Positions 1-63,978 are shown, numbered from the whole stretch's first letter. The stretch is 63,978 nucleotides of DNA, filler included, from an uncultured bacterium (GCA_964429075.1; 15 parts of 15 records of this genome joined end to end with filler, not necessarily neighbours in it), one strand, 5' to 3'. The notes: generated from the letters alone by a model not told the origin. Numbers and translations: made by a program.

Positions 1-123
1 TCTTATGATTTATCAAAAAGTAGGCGGGTTTTTTTTTTTTTTTTATATATTTTTTTCACTTTCGATAGTGATATGGGTGTTCAGGCATTAGATGTTTAAA
101 AAAAATATAGATAGTGTTAAAAG

Positions 124-582
124 ATGTCTATGAAGAAATGGCAGAAAAAAAAGACAGAACAACTGGTTGAGCTTTTTCAAAAGGCACCAATAGTACGTAC
201 AATGGGGATGCAATTAGCCTTTACAGATGATGCTCGGGCAAAGATATATATGCCCTACAACCCTGCTTTTGATCATGGTCTGTTTGCAGTGCATGGTGGT
301 GTCTATATGACACTTCTTGACAATGCTGGTTGGTTCACCTCTGCTGCTAATATAGAGGATAACATATGGGTGGCTACATCGAGTATCTCTATTCAACTTT
401 TAAGACCTGTAAAAAAGATGGGATTACTCGCAGAGGGGTGGTTGTTGAAATCCGGCAAAAGGCAGGATTATTGTGAGATGAAGCTGTTTGACGATCAAAA
501 GCGTCTTGTTGCTCATGCAATCGGTGTTTTTACAAAGATTGAAAGTATTGATTACGACCCAGAAGTTATGAAGAGGTTTTAG
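124..582 (+). CDS. PaaI-family (hotdog fold) thioesterase
   Basis: HGG-x4-LLD motif (VHGGVYMTLLDNAG), 152 aa, followed by typical hotdog strands (IQLLRPV, KSGKR). Confidence 0.85.
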   Translation: MSMKKWQKKKTEQLVELFQKAPIVRTMGMQLAFTDDARAKIYMPYNPAFDHGLFAVHGGVYMTLLDNAGWFTSAANIEDNIWVATSSISIQLLRPVKKMGLLAEGWLLKSGKRQDYCEMKLFDDQKRLVAHAIGVFTKIESIDYDPEVMKRF

Positions 583-584
583 CA

Positions 585-1427
585 ATGAAAAAACTGTTTT
601 TTACCCTATTTATACTATTCATTTATTATGCATTTTTTCAGGTCTCCAGAGCGGATGAGTATATATCTAATGATCCTCTCTCAACAAGACTGATGTCAAT
701 GGGAATGAGCGGTACAGCAGGTGCGACAGGTATAGATTGTATTGCGAAGAATCCGGCCTGTCTCTCATTATATAAAGTATATAGATTTGAATTTAATTAT
801 CTTTTTCGATCTCCTCAAAAGAATGGTAGGTATTCCCTCTCTATAGCTGATTCAAAGACCTCAGATGTTGCTGCAGGATTTTCATGGAGCCTTTCAAATA
901 ATCAGGGAGCAAAGAGACAGGTCTTTTATTTTCCTACAGCCTATGTCACAGGTGCTCATTCACATTTTGGGACAACCGTTAAATGGTTTAAATATTCCAG
1001 TGAAGATACATCTATCTCAAGGGTAACCCTTGACGCAGGAATGGTTGTTTCAATATCAAAGTTCATCTCAATAGGTGCTGCTGGATATAATCTAATAGAT
1101 ATCGATCTAAAAGATACTCCACTTTCTTTTAGTTACGGCCTACATGTAAGTCTTTTAGGGATAGGATTCGATCTGGATCAGTATATAGAGTATGAAAGGA
1201 ATTCTGATGGCAGAAGGCCATGGAGTCTTTCAGCTGGAGCTGAATATGTGATTGATGGTGTCTTCCCTATAAGGGCCGGATACAAGCTTGAAGGAATAAC
1301 AAAAAATTCCTACATAACCTTTGGATCGGGTATCTACTCTGGTGGGCTCCTTTTAGAGATCGGGATGGCAAAACAGCTTAAGGGTGATAGTATATATATA
1401 TCTGGTGCAATAGGTTTTTATCTATAG
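585..1427 (+). CDS. Secreted outer-membrane beta-barrel protein (PorV/UPF0164/FadL-like)
   Basis: N-terminal signal peptide, STRLMSMG..G..NPA plug motif, alternating amphipathic strands (LDAG, AGAEY, IRAGY), aromatic C-terminus. Confidence 0.65.
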   Translation: MKKLFFTLFILFIYYAFFQVSRADEYISNDPLSTRLMSMGMSGTAGATGIDCIAKNPACLSLYKVYRFEFNYLFRSPQKNGRYSLSIADSKTSDVAAGFSWSLSNNQGAKRQVFYFPTAYVTGAHSHFGTTVKWFKYSSEDTSISRVTLDAGMVVSISKFISIGAAGYNLIDIDLKDTPLSFSYGLHVSLLGIGFDLDQYIEYERNSDGRRPWSLSAGAEYVIDGVFPIRAGYKLEGITKNSYITFGSGIYSGGLLLEIGMAKQLKGDSIYISGAIGFYL

Positions 1428-1609
1428 AGTCTTTTGTAGAATCGTGCCGATTTAGGGTCTGGTGTGTAGTGTTCTAATTTTTTGGGTGAACCTTTTCTGG
1501 ATAAGGTCTTTTTAGGCAGTGGAAATAGGACGGTAAAGATACCTGATAATAGGTATTTGATAAATCCTCTCCTTGAAGGCATATTATATTTTCTTGTTAT
1601 AGTGTTCAT
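1418..1609 (-). CDS. Small twin-arginine (Tat-like) peptide downstream of AmmeMemoRadiSam radical SAM gene
   Basis: Starts 3 nt after the radical SAM stop with GGAG upstream. Contains SRRGFIK, a hydrophobic stretch, and C-terminal ARFYKRL. Confidence 0.6.
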   Translation of the reverse strand: MNTITRKYNMPSRRGFIKYLLSGIFTVLFPLPKKTLSRKGSPKKLEHYTPDPKSARFYKRLYR

Positions 1610-1612
1610 CTT

Positions 1613-2599
1613 TTAATTACTCCATATACCCTCAATCTCTGTACCACAGTATTTACATCTACCGTTTGATAAGGCGTATTCCCAGATCCTGTAGCCACGT
1701 CTGCCTATTATAATCTTACCACAGGTTGGGCAGAAGGTGTTGTTACCTTCATGTCCTGGGACATTTCCAACATATACATATTTTAATCCCTGATCCATGG
1801 CTATCTTCCTTGCCCTCGTAAGGGTACTGACTGGTGTAGGAGGAAGGTTTTTCATCCTGTACATTGGCCAGAAACGTGAAAAGTGAAGAGGTGTTTCAGG
1901 GCCAAGATTATCTCTGATCCATCCTGCAAGGGCCTTAGTTTCAGAGGGAGAATCGTTCATCCCGGGCAGAACGAGGTTGGTAATTTCCACCCAGACTCCC
2001 ATGGATTTCATAACCACAAGGGCATCAAGGACAGCCTTCAGGCTCCCGGAGCAAACCTCATGATAGTATTTTTTAGAAAATGACTTGAGATCAACATTTG
2101 CAGCATCCATAAGTGGGCACAATTCTCTAAGTGGATCCTCTTCTATAGTAAGGGCCGTAATCATGAGATTTAAAAGACCTGCTTTTTTTGCAATCTTTGC
2201 ACAGTCGAAGGTATATTCATAAAAAACAACAGGCTCAGAATATGTGTAGGCTATAGATCTGCATCCATATATCTCAGCTTCTCCAATCACCCTGTCTGGT
2301 GGTAGATAGATATTCTGGGTCTGTTCTGGTTCTCTTTGAGATATTTCCCAGTTCTGACAGAACTTACAGTGAAGATTGCAGCCTGCTGTTGCTATTGAAT
2401 ATGCAGAAGATCCAGGAAGGACATGAAATAGTGGCTTTTTTTCAATTGGATCTACATGTCTTGCACATACGGTTGCATATACCAGGGTCTTTAACTCACC
2501 ATCGAGATTAATTCTTACCCTGCAGTCACCACGCTGACCGTTTACCAGTTCGCACCTCTTATAACAGAGTGTGCACTGAACTGGAAGAGCTTTTTGCAT
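1613..2599 (-). CDS. amrS: AmmeMemoRadiSam system radical SAM enzyme
   Basis: N-terminal CxxCxxxC, DPIEKKPLFH, SAM motif GCNLHCKFCQN, YTYSEP, HFSRF, YVYVGNV, and C-terminal CxxC...CxxC. Confidence 0.9.
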   Translation of the reverse strand: MQKALPVQCTLCYKRCELVNGQRGDCRVRINLDGELKTLVYATVCARHVDPIEKKPLFHVLPGSSAYSIATAGCNLHCKFCQNWEISQREPEQTQNIYLPPDRVIGEAEIYGCRSIAYTYSEPVVFYEYTFDCAKIAKKAGLLNLMITALTIEEDPLRELCPLMDAANVDLKSFSKKYYHEVCSGSLKAVLDALVVMKSMGVWVEITNLVLPGMNDSPSETKALAGWIRDNLGPETPLHFSRFWPMYRMKNLPPTPVSTLTRARKIAMDQGLKYVYVGNVPGHEGNNTFCPTCGKIIIGRRGYRIWEYALSNGRCKYCGTEIEGIWSN

Positions 2600-2601
2600 G
2601 G

Positions 2602-3921
2602 TTATTCACCATTGATATATAGATACCCCATATCCTTACCGTCGCTTGCCATTCCCTTTGCAGGAGAGCTATCAGATAAAGAAAAGTCGTCGCTGGACGG
2701 ATTATTAAATTCAGGATCTTTGCAGATATTACCATCTGGATCATTATCGGTAAAGGGACAATCACCCTGACCACTCCACAGGCAGCTGTGTGAAAAAGAT
2801 ATGCTGTATTCACTTGGCAGTGGTTCGTCTTCTGTGCTGTAAATTATTGAATCGGTAACACTCATTGTGAATGCCGGATCCTTTGGGGAGTATAGTTCAT
2901 AACCACCATTTTCATAAATTGTGGAGTGATTTATAGAGACATCTGATTCAGTTGCCCAGATCCCACCAGTAAACCCAGAAAAATTTTTATAGACCAAAAG
3001 GTTGTTGCCTGTAAAATCTGAGCGGTAAACAGCTATAGCTGCACCTTTATTACAGTTGTTGACAGTAATAATACCGTTTGTCAGAAACACATCTGTTGAT
3101 TCTTCCAAGTAGATGCCACCACCCATTGAGTCTGCTTCATTATCAGAGATCCAGAGATCTTCAAGCGTTATGTTTTTGCTATTGATAATGGAGATTCCGC
3201 CTCCTGAGGTTGCAGAACCGCTTCTTATATCAAAACCAGAAAAGGTAATATCCATTGATTGTTCAAAGGTTACAATAGGCCCCTTTTTGTCTGGATCTTT
3301 TCTTATTTTTATATATTCGATTGCAGCCCTTATTATCAAGTTCTTTTTGTCTTTGATTATTATATTTTCTTGATACCGCTGGTCTGATGTGGTGTTTGGT
3401 CTGACCTCAATGATATCTCCTTCACTGGCAAAATTGATGGCCGACTGTATGGTTGGAAGATTGTTTGGAACCCTGATAAGATTGTCAGGTAGATCACCCG
3501 GATCCTTTGGGTCTGAACCGAGTACTACTTCCCTTAAGTTTGTTGCACCATCATTGTCGTCATCATAAGAGGTATTGAAATCTGACCTATCAATATTGAG
3601 GAATGTCTTTTTGTTTTTCTCAATTGATACATCGCTTTCATAGCTTGCAAGATCAACAGGACCACTCACACCTGCTGCACTGTATATCAATTTGAGATGA
3701 TATGTTCCCGCCTTTATGGATATATTACCTGAGAAGGTTCTTTTTGTTTGATCAATATCCAGCTCAAAATAGTTGTCATCCAGGAACAGTTTGACCTTCT
3801 GGCCAGAGAGGGCCGGACTCTGAATGAAATCTAAAGCAGGGATTACAATATTCTGTCTGTTTGCACAGCTACTTACCAAAAAGATTAAATATATGCTTAC
3901 AGATAAAAGAAGCTTTTTCAT
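2602..3921 (-). CDS. Lipoprotein with right-handed beta-helix (pectin lyase-like) domain and acidic Ca-binding repeat
   Basis: Likely start MKKLLL at 3921, lipobox LVSSC, DDDNDGATNLRE repeat, VP..PTIQSAI, GGGI repeats, C-terminal DP.F...SPA...DMG. Confidence 0.7.
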   Translation of the reverse strand: MKKLLLSVSIYLIFLVSSCANRQNIVIPALDFIQSPALSGQKVKLFLDDNYFELDIDQTKRTFSGNISIKAGTYHLKLIYSAAGVSGPVDLASYESDVSIEKNKKTFLNIDRSDFNTSYDDDNDGATNLREVVLGSDPKDPGDLPDNLIRVPNNLPTIQSAINFASEGDIIEVRPNTTSDQRYQENIIIKDKKNLIIRAAIEYIKIRKDPDKKGPIVTFEQSMDITFSGFDIRSGSATSGGGISIINSKNITLEDLWISDNEADSMGGGIYLEESTDVFLTNGIITVNNCNKGAAIAVYRSDFTGNNLLVYKNFSGFTGGIWATESDVSINHSTIYENGGYELYSPKDPAFTMSVTDSIIYSTEDEPLPSEYSISFSHSCLWSGQGDCPFTDNDPDGNICKDPEFNNPSSDDFSLSDSSPAKGMASDGKDMGYLYINGE

Positions 3922-3928
3922 ATAACCT

Positions 3929-3957
3929 TTTATAGGACAGCCAATTGAGCAAGTCAA
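3929..3957 (-). promoter_or_regulatory. Putative sigma70 promoter positioned for a leaderless transcript
   Basis: TTGACT-17 nt-TATAAA, then 7 nt to the ATG at 3921. Confidence 0.45.
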
Positions 3958-4007
3958 CCCTCATCAGGATACTTTTGAGAAATTATATCGATATTCCAGC
4001 TTTAAAT

Positions 4008-4298
4008 CTATTCAAATTTTGCACAACCATCATCTGGCAGGCCAAGAGAGTCTTCAAAATCTGGATCTTGAGGTGGCAATTTTATTACCTCAAACAGATG
4101 TGAGATAAAAAATGAAGAATCTGGATCGATTTCTGGATTTTTACCAACTTTCTGATTAAGTGGACTATCTTTTGAATAGAGCCTGATATTAGGTAATTTG
4201 TCTGGCTTTTTATCTAAGTTAAAGTTATTCTCGATTCCTTTTTTAGTGTTACATGAAAGATTTATAAAAAATGCAATTATTGTAAAAAGTCGGATCAC
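4008..4298 (-). CDS. Short lipoprotein-like ORF, possibly a truncated gene remnant
   Basis: GTG start, signal peptide ending NLSC; RLYSKDSPLNQ..PEIDPDS reads like the start of a larger secreted domain but the ORF stops at 96 aa. Confidence 0.35.
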   Translation of the reverse strand: MIRLFTIIAFFINLSCNTKKGIENNFNLDKKPDKLPNIRLYSKDSPLNQKVGKNPEIDPDSSFFISHLFEVIKLPPQDPDFEDSLGLPDDGCAKFE

Positions 4299-4406
4299 TT
4301 TTATATAAAAACTAATCGTAATTTTATCTAACTCAATGTATAAAAAAGTAAAGAGATAATGAGGTGTTAATATCCTTATGAAATATGTGTAACATAACTA
4401 TAAAGA

Positions 4407-4506
4407 NNNNNNNNNNNNNNNNNNNNNNNNNNNNNNNNNNNNNNNNNNNNTTAATTAATTAANNNNNNNNNNNNNNNNNNNNNNNNNNNNNNNNNNNNNN
4501 NNNNNN
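4407..4506. other. Artificial contig-joining spacer (first of 14)
   Basis: 44N-TTAATTAATTAA-44N, stops in all six frames. Recurs at 8873, 13271, 17662, 22021, 26354, 30685, 34991, 39290, 43574, 47849, 52123, 56378 and 60622. Intervening contig lengths decrease monotonically (4366 to 4144 bp). Confidence 0.98.
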
Positions 4507-5138
4507 TTTTTCAACTGTTTTGCCCTTTCTACTTTAACCTTATGATCCTGTGCCTCTAAGAATAGATTATTAATTAATTGATTTATCACTACAGACTCAC
4601 TGAAGGCAATAAGTATTTTATTGAGTCCTTCACAGATCCCATCACCAGAGGGTGCAATCCAGAGCAGTTCAGGCGCTTTTTGATCTTTTGCATCTTTAGT
4701 ATACACCGGTATCCTGAGATAATCTGAATCATTATCTACACGCAATGGTATCCCTCTAATGTCAACAATATCCTTTGAGAAGAGAAGCAGGTATATAGAT
4801 GCAGGTCTGAGATCTTCAATTGGATCGACCGTAATCATTTTTTTGTATTGAAATACCTGTACTGGGACAGAATCTTTTTCTATATCAATATTCTGTGGCA
4901 AATAAGGATCTGTTTCAAAAATTCTGCCAAGGTATATTAAGTGAATATTTTTTGAAGAAATAGTATCGCGTGATGGTGTTTTATTAAATTCGATTTTGAT
5001 AACGCTATCATTATCAATGATAATTCCCTTTTTGTAGGTATCGGGTATAGAGAATCCTAAAGTATCAATACTATCAAAGTTCATACAACTAAAAAGAGGG
5101 ATAAGGATAGAAAGTATGGTTATCAACTTTATTTTCAT
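4507..5138 (-). CDS. Ig-like (Big_5-type) domain lipoprotein, 3' truncated by contig end
   Basis: Lipobox LFSC; I.IEFNK, P..DLRPAS.Y.L, I.DIRGIPL and AFSESV patterns typical of Big_5 repeats. Confidence 0.6.
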
Positions 5139-5731
5139 TATTTTTCCTCCTTTTTTATAAAATCAGGGCAGTGAGATTTAATAAATCTTTTAATCTTGCC
5201 GTTTGTATAGAGGATCAGTTTTGCATCATAATTCTGAATGTCAATCACAGAATCTCTATTTTTTGATCTGAAATAGTTAATATATGCTTCTTTCCTTGCC
5301 AGATACACCTCTGTTGCATCTTTTAAAAGATCAAATAGGTATTCCATCCAGTAGAGTTTTTCCCTTGCTGCCCTGAGTTCATCACCGTTGTATATCAAGT
5401 TTGAAAGGTCCCAGGATACCTCAACTTTGTAGGAGATATTCTTTGAGATATTCTGGCTCTGCTCAGGATACTGCAAAACCTCAATGCTTTTTGTATCCTT
5501 AGAGCTATCCGTAATCTCTGTTCTTGCATTAATCTCAGGCAGCCAGGCTGAGACCCTTGCCCTCTTTATCCATCCATCAACACCTGCATCCACATAGCCA
5601 GAACTATTCTTTACCATTTTAAGAAACAGTGTAGCATCAGGAAGACACCTGTTTGGGACAGGTTCTTCAGAGAATGCGAGGTGATTGATAAAAAGAGTAA
5701 CCACAAATATAATAGTCTGTATATTTTTCAT
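5138..5731 (-). CDS. Secreted hypothetical protein, possibly a single outer-membrane-efflux (TolC-like) repeat
   Basis: Signal peptide (LAFS); helix-RARVSAWLPEI-strand...VSWDLSNLIY-long helix. Confidence 0.55.
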   Translation of the reverse strand: MKNIQTIIFVVTLFINHLAFSEEPVPNRCLPDATLFLKMVKNSSGYVDAGVDGWIKRARVSAWLPEINARTEITDSSKDTKSIEVLQYPEQSQNISKNISYKVEVSWDLSNLIYNGDELRAAREKLYWMEYLFDLLKDATEVYLARKEAYINYFRSKNRDSVIDIQNYDAKLILYTNGKIKRFIKSHCPDFIKKEEK

Positions 5732-5742
5732 GGCAGTCTCCT

Positions 5743-6210
5743 TTATATTTTCAAAAGTTCTCTCAATATAGACTTAAAATTGATGTTTTCTTTTTCTATT
5801 TGTAATGGAATTATCTGCCATCTAAGGAGTATAAAAAATTCAACATGACTTTTGATCTTTTTGCTTTCAAATCTATAGGATGGTGTAATACCTATCCTGA
5901 CAACTGGTAGAAGTTTTGAAAGAAATATTTTTCTGCTTATCTTTACTATACTTTTTTTGAATAGCTCTATGTTTTTATCTTTTATATAAAATTTTGATCT
6001 TGATTTCTGTAGTCTCCTGTTTATACATAGGCAGAGGTCTTCAGGGCTACCATTCAGGATTAAATAGGTGCTGCATTCTCTAAAAAAGGTCTCTTTTTGC
6101 ATATCGTAAGATTTATCGATTGTCTCAAGGCAGCTTAAAAGATCTGATTTTGCTTGGATCTTTTCTGTAAAGAGTAGGAATGTTAAAAGGCAGAATATTG
6201 TGGTTTTCAT
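5743..6210 (-). CDS. Secreted hypothetical protein
   Basis: Signal peptide (IQA), directly abuts recA stop; LLPVVRIG...ILLRW resembles the neighbouring protein's LP-strand-W pattern. Confidence 0.5.
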   Translation of the reverse strand: MKTTIFCLLTFLLFTEKIQAKSDLLSCLETIDKSYDMQKETFFRECSTYLILNGSPEDLCLCINRRLQKSRSKFYIKDKNIELFKKSIVKISRKIFLSKLLPVVRIGITPSYRFESKKIKSHVEFFILLRWQIIPLQIEKENINFKSILRELLKI

Positions 6211-7173
6211 CTAAGCACTCTCCATAATCATGGCCGCTATCTGAGGATCCTGGCATAGTGTTAGAATTGCCTTCTGTTTACCATGTCCCAGTTTTTTATC
6301 TGAAAAACAGTACCATGAGCCCTCTTTTGTAATGATATTTTTCTGCAGTCCAAGTTCAAGGATCTCTTCGTTCCTGTCAGGTCCTTTACCAAAATATATG
6401 GGCACAACACAGTTTCTGTATGGAGGGGATAACTTGTTTTTAACAACCGTTATCTGTATCTTCTGTCCTATCTTTTTCTCCCCATCCTTAAGGATCTCTC
6501 TCCTTTTTAATTCAATCCTCATAGAGGCATAAAATTTAAGTGCATTACCCCCTGTAGTGGTTGTATTTGGACCATAGAGAACACCTATCTTTGATCTCAG
6601 CTGGTTGATAAAAATCACAGTTGTACCTGTCTTATAGGCTGAGATGGCTATCTTTCTTATTCCCTGACTCATCAATCTTGCCTGTAGTCCGATTTTCCCC
6701 TCACCCATTGAACCTTCAAGTTCTGAACGTGGGACAAGGGCTGCTACTGAATCCACAACTATAAGTGATATAGCCTCTGATTTAACAAGTGAATGGGTGA
6801 TTTCAAGGGCCTGTTCTCCGTAGTCTGGCTGGGAGATAATAAGATCCTTCAGGTCTACTCCCAGTGTCTCTGCATAGTTAATATCAAGGGAGTGTTCTGC
6901 ATCAATAAATGCACAGATTCCACCTTTTTTCTGATGTTCAGAAATAGCAAGGAGGGCAAAGGTAGTCTTACCAGTTGATTCCTCACCAAAGATCTCTACT
7001 ATCCTGCCTTTTGGATAGCCACCTATTCCTGTGGCCATATCCAACAGAAGTGAACCGGTTGAAACTGCATCTACCTCAGGCCTTGTCTCTCTGTCCATCT
7101 TCATTATACTTCCTTCACCAAAGGTTTTTTTGATCTGCTTGATGATTGATTCAAGCCTCTTTTCCTGTTTCAT
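6211..7173 (-). CDS. recA: Recombinase RecA (divergent, short C-terminus)
   Basis: FGEGSIM, Walker A GEESTGKTT, FIDAEH, VVDSVAALVP, ARLMSQ, FINQLR, GGNALKFYAS, VVKNK; GGAGG RBS. Confidence 0.95.
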   Translation of the reverse strand: MKQEKRLESIIKQIKKTFGEGSIMKMDRETRPEVDAVSTGSLLLDMATGIGGYPKGRIVEIFGEESTGKTTFALLAISEHQKKGGICAFIDAEHSLDINYAETLGVDLKDLIISQPDYGEQALEITHSLVKSEAISLIVVDSVAALVPRSELEGSMGEGKIGLQARLMSQGIRKIAISAYKTGTTVIFINQLRSKIGVLYGPNTTTTGGNALKFYASMRIELKRREILKDGEKKIGQKIQITVVKNKLSPPYRNCVVPIYFGKGPDRNEEILELGLQKNIITKEGSWYCFSDKKLGHGKQKAILTLCQDPQIAAMIMESA

Positions 7174-7208
7174 AATACCTCCATTGATAATTGATTTTTA
7201 GCCTTTTA

Positions 7209-8738
7209 TTAGTCTCTCAGTCTTGTGGATCTATACTGAATTGCCTCAGCAATATGATGAGATTTTATGTCGTTCTGGCCTTCAAGATCGGCTATGGTTC
7301 GGGCCACTTTTATTATCCTGTGGTAACTACGGGCACTAAGACCCATCTTTTCTACAGCATTCTCAAGTAGTCTTTCACTCTCTCTATCAAGCGGACAATA
7401 CCGATATATCATTGAAGGGGTCATCTGGGCATTGCAGAATATCTTACTTTTTTTAAATCTCTCTCTTTGAGTCTTTCTTGCCTCAGTAACCCTCTTTCTT
7501 ATCTGTTTTGATGATTCGCCTCTCCTTTTATCTGAGAGTTCTTTATATCTTACAGCTGCAACTTCAACAAATATATCTATTCTATCAAGAAGGGGCCCTG
7601 ACAGTCGCGAACGGTATCTCTGGATTGCCCGTGGAGAACAGGTGCACTGATGATAGGGGTCATCAAAATAACCACAGGGGCAGGGGTTCATTGCAGCAAC
7701 GAGCATAAATTCTGAAGGATAGGTTATACTCATTGCAGCCCTTGAGATTGTAACTTTTCGATTTTCAATAGGCTGTCTGAGTACTTCAAGTACCGATTTT
7801 TTAAACTCCAGAAGTTCATCCAGAAACAGTACACCATTGTGCGCCTTGGAGACCTCGCCTGGTTTTGGATACTGTCCACCACCAATCAATGCTACATCAC
7901 TGATTGTATGATGGGGTGATCTGAATGGTCTTGTAGTTATAAGTGGTTTTGATGGATCCAGTAGCCCAGCAACAGAATAGATCTTTGTAGTTTCAACCGC
8001 CTCTTCAAATTCAAGGGGTGGCAATATTGTAACAAGCCTTTTTGCAAGCATGGTCTTACCACTTCCAGGCGGTCCAACAAGAAGAAGGTTATGACCTCCT
8101 GCTGCAGCAACCTCAAGTGCCCTTTTTGCACACTCCTGTCCTTTAACCTCATTAAAGTCTATTGGATATTCCTGCCCCTCTTTTAGGAATTTTTTCGCAT
8201 TACATCTGGTAGGCTCTACTTCAATCTTTCCGCTCAAAAAAGACATTACCTGATCAAGATTTTCAAGACCATATACGTTTACACCCTCTACTACAGAAGC
8301 CTCCTTGGCATTTTGAGCAGGTAGTATTATGCCATCTAATCCAAGGTCGCGTGCAAGTACAGCTGCAGATAGCGTACCTCTTACCCTCCTAAGACTCCCA
8401 TAGAGAGATAGCTCTCCACAGATCAAAAATCTCTGCACTCTCTCTTTTAGTCTGTCACCTTCTTGAGCTACAAGGATGGAGATTGCAATCGGTAAATCAA
8501 AGGATGAGCCCTCTTTTTTGATGTCAGCAGGTGCCATATTTACAATAATTTTTCTGTGGGGGAAAAGAAAACCGGAGTTTAAAATAGCAGACTCTACCCT
8601 GATCCTGCTCTCTTTAACTGCTGTCTCTGGAAGCCCAACAAGATTAAAATTTGTAAGACCCATCTCAAGTCCTGCCTCAACCACGACCCTAAGTGCGTAT
8701 ATACCTTCAAGCGAAAAAGAGTTTACTCTTGCAATCAT
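7209..8738 (-). CDS. comM: YifB/ComM Mg-chelatase-like AAA+ ATPase (DNA branch-migration helicase)
   Basis: VGLPETAVKES, GELSL, KGQE.AKRALEVAAAGGHN, GPPGSGKTM, FRSPHH, FLDE, MNPCPCG, SGPLLDRID, ARTIADL. Confidence 0.93.
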   Translation of the reverse strand: MIARVNSFSLEGIYALRVVVEAGLEMGLTNFNLVGLPETAVKESRIRVESAILNSGFLFPHRKIIVNMAPADIKKEGSSFDLPIAISILVAQEGDRLKERVQRFLICGELSLYGSLRRVRGTLSAAVLARDLGLDGIILPAQNAKEASVVEGVNVYGLENLDQVMSFLSGKIEVEPTRCNAKKFLKEGQEYPIDFNEVKGQECAKRALEVAAAGGHNLLLVGPPGSGKTMLAKRLVTILPPLEFEEAVETTKIYSVAGLLDPSKPLITTRPFRSPHHTISDVALIGGGQYPKPGEVSKAHNGVLFLDELLEFKKSVLEVLRQPIENRKVTISRAAMSITYPSEFMLVAAMNPCPCGYFDDPYHQCTCSPRAIQRYRSRLSGPLLDRIDIFVEVAAVRYKELSDKRRGESSKQIRKRVTEARKTQRERFKKSKIFCNAQMTPSMIYRYCPLDRESERLLENAVEKMGLSARSYHRIIKVARTIADLEGQNDIKSHHIAEAIQYRSTRLRD

Positions 8739-8773
8739 ATTGCAACACCTCTGAAAGATTCATCATGAAAATG

Positions 8774-8788
8774 TCAAATTGTATGCCA
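8774..8788 (-). promoter_or_regulatory. Possible sigma54-type promoter upstream of comM
   Basis: TGGCATACAATTTGA matches the -24 TGGCA with correct spacing, but -12 is TTGA rather than TTGC. Confidence 0.25.
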
Positions 8789-9019
8789 GCCATAATGTTC
8801 AAAATATTGAAAAATTTTGTCTTAAATATATCTAAACAATGGTAATAAAAATCCTAAAAATATCTAGCTAAANNNNNNNNNNNNNNNNNNNNNNNNNNNN
8901 NNNNNNNNNNNNNNNNTTAATTAATTAANNNNNNNNNNNNNNNNNNNNNNNNNNNNNNNNNNNNNNNNNNNNATTCTAAGGCTTGATAAAAAGACAGACC
9001 TTACACTTTTGTTGAGGTA

Positions 9020-11449
9020 TCAGAGTGGTTCAATGAGTACCTTTCTGCCCTTCTGACCCTCTGGAGGACCAACTATGCCATCCTCTTCCATCTTTTCTAT
9101 AATCTTTGCTGCCTTATTGTAACCAATACTAAACTTTCTCTGTAGCTTGGATACAGATATCATCTCAAGTCTGGATACAAACTGAACAGCCTGATCATAC
9201 AGATCATCTCCACCGCTATTACCACTCAGTGAAAAACCTGTATCTTCTTTGAGTATATCTGATCTGTATTCTGGCTTACCGAGTTTTTTCAATTCCCTTA
9301 CAACATTTTCTATCTCAACATCGGTTACATATGCTCCATGCACCCTTTTTAATTTTTCGCCAGGGAACAGAGCAAGCATATCACCCTTACCCAGGAGTCT
9401 TTCAGCACCATTTGTATCCAATATAGTCTTTGAATCTGCCCTTGTAGCTACTTTAAATGAGATCCTTGCCGGAAAATTTGCCTTGATCAGGCCTGTTACA
9501 ACATCTACAGAGGGTCTCTGTGTTGCAACAACCATATGTATACCAGCTGCCCTTGCAAGTTGTGCCAATCTAATTATCGCAGCCTCAATCTCCTTACCTG
9601 CCACCATCATCAGATCGGCAAGCTCATCTATAAATACAACAACATATGGTAGATGCTCAATATCATCTCCGTCGTTACAACCGGCTTCTTCCTTTATTCT
9701 CTCAATCATCTCTTCAAGTTTTCCGGATTTTTTAAATTTTTCCATCTTTTTGTTATAGTCGTCTATCTTTTTTGCACCGACCACCTTCATAGATTCATAA
9801 CGTCTTTCCATCTCCTTTAGAAGCCAGCGTAGTGTCTGTACTGCCTCTTTAGGTTCAGTAATAACAGGCAACAAAAGATGGGGTATACCTTCATAGAAAC
9901 TGAATTCAAGCTTCTTTGGATCTATCATAATAACCTTTACCTCATGGGGACTTGAATGCATTAATATAGAGGTGATCATAGTATTCATCCCAACACTCTT
10001 TCCAGAACCTGTAGAACCTGCTACAAGCAGATGTGGCATATCAGCAAGATTGCGAGCAACAGGTTTACCTTCAGCATCCTTTCCTATAGCAATTGTTAGA
10101 GGAGATTTAATCTTTTTAAAGACATCAGACTGAATAATGTCTTTAAGATAGACGTTTTGCCGTACCTCGTTTGGTATTTCAACCCCTACAACATCCTTGC
10201 CAGGGATAGGTGTTATTGTCCTTACACTTTCTGCCTTTAGATGCATTGCAAGTTCACTCTCAAGCTCCCTTATCTTACTCAGTCTCACTCCATCTTTGGG
10301 TTTGAATTCAAAGGTGGTAATAACTGGACCGGGACAGATTCTGACTACCTCTCCGTCAACACCATAGATCTTGAAGGTTTCTTTTAATAACCTTGCCTTG
10401 TTCCAAAGTTCTTCCTCTGTAAATAGACTCCCTGCTTCGGGATTGTCTTTCAAAATCGTAGAAGGAATGGGCGAAAAATCAGACACAGACTTTTTAGCTC
10501 TTGATCCCACTGAATCACTATTTTTTCTGGGTTCCTTTATTACTTTTGTATCATCTATTTTTGCACTATCAATGTGTCTTTTTGTATCAGTAATGGGTAT
10601 TGTCTTAGTCTTAGTGGAAGTAAAATTATCTTCTTCGTCATGAGGGACAGGTGGCATCAATGATAGGTCTTCTTGTACAAGTTCTTCAGGGAAAAGGTAT
10701 GCACCCTCTTTTATAAGGTTCTTTTTTCGTTCAGGAAATGCCTTTTTTGTTAATAGTATGATATCTTTTCCACTTTTTATAAAGGCCTTTGTAATAGGTG
10801 GCAACTTTGTAAAAAACCCTATACATCCCAGAAGGCCAATCCTTGCATAATAATAGGTTATTATGCAAGCCTTTTTGATCCCCCTGGTGGTGTAATCGAA
10901 AAATGTAACAAGATTTATTGAGAAAAACAGAGACAGCATCCAAATTAAAAAGAGGGTATATACCCATATAGTGGCTGTCCTGTACAGCTGACTTGCAATA
11001 AGGGAGTAGAAGAGGGCACCAAGCTCTCCACCAGGCAAAAATACAACACCTTTTAGTGTGGTTGAGGATGCATGAAGGAGTGAGGCTATGCTGATTACAG
11101 CAAATATAGAAACACAAGATTTAAAGAGTGAATCCTTATAGTCACCTTTGACAAGACCTTTATAGAGTATGACAAGGATAAAAAATAGTGCAGGGTAGGA
11201 GGCAAGACCAAGATTGGAAAAAAAGACATAGGATATGTAAGCCCCTATTGGTCCTACGAGATTATGGACACGGCCTTCAAGTTTCATTACTGCCATGTCA
11301 TTGGTATTAAATGAAAAAAGGCTCAGTGTTACCACAAAAACAAAACAGGCAAAGAAGAAGAACAGGGCATCTTTAAGGATACCTGTGATAAGTCTTGTTT
11401 GATTTGAATAAAATCCCTGCTGTTGATCTGTCATTGTTATACGTCTCAT
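9020..11449 (-). CDS. ftsK: DNA translocase FtsK
   Basis: 4TM N-domain, PHLLVAGSTGSGKS, MIDPK, IDELADLMM, ATQRPS, GAERLLGKGDML, gamma domain LQRKFSIGYNKAA. Confidence 0.95.
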   Translation of the reverse strand: MRRITMTDQQQGFYSNQTRLITGILKDALFFFFACFVFVVTLSLFSFNTNDMAVMKLEGRVHNLVGPIGAYISYVFFSNLGLASYPALFFILVILYKGLVKGDYKDSLFKSCVSIFAVISIASLLHASSTTLKGVVFLPGGELGALFYSLIASQLYRTATIWVYTLFLIWMLSLFFSINLVTFFDYTTRGIKKACIITYYYARIGLLGCIGFFTKLPPITKAFIKSGKDIILLTKKAFPERKKNLIKEGAYLFPEELVQEDLSLMPPVPHDEEDNFTSTKTKTIPITDTKRHIDSAKIDDTKVIKEPRKNSDSVGSRAKKSVSDFSPIPSTILKDNPEAGSLFTEEELWNKARLLKETFKIYGVDGEVVRICPGPVITTFEFKPKDGVRLSKIRELESELAMHLKAESVRTITPIPGKDVVGVEIPNEVRQNVYLKDIIQSDVFKKIKSPLTIAIGKDAEGKPVARNLADMPHLLVAGSTGSGKSVGMNTMITSILMHSSPHEVKVIMIDPKKLEFSFYEGIPHLLLPVITEPKEAVQTLRWLLKEMERRYESMKVVGAKKIDDYNKKMEKFKKSGKLEEMIERIKEEAGCNDGDDIEHLPYVVVFIDELADLMMVAGKEIEAAIIRLAQLARAAGIHMVVATQRPSVDVVTGLIKANFPARISFKVATRADSKTILDTNGAERLLGKGDMLALFPGEKLKRVHGAYVTDVEIENVVRELKKLGKPEYRSDILKEDTGFSLSGNSGGDDLYDQAVQFVSRLEMISVSKLQRKFSIGYNKAAKIIEKMEEDGIVGPPEGQKGRKVLIEPL

Positions 11450-11456
11450 GTGGTAG

Positions 11457-11484
11457 ATTATACTACATTATTACCGGGATGCAA
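11457..11484 (-). promoter_or_regulatory. Putative sigma70 promoter of ftsK (leaderless geometry)
   Basis: TTGCAT-16 nt-TATAAT, then 7 nt to ATG at 11449. Confidence 0.45.
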
Positions 11485-11489
11485 ATTTT

Positions 11490-11518
11490 TTGACATCCTT
11501 TCATTTGACAAATAAATT
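11490..11518 (+). promoter_or_regulatory. Putative sigma70 promoter, divergent from ftsK
   Basis: TTGACA-17 nt-TAAATT upstream of ORF 11534. Confidence 0.4.
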
Positions 11519-11533
11519 TATGGTTGATAAATC

Positions 11534-11809
11534 ATGACTATGAAAAACATGATCGAAGATAGGGATAGGGCAGAAAGGTTTGCTAAGGCAGTTGTCAGCG
11601 ACATAATTGCCTACAACGAAAAGCTTGTCCTTGAAGGAATGAAAAATGATGATCTCTTTATCAGACTAAAGGCAGAGATTGAAGAAGCAAGAGAGCAGTA
11701 TCTGAAACGTGTATCTGAAGAGATTGACAAAAAATATAACATCTTCAACAGGGCGCTCGTTGATGTCCTTTTGTTTTCTCAGCGTTCCGTAAAATCACCG
11801 GCCTGGTGA
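11534..11809 (+). CDS. Conserved small hypothetical protein (deltaproteobacterial type)
   Basis: RAERFAKAVVSDIIAYN and EEAREQY..RV motifs; overlaps the rluD start (GTGA). Confidence 0.7.
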   Translation: MTMKNMIEDRDRAERFAKAVVSDIIAYNEKLVLEGMKNDDLFIRLKAEIEEAREQYLKRVSEEIDKKYNIFNRALVDVLLFSQRSVKSPAW

Positions 11810-12837
11810 TAGATATAAATCACAACAAATTCAATATCCTGGTAAAAGAGGGCGAGGAGAATTTACGTCTGGACATATTTTTATCCTCAAGGCTCAAAAA
11901 TATCTCAAGAAGCATGATAGAGAGGCTTATAAAAAAGGGACACGTATTAATTGATGGGTACAACAAAAAGCCCTCCTATAAAGTGAAAAAAGGACAGATT
12001 ATAGAGGTATTTCTACCCGAACCAGAACCCTATGATCTTTTAGAACCAGAAGATGTACCATTTGAACTACTGTATCAGGACAGTGATATTGCAGTTGTTT
12101 CAAAACCGTCTGGTGTGGTTGTACATCCGGGAGCAGGCAGAAAAAAGGGTACTCTTGTCTCTGGGCTCTTATACAGGATACAGGACCTTTCAGGTGTGGG
12201 TGGCCTATTAAGGCCTGGTATTGTGCATCGTCTCGATATGGAGACATCAGGAGTCATGGTGATTGCAAAGAATGATCATGCTCACAAAATACTTCAATTA
12301 CAATTTATAGAGAGGCAGGTTTTTAAGCTCTACATTGCACTTGTAACTGGCTCTCCTGTAAAAAAGGAGGCCACCATCGATACCTTCTTTGGCCGACATC
12401 CAAGGGACAGAAAGCGTTACTCTGTAGTTACATTCTCCAAAAGACGGGCTATCACATACTACAGGGTAATCTCTGAAACTAAAGGGTCAAGTCTTTTATT
12501 TGTAAAACCAAAGACAGGAAGGACTCACCAGATAAGGGTGCATATGAAATATATATCCTGTCCAATTGTTGGAGACAGGATTTATGGGTCAAGACGAGGT
12601 GAATTATCACATGGTATTACTACACCTGCGCCCCGTCTGATGCTACATGCCACAGTGATATCTTTTAAACATCCAACAGAGGGTAAGAAGATGATATTTT
12701 CATCCTGGCCACAAAATGATATGTTAGACTATTTTTCTGAGTCTGGTATAGATATTGAATCTATAGAAAAGCAACTTAAAAGAGAGCTTGATGAAATTGG
12801 AGGAGAAAAATTCTCTGGTAGTGGTATCGATAAATGA
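11806..12837 (+). CDS. rluD: RluA/RluD-family pseudouridine synthase
   Basis: S4 domain (RLDIFL), KPSGVVVHP, catalytic HRLD, TGRTHQIRVH, LMLHA. Confidence 0.9.
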   Translation: MIDINHNKFNILVKEGEENLRLDIFLSSRLKNISRSMIERLIKKGHVLIDGYNKKPSYKVKKGQIIEVFLPEPEPYDLLEPEDVPFELLYQDSDIAVVSKPSGVVVHPGAGRKKGTLVSGLLYRIQDLSGVGGLLRPGIVHRLDMETSGVMVIAKNDHAHKILQLQFIERQVFKLYIALVTGSPVKKEATIDTFFGRHPRDRKRYSVVTFSKRRAITYYRVISETKGSSLLFVKPKTGRTHQIRVHMKYISCPIVGDRIYGSRRGELSHGITTPAPRLMLHATVISFKHPTEGKKMIFSSWPQNDMLDYFSESGIDIESIEKQLKRELDEIGGEKFSGSGIDK

Positions 12838-13270
12838 AGACCCTGCTGAGGTAGAATCCAGACTTCAGCTTAAAGGATTGACACTCCTTGCAAGACCAAT
12901 CGGGGAAATACCTCACTCTTTCAAGGAGTGGTATAATCAGGAGCCATTCTTCAGTTCCCCCTTCTTCGGCCCTATCCATAAAAGTACGGTAAAACTGGTA
13001 TTAAAAAAGAGGAATTCAGAATTTGAAACACCATCAACCCCGTCCTCTGCATCGGGTATAGATATTATTCGCCTGCTATTGATGAAACCCAGAAGGGGTT
13101 ATACAATAAAAAAATGCTGGATACGCTACTTTAAAGCCACACAAATAAAGGCATTTACATTACCCCTTAACGATACAACTTCATTAATCAACAATATTTA
13201 TGATTTTCTTGATACCTTTCAGAATGTATACAGTCTTTTGATACTCACCTCACATTTCTTCCCAGAATGT
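12788..13270 (+). CDS. Hypothetical protein, 3' truncated
   Basis: Long ORF overlapping the rluD end and open to the contig end; no recognisable motif. Confidence 0.35.
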
Positions 13271-13440
13271 NNNNNNNNNNNNNNNNNNNNNNNNNNNNNN
13301 NNNNNNNNNNNNNNTTAATTAATTAANNNNNNNNNNNNNNNNNNNNNNNNNNNNNNNNNNNNNNNNNNNNTATAGCAGGTTTGAGCCCATTGACAAAGGC
13401 AATAAATTCAGGATGAAGTCTCAGAGTCTGAGACATACGA

Positions 13441-14136
13441 TTAAAAGAGGAAATTATCGAGTATTTTATTTAGATTTCTTTCAAGCTCACTCAGATAAAT
13501 GTAACCATCCCTTATAGTCTTTTCATTCTGGATGAAAGGACCTCTTTGGGTATGATCATCAAGATACTTTAGCAGGTTTTCGATACTGTTTATTGTATAT
13601 TCAAGATGAAATTGAAGGGCAAGCACATGATCTTTATACAAAAAAGCCTGATTTTTACATGCATCAGAGGTTGCAAGAAGGAGTGCATCATCTGGCAGAT
13701 CAAAGGTATCACCATGCCATTGAAAGACCTTTAATGGATTTTTTATCCCGCTGAAAACTGTTGATGCTCCATCTTCTGTTATAGTTACCTCATGCCATCC
13801 TATCTCTTTATGTTTGTTGGGATATACACTATATCCAAGTGATCTCGCAATGAGCTGAGCTCCAAGACAGATACCAAGGACCTTTTTACCATTTGTTATT
13901 GCATCCTCGATGAGTTGTAGTTCCTCATTTATCCATGGATACTCGTTGGCCTGATAAACACCCATGGGCCCACCAAAGAGGACAATTATATCTGATTTAT
14001 CCCATAGTGAACTTTTTGAGTCCTGTGATATGAGTATGGTTGTTGTTTGGATACCCCTTTTTCTGAAGTATCTTTCTACATTTGCGGGTGTTTCAAAAGG
14101 GATATGTGTAACGAATAAAGCCCTATGTTCTATCAT
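13441..14136 (-). CDS. Type 1 glutamine amidotransferase (GuaA-like)
   Basis: GGPM, LGICLGAQ nucleophile Cys, FQWHGD, LQFHLE catalytic His/Glu. Confidence 0.9.
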   Translation of the reverse strand: MIEHRALFVTHIPFETPANVERYFRKRGIQTTTILISQDSKSSLWDKSDIIVLFGGPMGVYQANEYPWINEELQLIEDAITNGKKVLGICLGAQLIARSLGYSVYPNKHKEIGWHEVTITEDGASTVFSGIKNPLKVFQWHGDTFDLPDDALLLATSDACKNQAFLYKDHVLALQFHLEYTINSIENLLKYLDDHTQRGPFIQNEKTIRDGYIYLSELERNLNKILDNFLF

Positions 14137-16561
14137 TTTTTTGTCTTTGTACCTTTTTTTGCTCTTTTTGATCTTTTTTTCTTAATATTTCATTGTATTC
14201 TTTGAGCTTTTCAAATACAAAGTAGTTGAGTGTACCTTTTGGAAAACTTCCGTCTTTATTTTGTTCACCAGCCTTTAATCCAAATAGAATTTCAATGCCC
14301 TCATTGATGTGTGATATTGCATAGATATGAAACTTACCGGCACGAACAGCATTTCTGACGTCTCTATCAAGCATAAGATTTCTTATATTATGCCTCGGGA
14401 TTATTACTCCCTGCTCACCTGTAAGACCCTTTTCTTTGCATACTCTGAAGAATCCCTCAATCTTTTCATTTATTCCACCTACAGGTTGAATCTCACCAAA
14501 CTGGTTGATAGATCCTGTTACGGCAAAGGATTGATTTATAGGTTTTTCCGATATTGTTGACAAAAGTACAAACAGCTCTGCAGCCGATGCACTGTCTCCG
14601 TCAATCATAGAGTAGGTCTGTTCAAAACATAAAGTGGCTGATATAGAGAGCGGGATAAATCTACCATAGGTCCATCCCAAAAAGCCTCCAAGAATCAAAA
14701 CACCTTTGTCGTGAATGGTGCCAGATAGTTTGGCCTCTCTCTCTATGTTGATAACACCCTTTTGCCCGAGAAAGACCCTTGCTGTGATCTTCTGGGGCCT
14801 TCCAAAGATGTGGTCTCCGAGACTGATTACAGAAAGCCCATTGATCTGGCCTACTTTGTTACCAGTTGTATCTATCATAAGGGTATCCTGGATTATCATC
14901 TCCCTGATCTTTTCTTCTATTGCATCAGAACGATGTTTGCGCTCAAGGATTGCCTTTTCTACATATTTTCTTGTTACAAGTCTGCTGTGGTCTCTCCCGG
15001 CCCAGTATGAGGCCTCAAGCAAAAGGTCTTTAATTAATCCAAGTCGTGCTGTAAGTTTATCCTTATCATCAACGATCCTTGATGCATACTCTATGACCGC
15101 TGCCACACCAGAAGGTGAGAGGTGTCTGAATCCATTCCTCCTGCATTCCTCTGCTATGAATGCAATAAGACCGTCAATGGTCTTTCTTTTGCGATCCATT
15201 TCGTAGTTAAAATCAGCACGGACCTTAAACATCTTTTTGAAGTCCTGATCTAAATTATAGAGCAGGTGATAGAGATAGGAACTACCTATGATTATTATTT
15301 TTAGATTTACGGGGATTGGCATGGGCCTTAATGTACTTATTGAAGGAAGTCCGTACAGCTCTGTAACCTCTTCTATCCTGATTTCTTTATTTTCGATGAC
15401 CCTCTTAATGCCATCCCATACACCGAAATTTCTTAAAAGATCGAGTGCATTGAGTACAATAAAACCACCATTTGCTTTGCAGAGTGAGCCAGCCTTTATC
15501 ATTGTGAAATCGGTCTGATACATGCCAAAATTAAAGCTTTTATCGATTTTTCCAAAGAGGTTGTAAAATGTTGGGTTGGGTTCATAAACAATTGGAGCGC
15601 CTTTTAATCCTGAGTTATCAACAACAAGATTGACCCTGTACTCCCTAAAGTCACCATCTTTTATCATCTCGAAAAATGGAAGCTGGGGTTTCTGTTTTGG
15701 CATAAAGCGGCCAAGATTTGAAAGAATATGTTCTTTTACCTCTTTAAGATACTCCAACACCTCTTTGTGTTCCTTAAATTTTTTCTCAAGGCTATCGAAA
15801 CGATTCCCTACTACAAATTCTCCAAGCTCTTTTTGTAGTTTCTTGACCTCTTCATTGATCTTCTCATCCAGTTGTCTTTCTTTACGTAAAAAGCTCCTTA
15901 TATGTTTGCTGAATTTCTCCTGTCTCTTTTCAAAATCCATCTTTTGTTCTTCAGTAAGACTCCTGAATTCCTGTTCGGTGTAGGGACTACCATCCTCTTT
16001 TGCTGGAATTGCTGCTATTTTGAATTTGTCCCATCTAACAATGAGATGAAAGTCTTTTGCCTTCTCGTTCAACTGCTCAAAGAGAACCTGTTTTTTCTGA
16101 TTATATTTGTGAAGGATTGATGCAATACGATTTTCATAGTCTGTACTTTCGAATGCCTGCTGGATTTCTATTTTCAGTTGTTCAATATTTTCTTCCATTG
16201 CCTTTGAGAATTCCTTACCTTTCCCTGCAGGTAGCATGATCACTTTGGGATGTTCAGGGTGCTCAAAGTTATGAATAAAACAGATATCTGAAGGGGTGGG
16301 CATCCTTCTGGCGACCTTTTTAAGGTATCTCATAATATAGCTGGTTCTTCCTGTGCCATCAGGACCTGATATATAAATGTTATAACCGTTGTCTTTTACA
16401 TTTACGCCAAGTTCTATGGCAGTAATTGCCCGTTCCTGACCAATAAGTTTTACCTTTTTATGTATCTGAGCGGTACTTTTAAAATTGAGACCAACAGTGC
16501 TGAAGGAGTGATAGAGATCTTTAAATGCCACCCTGTATTTTTCAATGGATAGTTTATTCAC
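14123..16561 (-). CDS. LonC/YcbZ-type Lon-like protease (AAA_32 + Lon protease domain)
   Basis: IGQERA, degenerate Walker A GPDGTGRTS, ANGG, GQINGL, catalytic DGDSAS and NEKIEGF. Confidence 0.88.
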   Translation of the reverse strand: MNKLSIEKYRVAFKDLYHSFSTVGLNFKSTAQIHKKVKLIGQERAITAIELGVNVKDNGYNIYISGPDGTGRTSYIMRYLKKVARRMPTPSDICFIHNFEHPEHPKVIMLPAGKGKEFSKAMEENIEQLKIEIQQAFESTDYENRIASILHKYNQKKQVLFEQLNEKAKDFHLIVRWDKFKIAAIPAKEDGSPYTEQEFRSLTEEQKMDFEKRQEKFSKHIRSFLRKERQLDEKINEEVKKLQKELGEFVVGNRFDSLEKKFKEHKEVLEYLKEVKEHILSNLGRFMPKQKPQLPFFEMIKDGDFREYRVNLVVDNSGLKGAPIVYEPNPTFYNLFGKIDKSFNFGMYQTDFTMIKAGSLCKANGGFIVLNALDLLRNFGVWDGIKRVIENKEIRIEEVTELYGLPSISTLRPMPIPVNLKIIIIGSSYLYHLLYNLDQDFKKMFKVRADFNYEMDRKRKTIDGLIAFIAEECRRNGFRHLSPSGVAAVIEYASRIVDDKDKLTARLGLIKDLLLEASYWAGRDHSRLVTRKYVEKAILERKHRSDAIEEKIREMIIQDTLMIDTTGNKVGQINGLSVISLGDHIFGRPQKITARVFLGQKGVINIEREAKLSGTIHDKGVLILGGFLGWTYGRFIPLSISATLCFEQTYSMIDGDSASAAELFVLLSTISEKPINQSFAVTGSINQFGEIQPVGGINEKIEGFFRVCKEKGLTGEQGVIIPRHNIRNLMLDRDVRNAVRAGKFHIYAISHINEGIEILFGLKAGEQNKDGSFPKGTLNYFVFEKLKEYNEILRKKDQKEQKKVQRQKNDRT

Positions 16562-17579
16562 AATAGCCTCCTTTTATTAATAGTTCAGCGATTTGAATAC
16601 TATTGAGTGCGGCACCCTTTCTTAGATTGTCAGAGACAACCCACATACAGATGCCTCTTTCTGTAGCAGTATCCTTCCTTATTCTTCCTACAAATACCTC
16701 ATCCTTCCCTGCACAGTAGACTTGCATTGGATACTCTTTTCTTGCAGGATTGTCTATAACCTTTACCCCATCTGTATCAGAAAGGGTCTCTCTGAATCTT
16801 TCAAGATCAACCTCAGTTTCTGTTTCTACCCAGATTGCCTCTGCATGGCAATAAAAAACCGGTACTCTTACTGCAGTAGCGGATAGAGATAGCCCCGGTT
16901 TGTGAAGGATTTTTCTTGTTTCGTTCAGCATCTTTTTTTCTTCTTTGGTGTAACCATCGTCGAGGAATACGTCAATATGGGGAATACAGTTGAATGCAAT
17001 CTGATGATCAAAAACAGAGGATTTCATCTGTTTGCTTCCATATGCAGATCGTGTTTGTTCGAAGAGTTCCTCCATGGCCCTTGCTCCTTTGCCGCTAACA
17101 GACTGATATGTAGCTACTCTGACAGATTTTAGGCCAAAGAGTTGATCTACCACCATAAGAGGGATAACCATCTGGATTGTAGAACAGTTTGGGTTGGCAA
17201 TTATCTTTCTTTTTTTGGCTGTTTCTATATCCTGCGGATTTACCTCAGGCACAATTAGGGGAACATCTTGATCCATCCTGAACTGCGATGTATTGTCTAT
17301 TACGAAAGCACCCTTTTTTGTTGCCACAGGTACATAAGCTTCACTCACCTTGGCCCCAGCTGTGAAGAATGCAATTTCGATGTCATTAAAATCAAATTCA
17401 GATAGGGCCCTTACCCTGATCGACTCCTCACCAAACATAACAAAGCGTCCTTCTGAGTCTTTACTGGCAAGTGCAACTATCGATTCAACAGGAAAATCTC
17501 TTTCCATGAGGATCTTTAGTAGTTCACCACCAACAGCACCTGTGGCACCAACAACAGCAATTCTATAACCCTTTTTCAT
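16554..17579 (-). CDS. asd: Aspartate-semialdehyde dehydrogenase
   Basis: VVGATGAVG, IANPNCSTIQ, YQSVSG, RVPV, DNLRKGAALN. Confidence 0.96.
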   Translation of the reverse strand: MKKGYRIAVVGATGAVGGELLKILMERDFPVESIVALASKDSEGRFVMFGEESIRVRALSEFDFNDIEIAFFTAGAKVSEAYVPVATKKGAFVIDNTSQFRMDQDVPLIVPEVNPQDIETAKKRKIIANPNCSTIQMVIPLMVVDQLFGLKSVRVATYQSVSGKGARAMEELFEQTRSAYGSKQMKSSVFDHQIAFNCIPHIDVFLDDGYTKEEKKMLNETRKILHKPGLSLSATAVRVPVFYCHAEAIWVETETEVDLERFRETLSDTDGVKVIDNPARKEYPMQVYCAGKDEVFVGRIRKDTATERGICMWVVSDNLRKGAALNSIQIAELLIKGGYCE

Positions 17580-17761
17580 ATATGCTCGTAAATAAGTTTA
17601 TTGAATAAAATAGATGCTAATTTATTCAGATTTGTATCATAATGTCAAGACAGTATATCATNNNNNNNNNNNNNNNNNNNNNNNNNNNNNNNNNNNNNNN
17701 NNNNNTTAATTAATTAANNNNNNNNNNNNNNNNNNNNNNNNNNNNNNNNNNNNNNNNNNNN

Positions 17762-18491
17762 AGTTAAGAAATACATAATCCACACCAGTAGATATCATAA
17801 AAACTTCTGCACCGATCTGGGTTGCAAGTAAAGAGGAGGTTCTGTCCTTGTCTATTACTGCCTCTATACCATACAATGTCTCGTTGTTTTTCATTGAGAC
17901 AGGTATGCCTCCTCCTCCACAGCAGATCACAACATAGCCAAGATTTGCAAGACTTTTTATGGTTTGTGCCTCGAGTATAGACAGTGGCTTTGGTGATGGA
18001 ACCACACGTCTGAATCCTCTCCCTGCATCCTCAACCATCTGCCAATTCTTTGTTTTTATAAGTGTATCAGCCTCTTTCTTTGAGTAAAATGGACCGATGG
18101 GTTTTGTGGGATTTTCGAAAGAGGGGTCTTCTGGGTCTATTAGTACCCTCGTTACAATACAGACTATATTTCTTGAGATATTTAGTTTTTTGAATGCCCT
18201 TTGAAAGGCAAGAAGCAGAGTAAAGCCAATTGATCCCTGTGTTTGAGAAACACAGTAATCGAGGCTTAATGCAGGTACCTGATGTTTAGAATATTCTACT
18301 CTCAACAGGGCATTGCCAACCTGTGGACCATTCCCGTGGGTTATAACAACAGGCAGGTCCTTTTCTTTAATTAGCTCAGAAATGGATAGGGCAGTATTTT
18401 CGGCATTTATCTCCTGCTCAACGGTAGTTCCTACCTCACCTTTCTGTATCAGGGAATTGCCACCAATTGCTATGACAACTGGAGCTACCAA
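17762..18491 (-). CDS. arcC: Carbamate kinase, 3' truncated
   Basis: AIGGNSL, THGNGPQVG, PTKPIGPFY, RRVVPSP, GGGGIPV, EAVIDKD. Confidence 0.95.
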
Positions 18492-19412
18492 TTAATCCCT
18501 CATCAATGTAACAAGTATCGCCTTTTGAGAGTGCAGTCTATTTTCTGCCTGATCAAGCACGATTGATCTGGGTGAGTCTATTACCTCATCAGTTACCTCT
18601 TCGCCACGATGCGCTGGTAGACAATGCATAAAGAAGGCATCTTTTCTGGCAAGCTCCATTAATTTTTTATTTACCTGAAAATCTTTAAATACCTCTTTTC
18701 TTTTTTCTCTTTCACTCTCTTTGCCCATGCTGGCCCAGACATCAGTATATACAGCATTTGCCTCTATTACTGCCTCTTTGGGGTCATGGAAGCTTTCGAT
18801 TTTAGAACCACTTTCTTTTGAAATCTTTTTTGCCATCTCAACTATTTCTCTGTCAGGTTCATATCCCTGTGGAGTGGCATAGGAAATATTTATACCAAGG
18901 GTTGCACAGATCAACAGTAATGAATGAAGCACGTTGTTCCCGTCACCTACATATGCAAGCCTGGCACCCTCTAAATAGCCAACATGTTCTTGAAAGGTCA
19001 TTATGTCTGCAACGGCCTGGCAGGGATGAAGTAGATCACACAGGCCGTTTATAACAGGGACACTGCTATACCTTGCAAGGTCTTCTATGATTGAGTGCTC
19101 AAAGACCCTTGCCATAATTCCATCGACCCATAGCGATAGATTCTGTGCCACATCCTTTACACTCTCTCGCTCTTTTATCTTTATGTCTGTTGGAGAGAGA
19201 TATATTGCCTTGCCTCCAAGTTGATACATCCCGATTTCAAAGGTAACCCTTGTCCTCAACGAGGGTTTTTGAAATATCATTGCAAGGGTCTTACCTTTGA
19301 GGGAATCAGAAAAACGGTGCGGATATCTTTTGATCCTTTTTGCAAGAAGCAGTATATCTTTTAGCTCCTCCTTTGAAAAGTCGGTTACGCTTCTAAAGTG
19401 TCTCAACAACAT
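18492..19412 (-). CDS. argF: Ornithine carbamoyltransferase (probably catabolic by context)
   Basis: SLRTR, HPCQ, GDGNNV, TDVWASMG, HCLP, AENRLH; GGAGGA RBS before ATG 19412. Confidence 0.93.
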   Translation of the reverse strand: MLLRHFRSVTDFSKEELKDILLLAKRIKRYPHRFSDSLKGKTLAMIFQKPSLRTRVTFEIGMYQLGGKAIYLSPTDIKIKERESVKDVAQNLSLWVDGIMARVFEHSIIEDLARYSSVPVINGLCDLLHPCQAVADIMTFQEHVGYLEGARLAYVGDGNNVLHSLLLICATLGINISYATPQGYEPDREIVEMAKKISKESGSKIESFHDPKEAVIEANAVYTDVWASMGKESEREKRKEVFKDFQVNKKLMELARKDAFFMHCLPAHRGEEVTDEVIDSPRSIVLDQAENRLHSQKAILVTLMRD

Positions 19413-19413
19413 T

Positions 19414-20736
19414 TTATCCTCCAATCCTGTCCTTTAGTATGGTTGATAATTTTTTCTTTGTCTCTTCATCCATCTCATAAAATACCCTTGTATGGGGTTT
19501 GTTTATGTTGATGAGTTTACCAAGATCAATGGGCGTTGCAATCACAACACTGTCACAATCGGTTCGATTAATTGTTGTTTCAAGGTCTCTTATCTGCTGT
19601 TCACCATAGCCCATGGCCGGAAGAAGTGTTCCAATACCAGGATATTTAATATATGTCTCTTTTATTGAGTCTACAGTGTATGGACGGGGATCAACTATCT
19701 TTTTTGCATGATACTTACGTGAAGCAATAACCCCTGCACCATACTTCATCTCACCATGAGTGAGGGTTGGACCATCCTCTACGACAAGCACTCTTTTGTT
19801 TTCTATCAATGATGGATCTGTAACTGTTATAGGAGATGAGGCCTCGAGTATTGTTGCGTTTTTGTTGTATTTTCTTACTTCATCTTTTACCTTTGCAATA
19901 TTTTCTTCACTTGCTGTATCAACCTTATTAATAATTATAATATCTGCCATAAGAAGGTTAACAAATCCTGGATAGTAGGTTGTTTCATGACCCGGTCTGT
20001 GGGGGTCAACAACAGTTATATATATATCCGGCACATAGAATGAGGTATCGTTATTCCCTCCATCCCATACAATAACGTCTGCTTCTGATTCTGCCTCATT
20101 AAGAATTGCACCATAATCTACTCCTGCATAGACTATAGTATTATTTCTAATGTGTGGTTCATACTCTTCTCTCTCTTCGATAGTGCAGTTGTACTTATCG
20201 AAGTCAGAAAAATCAGCAAATCTTTGGACCTTTTGGGCAACAAGGTCTCCATACGGCATTGGATGTCTAACTGCTACCACTTTTTGACCAAGATCTGATA
20301 GTATAGAGCATATTGCACGAGTTGTCTGACTCTTCCCACAGCCTGTTCTTACTGCACAGACTGCCACGACAGGTTTTCTGGATTTTAACATTGTGGAACT
20401 TGGAGATACAAGCTGAAAATCTGCACCTGCAGAAAGGGCTATTGATGCCCTTTTCATAACATAATCGTGTGACACATCACTGTAGGAAAATACAACAAGA
20501 TCAACATCTTTTTCTCTTATAATTTCTGCGAGATCATCCTCGGGTAGAATAGGTATTCCATCGGGATAGAGCTCACCAGCAAGCTGTGCAGGATATTTTC
20601 GATTGTCAATGTTGGGTATCTGTGTGGCAGTAAAGCATACCACATTGTACTTTGGGTTATCCCTGTAAAGGGTGTTGAAATTATGAAAATCCCTGCCAGC
20701 TGCACCAAGGATAACTACATTTGTTCTCTTTGCCAT
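19414..20736 (-). CDS. arcE: P-loop NTPase, likely arginine synthetase (ArcE family; often auto-annotated as GTPase or cDPG synthase)
   Basis: ILGAAGRDFHNFN, FTATQIP, RTGCGKSQT, IEEREEYEPH, WDGGNND, VVEDGPTLTHG, LPAMGY; sits directly upstream of OTC and carbamate kinase. Family match from memory. Confidence 0.75.
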   Translation of the reverse strand: MAKRTNVVILGAAGRDFHNFNTLYRDNPKYNVVCFTATQIPNIDNRKYPAQLAGELYPDGIPILPEDDLAEIIREKDVDLVVFSYSDVSHDYVMKRASIALSAGADFQLVSPSSTMLKSRKPVVAVCAVRTGCGKSQTTRAICSILSDLGQKVVAVRHPMPYGDLVAQKVQRFADFSDFDKYNCTIEEREEYEPHIRNNTIVYAGVDYGAILNEAESEADVIVWDGGNNDTSFYVPDIYITVVDPHRPGHETTYYPGFVNLLMADIIIINKVDTASEENIAKVKDEVRKYNKNATILEASSPITVTDPSLIENKRVLVVEDGPTLTHGEMKYGAGVIASRKYHAKKIVDPRPYTVDSIKETYIKYPGIGTLLPAMGYGEQQIRDLETTINRTDCDSVVIATPIDLGKLININKPHTRVFYEMDEETKKKLSTILKDRIGG

Positions 20737-20757
20737 ATAATCCTCCACTTATAGGAT

Positions 20758-22020
20758 TTACTGTTTTAAAGCCTCTTCGATTATATCCACCGCTTTATCG
20801 AGATCCTCTTTTTCTACGATAAGGGGTGGGATAAAACGGATATTGTTGCCATAAAGTCCACAGGAAATGAGTATTAATCCCTTTTCAAGGGCGTAATTTT
20901 GTATCTTTTTAAACAGCTCTGGTGCAGGATTTCCATCAGCATCCACAAGTTCTATTCCTATCATATATCCCAAACCCCGTACATCTCCGATTGAGTCGAT
21001 CCTTTCCTGCAGGTCTTTTAGTCTTTTTATAACATATTCTTAGAGCATGCTCGCCTTTTCAAGCAGTCCTTCCTCTTTTATTACCGATATTGTTGCAAGT
21101 GAGGCGGCGCAAGATACAGGATTACCACCAAAGGTTGTCCCATGTGCACCTGTTGGCCAGCGATCCATAAGCTCTTTACTCGCACACACAGCACTCAAAG
21201 GGAATCCAGATGCAATACCTTTGGCTATAGACATAATATCTGGGGTTACCCCAAAGTGTTCTGATGCAAACCATTTTGCAGTTCTTCCAAAACCTGTCTG
21301 TACCTCATCGAAGATAAGCATACAATTTGTACGATCCGCGAGTTCCCGCAGGTATTTCATAAATTCTGCAGGTGGAACTACATAACCGCCCTCACCCTGC
21401 ACAGGTTCGATTACTATACACGAAAGATCATCAGGATCGAGTTCAGTTTTCAACATACCCTCGATAAAATCAATACATTCAAAGTTACAGCTGTCTTTTT
21501 TCTGACCAAAGGGGCAACGGTAGCAGTATGGAAAAGGAGCCCTATAAACATCCGGCAAGAGGGGAGAGTATCCGTGACGGTATTTAACGTTGGAGGATGT
21601 GATGCTTACGGTACCCATTGTCCTTCCATGAAAGGCGCCTCTAAATGCGAGGATTGCATTTTTGCCTGTAACATATTTAGCAAGTTTGATGCTCCCTTCC
21701 ACCGCCTCAGCACCACCGTTGGAAAAGAAAAATGAATCAATCACACCCGGAGTAATCTCAGAGAGTTTCTCTGCAAGATCCACGATAGTGTCATAGAGGA
21801 ATACACAACCAGAATGGATCAGCTTTTCCAGTTGCAATTTAGCGACCTCCACAACCTTTGGATGGTTATGACCTATATTTGTGGTTGCTGTACCACACGA
21901 AAAGTCGAGATATTTTTTACCATCACTGGTATATACATATTTACCTGCTGCTTTTACTACATGTAGATTGGTGTCCCAACCAAGGGCGTTGGATATAAAT
22001 TTTTCTTTTCTCTTCAGTAT
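20758..22020 (-). pseudogene. Class III PLP aminotransferase (GabT/ornithine aminotransferase-like) with in-frame TAA at 21040-21042; 5' truncated
   Basis: One frame from contig edge: YLDFSCG..NIGHNHP, FHGRT, EPVQGEGG, DEVQTGFGRT, IAKG, TFGGNP, then KASML*EYVIKRL..GDVRGLGYMIGIE..IRFIPPL in the same frame. Confidence 0.8.
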
Positions 22021-22274
22021 NNNNNNNNNNNNNNNNNNNNNNNNNNNNNNNNNNNNNNNNNNNNTTAATTAATTAANNNNNNNNNNNNNNNNNNNNNNNN
22101 NNNNNNNNNNNNNNNNNNNNTCACTGATTACATCTTGATAAAAAGTTAGATTAAACTTTGTAACATAATAATGTGTTGCCAAAATGATTTGTGTTCATAT
22201 GCACTACTTATAACAGTGGTTGAAATGTTAGTGCAGTTGTGATAAATTAAATGAAATTTTAGTTAGGAGAATTA

Positions 22275-23476
22275 ATGAAAAACAAGATATTGGTTGCCCT
22301 TTTGATATCACTTCAGCTGGTATATATGCCANNNNNNNNNNATATAGCTCTGTTTTTCCGGCAGAAAAAAAGAATACAAGTTCAGAAACACAGGATAAAA
22401 CTAAACAGGATGCCCTAAAAAATGTCAAAGATAACAAAAATACTGATCAAAAAGACAATAAAAATTCAACTGATACATCAAAAAAAGAACATACAAATTT
22501 AAAGAACAAAAGTGTAAACAGACCGAGACTTGCGCTTATGGGTATTTCCTACCAGAAGGTTGATCCAAAGCTGGTAGAGGCCCTTGAGGAAGCCTCAGCA
22601 AATGCAATGGCCGAGTCAAACCTCTATGAGATCATCACTACATCAGATGTAAAGACGATGCTACAATTAAAGCAACGCCAGCAGATGATGGGATGCGATT
22701 CCGGTAGCTGCTTGCAGGATCTTGGTGATATACTGGGAGTACAATTTCTGGCAAAAGGAATGATCACAGGTCTTGGTAAAAAGAGATACAATGTCTCTTT
22801 TAAACTTATCGATATTACCAAGGGTGTGGTCAAAAATAGATTGGATAGAATAGTAGAAGGAGGTAGGGAGGCACTTTTGTTGGTGGTGAAAGATCTCTCC
22901 TATATGCTTCTTACTGGGAAAAAGAGGGTGCACACCGGGATTTTGCTACTAAAAGTTAATCAGAAAGGTGCTGCTGTTATTGTGGATGGTAAAAAGATCG
23001 GGGCCTATCCTCTAAAAAAGGACCTGATCCTCGAGAAGGGTGAGCATACGGTTGTTGTAGAAAAAGATGGTTTCATAACCTGGAAGGGTAATGTGACCAT
23101 AGAGCCCGGCCAGCAATCAACTGTTGAGGCATCACTTATGCCAAAATCAGAGATTAAGATAAATGTCGAAAAGAGTAAATTGGATCGTTGGGCCTGGGTA
23201 GTACTTGGCCTTGGCCTTGCTGTAGGTGGTGGTGGTACCTATTTTGGTTCAAAGGCAGACAAAAATTATAAACAGTATAACGATGCAAACTCGAGAGACG
23301 ATGCCCTTCGCTATAAAGACCAGACCCAGAAAAATGCAAAAGTTGCAAATATTATGCTGCTAAGTGCAGCTTTAAGTGGTGTAATTTCTGCTGTCCTGTT
23401 TACAACAGATGCTGTATTTGAAAAGGCAAAAGAGCAGCCAAGAGAGTCTAATTCTGTTATACCTAACAGCTATTGA
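22275..23476 (+). CDS. Secreted PEGA-domain protein (10-N gap near 5' end)
   Basis: AGGAGA RBS and signal peptide at 22275, charged linker, GC...CL..LG..LG domain, PEGA (VIVDGKKIG.YPL..GEHTVVVEKDGF), C-terminal hydrophobic helices. Confidence 0.7.
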
Positions 23477-23486
23477 GAGGTTTGTT

Positions 23487-26353
23487 ATGAAATCAATGAT
23501 AAATACTAAATTTCTTCTGACAACAATACTTGGTATTAGTATCTTATCCTCCTGTAAATACAGCTTTAACAATCCTGTAGAAAATCTGTCCCCTGGCCAG
23601 ATAAGGGGCCAGCTTGTCAAGCAAAAAGAGGGTAGTGGTGAGCTCGTAACACTTGATGAAGGTGGTAAAAAGTACAGGTGTAAGGTCTCATTGATGGGTT
23701 CAAGCCTTTCTGTTGAAGTTGGTAAAGACAGATCATATATATTCAACTTCTATGGGCTCGGACCGGGTGAGTATGGAATTTTTGCAGAATGTAATGAAAC
23801 GGGGGGAGAGGTTCTGCAGGGTAAATTGGGCAACGTGGTATTGAAGAGTGCAATAGATGCAGTTGATCTCGGTAAGATCCCTGTTGGTTTTACTGGTTCT
23901 GTTGTAGGGCAGGTAAGTAGCAATGATCAGGTGGTTCCAGGCGCAAAGGTAATAATAAAGGGTACCCCACTTATTACAGAAACTGCTGAGAGTGACATAA
24001 CCATCGATGGGGTAAATCTGTCTGAGGGTGGATTTTATTTCCCCCATGTAGGTGTAGGTAATATTTCTGTGTATGCCTACAAAGAGGGTGTTGGATTTGG
24101 TAAGGTTGAAAACATAAAGGTAGAATCTCGTCAACAGACAGAGGTGGGTATAATAATCCTTCAAAAAAAGGATGATAAGTGCACTATAAAAGGTACTGTT
24201 GTTGCAGGAGGAAAGGCAAGTTTTGATCAGGGTCAGTTTTTTGCAAGGCTTAAGGGTTATGACAAAAATTCCACTCTATGTCAGACGGCTCTGGATGAGA
24301 GGGGATGTGAGTTGAGGTCAGAGACCTTTGAGCTCGAAGCAGATGCCGGTGTATATACCCTTGTTATCAGTGATCAAAAGGGTGTATTCAGAGATGTTAT
24401 TGTAGAGGGTGTCATCTGTGATTGGGGTAAGGAGACCGATATGGGTGATCTCCCTGCCTTTCCAGTAAGCTACGATAAGGGAGATGGCAAGGTGACCTCT
24501 GATTGCGATGGTGATGGTATAGCAGACGATCAGGATGATGACGATGACAACGATGGAATTGTTGATAAACTTGAGGATGTAGAGTGTGTTTGCGATCCTA
24601 CAGGTATAAAGTATGATTCAGAAAAAAACGAATGTTCTGAAAATTATGGTGTAGGTAATGATAGGAGGCCTATAGTTGATGCTGGTGGTGATATTGACAA
24701 TGTAAATGTTAACGATCTTGTTGAATTGCCGTCTAATGCCTTTGATCCAGATGGAGATCAGATAACAGAAGAATGGCAGGTTATCGATGAACCACAGGAT
24801 GTTGGATACGACCTCTTTAAAGAGGGTGGGAGTTACTTCTTTATTGCATATGACAAAGGGACCTTTACCTTAATGTACAGGGCTTCAGATGGCCTGCTCT
24901 ATAGCAGCCCTGATTATATTAACATCGTTGTGAACAACTGGCCGCCAGATGTAACAGTAACAGGTCCTCAGCAGGCCTTTGTAGGAGAGACAGTTGAGCT
25001 TGTTGCAGAGGTTAACGACAGAGATGGCGATGATGTGTATCTCAGCTGGGAATTTGTAACAAAGCCCGATGGCTCTTCTGCTGAAATTTCTGGTGTAAAT
25101 CCAGTTAGTTTTGTGCCCGATGTGGCAGGCACCTACACTGTGAGGGTTACTGCAGATGATACAAAAACCACACAAGCTGCAGAAATTACTATCAATGTGT
25201 CAGAGAAGCCACCTACACCTGTAATTACAACACAAGGTCCAATATTTGCATCTGTTGGTGATGAAGTTACCTTAGATGGTGAAAATTTAGATAATTGTAG
25301 AGTGTTTTTTACAGGTAGTAATGGTGATCCTATTGAGGCAAGGGTGACTCAAAACACTCTAACATCGATATCATTTTTAGTACCTCTTGGGGCAAAATCT
25401 GGTATGATGGATGGAAGTGGTGCCCAGAGTCTTTTGATATCCTGTAACAGTGGCGATACAACCTTCTTGGGTCTTGTTGTAAGTAACTCACAGGTTTCGA
25501 CTCTCTGGACGAGTAACAGTGGAGACTTTATTTACAGTAACATTAGTCACTATGCTACATTTTTATACGGGCCATATTTAATAGTTGTCCGAAACTCAGG
25601 GATGAGTGGTTCTTCTGATACACATTTAGATGTCTGGGATTTTACTGATCCAACAAATCCTACTTCAACATTAGATGTTACAACTATTTCTGGAGCATAT
25701 ATTACACAGACCGTTGTAGATGTTACAAACAAGGTTGCATATTTGCTATCTGAAGGTGAGTACGGTGTTGTTATCTATAAAGTAGATCTTACCTTATTGC
25801 CAAATACAATTACAGTACAAAATTTAGTTTCTGAATCATCGGTATACAGTGCTACTATGTTACTTTACAAAAACTATCTTTTGATGATTGCAGATGCACT
25901 TTATTATCTTGATCTGAACGATCCAGCTTCTGGTATAAACACAATTCAATTTGCTGATCTTGGGCTTGGTGCAAGCTGGATATCCAATGCAACTGTTGTT
26001 GGGGATTACCTTCTTGTTATGGATTATGATCAACAGCAGAGACAATCGATTATAGTAGTTCTTAAACTTGATCCCTCTGATCTTACACAGACAACAAATA
26101 TTGGAACATTAACCACCTTGGGTAGTAATCCCCAGGTAGAATTTGCTAAATATAGTGATGGAATATTTATATTACAGAACGATACAAACAACCTGCAGAC
26201 ATACCTCTTTTATCTTAGCCAGCAGGACATCGCTACATTGAACATGCCTTCGTATACATACGCTATCTCAAATCAGGCATTGTTAGATTTTATGGGAACT
26301 ATTTCATACAATATCGGATTCATGACTCAGGTGGATAATCGATTGTATATATC
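23487..26353 (+). CDS. Large modular surface lipoprotein, 3' truncated
   Basis: Lipobox ILSSC; carboxypeptidase-regulatory-like repeats, TSP3-like DCDGDGIADDQDDDDDNDG, PKD/Ig repeats (P.VDAG, DPDGD), IPT-like segment, then propeller-like region. Confidence 0.75.
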
Positions 26354-26496
26354 NNNNNNNNNNNNNNNNNNNNNNNNNNNNNNNNNNNNNNNNNNNNTTA
26401 ATTAATTAANNNNNNNNNNNNNNNNNNNNNNNNNNNNNNNNNNNNNNNNNNNNGTCTTATCTACAATTTTTCATAATCTGTTAATCTGGGGAAAGA

Positions 26497-28350
26497 GTGA
26501 ATAAAATTATCAATGAAAACAGGATCGCAGGATTAGATCTAAAAATTAAAATACTATACATCATCGTCATATCTGGAGCATTATTAATCATAACAAGACT
26601 CTGGGATCTCCAGATCAAAAGAGGTGCATTTTATAAAAGACTATCCAAGAACAATATCATCAAAGATATCAAAGTGCCTCATCTGAGAGGAAGACTCTTT
26701 GACAGAAAGGGTAGACTCATTGCAGGTAACGGACCATCTTTTCAGATCCTTATCAGTCCTGTTACATTCAAAAATACAAAAAGGTCCTGGGACATCCTGC
26801 AAAAAACACTCAATTTTTCGGATGAACAGATATTATTACTAAAAAAAGAGATTGAATCAAAACGGGGATACGAGAGATTCCGAGATATTGTAATAATGCA
26901 GGATGTTGATCTTGACACTGTTGCAGGGCTTGAAGCCAGAAGACCTCTGATTGATGGAATTGATATCGTGACAACGCCAATCAGATACTACAACAATATT
27001 GCTACAAGTCTCTTTCACCAGGTCGGTTATACCGGTCATATAACACAGAAGCTTTTCAAAAAATTGAAGAAAAAAGGATATGATATTACTGACAGGGTTG
27101 GACTTTCTGGAATTGAGAGGGTCTATGAAGATTACCTGAGGGGCAAGGATGGATTTCGAAGAATTGTAGTCGATTCACACGGTGTCAGATTGGACGATCA
27201 GACAGCCAGAGAGATCTTAAGTGATGAAGAGTTTTTTTCGCCACCTATATCAGGAGATGATCTATTTTTAACTATTGACATAGATATTCAGAAGGAGATT
27301 GTAGACACCTTTTCTGGCCATTCTGGTGCTATTGTTGCTATGGATCCCAAAAATGGAGAGATACTCGGCATTGCAAGCTTCCCAAGTGTGGATCCAAATC
27401 TTTTGATCAGGGGGTTGAGTAAAAAAGATAAGGAAATGCTCGATTCAAACCCCTACAGTGTATGGCTAAACAGGGTAACATCAGCGCTCTATTCACCGGG
27501 TTCTACAATAAAACCATTTATCCTGTATGCTGCAATGAAAGAGGGTGTCATTAATGAAAAGAGCTTTGTAAATTGTAAAGGTGGTCTCTTTTTTGGAAAG
27601 AGATTTTTTAAATGCTGGAAAAGGTCAGGTCATGGGTATGTGGACCCTATAAAGGCGATATATGCTTCATGTGATACATTTTTTTATAAGATTGGCACCA
27701 TCCTTTCTGCTGATACAATTGCCAGGTATTTAAGGATGTTTGGGTTTGGAGAATCTACCGACATAGACTGGACAAAAGACAAAAGTGGGCTTGTGCCAGA
27801 CTCATCCTACTATAAAAAAAGATATGGCTATGTGGCCGGTGGATTTAATCTAAACACAGCAATCGGTCAGGGTGATCTGCTTGTAACATCTCTCCAGCTT
27901 GCAGTTGCCTACTCAGCACTGATAAACGGTGGTAAGATCGTTGTGCCACAGATAGTAAAAACTATAAAGGATAAGGAAGGAAGAATAATAAAAAAATACA
28001 AAGTGAAGATAAAAAGACACATACCTCTTGATGAAAAGATAGTTGATATAATTAAAAAAGGACTTTTTTCTGTGGTAAACAGACCAGGTGGTACTGCCTA
28101 TTTTAGAAAATCAAAGATCTTTAAGGACTTAATTGCTGGAAAGACAGGTACAGTACAGACTGTCTCAAAGAACAAAAACAGCCTGAGAAAATTTAAAGAT
28201 AATGCCCTTTTTGTTGGTTTTGCACCCTATGATAATCCTGAAATTGTGGTAGTAGTGATCAATGAAGGTGCGGGACACGGAAGTTCAGGTGCAGCACCTA
28301 TTGCAATACGGATAATTGAGAAATTTCTTGAATTGAACTTTCAGGGCTAA
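26497..28350 (+). CDS. mrdA: Penicillin-binding protein 2
   Basis: N-terminal TM, RG.LFDRKG, GLSGIE, PGSTIK (SxxK), SCD (SxN variant), AGKTGT. Confidence 0.93.
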   Translation: MNKIINENRIAGLDLKIKILYIIVISGALLIITRLWDLQIKRGAFYKRLSKNNIIKDIKVPHLRGRLFDRKGRLIAGNGPSFQILISPVTFKNTKRSWDILQKTLNFSDEQILLLKKEIESKRGYERFRDIVIMQDVDLDTVAGLEARRPLIDGIDIVTTPIRYYNNIATSLFHQVGYTGHITQKLFKKLKKKGYDITDRVGLSGIERVYEDYLRGKDGFRRIVVDSHGVRLDDQTAREILSDEEFFSPPISGDDLFLTIDIDIQKEIVDTFSGHSGAIVAMDPKNGEILGIASFPSVDPNLLIRGLSKKDKEMLDSNPYSVWLNRVTSALYSPGSTIKPFILYAAMKEGVINEKSFVNCKGGLFFGKRFFKCWKRSGHGYVDPIKAIYASCDTFFYKIGTILSADTIARYLRMFGFGESTDIDWTKDKSGLVPDSSYYKKRYGYVAGGFNLNTAIGQGDLLVTSLQLAVAYSALINGGKIVVPQIVKTIKDKEGRIIKKYKVKIKRHIPLDEKIVDIIKKGLFSVVNRPGGTAYFRKSKIFKDLIAGKTGTVQTVSKNKNSLRKFKDNALFVGFAPYDNPEIVVVVINEGAGHGSSGAAPIAIRIIEKFLELNFQG

Positions 28351-28351
28351 C

Positions 28352-29533
28352 TCAGTCAAACTTAAAAAATATTTCCACTTTATCAATTTTTTTGTGCGAT
28401 TCAATTTCTCTTTTCAACTTTCCTGCAACATCTTTCAACAATTTAATATCGGATGATCCTGATCTATCTACAAGGAAAACATAAACTAATATTTTGCCAT
28501 AAAGGAAATGTAGAGAGTATTCTAACAGTTCAATCTTGTCACTATACTTTTTTGTAACCTCTGAAAGGTAATCATCAAGTTCACTCCTTGTAAGATCGTA
28601 ATAGACGCCGTGCACATCATTTTCTGCATCGATATGTACCATTACATCTGCGACCATCTTTAGCTCATTAATAAGCCTTCTTCTAACCCGCTCTGCTATG
28701 TTGTGACCTTCTGACACACTCAACTTTTCATCAACCATTACATGTACATCAATCCAGATAAAACCACCAGATTTTCTCGTCTTAAGCATGTGATAGTGTT
28801 TCACCCCCTCTGTATCTAAAATAATTTTATCTATCTTTTTCAGAGTAGGTTCAGGCAGGGTCATATCTGTGAGTCTTGAGAGTGTATCCTTAACTAAATC
28901 ATATGAGGCCTTCATTATAAAAAGGCCAACTACTATTGCTGAAAGAGGGTCCATCACAGGAAAACCTATGATAGCACCTCCAATACCAACAAATGCAGCA
29001 ACAGATGAGAGTGCATCTGAACGATGGTGCCAAGCGTTGGCTATAACAGCGTTGTTGTTGTGTCTTTTCCCAACTACAAGGGTAGCCCTGAAAAGTGCCT
29101 CCTTTGATAGGATAGACAACAGTACTATTATAAGTGTATAAACTTCTGGTGGCTCTACAGTTGCTGCTGTCAATCTTTTTGTACCGGATACAAGGATCGA
29201 TATAGATGTCACAAACAGGATACACCCAATCAAAAAGGTAAAGATATCCTCTATCTTACCGTGGCCGTAGGAGTGAGTACTGTCCATTGGTTTCCCACCT
29301 ATCAAAGTTCCAAAATAGGCCATCATATCTGTTATAAGATCTGAGAATGAATGTACCCCATCTGCAATAAGTGCATAACTACCACCTAAATATCCAAAAA
29401 GGATCTTGATCACCGACAAAAGGATATTTACAACCGAACCGATAAAGATGATCCTCGAAGATGCTTTTTGTCTCTTGAGGTCTCTTTTAGAAACCTGCCC
29501 CTTTACATGAATTTTTTTTACCTGCTCAGACAT
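28352..29533 (-). CDS. Cation diffusion facilitator family transporter
   Basis: ADGVHSFSD, HSYGHGKIE, AWHHRSD, dimerisation domain DVHV..EGH..VHID. Confidence 0.92.
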   Translation of the reverse strand: MSEQVKKIHVKGQVSKRDLKRQKASSRIIFIGSVVNILLSVIKILFGYLGGSYALIADGVHSFSDLITDMMAYFGTLIGGKPMDSTHSYGHGKIEDIFTFLIGCILFVTSISILVSGTKRLTAATVEPPEVYTLIIVLLSILSKEALFRATLVVGKRHNNNAVIANAWHHRSDALSSVAAFVGIGGAIIGFPVMDPLSAIVVGLFIMKASYDLVKDTLSRLTDMTLPEPTLKKIDKIILDTEGVKHYHMLKTRKSGGFIWIDVHVMVDEKLSVSEGHNIAERVRRRLINELKMVADVMVHIDAENDVHGVYYDLTRSELDDYLSEVTKKYSDKIELLEYSLHFLYGKILVYVFLVDRSGSSDIKLLKDVAGKLKREIESHKKIDKVEIFFKFD

Positions 29534-30684
29534 TTATAAAGATCAGACACCCCTTCTCTATTCGTAAAAAGAGTTACATGATCCCCGGGTTCTATAACGG
29601 TCTCACCGTCTACAATAATTATCTTGTCGTTCCTTTTTACAGAAACAACTTTACATTCGTGTGGAAGTTCCAGTTCTTTTACCTTTTTACCGGCAATCAG
29701 CATATCTGGATTTACCTGTATTTCAAAAAATTCCATATCATCTGCAGAAATCTGATAGTGTTGTCTTGCTTTGTTATAGGCGTTAATAATATCGGTCCTT
29801 GTAAGGATACCAACCAGCTCTCCACTCTCTTGATCGACAACAGGTAGAGAATCAACATGGTAGATGTTCATAAGATTCAGTGCCTTGTTCAAACTACGAT
29901 GTCTGTCAATCGTTACTGGTGACTTTACACATACATCTCCGATCTTTACATCAAGATTTCCTTTTTTAATATAATCAACCACATCTAAAAGTGTGGTGAT
30001 CCCTACTACCCTGTTCTCGTCATCAAGGACAATATAGTTGTTGTGGTGGTCCTTTGAGACAAGTTCTACAAAATCGGCTATTGTTGAAGATGCCTTAACG
30101 GTTACAACCTTTCTTGTCATCCAATCTTCAACAAACAGACCCTGCAATATATCTACAATAAGTTCTCCAACATGTGCTGGTGATGTCAGCCTGCTTGTAA
30201 CCTGTTTTTCATAAATGGTATTTTTTCTTACAAGTAAAAATGAGGTTACACATGCGCACATTGAGGGGACCAGAAGGGTATAATTGCCTGTCATTTCACT
30301 TACCATAATAACGGTAGATATTGGGGCATTGGCAGCACCGGCAAAAAAGGATGCCATACCCACCAGAACAAATGAGCTTGGATTTGGGACAAGGTTGGGG
30401 AAGAGGTATGAAAAGGCTGCTCCGACTACACCTCCGATCATGCCTCCAATTACAATTGATGGGCCAAACACACCACCTGAACCACCACTTCCAATAGACA
30501 TCCCTGTTGCAATTATCTTTAAAACAGCAATTGCAAGCATGGTTCCTATGGCAAGCTTTCCCATAAGGGCAAGTTGAAGTTCACCATAGCCCATACCTAT
30601 AGCACCGGGTACAAAACAACCTATAATTCCAACAATAAGACCCCCAATGGCAGGCTTGATGTGGTCTGGAATTGGTAAGGCCTT
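29518..30684 (-). CDS. ClC chloride channel/antiporter with CBS pair and TrkA-C domain, 5' truncated
   Basis: GSGGVFGP, NAPIST, IYEKQ, tandem CBS domains, C-terminal GKKVKEL.LP...VKR...EPGD. Confidence 0.9.
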   Translation of the reverse strand, partial: KALPIPDHIKPAIGGLIVGIIGCFVPGAIGMGYGELQLALMGKLAIGTMLAIAVLKIIATGMSIGSGGSGGVFGPSIVIGGMIGGVVGAAFSYLFPNLVPNPSSFVLVGMASFFAGAANAPISTVIMVSEMTGNYTLLVPSMCACVTSFLLVRKNTIYEKQVTSRLTSPAHVGELIVDILQGLFVEDWMTRKVVTVKASSTIADFVELVSKDHHNNYIVLDDENRVVGITTLLDVVDYIKKGNLDVKIGDVCVKSPVTIDRHRSLNKALNLMNIYHVDSLPVVDQESGELVGILTRTDIINAYNKARQHYQISADDMEFFEIQVNPDMLIAGKKVKELELPHECKVVSVKRNDKIIIVDGETVIEPGDHVTLFTNREGVSDLYKCLSR

Positions 30685-30784
30685 NNNNNNNNNNNNNNNN
30701 NNNNNNNNNNNNNNNNNNNNNNNNNNNNTTAATTAATTAANNNNNNNNNNNNNNNNNNNNNNNNNNNNNNNNNNNNNNNNNNNN

Positions 30785-31185
30785 CATATCTTTAATGCCA
30801 GAAGAATGCCGTTTTTTACATTATCTATCCCAACTGTTGCTACAGGTACGCCTTTTGGCATCTGAACAATTGACATAAGGGCATCGATACCACCTAATGT
30901 CCCAGCGGAGAGGGGAACACCAACAACAGGCACATCTATCATTGAGGCAATAACACCTGGTAGATGAGCAGCAAGGCCGGCACAGGCCACAACAACAGAG
31001 ACGCCATCTTTTTTAAATTTCTCTATAAGTTTTCTTAATCTATCGGGTTCTCTATGGGCAGAACACACCTCAAGGGTATACGGTACATGTAGGTCTTTTA
31101 ATATCTCAATAGCAGGCTCTACCTTGGGTAAATCACTCTTACTCCCACAGACGATTGCTATCTGAGTAGATTTTGCCATCTTCAT
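30785..31185 (-). CDS. purE: N5-CAIR mutase PurE, 3' truncated
   Basis: [34 protein letters not shown]. Confidence 0.95.
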
Positions 31186-31297
31186 AATCTGGTTGATATC
31201 AGAAAATACCCTCTATATCAACCATATCAAATGGTGTTGATTTTTATCCAGTAGGATGGTAACTTCATTTCATAACTGGCTGTTAGGAGGTGTAGCG

Positions 31298-32230
31298 ATG
31301 AAGAGGATGTTTTTGTTGTTATCATTTTTGCTTTTTCAGATAATGGGATGTGGAGAGGATGAATTTACAGTTATAGAGACTAAAACCCAGACAGATATCT
31401 ATCAACAGACAAATGCGGCAAGTATTGATATCCTCTGGGTCGTTGACAATTCCCCAACCATGGTAGACGATCAACAACGAATTGCATCTGCATTCAATAA
31501 CTTTATAAGTGTGTTCAACAACTCCGGTCTGGATTATCAGATGGCCATTGTGTCAACCGATATGACCTCACCAGACCAATCCGGTAATCTCCTGGGCAAT
31601 CCAAAGGTTATCAAGGCTGACGATAGTGATCCTGTTGCTGAGTTTAAGTCGAATATTATACTCCCGAGTACAGGTAATCCAAAAGAGGAGGGTCTCAGGG
31701 CAGCGAGGACTGCCATAAAATTCCACGGTTCTGATTTTATTAGGTCAGACGCATCTCTGGCGATCATATTTATCAGTGATGAAGATGATCACTCGGTAGG
31801 TGAGATCAACTACTATGCACGGTTCTTTATGAGCCTGAAAGGTCCAGGTAACGAGAGAAAGATAAAGATTGCTGCAATTGTTGGTGATAAAGATTCCGGA
31901 TGTCAGATCGGAAATGTTTATGTAGATCCAGGGACTCGTTATATAGAGCTTGTGGAATACACGGATGGTGTTTTTGTCAGTTTATGCAGCGATTTCAGTG
32001 CAACACTTGTAAATCTTGCAAATTCAATAAGTGGTCTTAGAAGGAAATTTGCACTATCAAAGACCCCTGTTGTATCTACTATAAAGGTCAAGGTAAATGG
32101 TGAGGATATACCACAGGATGAAACTAACGGATGGGTGTATGAGAGCCAGACAAACAGCATCTTCTTTAAGGGCTATTACATCCCCCCTGCCAAATCTAAG
32201 GTAAGTATATTTTATGAGGTGGCACAATGA
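31298..32230 (+). CDS. vWA-domain lipoprotein
   Basis: AGGAGG RBS, lipobox IMGC, MIDAS-like DILWVVDNSPTM, FISDEDD, G.RY, C-terminal beta domain. Confidence 0.8.
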   Translation: MKRMFLLLSFLLFQIMGCGEDEFTVIETKTQTDIYQQTNAASIDILWVVDNSPTMVDDQQRIASAFNNFISVFNNSGLDYQMAIVSTDMTSPDQSGNLLGNPKVIKADDSDPVAEFKSNIILPSTGNPKEEGLRAARTAIKFHGSDFIRSDASLAIIFISDEDDHSVGEINYYARFFMSLKGPGNERKIKIAAIVGDKDSGCQIGNVYVDPGTRYIELVEYTDGVFVSLCSDFSATLVNLANSISGLRRKFALSKTPVVSTIKVKVNGEDIPQDETNGWVYESQTNSIFFKGYYIPPAKSKVSIFYEVAQ

Positions 32231-33117
32231 AGAAAAAAACACTTTTTTTGATAATATGCTCCATTTTGTTGGCAGCTTCCATATCATCAGGATGTAAGAG
32301 TAAAAAGAAGTCCAAGGGATGTACACAGGATTCAGATTGTGGCCCTGATCGCTATTGTGATCAAGCAACAAGAGAATGTCGTTGCAGTAGAGATGAAGCC
32401 TGTTCACCCGGCGAATTCTGCAACGAACAGGGTTTCTGCCAGGAGAGTATCGGTTGTTTCACAAATGATGATTGCGAGACCGGACAGATATGTAACTATC
32501 AAACCAATGAATGCGTAGATTCCCAGTGTGTCACAAGCATAGACTGTAGTTTTGGCAAGATATGTAGCGGGGGTGTTTGTGTGGATGGTTGCAACTCTTC
32601 AGGTGACTGTGAACTCGGGAATATCTGTATCAATGGGAAGTGTCTTACAAAAGCCGATATATGTGGGAATGATCCTAATTGTATCCCCTGTGATGACAAA
32701 AGCTACTGTGAATTCAAACAGTACTGTGATCAGTCCACCCACAAATGTTACGATGCAACAGGTCCATTCTGTCAGCCCTGTGATACACTCACACCGTGTC
32801 CTGGATATCCTCAAAATGCCTGCCTCAAAAATCCCTACAACCAGGGTCCTGATTACTATTGTGGAGTTGATTGTTCAGGCGGCAGGGAGTGTCCAAACGG
32901 TTTTATCTGTTACACAATCGTAACTAACCCAGAATGTACCAAAAATTCAGACTGCCCATCTGGTATATGTAACTTCCTTGAGGGTGCGATAAGTGGTACC
33001 TGTCAGTGTGTAACCGATAGTGATTGTAACTCTCTGTTTACCCAGGCAAGCTGTGTTAATGGTGCCTGTATCGTTGGTTACAACTGTGCACCAGAACCAG
33101 GAGAATATTGTCCATAG
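32227..33117 (+). CDS. Cysteine-rich repeat lipoprotein
   Basis: Lipobox SSGC; 46 Cys in 296 aa in repeated C-x5-C-x5-C-x4/6-C units. Confidence 0.8.
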   Translation: MKKKTLFLIICSILLAASISSGCKSKKKSKGCTQDSDCGPDRYCDQATRECRCSRDEACSPGEFCNEQGFCQESIGCFTNDDCETGQICNYQTNECVDSQCVTSIDCSFGKICSGGVCVDGCNSSGDCELGNICINGKCLTKADICGNDPNCIPCDDKSYCEFKQYCDQSTHKCYDATGPFCQPCDTLTPCPGYPQNACLKNPYNQGPDYYCGVDCSGGRECPNGFICYTIVTNPECTKNSDCPSGICNFLEGAISGTCQCVTDSDCNSLFTQASCVNGACIVGYNCAPEPGEYCP

Positions 33118-33126
33118 AAATATTAG

Positions 33127-34990
33127 ATGTCACAACTGAAATTTGACCTACTTTATGATCTTATTAAAGATGTAGAAAGACCCGCAAGGTACATAGGAGG
33201 AGAGGTAGGGCTTCATTTCACCAGAAATAAGAGAAAGGATGCCATAAAGCTGTGCCTTGTTTTTCCCGATGTCTATGAAGTTGGGATGTCAAACTTAGGT
33301 TTCCGCCTCCTGCATCAGCTCCTTTTAGAGAGGGATGATGTGATCTGCGAAAGGGCCTTTATACCTGCTGACGATCTTTATACAAAGATGCAAAAAAGAG
33401 ATATATATCTCTTCAGCCTTGAATCAAAGATACCTGTAAAGGATTTTGATGTAATAGCCCTTTCAGTACCATCAGAGATGGCATTTTTAAATATACCAAA
33501 GGTCTTAAAAACAATTGGTATCCCACCATTTTCAAAGGATAGAGATGGATTACCTCTTTTAATAGGGGGTGGATCAGGTATATACAACCCGGAGCCCATT
33601 GCACCAATATTTGATGGCATATTCATAGGTGAGATAGAGGACTCGATAGATTGGTTTATAGGTGTATTAAGAGATGCTGTATCAGAGAAATTCCCAAGAG
33701 AGTACCTGAGAGAAAGAGCATCTTCACTTGCTGATAGAGGCCTTTATGTATCTTTTTTAGAAGGAATAGAGGAGGTAAGACGCCAGTTTATCCATAATCC
33801 TGACAGATTAAACAAAATTAAATACTGGATCATACCGAATGTCCCCCCTGTTCACGATAGAGTGACCTTGGAGCTGCAAAGGGGATGTACCAATGGATGT
33901 CGTTTCTGTCAGGCAGGCTTTGTAACAAGACCCGCCAGACAGACACCCCTTGAGAATGTCGTTGACATTGCAAGAAATATGATAGCTCAAACCGGATATG
34001 AGGAACTCGGGCTGCTATCACTATCTGCATCAGATTATCCCTTTCTGAAGGAACTTTTAAAGATACTGCATAGGGTATTACCACAGACATCGTTGAGTGT
34101 TCCATCCCTCAGGGTTGATTCTGTTATGGATAGGGAGATGATACAACTCCTCGGAATGACAAGACATTCAGGGTTTACTTTTGCACCAGAGACCGTATCA
34201 AAAAGGCTAAGAGAAGTTATCAATAAGAATATTGATCCAGAGAGATTATTTGAATGCATGAAGATGCTTGCAGAAGAGGGCTGGCGTAGATTCAAGCTCT
34301 ATTTTATTCTCGGTCTACCGGAAGAAAAGAGAGAAGATGTGGAACAGATTGCAGATTTTTTAGATAGGCTTAAAAGAAGTTCAAAAAGTTTTGGTGGCTT
34401 CAGGATAAATTGTAGTTTCTCTATCTTTATACCAAAACCTCACACCCCATTTCAATGGGATCCTTTAATAGAAAAAGAAGAGTTTTTTTTAAGACTCAAA
34501 ACAATAAAAACTGTTACTGACAAAAAGAGGATAAAATTTGATTTCAGGGATTATGACATGGCACTTGTCGAGACACTACTCTCACGTGGCAACAGATCCA
34601 TGGCAAAGGTACTGGTTCAGTATAATGAGATGGGATATGATCAATATCATAACCATCCAGAGTCTTTTCTTTTTCTGGTACAAAAAAATGGAATAAAATG
34701 GCAGGAACGGATAACTCGCCTCGATTACAATGTAAAACAGCCCTGGGAATTGATTAATACAGGTGTAGATAGGGAATTTTTGGTTCTCGAGCGGGAACTG
34801 GCATCTAAAGGAAAATTATTAAATGATTGTCTATTTGGTGCATGTAGTGACTGTGGTGTATGTTCAGAGGAGGATACAGAACCTGTACGGGCAAAGAGTG
34901 GGACTGGAGATCTATGTATATATACCACTATAAATAAAAAGGAATACAAAACAAGATTCACATATCGTATAAGGCTCACAAAACTTAAGG
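33127..34990 (+). CDS. TIGR03960-type B12-binding radical SAM protein, 3' truncated
   Basis: VERPARYIGGE, FPDVYEVGMSNLG, RGCTNGCRFCQAG, PSLR, TFAPE, PKPHTPFQW, late CxxCGVC. Confidence 0.88.
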
Positions 34991-35233
34991 NNNNNNNNNN
35001 NNNNNNNNNNNNNNNNNNNNNNNNNNNNNNNNNNTTAATTAATTAANNNNNNNNNNNNNNNNNNNNNNNNNNNNNNNNNNNNNNNNNNNNGATAAATATA
35101 CTGTATTTAATATAGAAAATTTTATAATCTATTTGTGTCTAAAAAATGTTTCTCAAAAAATCGGTTCTTTTATATTTGACTACACTGTGGTATATGGTCA
35201 TTTCGAAACTAAACCATATGTTAAGGTAGGAAT

Positions 35234-37717
35234 ATGAAACGAGAATATAATCCAAAAGAGATAGAGATCAAATGGCAGAAGAGATGGGAAGAAAAAAAGA
35301 CCTTCCATCTGGATACAGAAAAAGTGCCTTCAAAGCCCTTTTATCTTCTTGAAATGTTCCCCTATCCTTCTGGGAACATCCATATGGGACATGTAAGAAA
35401 TTACACAATTGGTGATGTGGTTGCAAGGTATCTCAAACGTAAGGGATATTCTGTTTTACATCCTATTGGATGGGATGCCTTTGGACTTCCTGCAGAGAAT
35501 GCAGCTGTACAAAGAGGCATCCATCCATGGGAATGGACAAAGTCCAACATAGAGAGAATGAAAAAACAGCTCAAGAGGCTTGGTTTTTCCTACGATTGGG
35601 ACAGAGAGGTTACAACATGTCTATCTGAATACTACAGGTGGGAACAGAAGATATTTATACAGATGTATAATAGAGGTCTTGCCTATAGAAAAAAGGCCCC
35701 TGTAAACTGGTGTGAAAACTGCTCAACCGTCCTTGCAAACGAACAGGTTAGCGATGGAAGATGCTGGCGTTGTGATAACCCTGTTGTCATAAAGGAACTC
35801 TCGCAATGGTTTTTTAAGATTACTGACTATGCAGAGGAACTTTTGAGAGATCTTGATACACTTACGGGATGGCCGGATAAGGTAATAAAGATGCAGAGAA
35901 ACTGGATAGGAAGGTCTGAAGGTACAAATATAAGATTTCCTGTTAAAGGAAAAAATGATCTTGTCATAGAGGTATTTACAACAAGGGCAGACACCCTATT
36001 TGGTGTTACTGCAATAAATATAGCGCCAGAACATCCTCTTTTGAAAGAACTTGTAACCGATGAATACACGCAGGTTCTTAAAAAGATAGGTGGCCTAAAA
36101 CGTGAAGAAGGAGACTATCGAAAGGAGGGATTTTTTACCGGCTCATACTGTATACATCCATTTACAAAAGAAGAGATACCTGTATATGTGGCCAATTTTG
36201 TTGTCATGGAGTATGGTAAGGGTGCTGTCATGTGTGTGCCTGCTCACGATCAGCGTGATTTTGAATTTGCTAAAGAAAAGGGGCTTGATATAAGGGTGGT
36301 TGTAAGGCCACATAATGCCACACTAAGGGCAGAACAACTAAAAGAGGCATTTACAAATTATGGGATCCTTGTTGACTCTATGGAATTCAGTGGCCTTCCA
36401 AGTGATGAGGCTATAATTAAGATAACTGAAAGACTTTCAGAAATTGGACTTGGAGAGAAAAGTATCCAGTATAGATTGAGAGATTGGGGTATCTCAAGGC
36501 AGCGATACTGGGGTACGCCTATACCAGTTGTATATTGTGAGGATTGTGGAATCGTACCTGTACCTGAAGATCAGTTACCTGTAGAACTCCCCCTGGACAT
36601 AGAATATTCAAAAGGAAGGATACTATCTCTTGCAGACATTCCACAGTTTGTAGAGACCACATGTCCTGAATGTGGCAAGATTGCCCGTCGTGAGACTGAT
36701 ACTATGGACACCTTTGTAGAATCAAGCTGGTATTTTTTGAGATTTATAGATCCACATTATAAAAATGGTCCATTTAGAAAAGAAATAATAAGGCCTTGGA
36801 TGCCGGTAGACCAATATATAGGTGGTGTCGAACATGCAATAATGCACCTTTTATATGCACGTTTTTATCTAAAGGTGCTTAGAGATCTTGGCTACTTAGA
36901 TTGTTGTAACGAACCCTTCAAGAATCTACTCACTCAGGGGATGGTGTGTAAACTTAACCCAAAGAGTGGTAAGGTCGAAAAGATGTCCAAATCCAAGGGT
37001 AATGTGGTTGACCCTGATGAAATAGTCGAAAAATATGGTGCCGATACTGCAAGGCTTTTTATCCTCTTTGCAGCGCCTCCAGAGAAGGATATGGAGTGGA
37101 GTGACGAAGGAGTTCAGGGTCAGTATCGTTTTCTACAGAGACTCTGGCGTACAGTAGCAAGATACTCTAAGAGGATAGATAAGATCGTACCTATTGACCC
37201 ATCAAAGATAAAAGATCTGTCAGATAGTGATCTATCAATACTCAGAGAGACTGAGAAGACTTTGGTTGAGGTAACAAGGGATATATATCCGAGGATGCAT
37301 TTCAATACTGCCATTGCTTCAGTTATGAAACTCTTAAACAGCTTTGCGAAATGGGAAGAATCATGCGATCCTGATCCTGAGGTAGTTGGCCACTTTTTTT
37401 TCAGAGTACTTTCGATATTAAATCCCTTTGTCCCCCATATAACAGAAGAGCTATGGGAAACACTTGGTGGCAGAGGGCTGCTCTCTGAAAAGAAATGGGA
37501 TCTGCCAATATCCGAACTCATAAGTGACGAGAGAGTAAAATATATAGTTCAGTTTAATGGGCGTTTCCGTGGAGAGTTTGAGTTTAAAAAGGGGGCTACA
37601 CAGACAGAGGTTGATGAAGCAATAAGAAAAAGCGGAAATTTTGAAAGATGGTTTGGAGAGGTCCAAAAGATTATCTTTGTAAAGGATCGTCTTATTAACT
37701 ATGTTATTAAAAAGTAG
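35234..37717 (+). CDS. leuS: Leucine--tRNA ligase
   Basis: [36 protein letters not shown]. Confidence 0.97.
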
Positions 37718-38183
37718 ATTAGTCTTTTTTTGTTGTCTGGCTCTTACTTTATCCTGTGCTCATGTCCAGCCATACGGTTTCTTTTCTGGATGTAAATCCT
37801 TGAAAATAGAAGAGGTAGCAAACAATACAACAGATCCTGAAGCAGGTGTTATACTTACAAAGTATCTTTTAGGTTACGTAAAAAACACAAATAACAACGA
37901 ATGCACTCTGAAGACTACCCTCCTTTTGTTGAAGGCAATACCATCAAGCGTGGGCTACTCTGCAACAGATAGATATACAACCTACGACTACAATCTTACT
38001 GCGACTGTAAAAATTGTTCTTATCTTTCCAGATGGCAAAAAGAGAACTAAAACAATCACTGTACAAATCCCCTTTCTATCAAAGAATGAACCTATATACA
38101 CAGAGACTGTAAGAAGGGCAGTAGTAAATAAACTGCTTCAGAGGCTTGCTGATGAAATACTCTATGAGGTACAGAATAAATGA
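37701..38183 (+). CDS. lptE: LPS assembly lipoprotein LptE-like
   Basis: Lipobox TLSC, N.T.DP motif, conserved position between leuS and holA. Confidence 0.7.
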
Positions 38184-39186
38184 GATTGACAAGCTGGTAG
38201 ATCTGATAGAAAAGGGTTCTGCAGATCCTCCCTATATTGTGGCTTGTTCAGATCCTTTTTTATTGGGAGAAGAGCTCACGAAACTAACCTCTGTTCTAGC
38301 AAAAAAAGGCTATACAATTATAAATCTGGACGGTGAGGATTTGCCTGTTGAAAACATACTTAATGAACTGAAAAACATTGGTCTTTTTGCAAAAAAAAGG
38401 GCCATTATACTTAAGAAGGCAGACAGACTAATAAAACAGAAAGATCTATCTATGGAATTATGTAGATCCAGAAAAGAACCATTTTTATTGATCACAATCA
38501 AGGATGCATCAATTGTTAAGACAAAAGATCTTAAAAGCAGGATAATTGCAATAAAAGATATAACCAAAAGAGACATATTCATATTAATCGAAGAATATGC
38601 CAGTAAGATGGGTCTTACAGTCTCACCTTCAGCAAAAGATGTACTCATAGAGCTACTCGGAAATGATCCTGGTGCTATTAAAAATGCTCTTCGATCTATC
38701 AAAGACTGGCTTGGTGATGCCTCATATGTTGAGGATACTGATGTCAGATCTTTTGTAGGTCTTTCAAGTAATTATGGTGACTTTGAACTTCTGAACAATC
38801 TTTTTGCAAAAAAAGGGTATGATAGTCTAAGAGTGATTTCAAAGCTGTTCTTGGGCAGAAAATTCAAAGATGAGATAATCAAACACATCGCACTGATAAG
38901 ATGGAAGATCCTTCAGTTGATTAGGATACAAGAACTCCTTGAAGAGAATAAATCTATTGCAACAATAGCAAAGGAATTACGGCTTCCTCCAAAGGGATTT
39001 TTACTGGAACGAACCTTAAAGGAAGCGAAAAACTTTAATAAAGATCAGTTAAGAGTCATGCTTAGGGAATTACTTAAAATAGATAGAGCAATAAAAACAG
39101 GCCTGAAAGACAATGAGATTAAAATTCTAATAGAGGATTTTGTTGAAACTGCAACAGATCTTAAGCAGCCTCACCGCTCTTTTTGA
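38164..39186 (+). CDS. holA: DNA polymerase III delta subunit
   Basis: GLFAKKR, LIELLGND, LLKIDRAIKTG; leuS-lptE-holA synteny. Confidence 0.85.
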   Translation: MRYRINEIDKLVDLIEKGSADPPYIVACSDPFLLGEELTKLTSVLAKKGYTIINLDGEDLPVENILNELKNIGLFAKKRAIILKKADRLIKQKDLSMELCRSRKEPFLLITIKDASIVKTKDLKSRIIAIKDITKRDIFILIEEYASKMGLTVSPSAKDVLIELLGNDPGAIKNALRSIKDWLGDASYVEDTDVRSFVGLSSNYGDFELLNNLFAKKGYDSLRVISKLFLGRKFKDEIIKHIALIRWKILQLIRIQELLEENKSIATIAKELRLPPKGFLLERTLKEAKNFNKDQLRVMLRELLKIDRAIKTGLKDNEIKILIEDFVETATDLKQPHRSF

Positions 39187-39289
39187 TCAGGTTGTTAAGT
39201 GCCCTGGTAAGCCTCGATTTGTATCGAGCCGCAGTGTTTTTCTTTATTACACCCTTAATCCACGCCTTATCAATCCACTTTATGGCAAG
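39161..39289 (-). CDS. rpsT: 30S ribosomal protein S20, 5' truncated (not in ORF track)
   Basis: Manual translation LAIKWIDKAWIKGVIKKNTAARYKSRLTRALN..* matches the S20 C-terminus; convergent with holA as is typical. Confidence 0.92.
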   Translation of the reverse strand, partial: LAIKWIDKAWIKGVIKKNTAARYKSRLTRALNNLIKKSGEAA

Positions 39290-39389
39290 NNNNNNNNNNN
39301 NNNNNNNNNNNNNNNNNNNNNNNNNNNNNNNNNTTAATTAATTAANNNNNNNNNNNNNNNNNNNNNNNNNNNNNNNNNNNNNNNNNNNN

Positions 39390-39614
39390 ATCAAGTCTTG
39401 GTATGTATTTAATTATTACATTATCAGTACCCACAAAAGAGAGAATTGATAATAGCTGAACTATTGTAACAGATAAGAAAAAAACACCAGAAACCGACGC
39501 ACCGTACCAATTACCAATCAATATTGTTAAAAGATAGCGTAATCCTACCCCGATAACAGAACCTATTAAATTAAGGCTTCCCTCTAAGAATATAACACGA
39601 AGTGAATCCAACAT
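39390..39614 (-). CDS. Polysaccharide flippase (Wzx-like), 3' truncated
   Basis: Hydrophobic N-terminal helices; WYGASVSGVF and G.DN.IIKYI resemble Wzx TM1-2. Confidence 0.6.
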
Positions 39615-39617
39615 CTT

Positions 39618-40562
39618 TTATAAGGAACCCATCTCTCTGAACTTTTTGTACCTCATATCAAGCAAGCCACAAAAATCTATAGATTGAAGATTGCTAATAG
39701 AATTCAAAATACTCTCCTTCAATCTTTCTGCGGCAAGGTCGTAATCCATATGTGCACCTCCAGGGGGTTCTGGGATTATTTTATCTATTATTCCAAGCTC
39801 AAATAGATCCCTGGAAGTCAGCTTCAGATTCTCCGCTGCTGTCTCTGTCTCTGTGGGTACATGAAACAGAATTGATGAGCAGGCCTCGGGGGAGATCACA
39901 GAATAGATCGCATACTCCATCATCATAACCACATCTCCCACACCAAGCGCAAGGGCTCCACCTGAACCACCCTCTCCAATTACTACAGATACAATCGGTA
40001 CCTTCAGTGTGCACATCGTACTGATCGACTCTGCTATCGCTGCTGCCTGTCCATGCTCCTCTGCATCGATACCCGGGAAGGCACCCGGGGTGTCTATCAG
40101 TGTGATTACAGGGATCCTGAATCTCTCTGCAAGCCTCATAACCCTCTGTGCCTTCCTGTATCCCTCAGGCTGAGGCATACCAAAATTTCTCTTTATCTTC
40201 TGTGCAGATGTCCTTCCCTTCTGATGACCGATTATACAAACACGCCTTCTGTCTATCCTGCCAAAACCGGCAACTATAGCAGGATCATCCCTGTATAACC
40301 TGTCCCCATGAAACTCCACAAAATCATCAACAATCCTTTTTATATAATCCATTGTGTAGGGTCTGTCAGGATGTCTGGCAAGCTGTACTATCTGCCATCT
40401 AGATAACTTTGAATATATCTTTTTTGTGAGCTTCTCATACTGCCTTTCAAGCCTCAAAAGCTCTTTGACTATGCCCTCATCTATCCCTTTTTGCCTCATC
40501 TTTATGGTGTCTATCCTCTTTTTGAGCTCAACTACAGGTACTTCAAAATCCAGAACAGCCAT
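39618..40562 (-). CDS. accA: Acetyl-CoA carboxylase carboxyltransferase alpha
   Basis: LDFE.P, ARHPDRP, HGDR, PEGYRKA, GEGGSGGAL, YSVISPE. Confidence 0.96.
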   Translation of the reverse strand: MAVLDFEVPVVELKKRIDTIKMRQKGIDEGIVKELLRLERQYEKLTKKIYSKLSRWQIVQLARHPDRPYTMDYIKRIVDDFVEFHGDRLYRDDPAIVAGFGRIDRRRVCIIGHQKGRTSAQKIKRNFGMPQPEGYRKAQRVMRLAERFRIPVITLIDTPGAFPGIDAEEHGQAAAIAESISTMCTLKVPIVSVVIGEGGSGGALALGVGDVVMMMEYAIYSVISPEACSSILFHVPTETETAAENLKLTSRDLFELGIIDKIIPEPPGGAHMDYDLAAERLKESILNSISNLQSIDFCGLLDMRYKKFREMGSL

Positions 40563-40574
40563 ATTTTTTCCCTA

Positions 40575-41492
40575 TCATATTATATTACTACAATCCTCTT
40601 TGATCCTTCTTAAATTATCAAGAATATCATCCCCTTCTAAAAAGACTCCATCTTCCCTTTTAAACCATACACGCTGCCTTCTGGCATACTCAAGGGTACT
40701 CTTTATCGTATGTCTGATAGCCTCTTCGATCGACATTCTTGACTCTATCACACCTATCGCCTCTTTATAACCTATAATTCCCTTTTTTAACAGCCATTTT
40801 TTGTATCCATTTTCTAAAAGTCTTCTTGTCTCTTCAATAAGCCCATTGTGAAACATCCACTCTGTCCTCTGTGTGATCCTCTTTAACAATACCTCCTTTT
40901 TGGGGAAAAATATGAACTTTTTTATATTGTTTCTCCTTATTTTCTTATGCCCTGCCAGCAACCTGCTGAATTGCTTTCCCTCTTTTAAGATGTACTCAAT
41001 CGCCCTCTGTATCCTGACAAGATCATTTTTATGCAATCTCTTTGCGCAGTCAGGATCTAATCTGTTAAGCATCATCCATAAGAATCCTGACCTTTCCATT
41101 TCAATCTGCAGAAGGACTTCCCTCAACCTTTTATCAGGAGAAGGTGTCTCAACAAGCCCATACTCAAATGCCCTGAAGTAAAATCCTGTACCACCCACAA
41201 ATATTGGAATCCTTCCGTTTTGAAACAATCTGTTTACAATGTCTTCTGCCAACTTTTGATATACGTAGGCATTGAATTCTTCTCCAGGATCTACAATATC
41301 GAACAAGAAATACCTTCCCTTAAAATCCTTTCTGAACAATGGCTTTGATGTGCCTATATCTATACCCCTGTAGATCTGCATAGAATCACAATTTAACATA
41401 CATAACCTGTCATTTTGATTCATCAATTCTTCTGCAACCTTTGTCTTGCCAGATGCGGTGAGCCCAAGAAGGGCAATGATCACTTTTTTCAT
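40575..41492 (-). CDS. miaA: tRNA dimethylallyltransferase
   Basis: GLTASGKT, DSMQIYRGIDIGTSKP, VGGTGFY, IGYKE, YARRQ.WF. Confidence 0.95.
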   Translation of the reverse strand: MKKVIIALLGLTASGKTKVAEELMNQNDRLCMLNCDSMQIYRGIDIGTSKPLFRKDFKGRYFLFDIVDPGEEFNAYVYQKLAEDIVNRLFQNGRIPIFVGGTGFYFRAFEYGLVETPSPDKRLREVLLQIEMERSGFLWMMLNRLDPDCAKRLHKNDLVRIQRAIEYILKEGKQFSRLLAGHKKIRRNNIKKFIFFPKKEVLLKRITQRTEWMFHNGLIEETRRLLENGYKKWLLKKGIIGYKEAIGVIESRMSIEEAIRHTIKSTLEYARRQRVWFKREDGVFLEGDDILDNLRRIKEDCSNII

Positions 41493-41504
41493 AAGAACAG
41501 TTGA

Positions 41505-41933
41505 TCAGGTGTAGAGCTTTTCTGCCCTCTCTTTAAAATTCTCGAGCATGTTTGGCAGACTGACCTCTATAAGCTTTGATGCTATTATTTTTGGCACCAT
41601 CAACTTCAGTTCTACATCTATAAAATAGGTCGCCCTTGTCCTGTTTTCCCCTATTGGTTCAAGTACCCACTTGCCCTGATTCTTTTTCATCAGGTTACTC
41701 TCTTTTAATTCCCAGGAGATTTCACTGTATGGTTTGGGTTTAAGTATTATTGTGTATTCTACCTTCTTGATAAGAGATAGCTGATAGAAGACCTCTATCT
41801 CATCCTCTGTCTTTTTTAGGACTTTCGTCTGTTTTATCTCTGGTAAAAAATCGGGATACCTCTCAAAATCACAGACTACCTTAAAAAAAAACTCAACAGG
41901 TACATCTATCTCTATCGATCTACTTACCTGCAT
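41505..41933 (-). CDS. SRPBCC/polyketide cyclase (RatA-like) protein
   Basis: V.DFERYPDFLP, N.GKW motifs, 142 aa. Confidence 0.8.
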   Translation of the reverse strand: MQVSRSIEIDVPVEFFFKVVCDFERYPDFLPEIKQTKVLKKTEDEIEVFYQLSLIKKVEYTIILKPKPYSEISWELKESNLMKKNQGKWVLEPIGENRTRATYFIDVELKLMVPKIIASKLIEVSLPNMLENFKERAEKLYT

Positions 41934-41935
41934 AT

Positions 41936-42511
41936 TTAAAATACATATCTAATTCTTGGATATATGGATACCAAAGGAATCCCTACAAGCATGTAATCCA
42001 CTACAGCCTCAAGGCCTACCACAAACTCTTTGAGATGAGTATTGTAATCGAGAGCTATCCCACCACCCACAAATGGGCTTATGCCTGCCCCAATCTTTAT
42101 TTCTGGAGAAGTCACTCCCATCCCACCTTCCAGGATCAGGGTTGCAAAAAACCTGTCCAGAAAACCGATTGAATACCAGCTCTTAACTCCGCCATAAAAG
42201 ACACCATAGTCAGTCATCTCACGTTCTTTTATAGCAGCATTGTGATACAGCCCATAAGCTAACTTCAGACCCACTCCGAGATTAAAACTTAAGGCATAAC
42301 CAGCTTCAAAACCAGTAAAAACAGATGCCATTGGTGATGCATGATACCACCCCTTATCGGCATTATAGTTCAGACCACCTATGGCAAAGGTAATACCTGG
42401 ATCAAGGGTCACGAAAAAGCCATCTCTGAAGGATTTTGATTGTGCTTTATTTGTGTATATTAGATTTATCATAAAGAATATTGCCAACAGATAATGGATC
42501 TTTTTTGTCAT
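41936..42511 (-). CDS. cglE: Small outer-membrane beta-barrel, CglE/GltH-like gliding protein
   Basis: Signal peptide, amphipathic strands, DYNTHL..F.VG, terminal YVF; lies immediately after gltG as in Myxococcus. Confidence 0.6.
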   Translation of the reverse strand: MTKKIHYLLAIFFMINLIYTNKAQSKSFRDGFFVTLDPGITFAIGGLNYNADKGWYHASPMASVFTGFEAGYALSFNLGVGLKLAYGLYHNAAIKEREMTDYGVFYGGVKSWYSIGFLDRFFATLILEGGMGVTSPEIKIGAGISPFVGGGIALDYNTHLKEFVVGLEAVVDYMLVGIPLVSIYPRIRYVF

Positions 42512-42521
42512 TATATGCTCC

Positions 42522-43573
42522 CTATCCTGCTGCCTTAAACACAAATGGATATTTAACTTCTACAATACCTCCACCCTTTGGAGCAGGGAATTTCCAGGAC
42601 CTTATCCTCATCATAATACAACTTTCTACATTTCGGTTGTGCATTGTAGAGTTTAGTATATTGACAGAAATTACCCTCCCTGTCGAGCCGATGACAAACT
42701 TTGTGGATATTTTTCCATACAGGTTTGGATTTCTATTTAACTCCTTTTCATAACAGTACTGAATCTCGCGCATATGCATCCTTACGATACGTGCGATTAT
42801 TCGTTTGTCAAGACCTCCTTTTATGATTGTCCTCCCGGGGATTACCCTATGAAAACCCTTTCCTCTTCCACCAAGATCTATATTTCCTGCTCCACCTGTA
42901 CCTCTACCACTGCCTGTACCTATTCCACCAATACCAAGGGCATTTCCTCCACCACCCCATCCTGTACCTCGTGTACCAAGCCCTCCTACACCATAGGCAG
43001 TTCCCATCTCTGAGCCAGACAACCCACCAAGTGCGTTATTAATTCCTGTACCAAGACCACCTGGGCCAAAGATATTAGACGCACTGCTACCAAGACCCTT
43101 ATTCATAAGCCCGAGAATACCAGAACTTAAAGCAATTTTCCTATCGCGTTCTCTCTTTTTGGGATCTACCACCTGAGCACCAGGTTTACTCGGAAGAGCC
43201 TTCTTTTTATCACCCTTCTTTTTACCAAATTTTCCCTCTTTTCCTTTATGCTTGCCTCCACCTTTCTTACCAGACAGATCAAACAATTTCTTTTTCTTTT
43301 CCTTTTTCTTTGGCTCAATAATTAGCTTTGCGAACCTGTTAGGATTCTTAAATAGGTCTTCTTCAAGCTGTATACGCTCTTTTGGGGTAAGGACCAGGGC
43401 CAAAATCAAAGCAGCATGTGCAATAAAGGAGATTGAAAGAATCCTTGCAAATTCAAAATCAAAATTTTCCCAGAAGGGGGAGACAAATTTTGTTGGTTTT
43501 TTAATATACCTTATAAAAAATGATACTTGGCCGAGATTTACAATACAACTACTATTTATATCAAGAGTAAAGG
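42522..43573 (-). CDS. gltG: GltG/PglI-like TonB-domain gliding protein, 5' truncated
   Basis: Frame open to contig edge with TM S-x3-H (SFIAH), DLFKNPNRFAKLII, Gly-rich linker, IQYCYEKEL..P.L.GK, C..W.FP.PKGGG.V.V.YPF. Confidence 0.8.
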
Positions 43574-43673
43574 NNNNNNNNNNNNNNNNNNNNNNNNNNN
43601 NNNNNNNNNNNNNNNNNTTAATTAATTAANNNNNNNNNNNNNNNNNNNNNNNNNNNNNNNNNNNNNNNNNNNN

Positions 43674-44443
43674 GAATGATACCTTCTATAGAATCTCAAA
43701 ATCTCATCTACTGCACTTTTTACATCTTCTACACATCTAAACAAAACGAGCTCATCCTCATAGACATAACCCCTTGATACAACAGTATTTTTAAAATAAT
43801 CAAGCCAGCCATGCCAGAAACCTGTACCATCATCAAGAAGAACAACAGGCTTTGGATCGCATTTTCCGGTCTGCAGTAGTGTCAGAACCTCAAAGGTCTC
43901 ATCAAAGGTGCCATAACCACCGGGCAACATACAGAAGGCGTCAGATTCCTTTACAAACATGAGCTTTCGTGTAAAAAAATAGTAAAAGTTAATCAACTTT
44001 TTATCACCATCAATTGTGGAATTGACCCTCTGCAAACCGGGTATCAGGATATTAAGACCAAAGCTATCCTCCCTCCCTGCTCCCTCTTGAGCTCCAGCCA
44101 TGACCCCCTCCCCTGCACCTGTTATGACCATAAAGCCCTCCTGTCTTATCCGCTGTGCAAAATCCTTTGCCAGCCTATATGCCGTGGAATTTTTTTCAGC
44201 CCTTGAAGAGCCAAAGATTGAAACCTTCCTCTTACTACTGTAGGGCTCAAATATCTTAAAACCGTAACGCAGCTCTTTAAGAGCCATATTTAGTATTCTT
44301 AAATCCTTCTCCCTTGTCCCATCCATGATCAATTTGTAGACGGTTACAAGTATTTCAAAGAGATAATCTCTATCCTTTGCACCCAGATCAAGAAGAAACC
44401 TTTTTAGTTTGCGGTCTATTTCACTTTTACCAGTTGTATACAA
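43674..44443 (-). CDS. LOG/TIGR00730 family Rossmann-fold protein (long form), 3' truncated
   Basis: VSIFGSSR, ITGAG.G.M, YFFTRKLMFVKE, PGGYGTFDE. Confidence 0.88.
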
Positions 44444-45022
44444 CTATTTCTCCAGAAGTCTTCTGAGATTTTCTAAAGATCTATCTTCAACCTCTCTATG
44501 CAGACTATTACCATGACTGTCCATTGTCACGATCAACGGAAAGTCTTCAACCCGTATCACCCACATGGCCTCAGGTGGTCCAAACTCATCATATTTAAAA
44601 ACTGTAATAACCTCCTTAACACATGAGGCAAGTACTACAGCTGCACCACCCACAGCATGAAAATATACTGCACCATACTCCTTAAGTGCAGAAGATGTGT
44701 TCTCTCCCATACCACCCTTTCCAATAACGCCTCTCAGACCATAATCCTTTATTATTTTTCCCTGATAAATCTCCTCTCTTATGCTTGTTGTTGGTCCTGC
44801 TGCAACAAACTTCCATCTGTTTTTATCTTTTTTTACAATTGGGCCACAGTGATATATTACACCATCTTTCAGGTATTCCTTTATCTCTTTAAAATCATTA
44901 TTAAACATAAATTTGTGAGCAGCATCACGAGCAGTAACTATTATTCCACTAAGTGCAACCATATCACCAACCTTGAGTTTCCTTATTTGATCCTCCTTTA
45001 TTGGAACTTCTAACCTTATCAT
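44444..45022 (-). CDS. Class I fumarate/tartrate hydratase beta subunit
   Basis: TARDAAH, YHCGP, AGPTTS, IGKGG, VTMDSHGNSLH. Confidence 0.92.
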   Translation of the reverse strand: MIRLEVPIKEDQIRKLKVGDMVALSGIIVTARDAAHKFMFNNDFKEIKEYLKDGVIYHCGPIVKKDKNRWKFVAAGPTTSIREEIYQGKIIKDYGLRGVIGKGGMGENTSSALKEYGAVYFHAVGGAAVVLASCVKEVITVFKYDEFGPPEAMWVIRVEDFPLIVTMDSHGNSLHREVEDRSLENLRRLLEK

Positions 45023-45035
45023 GACAATCTCTCCT

Positions 45036-45911
45036 TTAAATAAATTGGAAACTACCTTCTGGGCTTATGCTCAACGATGCCTTTCTATATGCCCAGCACA
45101 TGTAGCTTACTGTAACAAAGAATGAGGCTGGAACCCTGTTTCTCTTCCCTATCTTTACACCAAGTAGGGTAGTATTCCCACCAAATCCCATTGGGCCAAT
45201 TCCAAGCTCATTGGCCTCTTTCAGTATCCTTGTTTCAAGCTCTGCTAATACAGGATCTGGATTTTTGTCGTCTAATGGTCTTAGCAATTGCAATTTACTC
45301 TCAATATATGAAGTTGCCCTGTCACCACCAATACACACACCTACAACACCAGGAGAACATCCCTTACCCTGGGCTTTAAATATCGCATCTAATATACATC
45401 TTCTTACACCCTCTAAATCCCTGCCTGCATTAAGCCTCTTGTCTGGCAGGCTGTATTGGGTCCCCACATTTTCAGAGCCACCACCCTTTAACATCAGCCT
45501 TATAAACAATCCTGGTTGTTTTTTAGGTTCAAGGTGGATATAGGGAGTACCATTGCCTGTATTGTCTTTCGTGTTCTCTCCTGTTACAGGGTCTACAGAG
45601 TTTGGCCTGAGCAATGCCCTCTGTGTCGCTTCAACAGTTGCCTTTTTTATAGTATCTTCAATGTCCCAGGGATCCTGATCAGGGCCATACTCCACAAAGA
45701 ACAAGAGACTTCCAGTATCCTGACATATTGGCGTTGTGTATTCATAGGCCTTCTGACAGTTCTGCAGAATGATGTCAAGGACAGCCTTTGCACGTTCATT
45801 CTGTTCTCTCTCTTTTGCCTTTATTATTGCCCGTCTGACATCGTCAGGAATCCTTGTGGATGCCCTCTCTATTAGCTCTACAATCTTTTCTTTTAGATTT
45901 TCTTTATCCAT
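45036..45911 (-). CDS. Class I fumarate/tartrate hydratase alpha subunit
   Basis: PICQDTG, KGGGSEN, GCSPG, GIGPMGFGG, CWA.R Fe-S ligand motifs. Confidence 0.92.
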   Translation of the reverse strand: MDKENLKEKIVELIERASTRIPDDVRRAIIKAKEREQNERAKAVLDIILQNCQKAYEYTTPICQDTGSLLFFVEYGPDQDPWDIEDTIKKATVEATQRALLRPNSVDPVTGENTKDNTGNGTPYIHLEPKKQPGLFIRLMLKGGGSENVGTQYSLPDKRLNAGRDLEGVRRCILDAIFKAQGKGCSPGVVGVCIGGDRATSYIESKLQLLRPLDDKNPDPVLAELETRILKEANELGIGPMGFGGNTTLLGVKIGKRNRVPASFFVTVSYMCWAYRKASLSISPEGSFQFI

Positions 45912-45924
45912 AATTACCTCCTTT

Positions 45925-47553
45925 TTACATGGTCGTGGGGGCAGAAATCCCTATCAGATCAAATATGTTACTGAGTACAATCCTTACACACTCAACAAGG
46001 AATAATCGGGCATTTGTCTTTTTTAAATCACTGTCAATCACCCGATCTGTATGTCTGTACTTTGTATAATATGAGTGAAAGGTCTTAATAAGATCAAGAA
46101 GATAGTATACAAGAAGATGTGGTTCATCTGTGGATTGGACCTTGTCAAGTATATCGGGAAATTCGAGCAAAAATTTTGCAAGTGTAAGCTCCTCTGGCAG
46201 TGTAAGTATACTACAAAATTCTTCTGAGAATTCTTCTGGCAGCTCTAAACCCTCCTTTTCTGCCCTTCTCAATATAGAACAGATCCTTGCGTATCCATAC
46301 TGTGCATAATAGACAGGATTATCCATGTTTTTCTGTTTGGCAAGCTCAATATCAAATACAAGGGGGGAGTTGTTTCGTTTTGTCAGGAAAATAAACCTTG
46401 CTGCATCCCTTCCAACCTCCTCGATAAGGTCCCTTAGATATTCATATTTGCCCTCACGTTTTGACATGGTAACAGGTACATTCCCCTTCATTAGCCTAAC
46501 CATCTGGACAGTGATGACCCTTAGTCTATCTCTATCGTAGCCCAATGCTTCTACTACAGCCTTCATACGAGGAATATAACCGTGATGATCTGCACCCCAA
46601 ACATTTATCAGAAGATCAAAACCTCTTTTAAATTTATCAAGGTGATAGGCTGAATCCATTCCGAAATAGGTTGGACTGCCATCAGACCTTACCATCACCC
46701 TGTCTTTGTCATCTCCAAAGAGCCTGCTTTTAAAGATTAGTTTACCATCTTCTTCATAGATGTATCCTCTATCTTTCAGTATCTTCAGGACCTCATCGAG
46801 CCTCCCTGCATCTTTTATTCTGCTTTCGTGTATCCATCTGTCAAAATTTATACCAAACTTGCTGAGATCCTTTTTGATCCATCCCAATATCTCAGATACA
46901 GCAAAAACAGGAAGAGACTCATTACAGTCCTTGTAGAGCCTTGCCAGTTCTTTTATATAGGTACCTTTATATGATTCCTCCAGATGTGGTGCTTCTTTTC
47001 CCTCCATTTCCAAGATAGCATTTTTTATTGAATCTCTTAGGATATCTATCTGATGTCCTGCGTCATTAACATAGTATTCCCTGATTACCCTGTATCCACA
47101 CCATTCATAAACAGCCGCAAGTACATCTCCCACAACAGCACCTCTTCCATGCCCTACATGAAGTGGCCCTGTAGGATTTGCACTGACAAATTCAAACAGG
47201 ACACTCTTTTGACCTACAGACTGGTTTTTACCATACTCCTTCCCTGATTCAAAAATTTCTTTAAGACCCCTTATGACAAAATCTGATCTTATTTTAAGAT
47301 TTATATAACCAGGACCTTCCACCTTCACCCATTCAAAGATATCAAACTCTTTTAGCTTTTCTGAAATCATCTTGGCAATCTCCCCTGGGGAGGATCTTAA
47401 TAGTTTGGCAAGACTCAATGCAACGGGAGTCGCAAAATCGCCAAACTCCTTTTTTGGGGGTCTTTGTACCTGTGGTATAATGCCCCTTTCAAGTGCATTG
47501 GGCAATGCCGCTTCAATACTTTTCTTTATTATTTCAACTACCTTTTTCTTCAA
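45925..47553 (-). CDS. argS: Arginine--tRNA ligase
   Basis: EFVSANPTGPLHVGHGR, WGADHHGY, MSKR.G, NPVYYAQY..ARI, terminal APTTM. Confidence 0.96.
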   Translation of the reverse strand: MKKKVVEIIKKSIEAALPNALERGIIPQVQRPPKKEFGDFATPVALSLAKLLRSSPGEIAKMISEKLKEFDIFEWVKVEGPGYINLKIRSDFVIRGLKEIFESGKEYGKNQSVGQKSVLFEFVSANPTGPLHVGHGRGAVVGDVLAAVYEWCGYRVIREYYVNDAGHQIDILRDSIKNAILEMEGKEAPHLEESYKGTYIKELARLYKDCNESLPVFAVSEILGWIKKDLSKFGINFDRWIHESRIKDAGRLDEVLKILKDRGYIYEEDGKLIFKSRLFGDDKDRVMVRSDGSPTYFGMDSAYHLDKFKRGFDLLINVWGADHHGYIPRMKAVVEALGYDRDRLRVITVQMVRLMKGNVPVTMSKREGKYEYLRDLIEEVGRDAARFIFLTKRNNSPLVFDIELAKQKNMDNPVYYAQYGYARICSILRRAEKEGLELPEEFSEEFCSILTLPEELTLAKFLLEFPDILDKVQSTDEPHLLVYYLLDLIKTFHSYYTKYRHTDRVIDSDLKKTNARLFLVECVRIVLSNIFDLIGISAPTTM

Positions 47554-47807
47554 CGTAGACCCAAAGATCGCATCTTTTCAATTAGATCTGAAACAGAAGG
47601 GCTTTTTTTTACCCTGAAGCCAATCTCAAGACCAGTAAGATCACTGAATTTCAGAAACTCATGAAAATCCTTATCTTCAGAAAGAAATACCACATATTTT
47701 TTTGCACCAAAACTCATCAAACGTTTCATACTTTCTGTCCCTATATCAATGTGCGTACTGTATACATAGATATATTTTAAATTCCTCCTGTGTTGCCCTT
47801 TATACAA
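47550..47807 (-). CDS. Small hypothetical protein (start uncertain, possibly 47729)
   Basis: ORF overlaps the argS start by 4 nt; no motif recognised. Confidence 0.35.
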   Translation of the reverse strand: MYKGQHRRNLKYIYVYSTHIDIGTESMKRLMSFGAKKYVVFLSEDKDFHEFLKFSDLTGLEIGFRVKKSPSVSDLIEKMRSLGLR

Positions 47808-47948
47808 TAGAGGTTCAATGTTATCAAAAAAAATTGCCTCTGCGTTATNNNNNNNNNNNNNNNNNNNNNNNNNNNNNNNNNNNNNNNNNNNNTTAATTAA
47901 TTAANNNNNNNNNNNNNNNNNNNNNNNNNNNNNNNNNNNNNNNNNNNN

Positions 47949-48362
47949 AATAAAGAGGTTAAAACCTCCTCCAGAGGTACACACAAAAAAGTCTCTTTAA
48001 AATCATCAAAAAGACATGCGGCTGTTAAGAAAAAGACACAGCATATAAGACCAAAAAAAGCATCAGTCAAAAAGTCTGTTTCGCATAAAGGGGTCGAATA
48101 CAATCCTGCTAAGGCAAAAAATCTTATACGTGATGGTGATATGGCCTATGCTGCTGGAAACATCTCCCTTGCACTAAAAAAATACAAAAAGGCTTTAGAT
48201 TTTGATCCATCGCGTAGCAGGATATATAAAAAATTAGGCTTTTGTTATATGAAGATGGGTAAAAACTCCCTTGCCAAGGAATCTTTTAAGAAATACCTCA
48301 AACAAAACCCACAGGCAGCAGATGCAATCTATATTCGAAATCTTCTTGATTCGCTAAAATGA
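47949..48362 (+). CDS. C-terminal TPR-repeat protein, 5' truncated
   Basis: Frame open from contig edge; basic linker then A...YKKAL..DP and LG.CY...G...A...F.KYL..P. Confidence 0.7.
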   Translation, partial: NKEVKTSSRGTHKKVSLKSSKRHAAVKKKTQHIRPKKASVKKSVSHKGVEYNPAKAKNLIRDGDMAYAAGNISLALKKYKKALDFDPSRSRIYKKLGFCYMKMGKNSLAKESFKKYLKQNPQAADAIYIRNLLDSLK

Positions 48363-49756
48363 AAAATTATGGCAACAAAATCCTTGTCGTTGATGATGAA
48401 AAGAATGTGCTTCTGGTCCTTGCTGATATGATAAAAAGACTTGGCTATGAAGTTATAACAACTACAAATCCAAAGGAGGCCTTAAAATTAATAAAAAGAG
48501 ACTACTCAATCTTTCTTGTAATCAGCGACATGAGAATGCCAGAGATGGATGGTATAACACTATTAAAGGAATCGCTTCGCGAGAGGCCACAGTTGCCCTT
48601 TGTAGTCATAACTGCATTTGCCACTGTTGAAAATGCGGTAGAATCTATGAAGGCAGGGGCCCTTGATTATATTAAAAAGCCTTTCAACAGTAGTGAAATA
48701 TCAAGAGTTATAAAAAAGGCTTACTCAATATATCATGGTAGTCAACGCAAATTTCAGATCAATCAATCCAATAACAGAGGTGATTCCTTCGTCCTTGTTG
48801 GTAAAAGTTCACATATCAAAGAGATAATCAGCCTGATAGAGAGGATATCTGAGAGTGAGAGCAATGTATTGATAACCGGAGAAAGTGGGACAGGCAAGGA
48901 GCTTGTTGCAAGGCTAATCCATCTAAAATCAAGGAGGTCACAGGGTCCATTTATAAAGATAAATTGTGGGGCAATCCCACAAGACCTTTTAGAAAGTGAA
49001 CTGTTCGGATATGAAAAGGGTGCATTTACTGGCGCAGTCATATCAAAACCCGGTAAGATAGAGCTTGCTACAGGAGGTACCCTTCTTTTAGATGAGATCG
49101 GAGATCTTCCCCTAAATATGCAGGTAAAATTATTAAATTTTCTACAGGATGGGACTATAGAAAGGATAGGGGGTATAGAAACAATTAAGGTAGACACAAG
49201 GGTTATTGCACTGACCAACAAAGATATTGAAAAGATGGTAAAAGATGGCAGTTTTAGAGATGATCTCTATTATCGCCTGCATGTCATCCATATCCACATG
49301 ATTCCACTTCGTGATCGAAAAGAAGATATTCCACCACTATTTGATCACTTTTTAAAGATAATCTGTGAAAAACAGAACAGGCCTGTACCAGAAGTAGAGC
49401 CATCTGTTTATGAGATCTTGAAGGCACACAGCTGGCCGGGAAATGTACGGGAACTTGAAAACTTTACTGAAAGGGTGCTCCTTTTTCTTGATTCAGATGT
49501 GATAACTTCTGACTATATACTTACACTGAAGAATCGAAATATTTCAGATACTGCATCAGTAAAAGAATACCTCTACAAGAAAAGCTCACTTAAGGAGATT
49601 GTCAATAGGGTTACGATGGATATAACCAAAAAGATCATTAAAGAGGCCCTTGAAAGAAATTCATGGAACATAACAAAAACAGCAAAAGAACTCGGAATCA
49701 GTAGAAAGGGACTCCAGCAGAAGATAAAGGCCCTGGATATAAAACGCTCAGTTTAA
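48359..49756 (+). CDS. Sigma54-dependent response regulator (NtrC/AtoC family)
   Basis: Receiver VVDDE/DMRMP, GESGTGKE, ELFGYEKGAFTGA, WPGNVREL, Fis HTH. Confidence 0.95.
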   Translation: MKNYGNKILVVDDEKNVLLVLADMIKRLGYEVITTTNPKEALKLIKRDYSIFLVISDMRMPEMDGITLLKESLRERPQLPFVVITAFATVENAVESMKAGALDYIKKPFNSSEISRVIKKAYSIYHGSQRKFQINQSNNRGDSFVLVGKSSHIKEIISLIERISESESNVLITGESGTGKELVARLIHLKSRRSQGPFIKINCGAIPQDLLESELFGYEKGAFTGAVISKPGKIELATGGTLLLDEIGDLPLNMQVKLLNFLQDGTIERIGGIETIKVDTRVIALTNKDIEKMVKDGSFRDDLYYRLHVIHIHMIPLRDRKEDIPPLFDHFLKIICEKQNRPVPEVEPSVYEILKAHSWPGNVRELENFTERVLLFLDSDVITSDYILTLKNRNISDTASVKEYLYKKSSLKEIVNRVTMDITKKIIKEALERNSWNITKTAKELGISRKGLQQKIKALDIKRSV

Positions 49757-50667
49757 CTGCCAAGGAACCTCTTTAAAAAGGCAGAAGCATAACGTGCCTT
49801 TACTGCATTTTCTATCTCGTCGATATGGCCAAGAGTACTCTTGTATCCTATGTCTGCAAGAACATCCAGTTTATAAAAATCTGCCCAGTTGATATCCCTA
49901 ACAGGTGGTCTCAGTATGGTATCTGCACTTGAAAGCTGCAGCTCTTTTAGATAGTGACGCGTTATAGAATTTGCCCTCTCCATGATATTGAAACCTGTTG
50001 TGAGTTCTTTTGTATTTTCCAGTTCATTTGTGACATCGACTGCAATTACCATATCACTCATGGTATGTACTGGTGCAAAGACCGGTACATTTTCAACCCA
50101 TCCACCATCCACAAATCTCTTTCCATCGAGCTCAACCGGAGGAAACAGGCCCGGTATTGCGCTTGATGCCATTACAGCCTCTCTAAGTGATCCTGTCTCA
50201 AAATAGTATTTTTGCCCTGATAGTATATCCAGTGCAACAGCACAGAAGGGTTTCTGCAATTCTTCTATCTTCAAGTCAGGGATTAAAAAATCAATAAGTT
50301 CTATAAACTCCTGTTCTGAAAAAACAGACTGTCTGGTGAGTGATGCTGTTAATATTACACCCATTCTGACAAATCTTTTAAAACTGAAAGAAATACTCCC
50401 AGAAAGATCATCCCCTTCCATTGCAATAGTATCGATTTTTAGACTCTTAAAGAAATCTGAATCTATCAATTCTTTAAATCTATTATAAATCTTATGTGCC
50501 CTCATCCCGGATGCATAGATAGCACCTATTATTGAACCTATACTTGTACCTGAGATTATATCTGGTGCAAGATCATGCTCTTCAAGTGCCCTCAATACCC
50601 CAATATGGGCAAGTCCTCTTGCACTACCACCACCCAGTGCAATACCCACTTTTACATCCTTTTTCAT
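49753..50667 (-). CDS. Patatin-like phospholipase
   Basis: GGGSARG.AHIG, GTSIG, ASSAIPG.FPP, DGG. Confidence 0.92.
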   Translation of the reverse strand: MKKDVKVGIALGGGSARGLAHIGVLRALEEHDLAPDIISGTSIGSIIGAIYASGMRAHKIYNRFKELIDSDFFKSLKIDTIAMEGDDLSGSISFSFKRFVRMGVILTASLTRQSVFSEQEFIELIDFLIPDLKIEELQKPFCAVALDILSGQKYYFETGSLREAVMASSAIPGLFPPVELDGKRFVDGGWVENVPVFAPVHTMSDMVIAVDVTNELENTKELTTGFNIMERANSITRHYLKELQLSSADTILRPPVRDINWADFYKLDVLADIGYKSTLGHIDEIENAVKARYASAFLKRFLGS

Positions 50668-52122
50668 CCTCTACCTCTCTTCTTATAAATAAATTGTAGC
50701 AGCACGGGAAGTAAGAAAAGATCACCGTAAAGTGCAGTGATTATAGTTATACCACATAAAAGACCAAAATAGATAGTCGGTAAAAAACTCGATGTCACAA
50801 GGATCATAAACCCACAAAAGAGTATAACAGATGTCAATATGATGGCGTGACCTGTTCCTCTCAGAGTATTTTCAATTGCCATATCTAAATTATTAAGCCT
50901 TGCAAATTCATTTTTAAAACGTGTCACAAAGTGGATTGTGTCATCTACTGCAAGTCCGATGGAAACAGAACCAATCATGACTGTAGCAACATTAAGGGTT
51001 ATTCCAAATATACCCATAATGCCAAAGGTGGCAGTAATTGGTAGAAGGTTGGGTATCATGCTGACAAGACCTACCACAACCGAACGTGCCATTAAAATCA
51101 TCATCATCGTAATCAGAAGGACTGCAGTAAAGATACTATTGGCCTGACTATCAAACAGATATTTATCGAGGTTTACAAACATTGGCACTATACCTGTCAG
51201 TTTTGCCTCCATGTCTTCTGGTAATACACTTTTAAGATAGCCATTTAATTTTTTCTGAACCTCAATGGCCTCCTCCACTCCAACAGCCTTTGCCCGACAC
51301 GATATCCTTAGCTTTTTAAAATCGTCGGTAATATAGTAGGATGTATCAAAATCTTCTGACATCTGAAGAGTCAAAAAAAGTTCTGCTATCTCTTTACGTC
51401 TGGAGGGGATAATTCGAGTTCCCTTTTTTCTATTATGTAGCTCGAAGTTCATACTCTTTATAAGATCTGCTACAGAAAAACCGTAGTGTATTTCATTTAT
51501 ATTGTTGACCATAAACCTTTCTATACTATCGACCAGCTTCAGTCTCTGGGGATCTCGAAAATCGCCATCTCCTTTGATCTTAATAAATAGCTCAACGGGT
51601 GTTGCACCGGATAGATGCCTTTCTATGTAATCAAATGCAATACGCAGTGGATGGGAAGATTTGAGAAATTTCAGGTTACTTGATTCCCTTTTCAAAGAGA
51701 CTATCCCGAATGATATGGTTACGAAAACAAGTAATGAAAATACAAATATTGTCTTTTTTTTATTTATAACAAGATATCCAACCATATTTATAAATTTAGC
51801 AATCAAAGATTGCAATCTCCCGGCGGAGATCTCATTAACAGGGGGTCTTTTGATAATGGAAAAAGCCATGGGTAATATAACGAGTATAAGGCCAATGGCA
51901 ACCAAGACACCAATGGCAGAAAACAGGCCGGTATCCCTAACAGGTCCAATCTTACTCGACAGAAAAGAGGCAAAACCTGCAGCAGTTGTAAGACTTGTAT
52001 AGATACATGCCCTTTTTATCTGATCCATAGTTGGACCGATTGCATCTATCGGATCAAGACCATCTGATACAACCTCTCTATAGTGATTAATAATATGTAT
52101 CGTATCACACATTGCTATAACC
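50664..52122 (-). CDS. MMPL/RND-family transporter, 5' truncated
   Basis: TSLTTAAGF, PNLLP, IGLAVDDTIH, multiple TM helices. Confidence 0.9.
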
Positions 52123-52281
52123 NNNNNNNNNNNNNNNNNNNNNNNNNNNNNNNNNNNNNNNNNNNNTTAATTAATTAANNNNNNNNNNNNNNNNNNNNNN
52201 NNNNNNNNNNNNNNNNNNNNNNAATTAATTTATAAATAAGTACTGGATAACTTTTAAAGCCTGTGTTATATTTGAGATGTT

Positions 52282-52623
52282 ATGATTAGGAGGTATTATT
52301 TATTCATCATTTTGGTCATAACAGCCATTCTGGTTACTGGCTGTATTATAAGGGTACCTCAACACTACCACAGAAGAGGTTATTCGAGCGAAGGCCGTTA
52401 CACTGCAAAGGTTGTTGTCATCAACAGGGCAAACTATCCTGTAAAGATCTATGTGGCAAGAGGTTATACTAAGGAGTATCTTGGAATAGTAAAAGCAAGA
52501 TCAAAAAAGATTTTTTTCATACGCCCTGGCAAGATTACACTGTTGGCTTCCGGTCGTGCTCACTTTAAACACAAGGTGTTCCTCCACAGGGGTGATCGCT
52601 ATATCTGGGAGATCAATCCGTAG
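52282..52623 (+). CDS. Small basic lipoprotein
   Basis: Lipobox LVTGC, single beta-sandwich-like domain. Confidence 0.65.
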   Translation: MIRRYYLFIILVITAILVTGCIIRVPQHYHRRGYSSEGRYTAKVVVINRANYPVKIYVARGYTKEYLGIVKARSKKIFFIRPGKITLLASGRAHFKHKVFLHRGDRYIWEINP

Positions 52624-52634
52624 GCTGTTGTTTA

Positions 52635-53279
52635 ATGGATCAGAACGTATTTTTTGAAATACCACAATACCTAATCCCCATGATACTTGCACTAACTGTC
52701 CATGAATATTCTCATGGACTTATGGCATATATCCTTGGAGACGATACAGCCTCTCGAAGCGGTAGATTGACACTGAACCCAATCGCCCATATCGATATGA
52801 TAGGTACAATCCTTATTCCAGTATTTGGTATAATATCGGGATTCCCCTTTATAGGCTGGGCACGTCCTGTACCGATCTCCCCCCTGTTATTTACCAGGAA
52901 GATCTCTATGAAAACAGGTATCTTTCTAACATCCATTGCTGGTCCTCTCTCTAATCTGCTATTTGCTGTTATTATTGTCGCAATCTTTAAGATATTTTCT
53001 CTAATCTTTGGTCAATCAATACTGAATAATCAGGCATTTACAGTGCTCGTTCAGGGGCTTTTACTGATAAATATTGGACTGTTTGTCTTTAATATGCTGC
53101 CGATACCGCCACTCGATGGTAGTAAGGTGTTGCTCGGACTTTTACCTGATAGTTTTGAAAACGTCTACCACTTTCTTGAACGATATTCTTTTATATTTTT
53201 TATTCTGATAATCGCAGGATTTGGGCGTTTTTTGGCATATCCAATATACTGGCTATATATGAAATTGATGTATCTTTGA
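52635..53279 (+). CDS. Site-2 protease (M50)
   Basis: HEYSH, GRLTLNP, AGPLSN, FNMLPIPPLDG. Confidence 0.93.
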   Translation: MDQNVFFEIPQYLIPMILALTVHEYSHGLMAYILGDDTASRSGRLTLNPIAHIDMIGTILIPVFGIISGFPFIGWARPVPISPLLFTRKISMKTGIFLTSIAGPLSNLLFAVIIVAIFKIFSLIFGQSILNNQAFTVLVQGLLLINIGLFVFNMLPIPPLDGSKVLLGLLPDSFENVYHFLERYSFIFFILIIAGFGRFLAYPIYWLYMKLMYL

Positions 53280-53283
53280 TTTG

Positions 53284-53934
53284 TTAGCCAATAATATAAA
53301 ACCCCTCTCTCCTTGAGATTAGTTCCATCTCCTTTGACGGTTTTACAACACAGGGATTGATCACCCAGGTTAAAAGTGGCATATCGTCTGGAGAATCTGA
53401 GTAGAATGTAACTGACCACCTGCTCAGACCGAGCTCTTCAAATAACATAGACACACGATGTAGTTTACCCTCTTTATAACAGAGAGGTCTGTCAATCTTG
53501 TTTGTACAGATTCCCTCATCATTTATGATCGGTCTTGAGGCAAGGATGTAGTCAAACCCAAGTGCCTTGCCAACTGCATCGGCAATAAAGATTGGAGAAC
53601 CAGAGGCAAGGATTGTAATATGACCAAGATTTTGATGTATTTTCAATATCGATTGTATAGCAGGATCTATCTTATTGAGCAGCCTCTGTTCGAAACATAA
53701 TTGTGCCTCCTTCTCAAGCACCTTTTTATGTATCCCTTCAAGGCACTCAGAGCCCAGCTCAACCATCCTGTCCTCACCAATTGCACCGGTAATATATTTG
53801 TATATCTCTATGGGGATTATCTTTCTGTATCTACCCTTTATTATACCTCCAAAATAAAGATGTCTTATAAAGATAACGCCGGCGTTACCATCGATAAGGG
53901 TCTCATCAAGATCAAATATGGCAACAGGTGTCAT
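53284..53934 (-). CDS. HAD-IB family hydrolase
   Basis: FDLDETL, SGS, GK, YSDS..D.PLL. Confidence 0.9.
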   Translation of the reverse strand: MTPVAIFDLDETLIDGNAGVIFIRHLYFGGIIKGRYRKIIPIEIYKYITGAIGEDRMVELGSECLEGIHKKVLEKEAQLCFEQRLLNKIDPAIQSILKIHQNLGHITILASGSPIFIADAVGKALGFDYILASRPIINDEGICTNKIDRPLCYKEGKLHRVSMLFEELGLSRWSVTFYSDSPDDMPLLTWVINPCVVKPSKEMELISRREGFYIIG

Positions 53935-54941
53935 TCTAAATCTATTGATGGATTTTTGAGCGTAAAGTCCTCTTTAGAGTCTTTGTCGTTTAAAACATCA
54001 TCGATCCATCTTCTTGTAACCAGGGCCCTGTCATACATCTTTTGATAGGAGGTAAAAGACTTATCACCTTCGTTTGTCAGGAGGTTTACATGTACTATGC
54101 GTGCATCGAGTTCATCAAGCCTATGAAGGACAAATGCCTCAAGAAGCTGTGGCAAGACAGGAGAGCCTGCATCATAGCTCCCGTGATGGGAGAGGATCAG
54201 GTGGAGGACGAGGGTCCTTAAATCCTGTGGGAAATCCTGAATACGTTGAATCAAGCGATCGGTTATAATTGCACTTGAAACAAGGTGTCCTATCAATTTG
54301 CCGCTCTCAGTATACTCAAAAGGTTTTTTATAGTCTATCATTTCAATCTTTCCAATATCGTGAAATAAAGCGCCTATAATTAATAGATCTCTATTTAGAA
54401 AGGGGTACAGCCTTGTTATTGTATCAACAAGTTTCAAGATAGAAACAGTATGGTCGAGAAGGCCTCCAATGTAGTTATGATGAAGTTTTTTTGCTGCAGG
54501 GGCCTCTGAAAATTTCTTCAGAAGTTCAGGATCGCCCATAAATGCCCTTGCCAGGCGTCTTAGATATCGATTTTTTATCTTTGCAATAGATCGTTTTATA
54601 ATGTTTAACTGATCTTCTTTGTCATGAGATGAACTCGGTAAGAAATGACTCCTGTCAGCTTGATCTGTTGTCTTCTCTATATTGTAGATCCTCAGCTGCA
54701 GCCTTCCCTGATATTCTGTGACTGTTGCATCAACAGCTACAATATCTCCTACTTCAAAGGGTGCACTGTAGTCTTTGTTTATGTCCCATAGTCGAGATTC
54801 TATGTCACCTGTCTTGTCTGTAAGTACAAGTGCAAGATAGCTACCGTTTTTTCCACTGTTTAATGACATCGACCTGACCATAAAAAGGTCTTTTACAGAA
54901 TCACCGGCCTTCAGTTCGTTTATAAACTGTCTTTTTTGCAT
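53931..54941 (-). CDS. yhaM: 3'-5' exoribonuclease YhaM/CBF1 (OB fold + HD)
   Basis: L.L.DKTG.I...W OB fold, PAA..HH..GGLLDH, HDIGK, ILSHHG. Confidence 0.88.
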   Translation of the reverse strand: MQKRQFINELKAGDSVKDLFMVRSMSLNSGKNGSYLALVLTDKTGDIESRLWDINKDYSAPFEVGDIVAVDATVTEYQGRLQLRIYNIEKTTDQADRSHFLPSSSHDKEDQLNIIKRSIAKIKNRYLRRLARAFMGDPELLKKFSEAPAAKKLHHNYIGGLLDHTVSILKLVDTITRLYPFLNRDLLIIGALFHDIGKIEMIDYKKPFEYTESGKLIGHLVSSAIITDRLIQRIQDFPQDLRTLVLHLILSHHGSYDAGSPVLPQLLEAFVLHRLDELDARIVHVNLLTNEGDKSFTSYQKMYDRALVTRRWIDDVLNDKDSKEDFTLKNPSIDLE

Positions 54942-54954
54942 GTTTTATAATATT

Positions 54955-55710
54955 TCAGTCGTCTTTTTCGTCATCATTGTGGTGTTTGTCTTTATCAGAC
55001 TTTTTATCCTTTTGGGAATCATCATCTTTTTTATTCTTGCTATGTTCATGTCCTTTGTGTTTACCCTCATCTTCATGCTCTTTCTTCTTTTTATCCTTGT
55101 CCTTATCTTCTTCCTTCTCTTCTTTTTCTTTTTTACCCTTCTTTTTGTCCTTTTTCTTACCTATTGCATAGAGTTTTCCAGGATAGATGTTTCCATTTTC
55201 ATCAACCATCCAGGTCTTATTAAAACAGGATGTCGATGCACTCCCTGTAAATGAAGCAAGACAGAGAAACTTTTTGAGCTTACCCTTTGAATATGCTTCC
55301 ACTGGTATTATGTTGTATTTATAATAATTGTCTGTATATATTGTTGTTGTCTTTGATTTGTGTTCTTTCTTTTCATATTCATGGTTCTCTTCTCCAATAT
55401 GCTTCCCTTTATCAGAGTGCTTTTCTGACTTACTAACAGTTTTTGTAGAAAGATCCAGTGAAAGACTACCGAGTGAATCGGTAAAGTAGCTGTTGTTCAT
55501 GAAATAGTTGCCCTCTTTCATATAAATCTTGAATAGATTTGTCTTTGCCAGTACATCAAACTCTCTCTCTTTAACACACTCATAGTTGGGTATGGCAACA
55601 GATACAATAAGACCGGCTATTGCAATGGTCATCAGTAGTTCAACCAGTGTAAAACCATGCATTTTCATCATGATCTTTCTACTGACTTTCATTTGAATCT
55701 TTTGCTTCAT
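54955..55710 (-). CDS. Type IV pilin-like protein with highly charged insert and tail
   Basis: GGAGG RBS, basic leader, G|FTLVEL prepilin site, AIPNY, W.VDENG; K/D/E/H low-complexity C-terminus. Confidence 0.85.
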   Translation of the reverse strand: MKQKIQMKVSRKIMMKMHGFTLVELLMTIAIAGLIVSVAIPNYECVKEREFDVLAKTNLFKIYMKEGNYFMNNSYFTDSLGSLSLDLSTKTVSKSEKHSDKGKHIGEENHEYEKKEHKSKTTTIYTDNYYKYNIIPVEAYSKGKLKKFLCLASFTGSASTSCFNKTWMVDENGNIYPGKLYAIGKKKDKKKGKKEKEEKEEDKDKDKKKKEHEDEGKHKGHEHSKNKKDDDSQKDKKSDKDKHHNDDEKDD

Positions 55711-56377
55711 GATTTACCTCCCTGTTAGATTCATCGAAAAAGATCACCCTTCCATCTTCCACACTGAGCAAAGGATTATTTTCGTTATCAAACAACCTTA
55801 TTATCCTTATCCCCTCTGGTTTGAGCTTATTATACAATCTTAGTACCTGCTGTTTTTTCAGGTTTCTATCGATTTCTAACCATCCATCCTTCACGATACC
55901 CACAAAGACATTATCTCTAATAACAGAAAACTGGATAGGAACCTCTGTATCCAGATCTGATGGATCAACAAGATAGGCCTTCTGTGGTTCACGTTCGTAT
56001 ACAACCTCCTCGGCAACAGAAGATATGTATGGTTTGTTGAGCACTATATATAATATCAGCGGAATGAGTATAATAAGAAGTATTATCTTAACAATGAGGG
56101 ATCTTTTGATTTTACGGTATTCCTCTTCTGATAATTCCAGGATGTTGGAATCCTTCTTTTTTACATAATGTTTATGCAGCGGTTTTTTTATGTGATAATA
56201 GTCCTGAGGTTTTAGGAAATCTTTAAAAAATTCAGGATCTGAATCGGATTTGAATACGTAGTATACCTCTCTTATCTTCAATATATATTTAAAACAGCTA
56301 AACCAACTTGTATGAAGCTCATCCGTCCCCATCCTTCCAACCTTTGTCCTGTGGAGGTGTTTGAAGGCCTTAAAGTC
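55679..56377 (-). CDS. Hypothetical single-pass membrane protein, 5' truncated
   Basis: Frame open from contig edge; one strong TM segment IILLIILIPLILYIVL. Confidence 0.6.
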   Translation of the reverse strand, partial: DFKAFKHLHRTKVGRMGTDELHTSWFSCFKYILKIREVYYVFKSDSDPEFFKDFLKPQDYYHIKKPLHKHYVKKKDSNILELSEEEYRKIKRSLIVKIILLIILIPLILYIVLNKPYISSVAEEVVYEREPQKAYLVDPSDLDTEVPIQFSVIRDNVFVGIVKDGWLEIDRNLKKQQVLRLYNKLKPEGIRIIRLFDNENNPLLSVEDGRVIFFDESNREVNHEAKDSNESQ

Positions 56378-56477
56378 NNNNNNNNNNNNNNNNNNNNNNN
56401 NNNNNNNNNNNNNNNNNNNNNTTAATTAATTAANNNNNNNNNNNNNNNNNNNNNNNNNNNNNNNNNNNNNNNNNNNN

Positions 56478-57373
56478 AACTAAGACTAAATAATATAATT
56501 AAGACTGCACCTGGATGTGAAATATCCCCTATATATGGTCATATGAATGCCTATCCCTTTAATGAAGAATATATAGGTCGTTACTGGGTTATAAACTGGT
56601 GGGTCTACAATGAAAAAATGGAATATCAGAGGATGCTGGAACCCTCAGAGATCTTTCAAAAACTCAGGGAAAGTGGTGTAGAGGTAATCCAGATAAATCA
56701 TCCAAGGAGTAGTCAGGGACTGCTCAATCATGTAAAATACGATCCTGCAATAGGTATGAGTTCTGTAGATCCTGATGTGTTTGATACAAATTTTGATGCA
56801 ATTGAACTCCTTAATAGTACAGATACACAAACAATGATCGAAACAGTCCTTTACGACTGGTTTAGCTTTCAGAATCAGGGTATAAAAGTAACGGCTGTTG
56901 GTGTCTCAGACAGTCACGCACCAGGTAATCCCCCTGGTTTTGGCAGGACATTTGTAAAGGTTTCTGATGACAATGTGGCAGGTCTCGATCTGAATCAGGT
57001 GTGGGAATCACTGAAATCACAACGCGCAGTTGTGTCGGGAGGTCCCTTTGTTACTATAGGTATTGATGATAAGTCAGAAGGTGACACTGTAACTACAGAC
57101 GGTACTGTTGATATAACAATACACATTCAGGCACCAGATTGGATCTCTGTAAATGAGGCAATCCTCTTCAAAAATGGTGAACCCTTAGAGACCTTTCAGA
57201 TCCTTTCGTCAGACTACTCAGAAAACTCTCTCGATCTTACCCTATCATACCAGGACAACATTGAGACTAACAGCTGGTACTGTGTCCTTGTAACAGGGGA
57301 CCAGAGTATGGATCCTGTATTTGGTGCCCTCCCTGCAGGACTTACAAATCCAATATGGGTAAATGTTCAATAG
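56478..57373 (+). CDS. CehA/McbA-family PHP metallohydrolase, 5' truncated
   Basis: GCEIS..GHMNA, INHPR, FDAIELLN, GVSDSH, GRTFV, TNPIWV. Confidence 0.82.
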
Positions 57374-59257
57374 ATGGTAAAAAACCTTGCCATCTGTCTG
57401 ATATTGCTTTTTGCTTTTGGTTTCTGTGGCAAAACCCAGAATAATAGACCACAGGGGCCGGAGGTAGTCTTTGATCCATCAGACAACTATTTCTTTGCAA
57501 TGCCCTATCCAGATTCTGCACGAATCGATGAAAGTGGAAGGCTTGACATGCACAATTTCCCCTATCTTGATGAAAACAAATTACTCAGAAAATATATAAA
57601 CATTATAGAAGAAGAGGCGAGCTTTTCAACCTATGCACCCATATATCTTACATTTACAGAAAAGATAGACACATCAACGCTACCAGAATCAGAGTTAATA
57701 AGTGTTTCAGATATCTCTTCGATGTTTTTACTAGATATTGTTGATAAAACAAGGATACCCATAAGATGGCATTATCAAGAAACAGCTAGTACTTATATGC
57801 CAGAGGGTGTATTAGCAGTTGCACCTGCAAGGGGATTTGTCCTGAAACCAGACAGACTCCATGCACTGATTCTTACCAATAAAATAGAGGATGTTTATGG
57901 GAATCATTTGGTCAAAGATGATATGATCTACGAATTATCCAATAATATGGATCCTGAAAATTTAAACAAAGGGGCGTTAAAAGATTACCAGAAGGCATGG
58001 GATGTTGTTTCATCACTCTTTGATCCAGACGATATCTCCCATATTGTTGTTTTCAGGACCTACAATGTAACCAAAGATGCTGAAGCAATGTTTTATACTG
58101 CTGATGAAACCTTTATGCCAGAGATTGTTAGTGAGCCAGCACTTTCGACAGAGCTATCAAATATGTATGTCCTAGAAGGTAGGTTTAAGATACCGATCTT
58201 TCAAAGAGGTACACCACCATACTACGACAGTGGAGGGGATGTTCAGTTTGATGGGGAAGGAAATGCAATCATAGATCATGATGAAGATATACGATTTGCG
58301 CTCACAATCCCCAAAAACATAGAAGATAATCAGGATGTACCACTTTTGATATATGCCCACGGCACAGGTGGCGACTATATGACCTACATAAGGGCAAAAG
58401 TGGCAACCAACCTATCAGATGTTGGTATCGCTGCTTCTGGTATAGATCAGCCCCTTCATGGAGAGAGGAATCCAACCGGTAGTGAGATGACAGAAGAGTT
58501 ATTTTTTAATTATCATAATCCGATTGCCGCAAAGTACAATGTTTTGCAATCAGCCGTTGAATCCATGATCCTCATGAAGACACTCTCCGGTAAAAAGATT
58601 GCTGTAAAAGGTAAAGAATATACCCTTTCAGATCATGATCTTTTTTTCTTTGGACACTCTCAGGGGTCAATTACAGGTTCAATCTTTATTGCCATGTCAT
58701 CCAGAATCAGGGCTTCACTGCTTTCAGGCTGTGGAGGTGGGCTTGGAGAATCCCTTATCTATAAAACAAAACCCACACCAATAAAAGATCTACTTAAAGC
58801 ACTTATGTATATACCGCAGGATGAGGAATTAGGATGGTACGATCCACTACTTATGGTAATCCAGACAGTATCTGACCCTGCTGACCCCATAAATTTTGGA
58901 GATCTTTTTTTACATAAAGGAGATTATGATATCGGGAATAATCTTTTGATGACAGAGGGTTTACAGGATGGTTATGTACCCCCCTTTACTACAGAAGCAC
59001 TCAGTTTTGTTGCACACATTCCTTTTGTTGAGCCTGTATCATCCATACCAGAGACTGCATCAATTGCAGGCATAAAGACAGTTGATCCACCGGTAACAGG
59101 TAATGTGGAACTGGACAATGGCATAAAGGTAACAGCTGGGCTCTTACAATTTCCTGATTATGGACACTTTGCGGTCTTTGATAGCCAAAGAGCAATAGAT
59201 GCATATAAGACATTCTTTTCTTCTGCAAAGGGTGGTAATATTCCGACAATCCCTTAG
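57374..59257 (+). CDS. Secreted alpha/beta hydrolase (extracellular lipase-like)
   Basis: Signal peptide, PYPD.R, YAHGTGG, IDQPLHGER, nucleophile elbow GHSQG, D in GLQDGY, H in GHF. Confidence 0.75.
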   Translation: MVKNLAICLILLFAFGFCGKTQNNRPQGPEVVFDPSDNYFFAMPYPDSARIDESGRLDMHNFPYLDENKLLRKYINIIEEEASFSTYAPIYLTFTEKIDTSTLPESELISVSDISSMFLLDIVDKTRIPIRWHYQETASTYMPEGVLAVAPARGFVLKPDRLHALILTNKIEDVYGNHLVKDDMIYELSNNMDPENLNKGALKDYQKAWDVVSSLFDPDDISHIVVFRTYNVTKDAEAMFYTADETFMPEIVSEPALSTELSNMYVLEGRFKIPIFQRGTPPYYDSGGDVQFDGEGNAIIDHDEDIRFALTIPKNIEDNQDVPLLIYAHGTGGDYMTYIRAKVATNLSDVGIAASGIDQPLHGERNPTGSEMTEELFFNYHNPIAAKYNVLQSAVESMILMKTLSGKKIAVKGKEYTLSDHDLFFFGHSQGSITGSIFIAMSSRIRASLLSGCGGGLGESLIYKTKPTPIKDLLKALMYIPQDEELGWYDPLLMVIQTVSDPADPINFGDLFLHKGDYDIGNNLLMTEGLQDGYVPPFTTEALSFVAHIPFVEPVSSIPETASIAGIKTVDPPVTGNVELDNGIKVTAGLLQFPDYGHFAVFDSQRAIDAYKTFFSSAKGGNIPTIP

Positions 59258-59258
59258 C

Positions 59259-59287
59259 TTGACTGTGATAGAAATAATGTATAGGTT
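59259..59287 (+). promoter_or_regulatory. Putative sigma70 promoter (leaderless geometry)
   Basis: TTGACT-17 nt-TAGGTT, 6 nt before ATG 59294; no clear SD. Confidence 0.35.
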
Positions 59288-59293
59288 AACCAG

Positions 59294-60621
59294 ATGAAAG
59301 AAGGGTTTTTTATAAAGGAATTAAAAAAGAGGCTCGGGAATAAGATAAAAACCGGATTATCTATTCGAAAGAACCACTCACATGATGAATCCTACCATAC
59401 ACCTGTTTTGCCTGATGCTGTGCTTGTTGCAGAAACCACACAAGACGTATCAACTGCCCTTGAGGTATCAGCAAAATACCGAGTCCCAGTTACGGCCTTT
59501 GGTTCTGGTTCAAGTCTGGAAGGCAATCCGATCCCTATTCATGGTGGACTGGTGATAAGCTTTCAGACAATGAATAGGATTGTAGATTATAGCCCTTCAG
59601 ATTTTCAGGTCGTTGTTGAGCCAGGAATTGTTTATGAAGAGTTAAACAAAAAGCTAAGACATGATGGCCTCTTTTTCCCGCCAGGGCCTGGAAGCGCAAA
59701 GGTGGCATCTATAGGCGGGATGGTAAATAATAATTCAAGTGGAATGCGCTCTGTTAAGTATGGTGTTACAAAAGATTATGTCCTTGGACTTGAGGTAGTA
59801 CTGGCTGATGGTAAGGTAATAAACACAGGAACATCTGCCTTTAAAAGCTCCTCCGGGTATGATCTTACAAGGTTGTTTGTTGGTAGTGAGGGTACTCTTG
59901 GACTAATAACAAAGATAAGACTCAGATTAAGGCCTCTACCAGAGACAAGGAGACTCTTTTCTGCAACCTTTGAAAGCGATACAATTTCAGCTCAGTGTGC
60001 TTCAAACATAATTCTGACTGGTATCATACCCTCTGCACTTGAGATGCTCGATGATGTTGTGATAGATGCACTCAATCACTACAATAATTTTGGCTTTGAA
60101 AAAAGGCCAACTTTGTTGATAGAACTTGATGGTAACAGTGAATCTATTGAATATGAATCTCAACTTTTGAAAGAGGTCCTTGTGGACTCAGGGGCAAAAT
60201 CCATTATTGAATATGGCAAAAACGACCAGGATCGTATCTGGGATTGCAGACGAGAAGCAAGGCATGCTCTGCAGTCCTTTTATGGCAAGTCAGAATGCAT
60301 AATTGGTGATGTATGTGTGCCGATATCACAGTTTGGTAAGATGATATCATTTATAAAAGAACAGGCAAAGCAATTAGATCTTATCGTTGCTGCATTTGGT
60401 CATGCAGGTGATGGTAACGTACATACTGATGTGGCCGCATCAAAGAATAACAAAGATGAGTGGGAGCGAGCTATGATCTTTAATGACAGGATCGTTAACA
60501 AGGCGATTGAACTTGGCGGTACAATAACAGGAGAGCACGGTGTGGGGATAGGTAAAAAGAAATATATCTATAGTGAACATAACGATTCAGTTTCAATAAT
60601 GAAATTGATTAAGAGTTCCTT
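59294..60621 (+). CDS. FAD-linked oxidase (GlcD / D-lactate dehydrogenase family), 3' truncated
   Basis: PDAV, GSGSSLEG, SIGGM, GYDLTRLFVGSEGTLG, GHAGDGNVH, GTITGEHGVG. Confidence 0.9.
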
Positions 60622-60814
60622 NNNNNNNNNNNNNNNNNNNNNNNNNNNNNNNNNNNNNNNNNNNNTTAATTAATTAANNNNNNNNNNNNNNNNNNNNNNN
60701 NNNNNNNNNNNNNNNNNNNNNCTGTTGACATTAATAGATATTCTCCTCTTATATATTTAAGATAAACGAGACGTTTGTCGTAACATTTTATTAATTTTTT
60801 AATATTGTTTTCTT

Positions 60815-60842
60815 TTGACAGAGATCAAGAAAAAAATATAGT
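60815..60842 (+). promoter_or_regulatory. Putative sigma70 promoter
   Basis: TTGACA-16 nt-TATAGT upstream of the NSS transporter. Confidence 0.4.
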
Positions 60843-60877
60843 TGACATACGTTCCCAATTTTATTACAAAGGCATTT

Positions 60878-62254
60878 ATGAGTAGTCAGACAAAAAGAGG
60901 TCATTGGGGCACAAAGATTGGTTTTATCCTCGCTGCTGCCGGTTCCGCAGTAGGGCTCGGTAATATATGGAAATTCCCATACATAACTGGGATGAACGGT
61001 GGTGGACTTTTTGTACTTATTTACCTTATCTGCATAGTTGCTATAGGTATTCCTATTATGATCTGTGAAATCCTCATTGGAAGGAGCACCCAGAAGGCAC
61101 CCATAGGTGCATTTCAGAAACTCTCCGGCCAGGATACTCCCTGGAAAATTGTAGGTTGGATGGGCATATTTTCAGGATTCATTATCCTTTCTTACTACAG
61201 TGTTGTTGCAGGATGGGCAATGAATTATGTACTCATGAGCATAACAGATGCAACCCATGGCAAAAGTCCAGATCAGATTGCTGCCCTATTTAATACCCTC
61301 TATACTTCTGGAGATATTAATCTTTTCTGGCATCTTCTTTTTATGTTGATAACAGGAGGCGTTGTTATTGGTGGTATACAACATGGTATAGAAAAGTGGT
61401 CCAGGTTCTTAATGCCGCTGCTCTTTGTACTCCTTCTGATCCTGTTCGGCTATGCGATCTTTTCTCCAAATGGTGGTTTCATAAAAGGCTTTTTATTCAT
61501 TTTTAAACCCGATCCATCAAAACTCACCTCATCAGGCGTACTTGAAGCACTCGGACACTCTTTCTTTACCCTCTCTCTCGGAATGGGTGCAATGATAACT
61601 TATGGTAGTTATCTCGAAAAAGAGAGCGATATCGTCAACTCTTCAATCCTGGTATCTTTACTCGATACACTTGTAGCACTCCTTGCTTGCCTTATAATCT
61701 TTCCAATTATATTCAGTCACGGCCAGCAGCCAAATGCAGGCCCTGGGCTTGTTTTTAAAACTATGCCAATTGTCTTCTCGCAGATACCAGGTGGCCTCTT
61801 TCTCTCTCTGATATTCTTTGTACTCCTTGTATTTGCTGCACTCACAAGTGCAATATCTCTGCTTGAAGTTGTTACAAGTTATTTTATCGATGAGCGTGGC
61901 TGGTCCCGAAGAAAGGCAACAATCTTTTCTACTGCAATAATCTTCCTTTATGGTGTGCCATCTGCCCTCTCTGGAGAAGGTAAGATATTTTCAAAATGGA
62001 CTGATATCTTTGGCAAAAACTTCTTCGACACAATGGATTATCTTGCCTCAAACTGGTTACTTCCTCTTGGGGGTCTGTTTATTGCCATTTATGTAGGGTG
62101 GTTTATGGATCCAAAACTGAGACAAGATGAGTTTTTAGAGGGCACAAAACTTGATTGGTTTTATAAACCCTGGCTCTTTTTAGTTAGATTTGTTGCTCCT
62201 GTTGCTGTATTTTTTGTATTTTTATATAAAATACGGGTACTTAAACTACACTGA
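60878..62254 (+). CDS. Sodium-dependent transporter, NSS (LeuT-like) family
   Basis: R..W..GFILAAAGSAVGLGNIWKFPY, FFTLSLG, GPGL.F, AALTSAISLLE. Confidence 0.94.
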   Translation: MSSQTKRGHWGTKIGFILAAAGSAVGLGNIWKFPYITGMNGGGLFVLIYLICIVAIGIPIMICEILIGRSTQKAPIGAFQKLSGQDTPWKIVGWMGIFSGFIILSYYSVVAGWAMNYVLMSITDATHGKSPDQIAALFNTLYTSGDINLFWHLLFMLITGGVVIGGIQHGIEKWSRFLMPLLFVLLLILFGYAIFSPNGGFIKGFLFIFKPDPSKLTSSGVLEALGHSFFTLSLGMGAMITYGSYLEKESDIVNSSILVSLLDTLVALLACLIIFPIIFSHGQQPNAGPGLVFKTMPIVFSQIPGGLFLSLIFFVLLVFAALTSAISLLEVVTSYFIDERGWSRRKATIFSTAIIFLYGVPSALSGEGKIFSKWTDIFGKNFFDTMDYLASNWLLPLGGLFIAIYVGWFMDPKLRQDEFLEGTKLDWFYKPWLFLVRFVAPVAVFFVFLYKIRVLKLH

Positions 62255-62256
62255 AG

Positions 62257-62844
62257 CTAAAGATCCTTATCAGGTATCTCAACCCTGAATAGACCCCTTA
62301 GATCCCCTTTTTTATATCCTGTTGCCATATCATCTGGATAGTATTTTTTTAGCCTATCAAGTACACCCTTTTCTATCTTGTCCTTTTTACCATGACATCC
62401 AAGGCATAAAGACTTTATATAAATCGGTTGATAGTATCTATAATATCTCTTTTTACCCCTTTTAATCAAAATAGTATAGCTTTTTTTTACCCTGTGAGTC
62501 TTAAAGTAATTAAATGCCAATATATCGTAGTCATCAAGTTTATCTTTAGGGTTCCTTGGTCTGTCTGTAACTCGTTTGACAGATATATCTTTAAATTCAT
62601 TTGTTATATCTTTTACAATAGAAGCTGCCTTTGTATGACAATATGAAAGTGCGTCAGAAAAACCATTTTCCGTAATAGCCCCTTTTAATTCTCTTGTCAT
62701 CTTTTTTGTCAATCTTTTTATAATCTTATTACCAATCTCTTCTACCCTCTTTATTCCAGGAGCCTTTGTCTCTTCTGCCGGGATGCTTACAGTTGTTGTA
62801 GCTATAAGAAGGCTACATGCAAGAAAAATTTTTGCTCTGCTCAA
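62257..62844 (-). CDS. DUF3365 / Tll0287-like c-type cytochrome
   Basis: Signal peptide, RPRNP, CLGCHG heme motif, YPDD.ATGYK.GDLRG. Confidence 0.85.
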
Positions 62845-63926
62845 ACCTCTTCTCCGAGTATAAAGCGATTTGTTAATTCTTTTGCAGTGTTATCGTCGTA
62901 CTGGATAGGGGGAGATTTCATCAGGAAACTTGATGGTCCTAAGAGTGGTCCGCCCACTCCACGATCAAAGGCGAGTTTGATCAAACGTATGGCATCAATA
63001 ACCACACCTGCAGAATTTGGGGAGTCTTCAACAGAGAGTCTGCACTCCAGATTCATCGGAACATCACCAAAATGACGGGCCTCTATCCTGAGATAACATA
63101 CCTTATTGTCTCTCTGCCAGGGAACATAGTCACTTGGACCAACATGAATATTTGATTCCTCAAGTTGAATACCCCTGTTCTGGAATTGAGATAATACAGA
63201 CTGTGTCTTTGATTTCTTTTTGGATGAAAGCCTCTCCCTTTCGAGCATATTCAGAAAGTCGGTATTTCCACCTGTATTTAACTGGTATGTTCTGTCTATT
63301 ATCATACCTCTGTCCAGGAATAGATTGACCAGAGTCCTATGTAAGATTGTTGCACCAACCTGAGATTTAATGTCGTCTCCAATTATTGGAAGCCCTGCAT
63401 CTGTAAATTTCTGTGACCATTCGGGATTACTTGCTATAAATACAGGTATCGCATTTACCATACCACAGCCTGCCTTAAGGATCTGTTCGGTATACCATAT
63501 TGTAGCCCTTTCACTACCAACTGGTAGATAGTTGATAACAACTTCAGCACCAGTCTCTTTCAGCACCTCTGCCACATCAACCGTTTCCTGATCTGATATC
63601 CGTAGATGGTCCCTAAGGTATTTCCCCACTCCATCCAGGACCTTCCCCATCTTCACTTCTACACCAAGTTTTGGGACATCGCAAAAACGTGTTGTGTTGT
63701 TTGGATAAGCAAATATAGCCTCTGATAGATCTTTGCCTACCTTATCTTGTGTGACATCAAAGGCAGCAACAAATTCAATATCAGATACACGATAATCTCC
63801 AATAACAGGATGCATAAGGCCGGGGATAAATCTATCAGGTGGATAATCTCTGTAGTAATAGACACCTTGAACTAGTGATGATGCGCAGTTACCAACACCG
63901 ATGATTGCTACCTTTATCTTTCCCAT
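62841..63926 (-). CDS. ino1: myo-inositol-1-phosphate synthase
   Basis: [47 protein letters not shown]. Confidence 0.95.
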
Positions 63927-63978
63927 ATATCATCCTCTGTTCTGTTAAGTCTGTGTTTCTATAACAACATTAATATAC

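Follow-up and report, generated by a model that had tools for sequence, protein, structure and literature searches.

Introduction

How a bacterium that carries genes for ornithine transcarbamylase (OTC) and carbamate kinase (CK), with no arginine deiminase gene beside them, might draw energy from arginine is the question raised by a short operon of an uncultured organism. A preliminary description of this DNA had proposed that a P-loop protein of the arginine synthetase (ArcE) type stands in for arginine deiminase. The operon lies in a window of 63,978 nucleotides, the whole stretch of DNA analyzed here, which consists of 15 contigs of one metagenome-assembled genome (MAG) with spacers between them. 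Positions 17762-22020 are exactly one contig (G000:C157, 4,259 bp), joined to the neighboring contig and to the next by artificial, unstranded spacers of 100 nt at 17662..17761 and 22021..22120, each made up of N runs on either side of TTAATTAATTAA. A transporter or regulator gene beyond the contig ends would be hidden.

The source is an uncultured hot-spring bacterium; the one public DNA run listed as containing the contig (X1, word share 0.86) is labeled as a hot springs metagenome, and among RNA runs none was listed. The host had been called myxobacteria-like, a placement that finds no support in a genome with a GC content of 0.39, for which the collection searched contains no second genome from the same phylum, all 30 relatives sharing only the domain. 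Taxonomic placement from the named best matches was dropped, as these are inconsistent, pointing to Bacteroidota and Calditrichota for ArcE and to Deltaproteobacteria and Nitrospirae for the aminotransferase. The completeness of the MAG is 70.8%, and every genome-wide failure to find a gene is weak taken singly. Genes of arginine biosynthesis (arg) are frequently clustered, and their absences are therefore less independent of one another.

Organization of the Operon

The contig carries four minus-strand open reading frames with close junctions, and the tight operon of aminotransferase, P-loop protein, OTC and CK genes described earlier is thereby confirmed. The upstream gene (20758..22020, coding 20761-22020) encodes a class-III, GabT-like aminotransferase of the Pfam family Aminotran_3. 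The contig boundary truncates this gene on its 5' side by approximately 3-4 codons; its own stop is the TAA at 20758-20760, and an in-frame TAA at 21040..21042 on the same strand, overlooked in the preliminary description, divides it into 326 and 93 codons. Twenty-one nucleotides, including a GGAGGA placed 4 nt 5' of the next ATG, separate this gene from the arcE homolog (19414..20736; 440 aa plus TAA, coding 19417-20736). The OTC gene, of the arcB/argF type (18492..19412; 306 aa plus TAA, coding 18495-19412), starts with an ATG after a gap of 1 nt, and the CK gene (arcC, 17762..18491) follows with a TTG start and a gap of 0 nt, comprising 243 codons (coding 17763-18491) up to the contig boundary, which truncates it on the 3' side. 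The arcE, OTC and CK genes are translationally coupled. The contig is without an arginine deiminase gene, as had been noted, but this says little, because the region is one whole contig of 4,259 bp.

Identity of the Encoded Enzymes

The P-loop protein is an ArcE-family arginine synthetase by sequence. It aligns with protein P0123 of Pyrococcus furiosus DSM 3638 at 65% identity and 79% positives over 436 aa with 0 gaps, and with five other proteins of Thermococcales/Aciduliprofundum at 63-65% identity, the scores against Thermococcales arcE homologs being 605-657 bits. The motifs GAAGRDFHNFN and RTGCGKS are both present and are identical in P0123. Among 144 columns with a conservation of at least 98% across 233 homologs, 141 are retained, the deviations being G199N, A339S and L422M. 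A weak cobW match is the only one in Pfam, and a search of NCBIfam with the protein returned no family. The connection to TK2200, the enzyme of Thermococcus kodakarensis, runs via P0123, via SI Table S1 of Michimori 2024, where P. furiosus DSM 3638 has one arcE homolog (PMC11032458, in the part available), and via the Thermococcales-wide conservation of arcE stated in the available part of PMC13260591. Arginine synthetase activity is thus predicted for the window's protein from its 65% identity to Thermococcales homologs of TK2200.

The listed homologs bear the source names GTPase, predicted GTPase, cyclic 2,3-diphosphoglycerate synthase and hypothetical protein, in agreement with the earlier remark that automated pipelines miss this enzyme. 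Because current annotation labels ArcE 'GTPase' or 'cDPG synthase', an ATP-yielding step is hidden in metabolic reconstructions of uncultured anaerobes.

The OTC passes the models NF001986 (432.3 bits, cut-off 306) and TIGR00658 (417.2, cut-off 280.85), and with 331.7 bits against TIGR04384, the model for putrescine carbamoyltransferase, it stays under that model's cut-off of 500. A search of the 70.8%-complete genome for the agmatine deiminase family returned no gene. No other OTC was detected there, the second match being ATCase-like. All four NCBIfam matches of the CK are carbamate kinase models, although the gene, cut by the contig end, scores 272 bits against TIGR00746 (cut-off 358.25; profile positions 3-238 of 309) and 263.9 against NF009007 (cut-off 266).

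Genomic Context and Direction of the Pathway

The genome, at 70.8% completeness, gave no match to the arginine deiminase family (arcA; TIGR01078, PF02274) and none above cut-off to argG, argH, argB, argC or argJ, and proA and proB were not found. The failure to find arcA, together with the 65% match to P0123 and the 141 retained columns, supports at the level of sequence the proposal that ArcE replaces arginine deiminase. The genome does contain proC, a full-length carB (1459 bits, cut-off 1027), a P5C dehydrogenase (TIGR01236, 803.6 bits, cut-off 613.6), two glutamate dehydrogenase homologs and the lysine-fermentation genes kamD/kamE/kal, and also hutH. The suggestion of a peptide- or amino-acid-fermenting metabolism gains support from these catabolic genes. 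Since the arg and pro genes listed were not found and the above genes were, breakdown of arginine is favored over its synthesis, and the catabolic direction of flux is inferred from this gene content. Carbamoyl phosphate need not derive from arginine, because carB is present.

The Attached Aminotransferase

Profile scores of the aminotransferase were obtained with the read-through protein, with X at the TAA, and families were listed at E<=1e-90; the two pieces score 346.5 and 64.8 bits against Pfam Aminotran_3. The protein passes NF005993 (PRK08117; 603.4 bits, cut-off 574), a generic name that gives no substrate. It does not pass the GABA aminotransferase model TIGR00700 (433 vs. 506.65) or the ArgD model (364.8 vs. 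410.05), and the RocD-type ornithine aminotransferase (OAT) model TIGR01885 is not among its families at this threshold. Among its best solved relatives are 3r4t (GabT, 251 bits) and, with 244.6 bits, 7vno, which we take to be PH1423. The closest homologs are named '4-aminobutyrate aminotransferase' or 'aspartate aminotransferase family protein'. Of three class-III aminotransferases in the genome it is the only GabT/ArgD/OAT-like one, the other two being BioA and HemL. TK2101 and PH1423, two ornithine aminotransferases of archaea, fall in the same aminotransferase class (Class II in a table in the available part of PMC9986279), and PH1423 also weakly accepts GABA according to that table, so that ornithine as substrate is compatible with a GabT-like sequence. 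We regard ornithine as the substrate with a confidence just short of even, and a role of the enzyme in the disposal of ornithine is plausible.

The in-frame TAA would delete the C-terminal 93 residues. In 60 homologs the corresponding column holds G (37), S (20), H (2) or N (1). As the 93 downstream codons are in frame and conserved, the TAA marks either an inactivation of very recent date or an error of assembly, made at a depth of approximately 6-8x. Logan contigs of run X1, an independent assembly, cover the contig with a gap at 21010-21190 that spans the TAA, and the piece over 21191-22020 differs from the contig at 7 letters. Recoding of TAA was rejected: the aminotransferase, arcE and OTC genes end in TAA where their homologs end, and all three stop codons terminate long open reading frames genome-wide (TAA 280, TGA 234, TAG 143).

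arcE Neighborhoods in Other Genomes

CK and/or OTC genes lie within 3 kb of arcE in 35 of 80 species-representative loci, and near arcE in all nine loci from unrelated bacteria. The order arcE-OTC-CK of the window recurs in four loci (L013, L014, L017 and L021). Bacterial arcE homologs and arcE-arcB-arcC clusters were already reported by Michimori 2024 (legend of SI Fig. S2B, PMC11032458, in the part available), and the novelty implied by the preliminary description is reduced accordingly. The four-gene form, with this aminotransferase gene directly upstream of arcE, occurs in 0 of the 80 species-representative genome loci, and one of 80 metagenome loci (L146) has arcE near a relative of the window's aminotransferase. 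In five of the 80 metagenome loci such a relative is directly followed by OTC, an arrangement that resembles argD-argF. A canonical OAT gene (TIGR01885, cut-off 378.4) adjoins arcE in L091 (523 bits) and lies near it in L053 (611 bits).

Other neighbors of arcE were considered and set aside. The aminotransferase near arcE in L015 is HemL rather than an OAT, and for an open reading frame near arcE in L022 a search at E<=1e-80 gave no family. The aldehyde dehydrogenases encoded 5' of arcE in L052, L053, L074 and L080 are not regarded as P5C dehydrogenases, as they pass no NCBIfam cut-off; their best model is GucD-like (549-570 bits vs. 770).

Alternative Explanations

That the contig encodes a catabolic arginine synthetase pathway is, in our judgment, highly likely, and three other accounts of its core genes have to be set against it. 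Many database names would make the P-loop protein a cyclic 2,3-diphosphoglycerate (cDPG) synthetase; several close homologs are called 'cyclic 2,3-diphosphoglycerate synthase' in NCBI and UniRef, and the protein is distantly similar to the solved cDPG synthetase 9sxb. That similarity amounts to 23.8 bits (E 1.8e-4) and is reliable over a single stretch of 108 residues (220-327), no full-length similarity to this authentic enzyme being found, vs. 605-657 bits for the Thermococcales arcE homologs. As the gene is moreover coupled to OTC and CK genes, and cDPG synthases form a distant outgroup in the available part of Michimori 2024 (PMC11032458), the chance that the database names are right is negligible. 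The same work raises a biosynthetic ArcE for bacteria that lack argG/argH but possess carbamoyl phosphate synthetase (CPS) and ornithine synthesis. Here ArcE would convert citrulline, ATP and NH3 to arginine in place of ArgG/ArgH, with an anabolic OTC fed by CPS, and argG and argH were indeed not found, carB is present and no OTC besides the operon's was detected in the genome. Such an ArcE would be without an evident ornithine source, because argB, argC and argJ also went undetected; the translational coupling of CK to OTC fits breakdown, and the genome holds several amino-acid catabolic modules. We consider biosynthesis improbable. Still less credible is that the pathway chiefly supplies carbamoyl phosphate for pyrimidines rather than ATP, as shown in 2026 for T. 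kodakarensis, where CPS is absent (PMC13260591, in the part available). The genome does carry an ATCase-like gene, but also the full-length carB, and the operon itself includes CK, which destroys carbamoyl phosphate.

The remaining alternative, that the functional unit is arcE-OTC-CK only and that the aminotransferase either acts on GABA or another omega-amino acid with no link to ornithine or is inactivated by the TAA, is a serious contender that we hold at somewhat less than an even chance. It agrees with GabT (3r4t) among the best solved relatives, with the 4-aminobutyrate and aspartate aminotransferase names of the homologs, with two succinate-semialdehyde-dehydrogenase-like genes elsewhere in the genome, which would fit a GABA aminotransferase, with the in-frame TAA, and with a link to arcE that is not conserved in the genome and metagenome loci compared. 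Against it stand the spacer of only 21 nt with its Shine-Dalgarno sequence, the conservation of the frame past the TAA, GDVRGLG included, the true ornithine aminotransferases beside arcE in other bacteria, and the weak use of GABA by PH1423 (PMC9986279, as above). Under this alternative the core of the catabolic arginine synthetase pathway would stand; the fourth gene alone is disputed.

Proposed Pathway and Comparison with Known Systems

In the catabolic arginine synthetase pathway, ArcE would convert L-arginine, ADP and Pi to citrulline, NH3 and ATP. OTC would then phosphorolyze citrulline to ornithine and carbamoyl phosphate, from which CK would form ATP and carbamate, the latter decaying to CO2 and NH3, for a predicted yield of two substrate-level ATP per arginine. 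The aminotransferase, if intact, would most likely transaminate ornithine at its delta-amino group and so form glutamate 5-semialdehyde (P5C), which could proceed to 2-oxoglutarate via the P5C dehydrogenase and glutamate dehydrogenase homologs or be reduced by ProC to proline. The MAG is thus predicted to belong to an amino-acid fermenter dependent on external arginine, from which it would gain two ATP. As a tentative synthesis, with the balance tilted against it as a whole, a phylum-level hot-spring lineage with one known genome, seemingly unable to make arginine or proline, may use a single operon to turn imported arginine into two ATP and glutamate semialdehyde via a GabT-family (PRK08117-type) OAT, a bacterial counterpart of TK2101/PH1423 joined to arcE-arcB-arcC. 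If so, one operon would feed both energy metabolism, via P5C dehydrogenase and glutamate dehydrogenase, and the supply of proline, via ProC.

The solved cDPG synthetase 9sxb belongs to a distantly related P-loop fold family and is of similar length (436 aa), but it aligns only partially and its genomic context is unlike that of the window. The archaeal GabT-like enzymes TK2101 and PH1423 are class-III PLP enzymes of the same GabT-like subgroup as the window's protein. RocD-type OATs are class-III PLP aminotransferases as well, encoded beside or near arcE in the two loci named. Unlike these ornithine aminotransferases, the window's protein matches no OAT model at E<=1e-90, passes the generic NF005993 alone and has an in-frame TAA; it may represent a second type of ornithine aminotransferase in bacteria, one that is GabT-like.

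The operon has its OTC and CK steps in common with the classical arcA-arcB-arcC pathway, as well as the catabolic logic and the arrangement of the genes in an operon. It differs in that no gene of the arginine deiminase family was found in the window's 70.8%-complete genome and in a P-loop first enzyme predicted to save energy as ATP, for two rather than one ATP per arginine. The bacterial arcE-arcB-arcC clusters (PMC11032458, in the part available) likewise have CK and/or OTC near arcE, and the aminotransferase directly upstream, absent from 80 of 80 loci, sets the window apart. The closest counterpart is the T. kodakarensis pathway (ArcE TK2200, ArcB, ArcC), for which Michimori, Yokooji and Atomi 2024 (PMC11032458, in the part available) describe the TK2200 reaction, the two-ATP pathway and the supply of ornithine for proline. 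The same three enzyme families occur in both, arginine deiminase was not found in the window's genome, and ornithine is likely a P5C/proline precursor here too, proC being present with proA and proB not found. The window differs by its bacterial host, by the three genes forming one translationally coupled operon, by the GabT-like aminotransferase gene attached upstream, and by a genome with carB, which has no need of the pathway as a source of carbamoyl phosphate. The account of Michimori et al. 2024 is unchanged, and the operon is a further bacterial example of the known arginine synthetase pathway, here with an aminotransferase gene joined to it.

Gene content of the cluster and its host

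Four genes, all on the minus strand, are encoded at 17762–22020, which is exactly one contig (G000:C157, 4,259 bp) of the metagenome-assembled genome, G000. In the order of transcription these are a class-III aminotransferase (20761–22020; Pfam Aminotran_3 in two pieces, profile positions 11–316 and 321–403), a P-loop protein homologous to the arginine synthetase ArcE (19417–20736; 440 amino acids from ATG, the same length as its database prediction, P0001), an ornithine carbamoyltransferase, or OTC (18495–19412), and a carbamate kinase, or CK (17763–18491). The OTC passes two models, NF001986 (432.3 bits against a cut-off of 306) and TIGR00658 (417.2 against 280.85), and scores too low for the model of putrescine carbamoyltransferase (331.7 against 500). 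The CK matches carbamate kinase models only; its truncation by the contig end, at profile position 238 of 309, keeps it below their cut-offs. The aminotransferase stop is separated from the arcE ATG by 21 nt that include GGAGGA, the arcE stop from the OTC ATG by 1 nt, with GGAGGA within the 3′ end of arcE, and the OTC stop from the CK TTG by 0 nt. The families, the shared strand, and these junctions confirm the tight four-gene operon of the preliminary description. As judged from sequence, the locus is a bacterial arginine synthetase (arcE-arcB-arcC) operon, to which a GabT-like aminotransferase of putative role and uncertain integrity is attached.

Fourteen 100-nt spacers, each with TTAATTAATTAA between two runs of N, divide the window into 15 pieces, each about 4.3 kb long; they lie at 4407–4506, 8873–8972, 13271–13370, 17662–17761, 22021–22120, 26354–26453, and eight more positions up to 60622–60721. 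Since these spacers make any neighborhood across contigs artificial, the genes of the window that flank 17762–22020 are not true neighbors. Within the neighboring contig, a run of 10 N at 22331–22340 breaks a small ORF. That no arginine deiminase lies on the contig, as originally noted, is true and carries no weight alone, the contig being one 4,259-bp piece.

The G000 assembly comprises 282 contigs and 1.54 Mb, with 70.8% completeness and 0.08% contamination. Nothing supports the proposed myxobacteria-like host: the GC content is 0.39, and all 30 relatives among the species genomes compared are related at the domain level only. A phylum-level search returns G000 alone, so that among the genomes searched it seems to be the one member of a lineage of phylum rank. 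The DNA of the contig is present in one public run, labelled hot springs metagenome.

Identity of the P-loop protein

The P-loop protein has no NCBIfam model and only a weak Pfam match, to cobW. It has thousands of relatives among 5.8 billion proteins, the closest of which is 69% identical. A protein of Pyrococcus kukulkanii shares 65% identity, and a search from that protein leads to a tight Thermococcales group (85–99% identity to that query) that includes P0123, "GTPase [Pyrococcus furiosus DSM 3638]". The P-loop protein and P0123 share 285 of 436 positions with zero gaps, and both carry GAAGRDFHNFN at the N-terminus and AVRTGCGKSQT as the P-loop. A 234-member alignment has 144 columns in which the other 233 members are at least 98% conserved, and the P-loop protein matches 141 of them. 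It is through named Thermococcales orthologs such as P0123 that the protein is tied to the characterized enzyme, TK2200 (ArcE) of Thermococcus kodakarensis. According to text of Michimori, Yokooji and Atomi (PMC11032458), TK2200 converts arginine, ADP, and Pi to citrulline, NH3, and ATP, is specific for L-arginine with ADP preferred, and together with OTC and CK yields two ATP per arginine; SI Table S1 of that work gives P. furiosus DSM 3638 as arcA 0, arcC 1, and arcE 1. The identities to P0123 and the conserved columns bear out the main interpretation, an ArcE-type arginine synthetase operon, at the sequence level.

The source names of the homologs listed are GTPase, predicted GTPase, cyclic 2,3-diphosphoglycerate (cDPG) synthase, and hypothetical protein; the name "arginine synthetase" is on none of them. 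The sole solved structure matched by sequence is the cDPG synthetase 9sxb, at 23.8 bits (E 1.8e-4), a match carried by one 108-residue stretch. So low a score makes a cDPG synthase very unlikely; the grouping with such enzymes that had been named as a check on the assignment was not found.

Direction of the pathway

Curated models, which in the same searches matched most of 14 control genomes, were used to search G000. At 70.8% completeness, under which each single absence is weak, no match over cut-off was found for arcA (TIGR01078) or the arginine deiminase Pfam family, argG, argH, argB, argC, argJ, proA, proB, ornithine cyclodeaminase, or agmatine deiminase. The OTC of the window is the only one in G000, beside one ATCase-like gene. 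Because five arginine-biosynthesis markers are all missing and OTC is coupled to CK, these data are most simply read as an organism that would lack arginine synthesis and whose operon would break arginine down, and the arcE-arcB-arcC locus is most likely catabolic. A role in carbamoyl-phosphate supply, shown for the T. kodakarensis pathway in 2026 according to text of PMC13260591, is not needed in G000, since carB is present (1459 bits; cut-off 1027).

The suggestion of a peptide-fermenting metabolism gains independent support from lysine, histidine, and glutamate modules elsewhere in G000. A lysine fermentation module (G000:C3, L196:562–3300) encodes lysine 5,6-aminomutase alpha and beta and 3-aminobutyryl-CoA ammonia-lyase, each of which passes its NCBIfam cut-off. 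On a 3.5-kb contig (G000:C200, L197:98–3250), a P5C dehydrogenase (TIGR01236, 803.6 bits against 613.6) is followed directly by hutH, encoding histidine ammonia-lyase (702 bits). Two glutamate dehydrogenase homologs score under equivalog cut-offs.

Integrity and substrate of the aminotransferase

The 5′ end of the aminotransferase gene is cut by the contig end, with about 3–4 codons missing, and an in-frame TAA lies within the gene at 21040–21042 on the minus strand. The residue found here in 60 aligned homologs is G (37), S (20), H (2), or N (1). The organism uses TAA as a true stop: this codon closes the aminotransferase, arcE, and OTC genes at the end points of their homologs, and long ORFs genome-wide are closed by all three stop codons. 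As TAA is a true stop and the 93 codons past the internal one are still in frame and conserved, the internal TAA either arose recently as a nonsense mutation, belongs to a minority allele, or stems from an assembly error. Independent contigs of the run cover G000:C157 at word depths of about 6–27, with a gap at 21010–21190 that spans the TAA. They differ from the assembled contig by seven letters over 21191–22020 (e.g., 21241, 21246, and 21571), which suggests strain heterogeneity at this locus.

Scored as a read-through protein with X at the TAA, the aminotransferase passes a single model, that of the generic subfamily NF005993 (603.4 bits against 574), and falls short of the GABA aminotransferase (433 against 506.65) and ArgD (364.8 against 410.05) models. 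No ornithine aminotransferase (OAT) model matches at E ≤ 1e-90. Among solved structures it comes closest to GabT enzymes (3r4t, 251 bits) and to 7vno (244.6 bits), which we take to be the Pyrococcus horikoshii ornithine delta-aminotransferase PH1423. A table in PMC9986279 lists PH1423 and TK2101 as ornithine aminotransferases of this class, and a title cited there has TK2101 needed for growth without proline.

Tentatively, and with slightly less than even confidence, the enzyme may act on ornithine. Ornithine delta-transamination would fit the location of the gene, 21 nt ahead of arcE, as it would the presence of proC and the P5C dehydrogenase with proA/proB not found. Of the three class-III aminotransferases in G000, it is the only GabT/ArgD/OAT-like one, the others being BioA and HemL, which favors this role. 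So do RocD-type enzymes (TIGR01885, cut-off 378.4) linked to arcE in two Ignavibacteria MAGs: at the locus L091:4838–7311 the enzyme (523 bits) is encoded directly upstream of arcE, and at the locus L053:4438–12010 (611 bits) 3.5 kb downstream of arcE-CK. An ornithine cyclodeaminase family gene upstream of arcE in L077 points the same way. Against it count the four-gene form, found in 0 of the best 80 of at least 598 arcE loci in species-representative genomes, and metagenome loci, of which only 1 of 80 has arcE near a relative of this aminotransferase. A GABA aminotransferase would fit the GabT relatives and the two succinate-semialdehyde-dehydrogenase-like genes in G000, and the gene may have been inactivated by its TAA; both points also count against an ornithine role.

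arcE loci in other bacteria

At least 598 stretches with arcE relatives occur in species-representative genomes, of which the best 80 loci were examined. CK and/or OTC lie within 3 kb of arcE in 35 of these 80 (CK only in 19, both in 10, OTC only in 6); 45 have neither, 20 of them with a short flank. The arcE-OTC-CK order of the window recurs in L013, L014, L017, and L021. An arcE homolog is present in 10 of 30 unrelated bacterial genomes, and all nine loci retrieved from those 10 have CK and/or OTC adjacent to it.

Other neighbors vary. Four loci from Zixibacteria/Ignavibacteria MAGs encode an aldehyde dehydrogenase of 497–498 amino acids immediately upstream of arcE (L052:4260–5753, L053:4438–5928, L074:4322–5815, and L080:1812–3305); the best match of all four is a GucD-like model, with every cut-off missed. 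A Symbiobacterium MAG (L048) carries two arcE copies (6001–7299 and 9220–10506) about 1.9 kb apart, whose products share 63% and 61% identity with the P-loop protein. Many Anaerolineae/Chloroflexota MAGs carry arcE without OTC or CK, immediately downstream of nusB (11 loci: L031, L032, L042, L056, L062, L064, L065, L071, L072, L079, and L083) or tatC (6 loci: L016, L023, L041, L069, L075, and L088).

Text of PMC11032458, including the legend of SI Fig. S2B, describes arcE homologs as widespread in bacteria and sometimes near arcB/arcC. As bacterial arcE and its proximity to arcB/arcC are already known from that source, the present locus is a further bacterial example. It differs from the best 80 of the at least 598 loci in the aminotransferase attached to arcE-OTC-CK.
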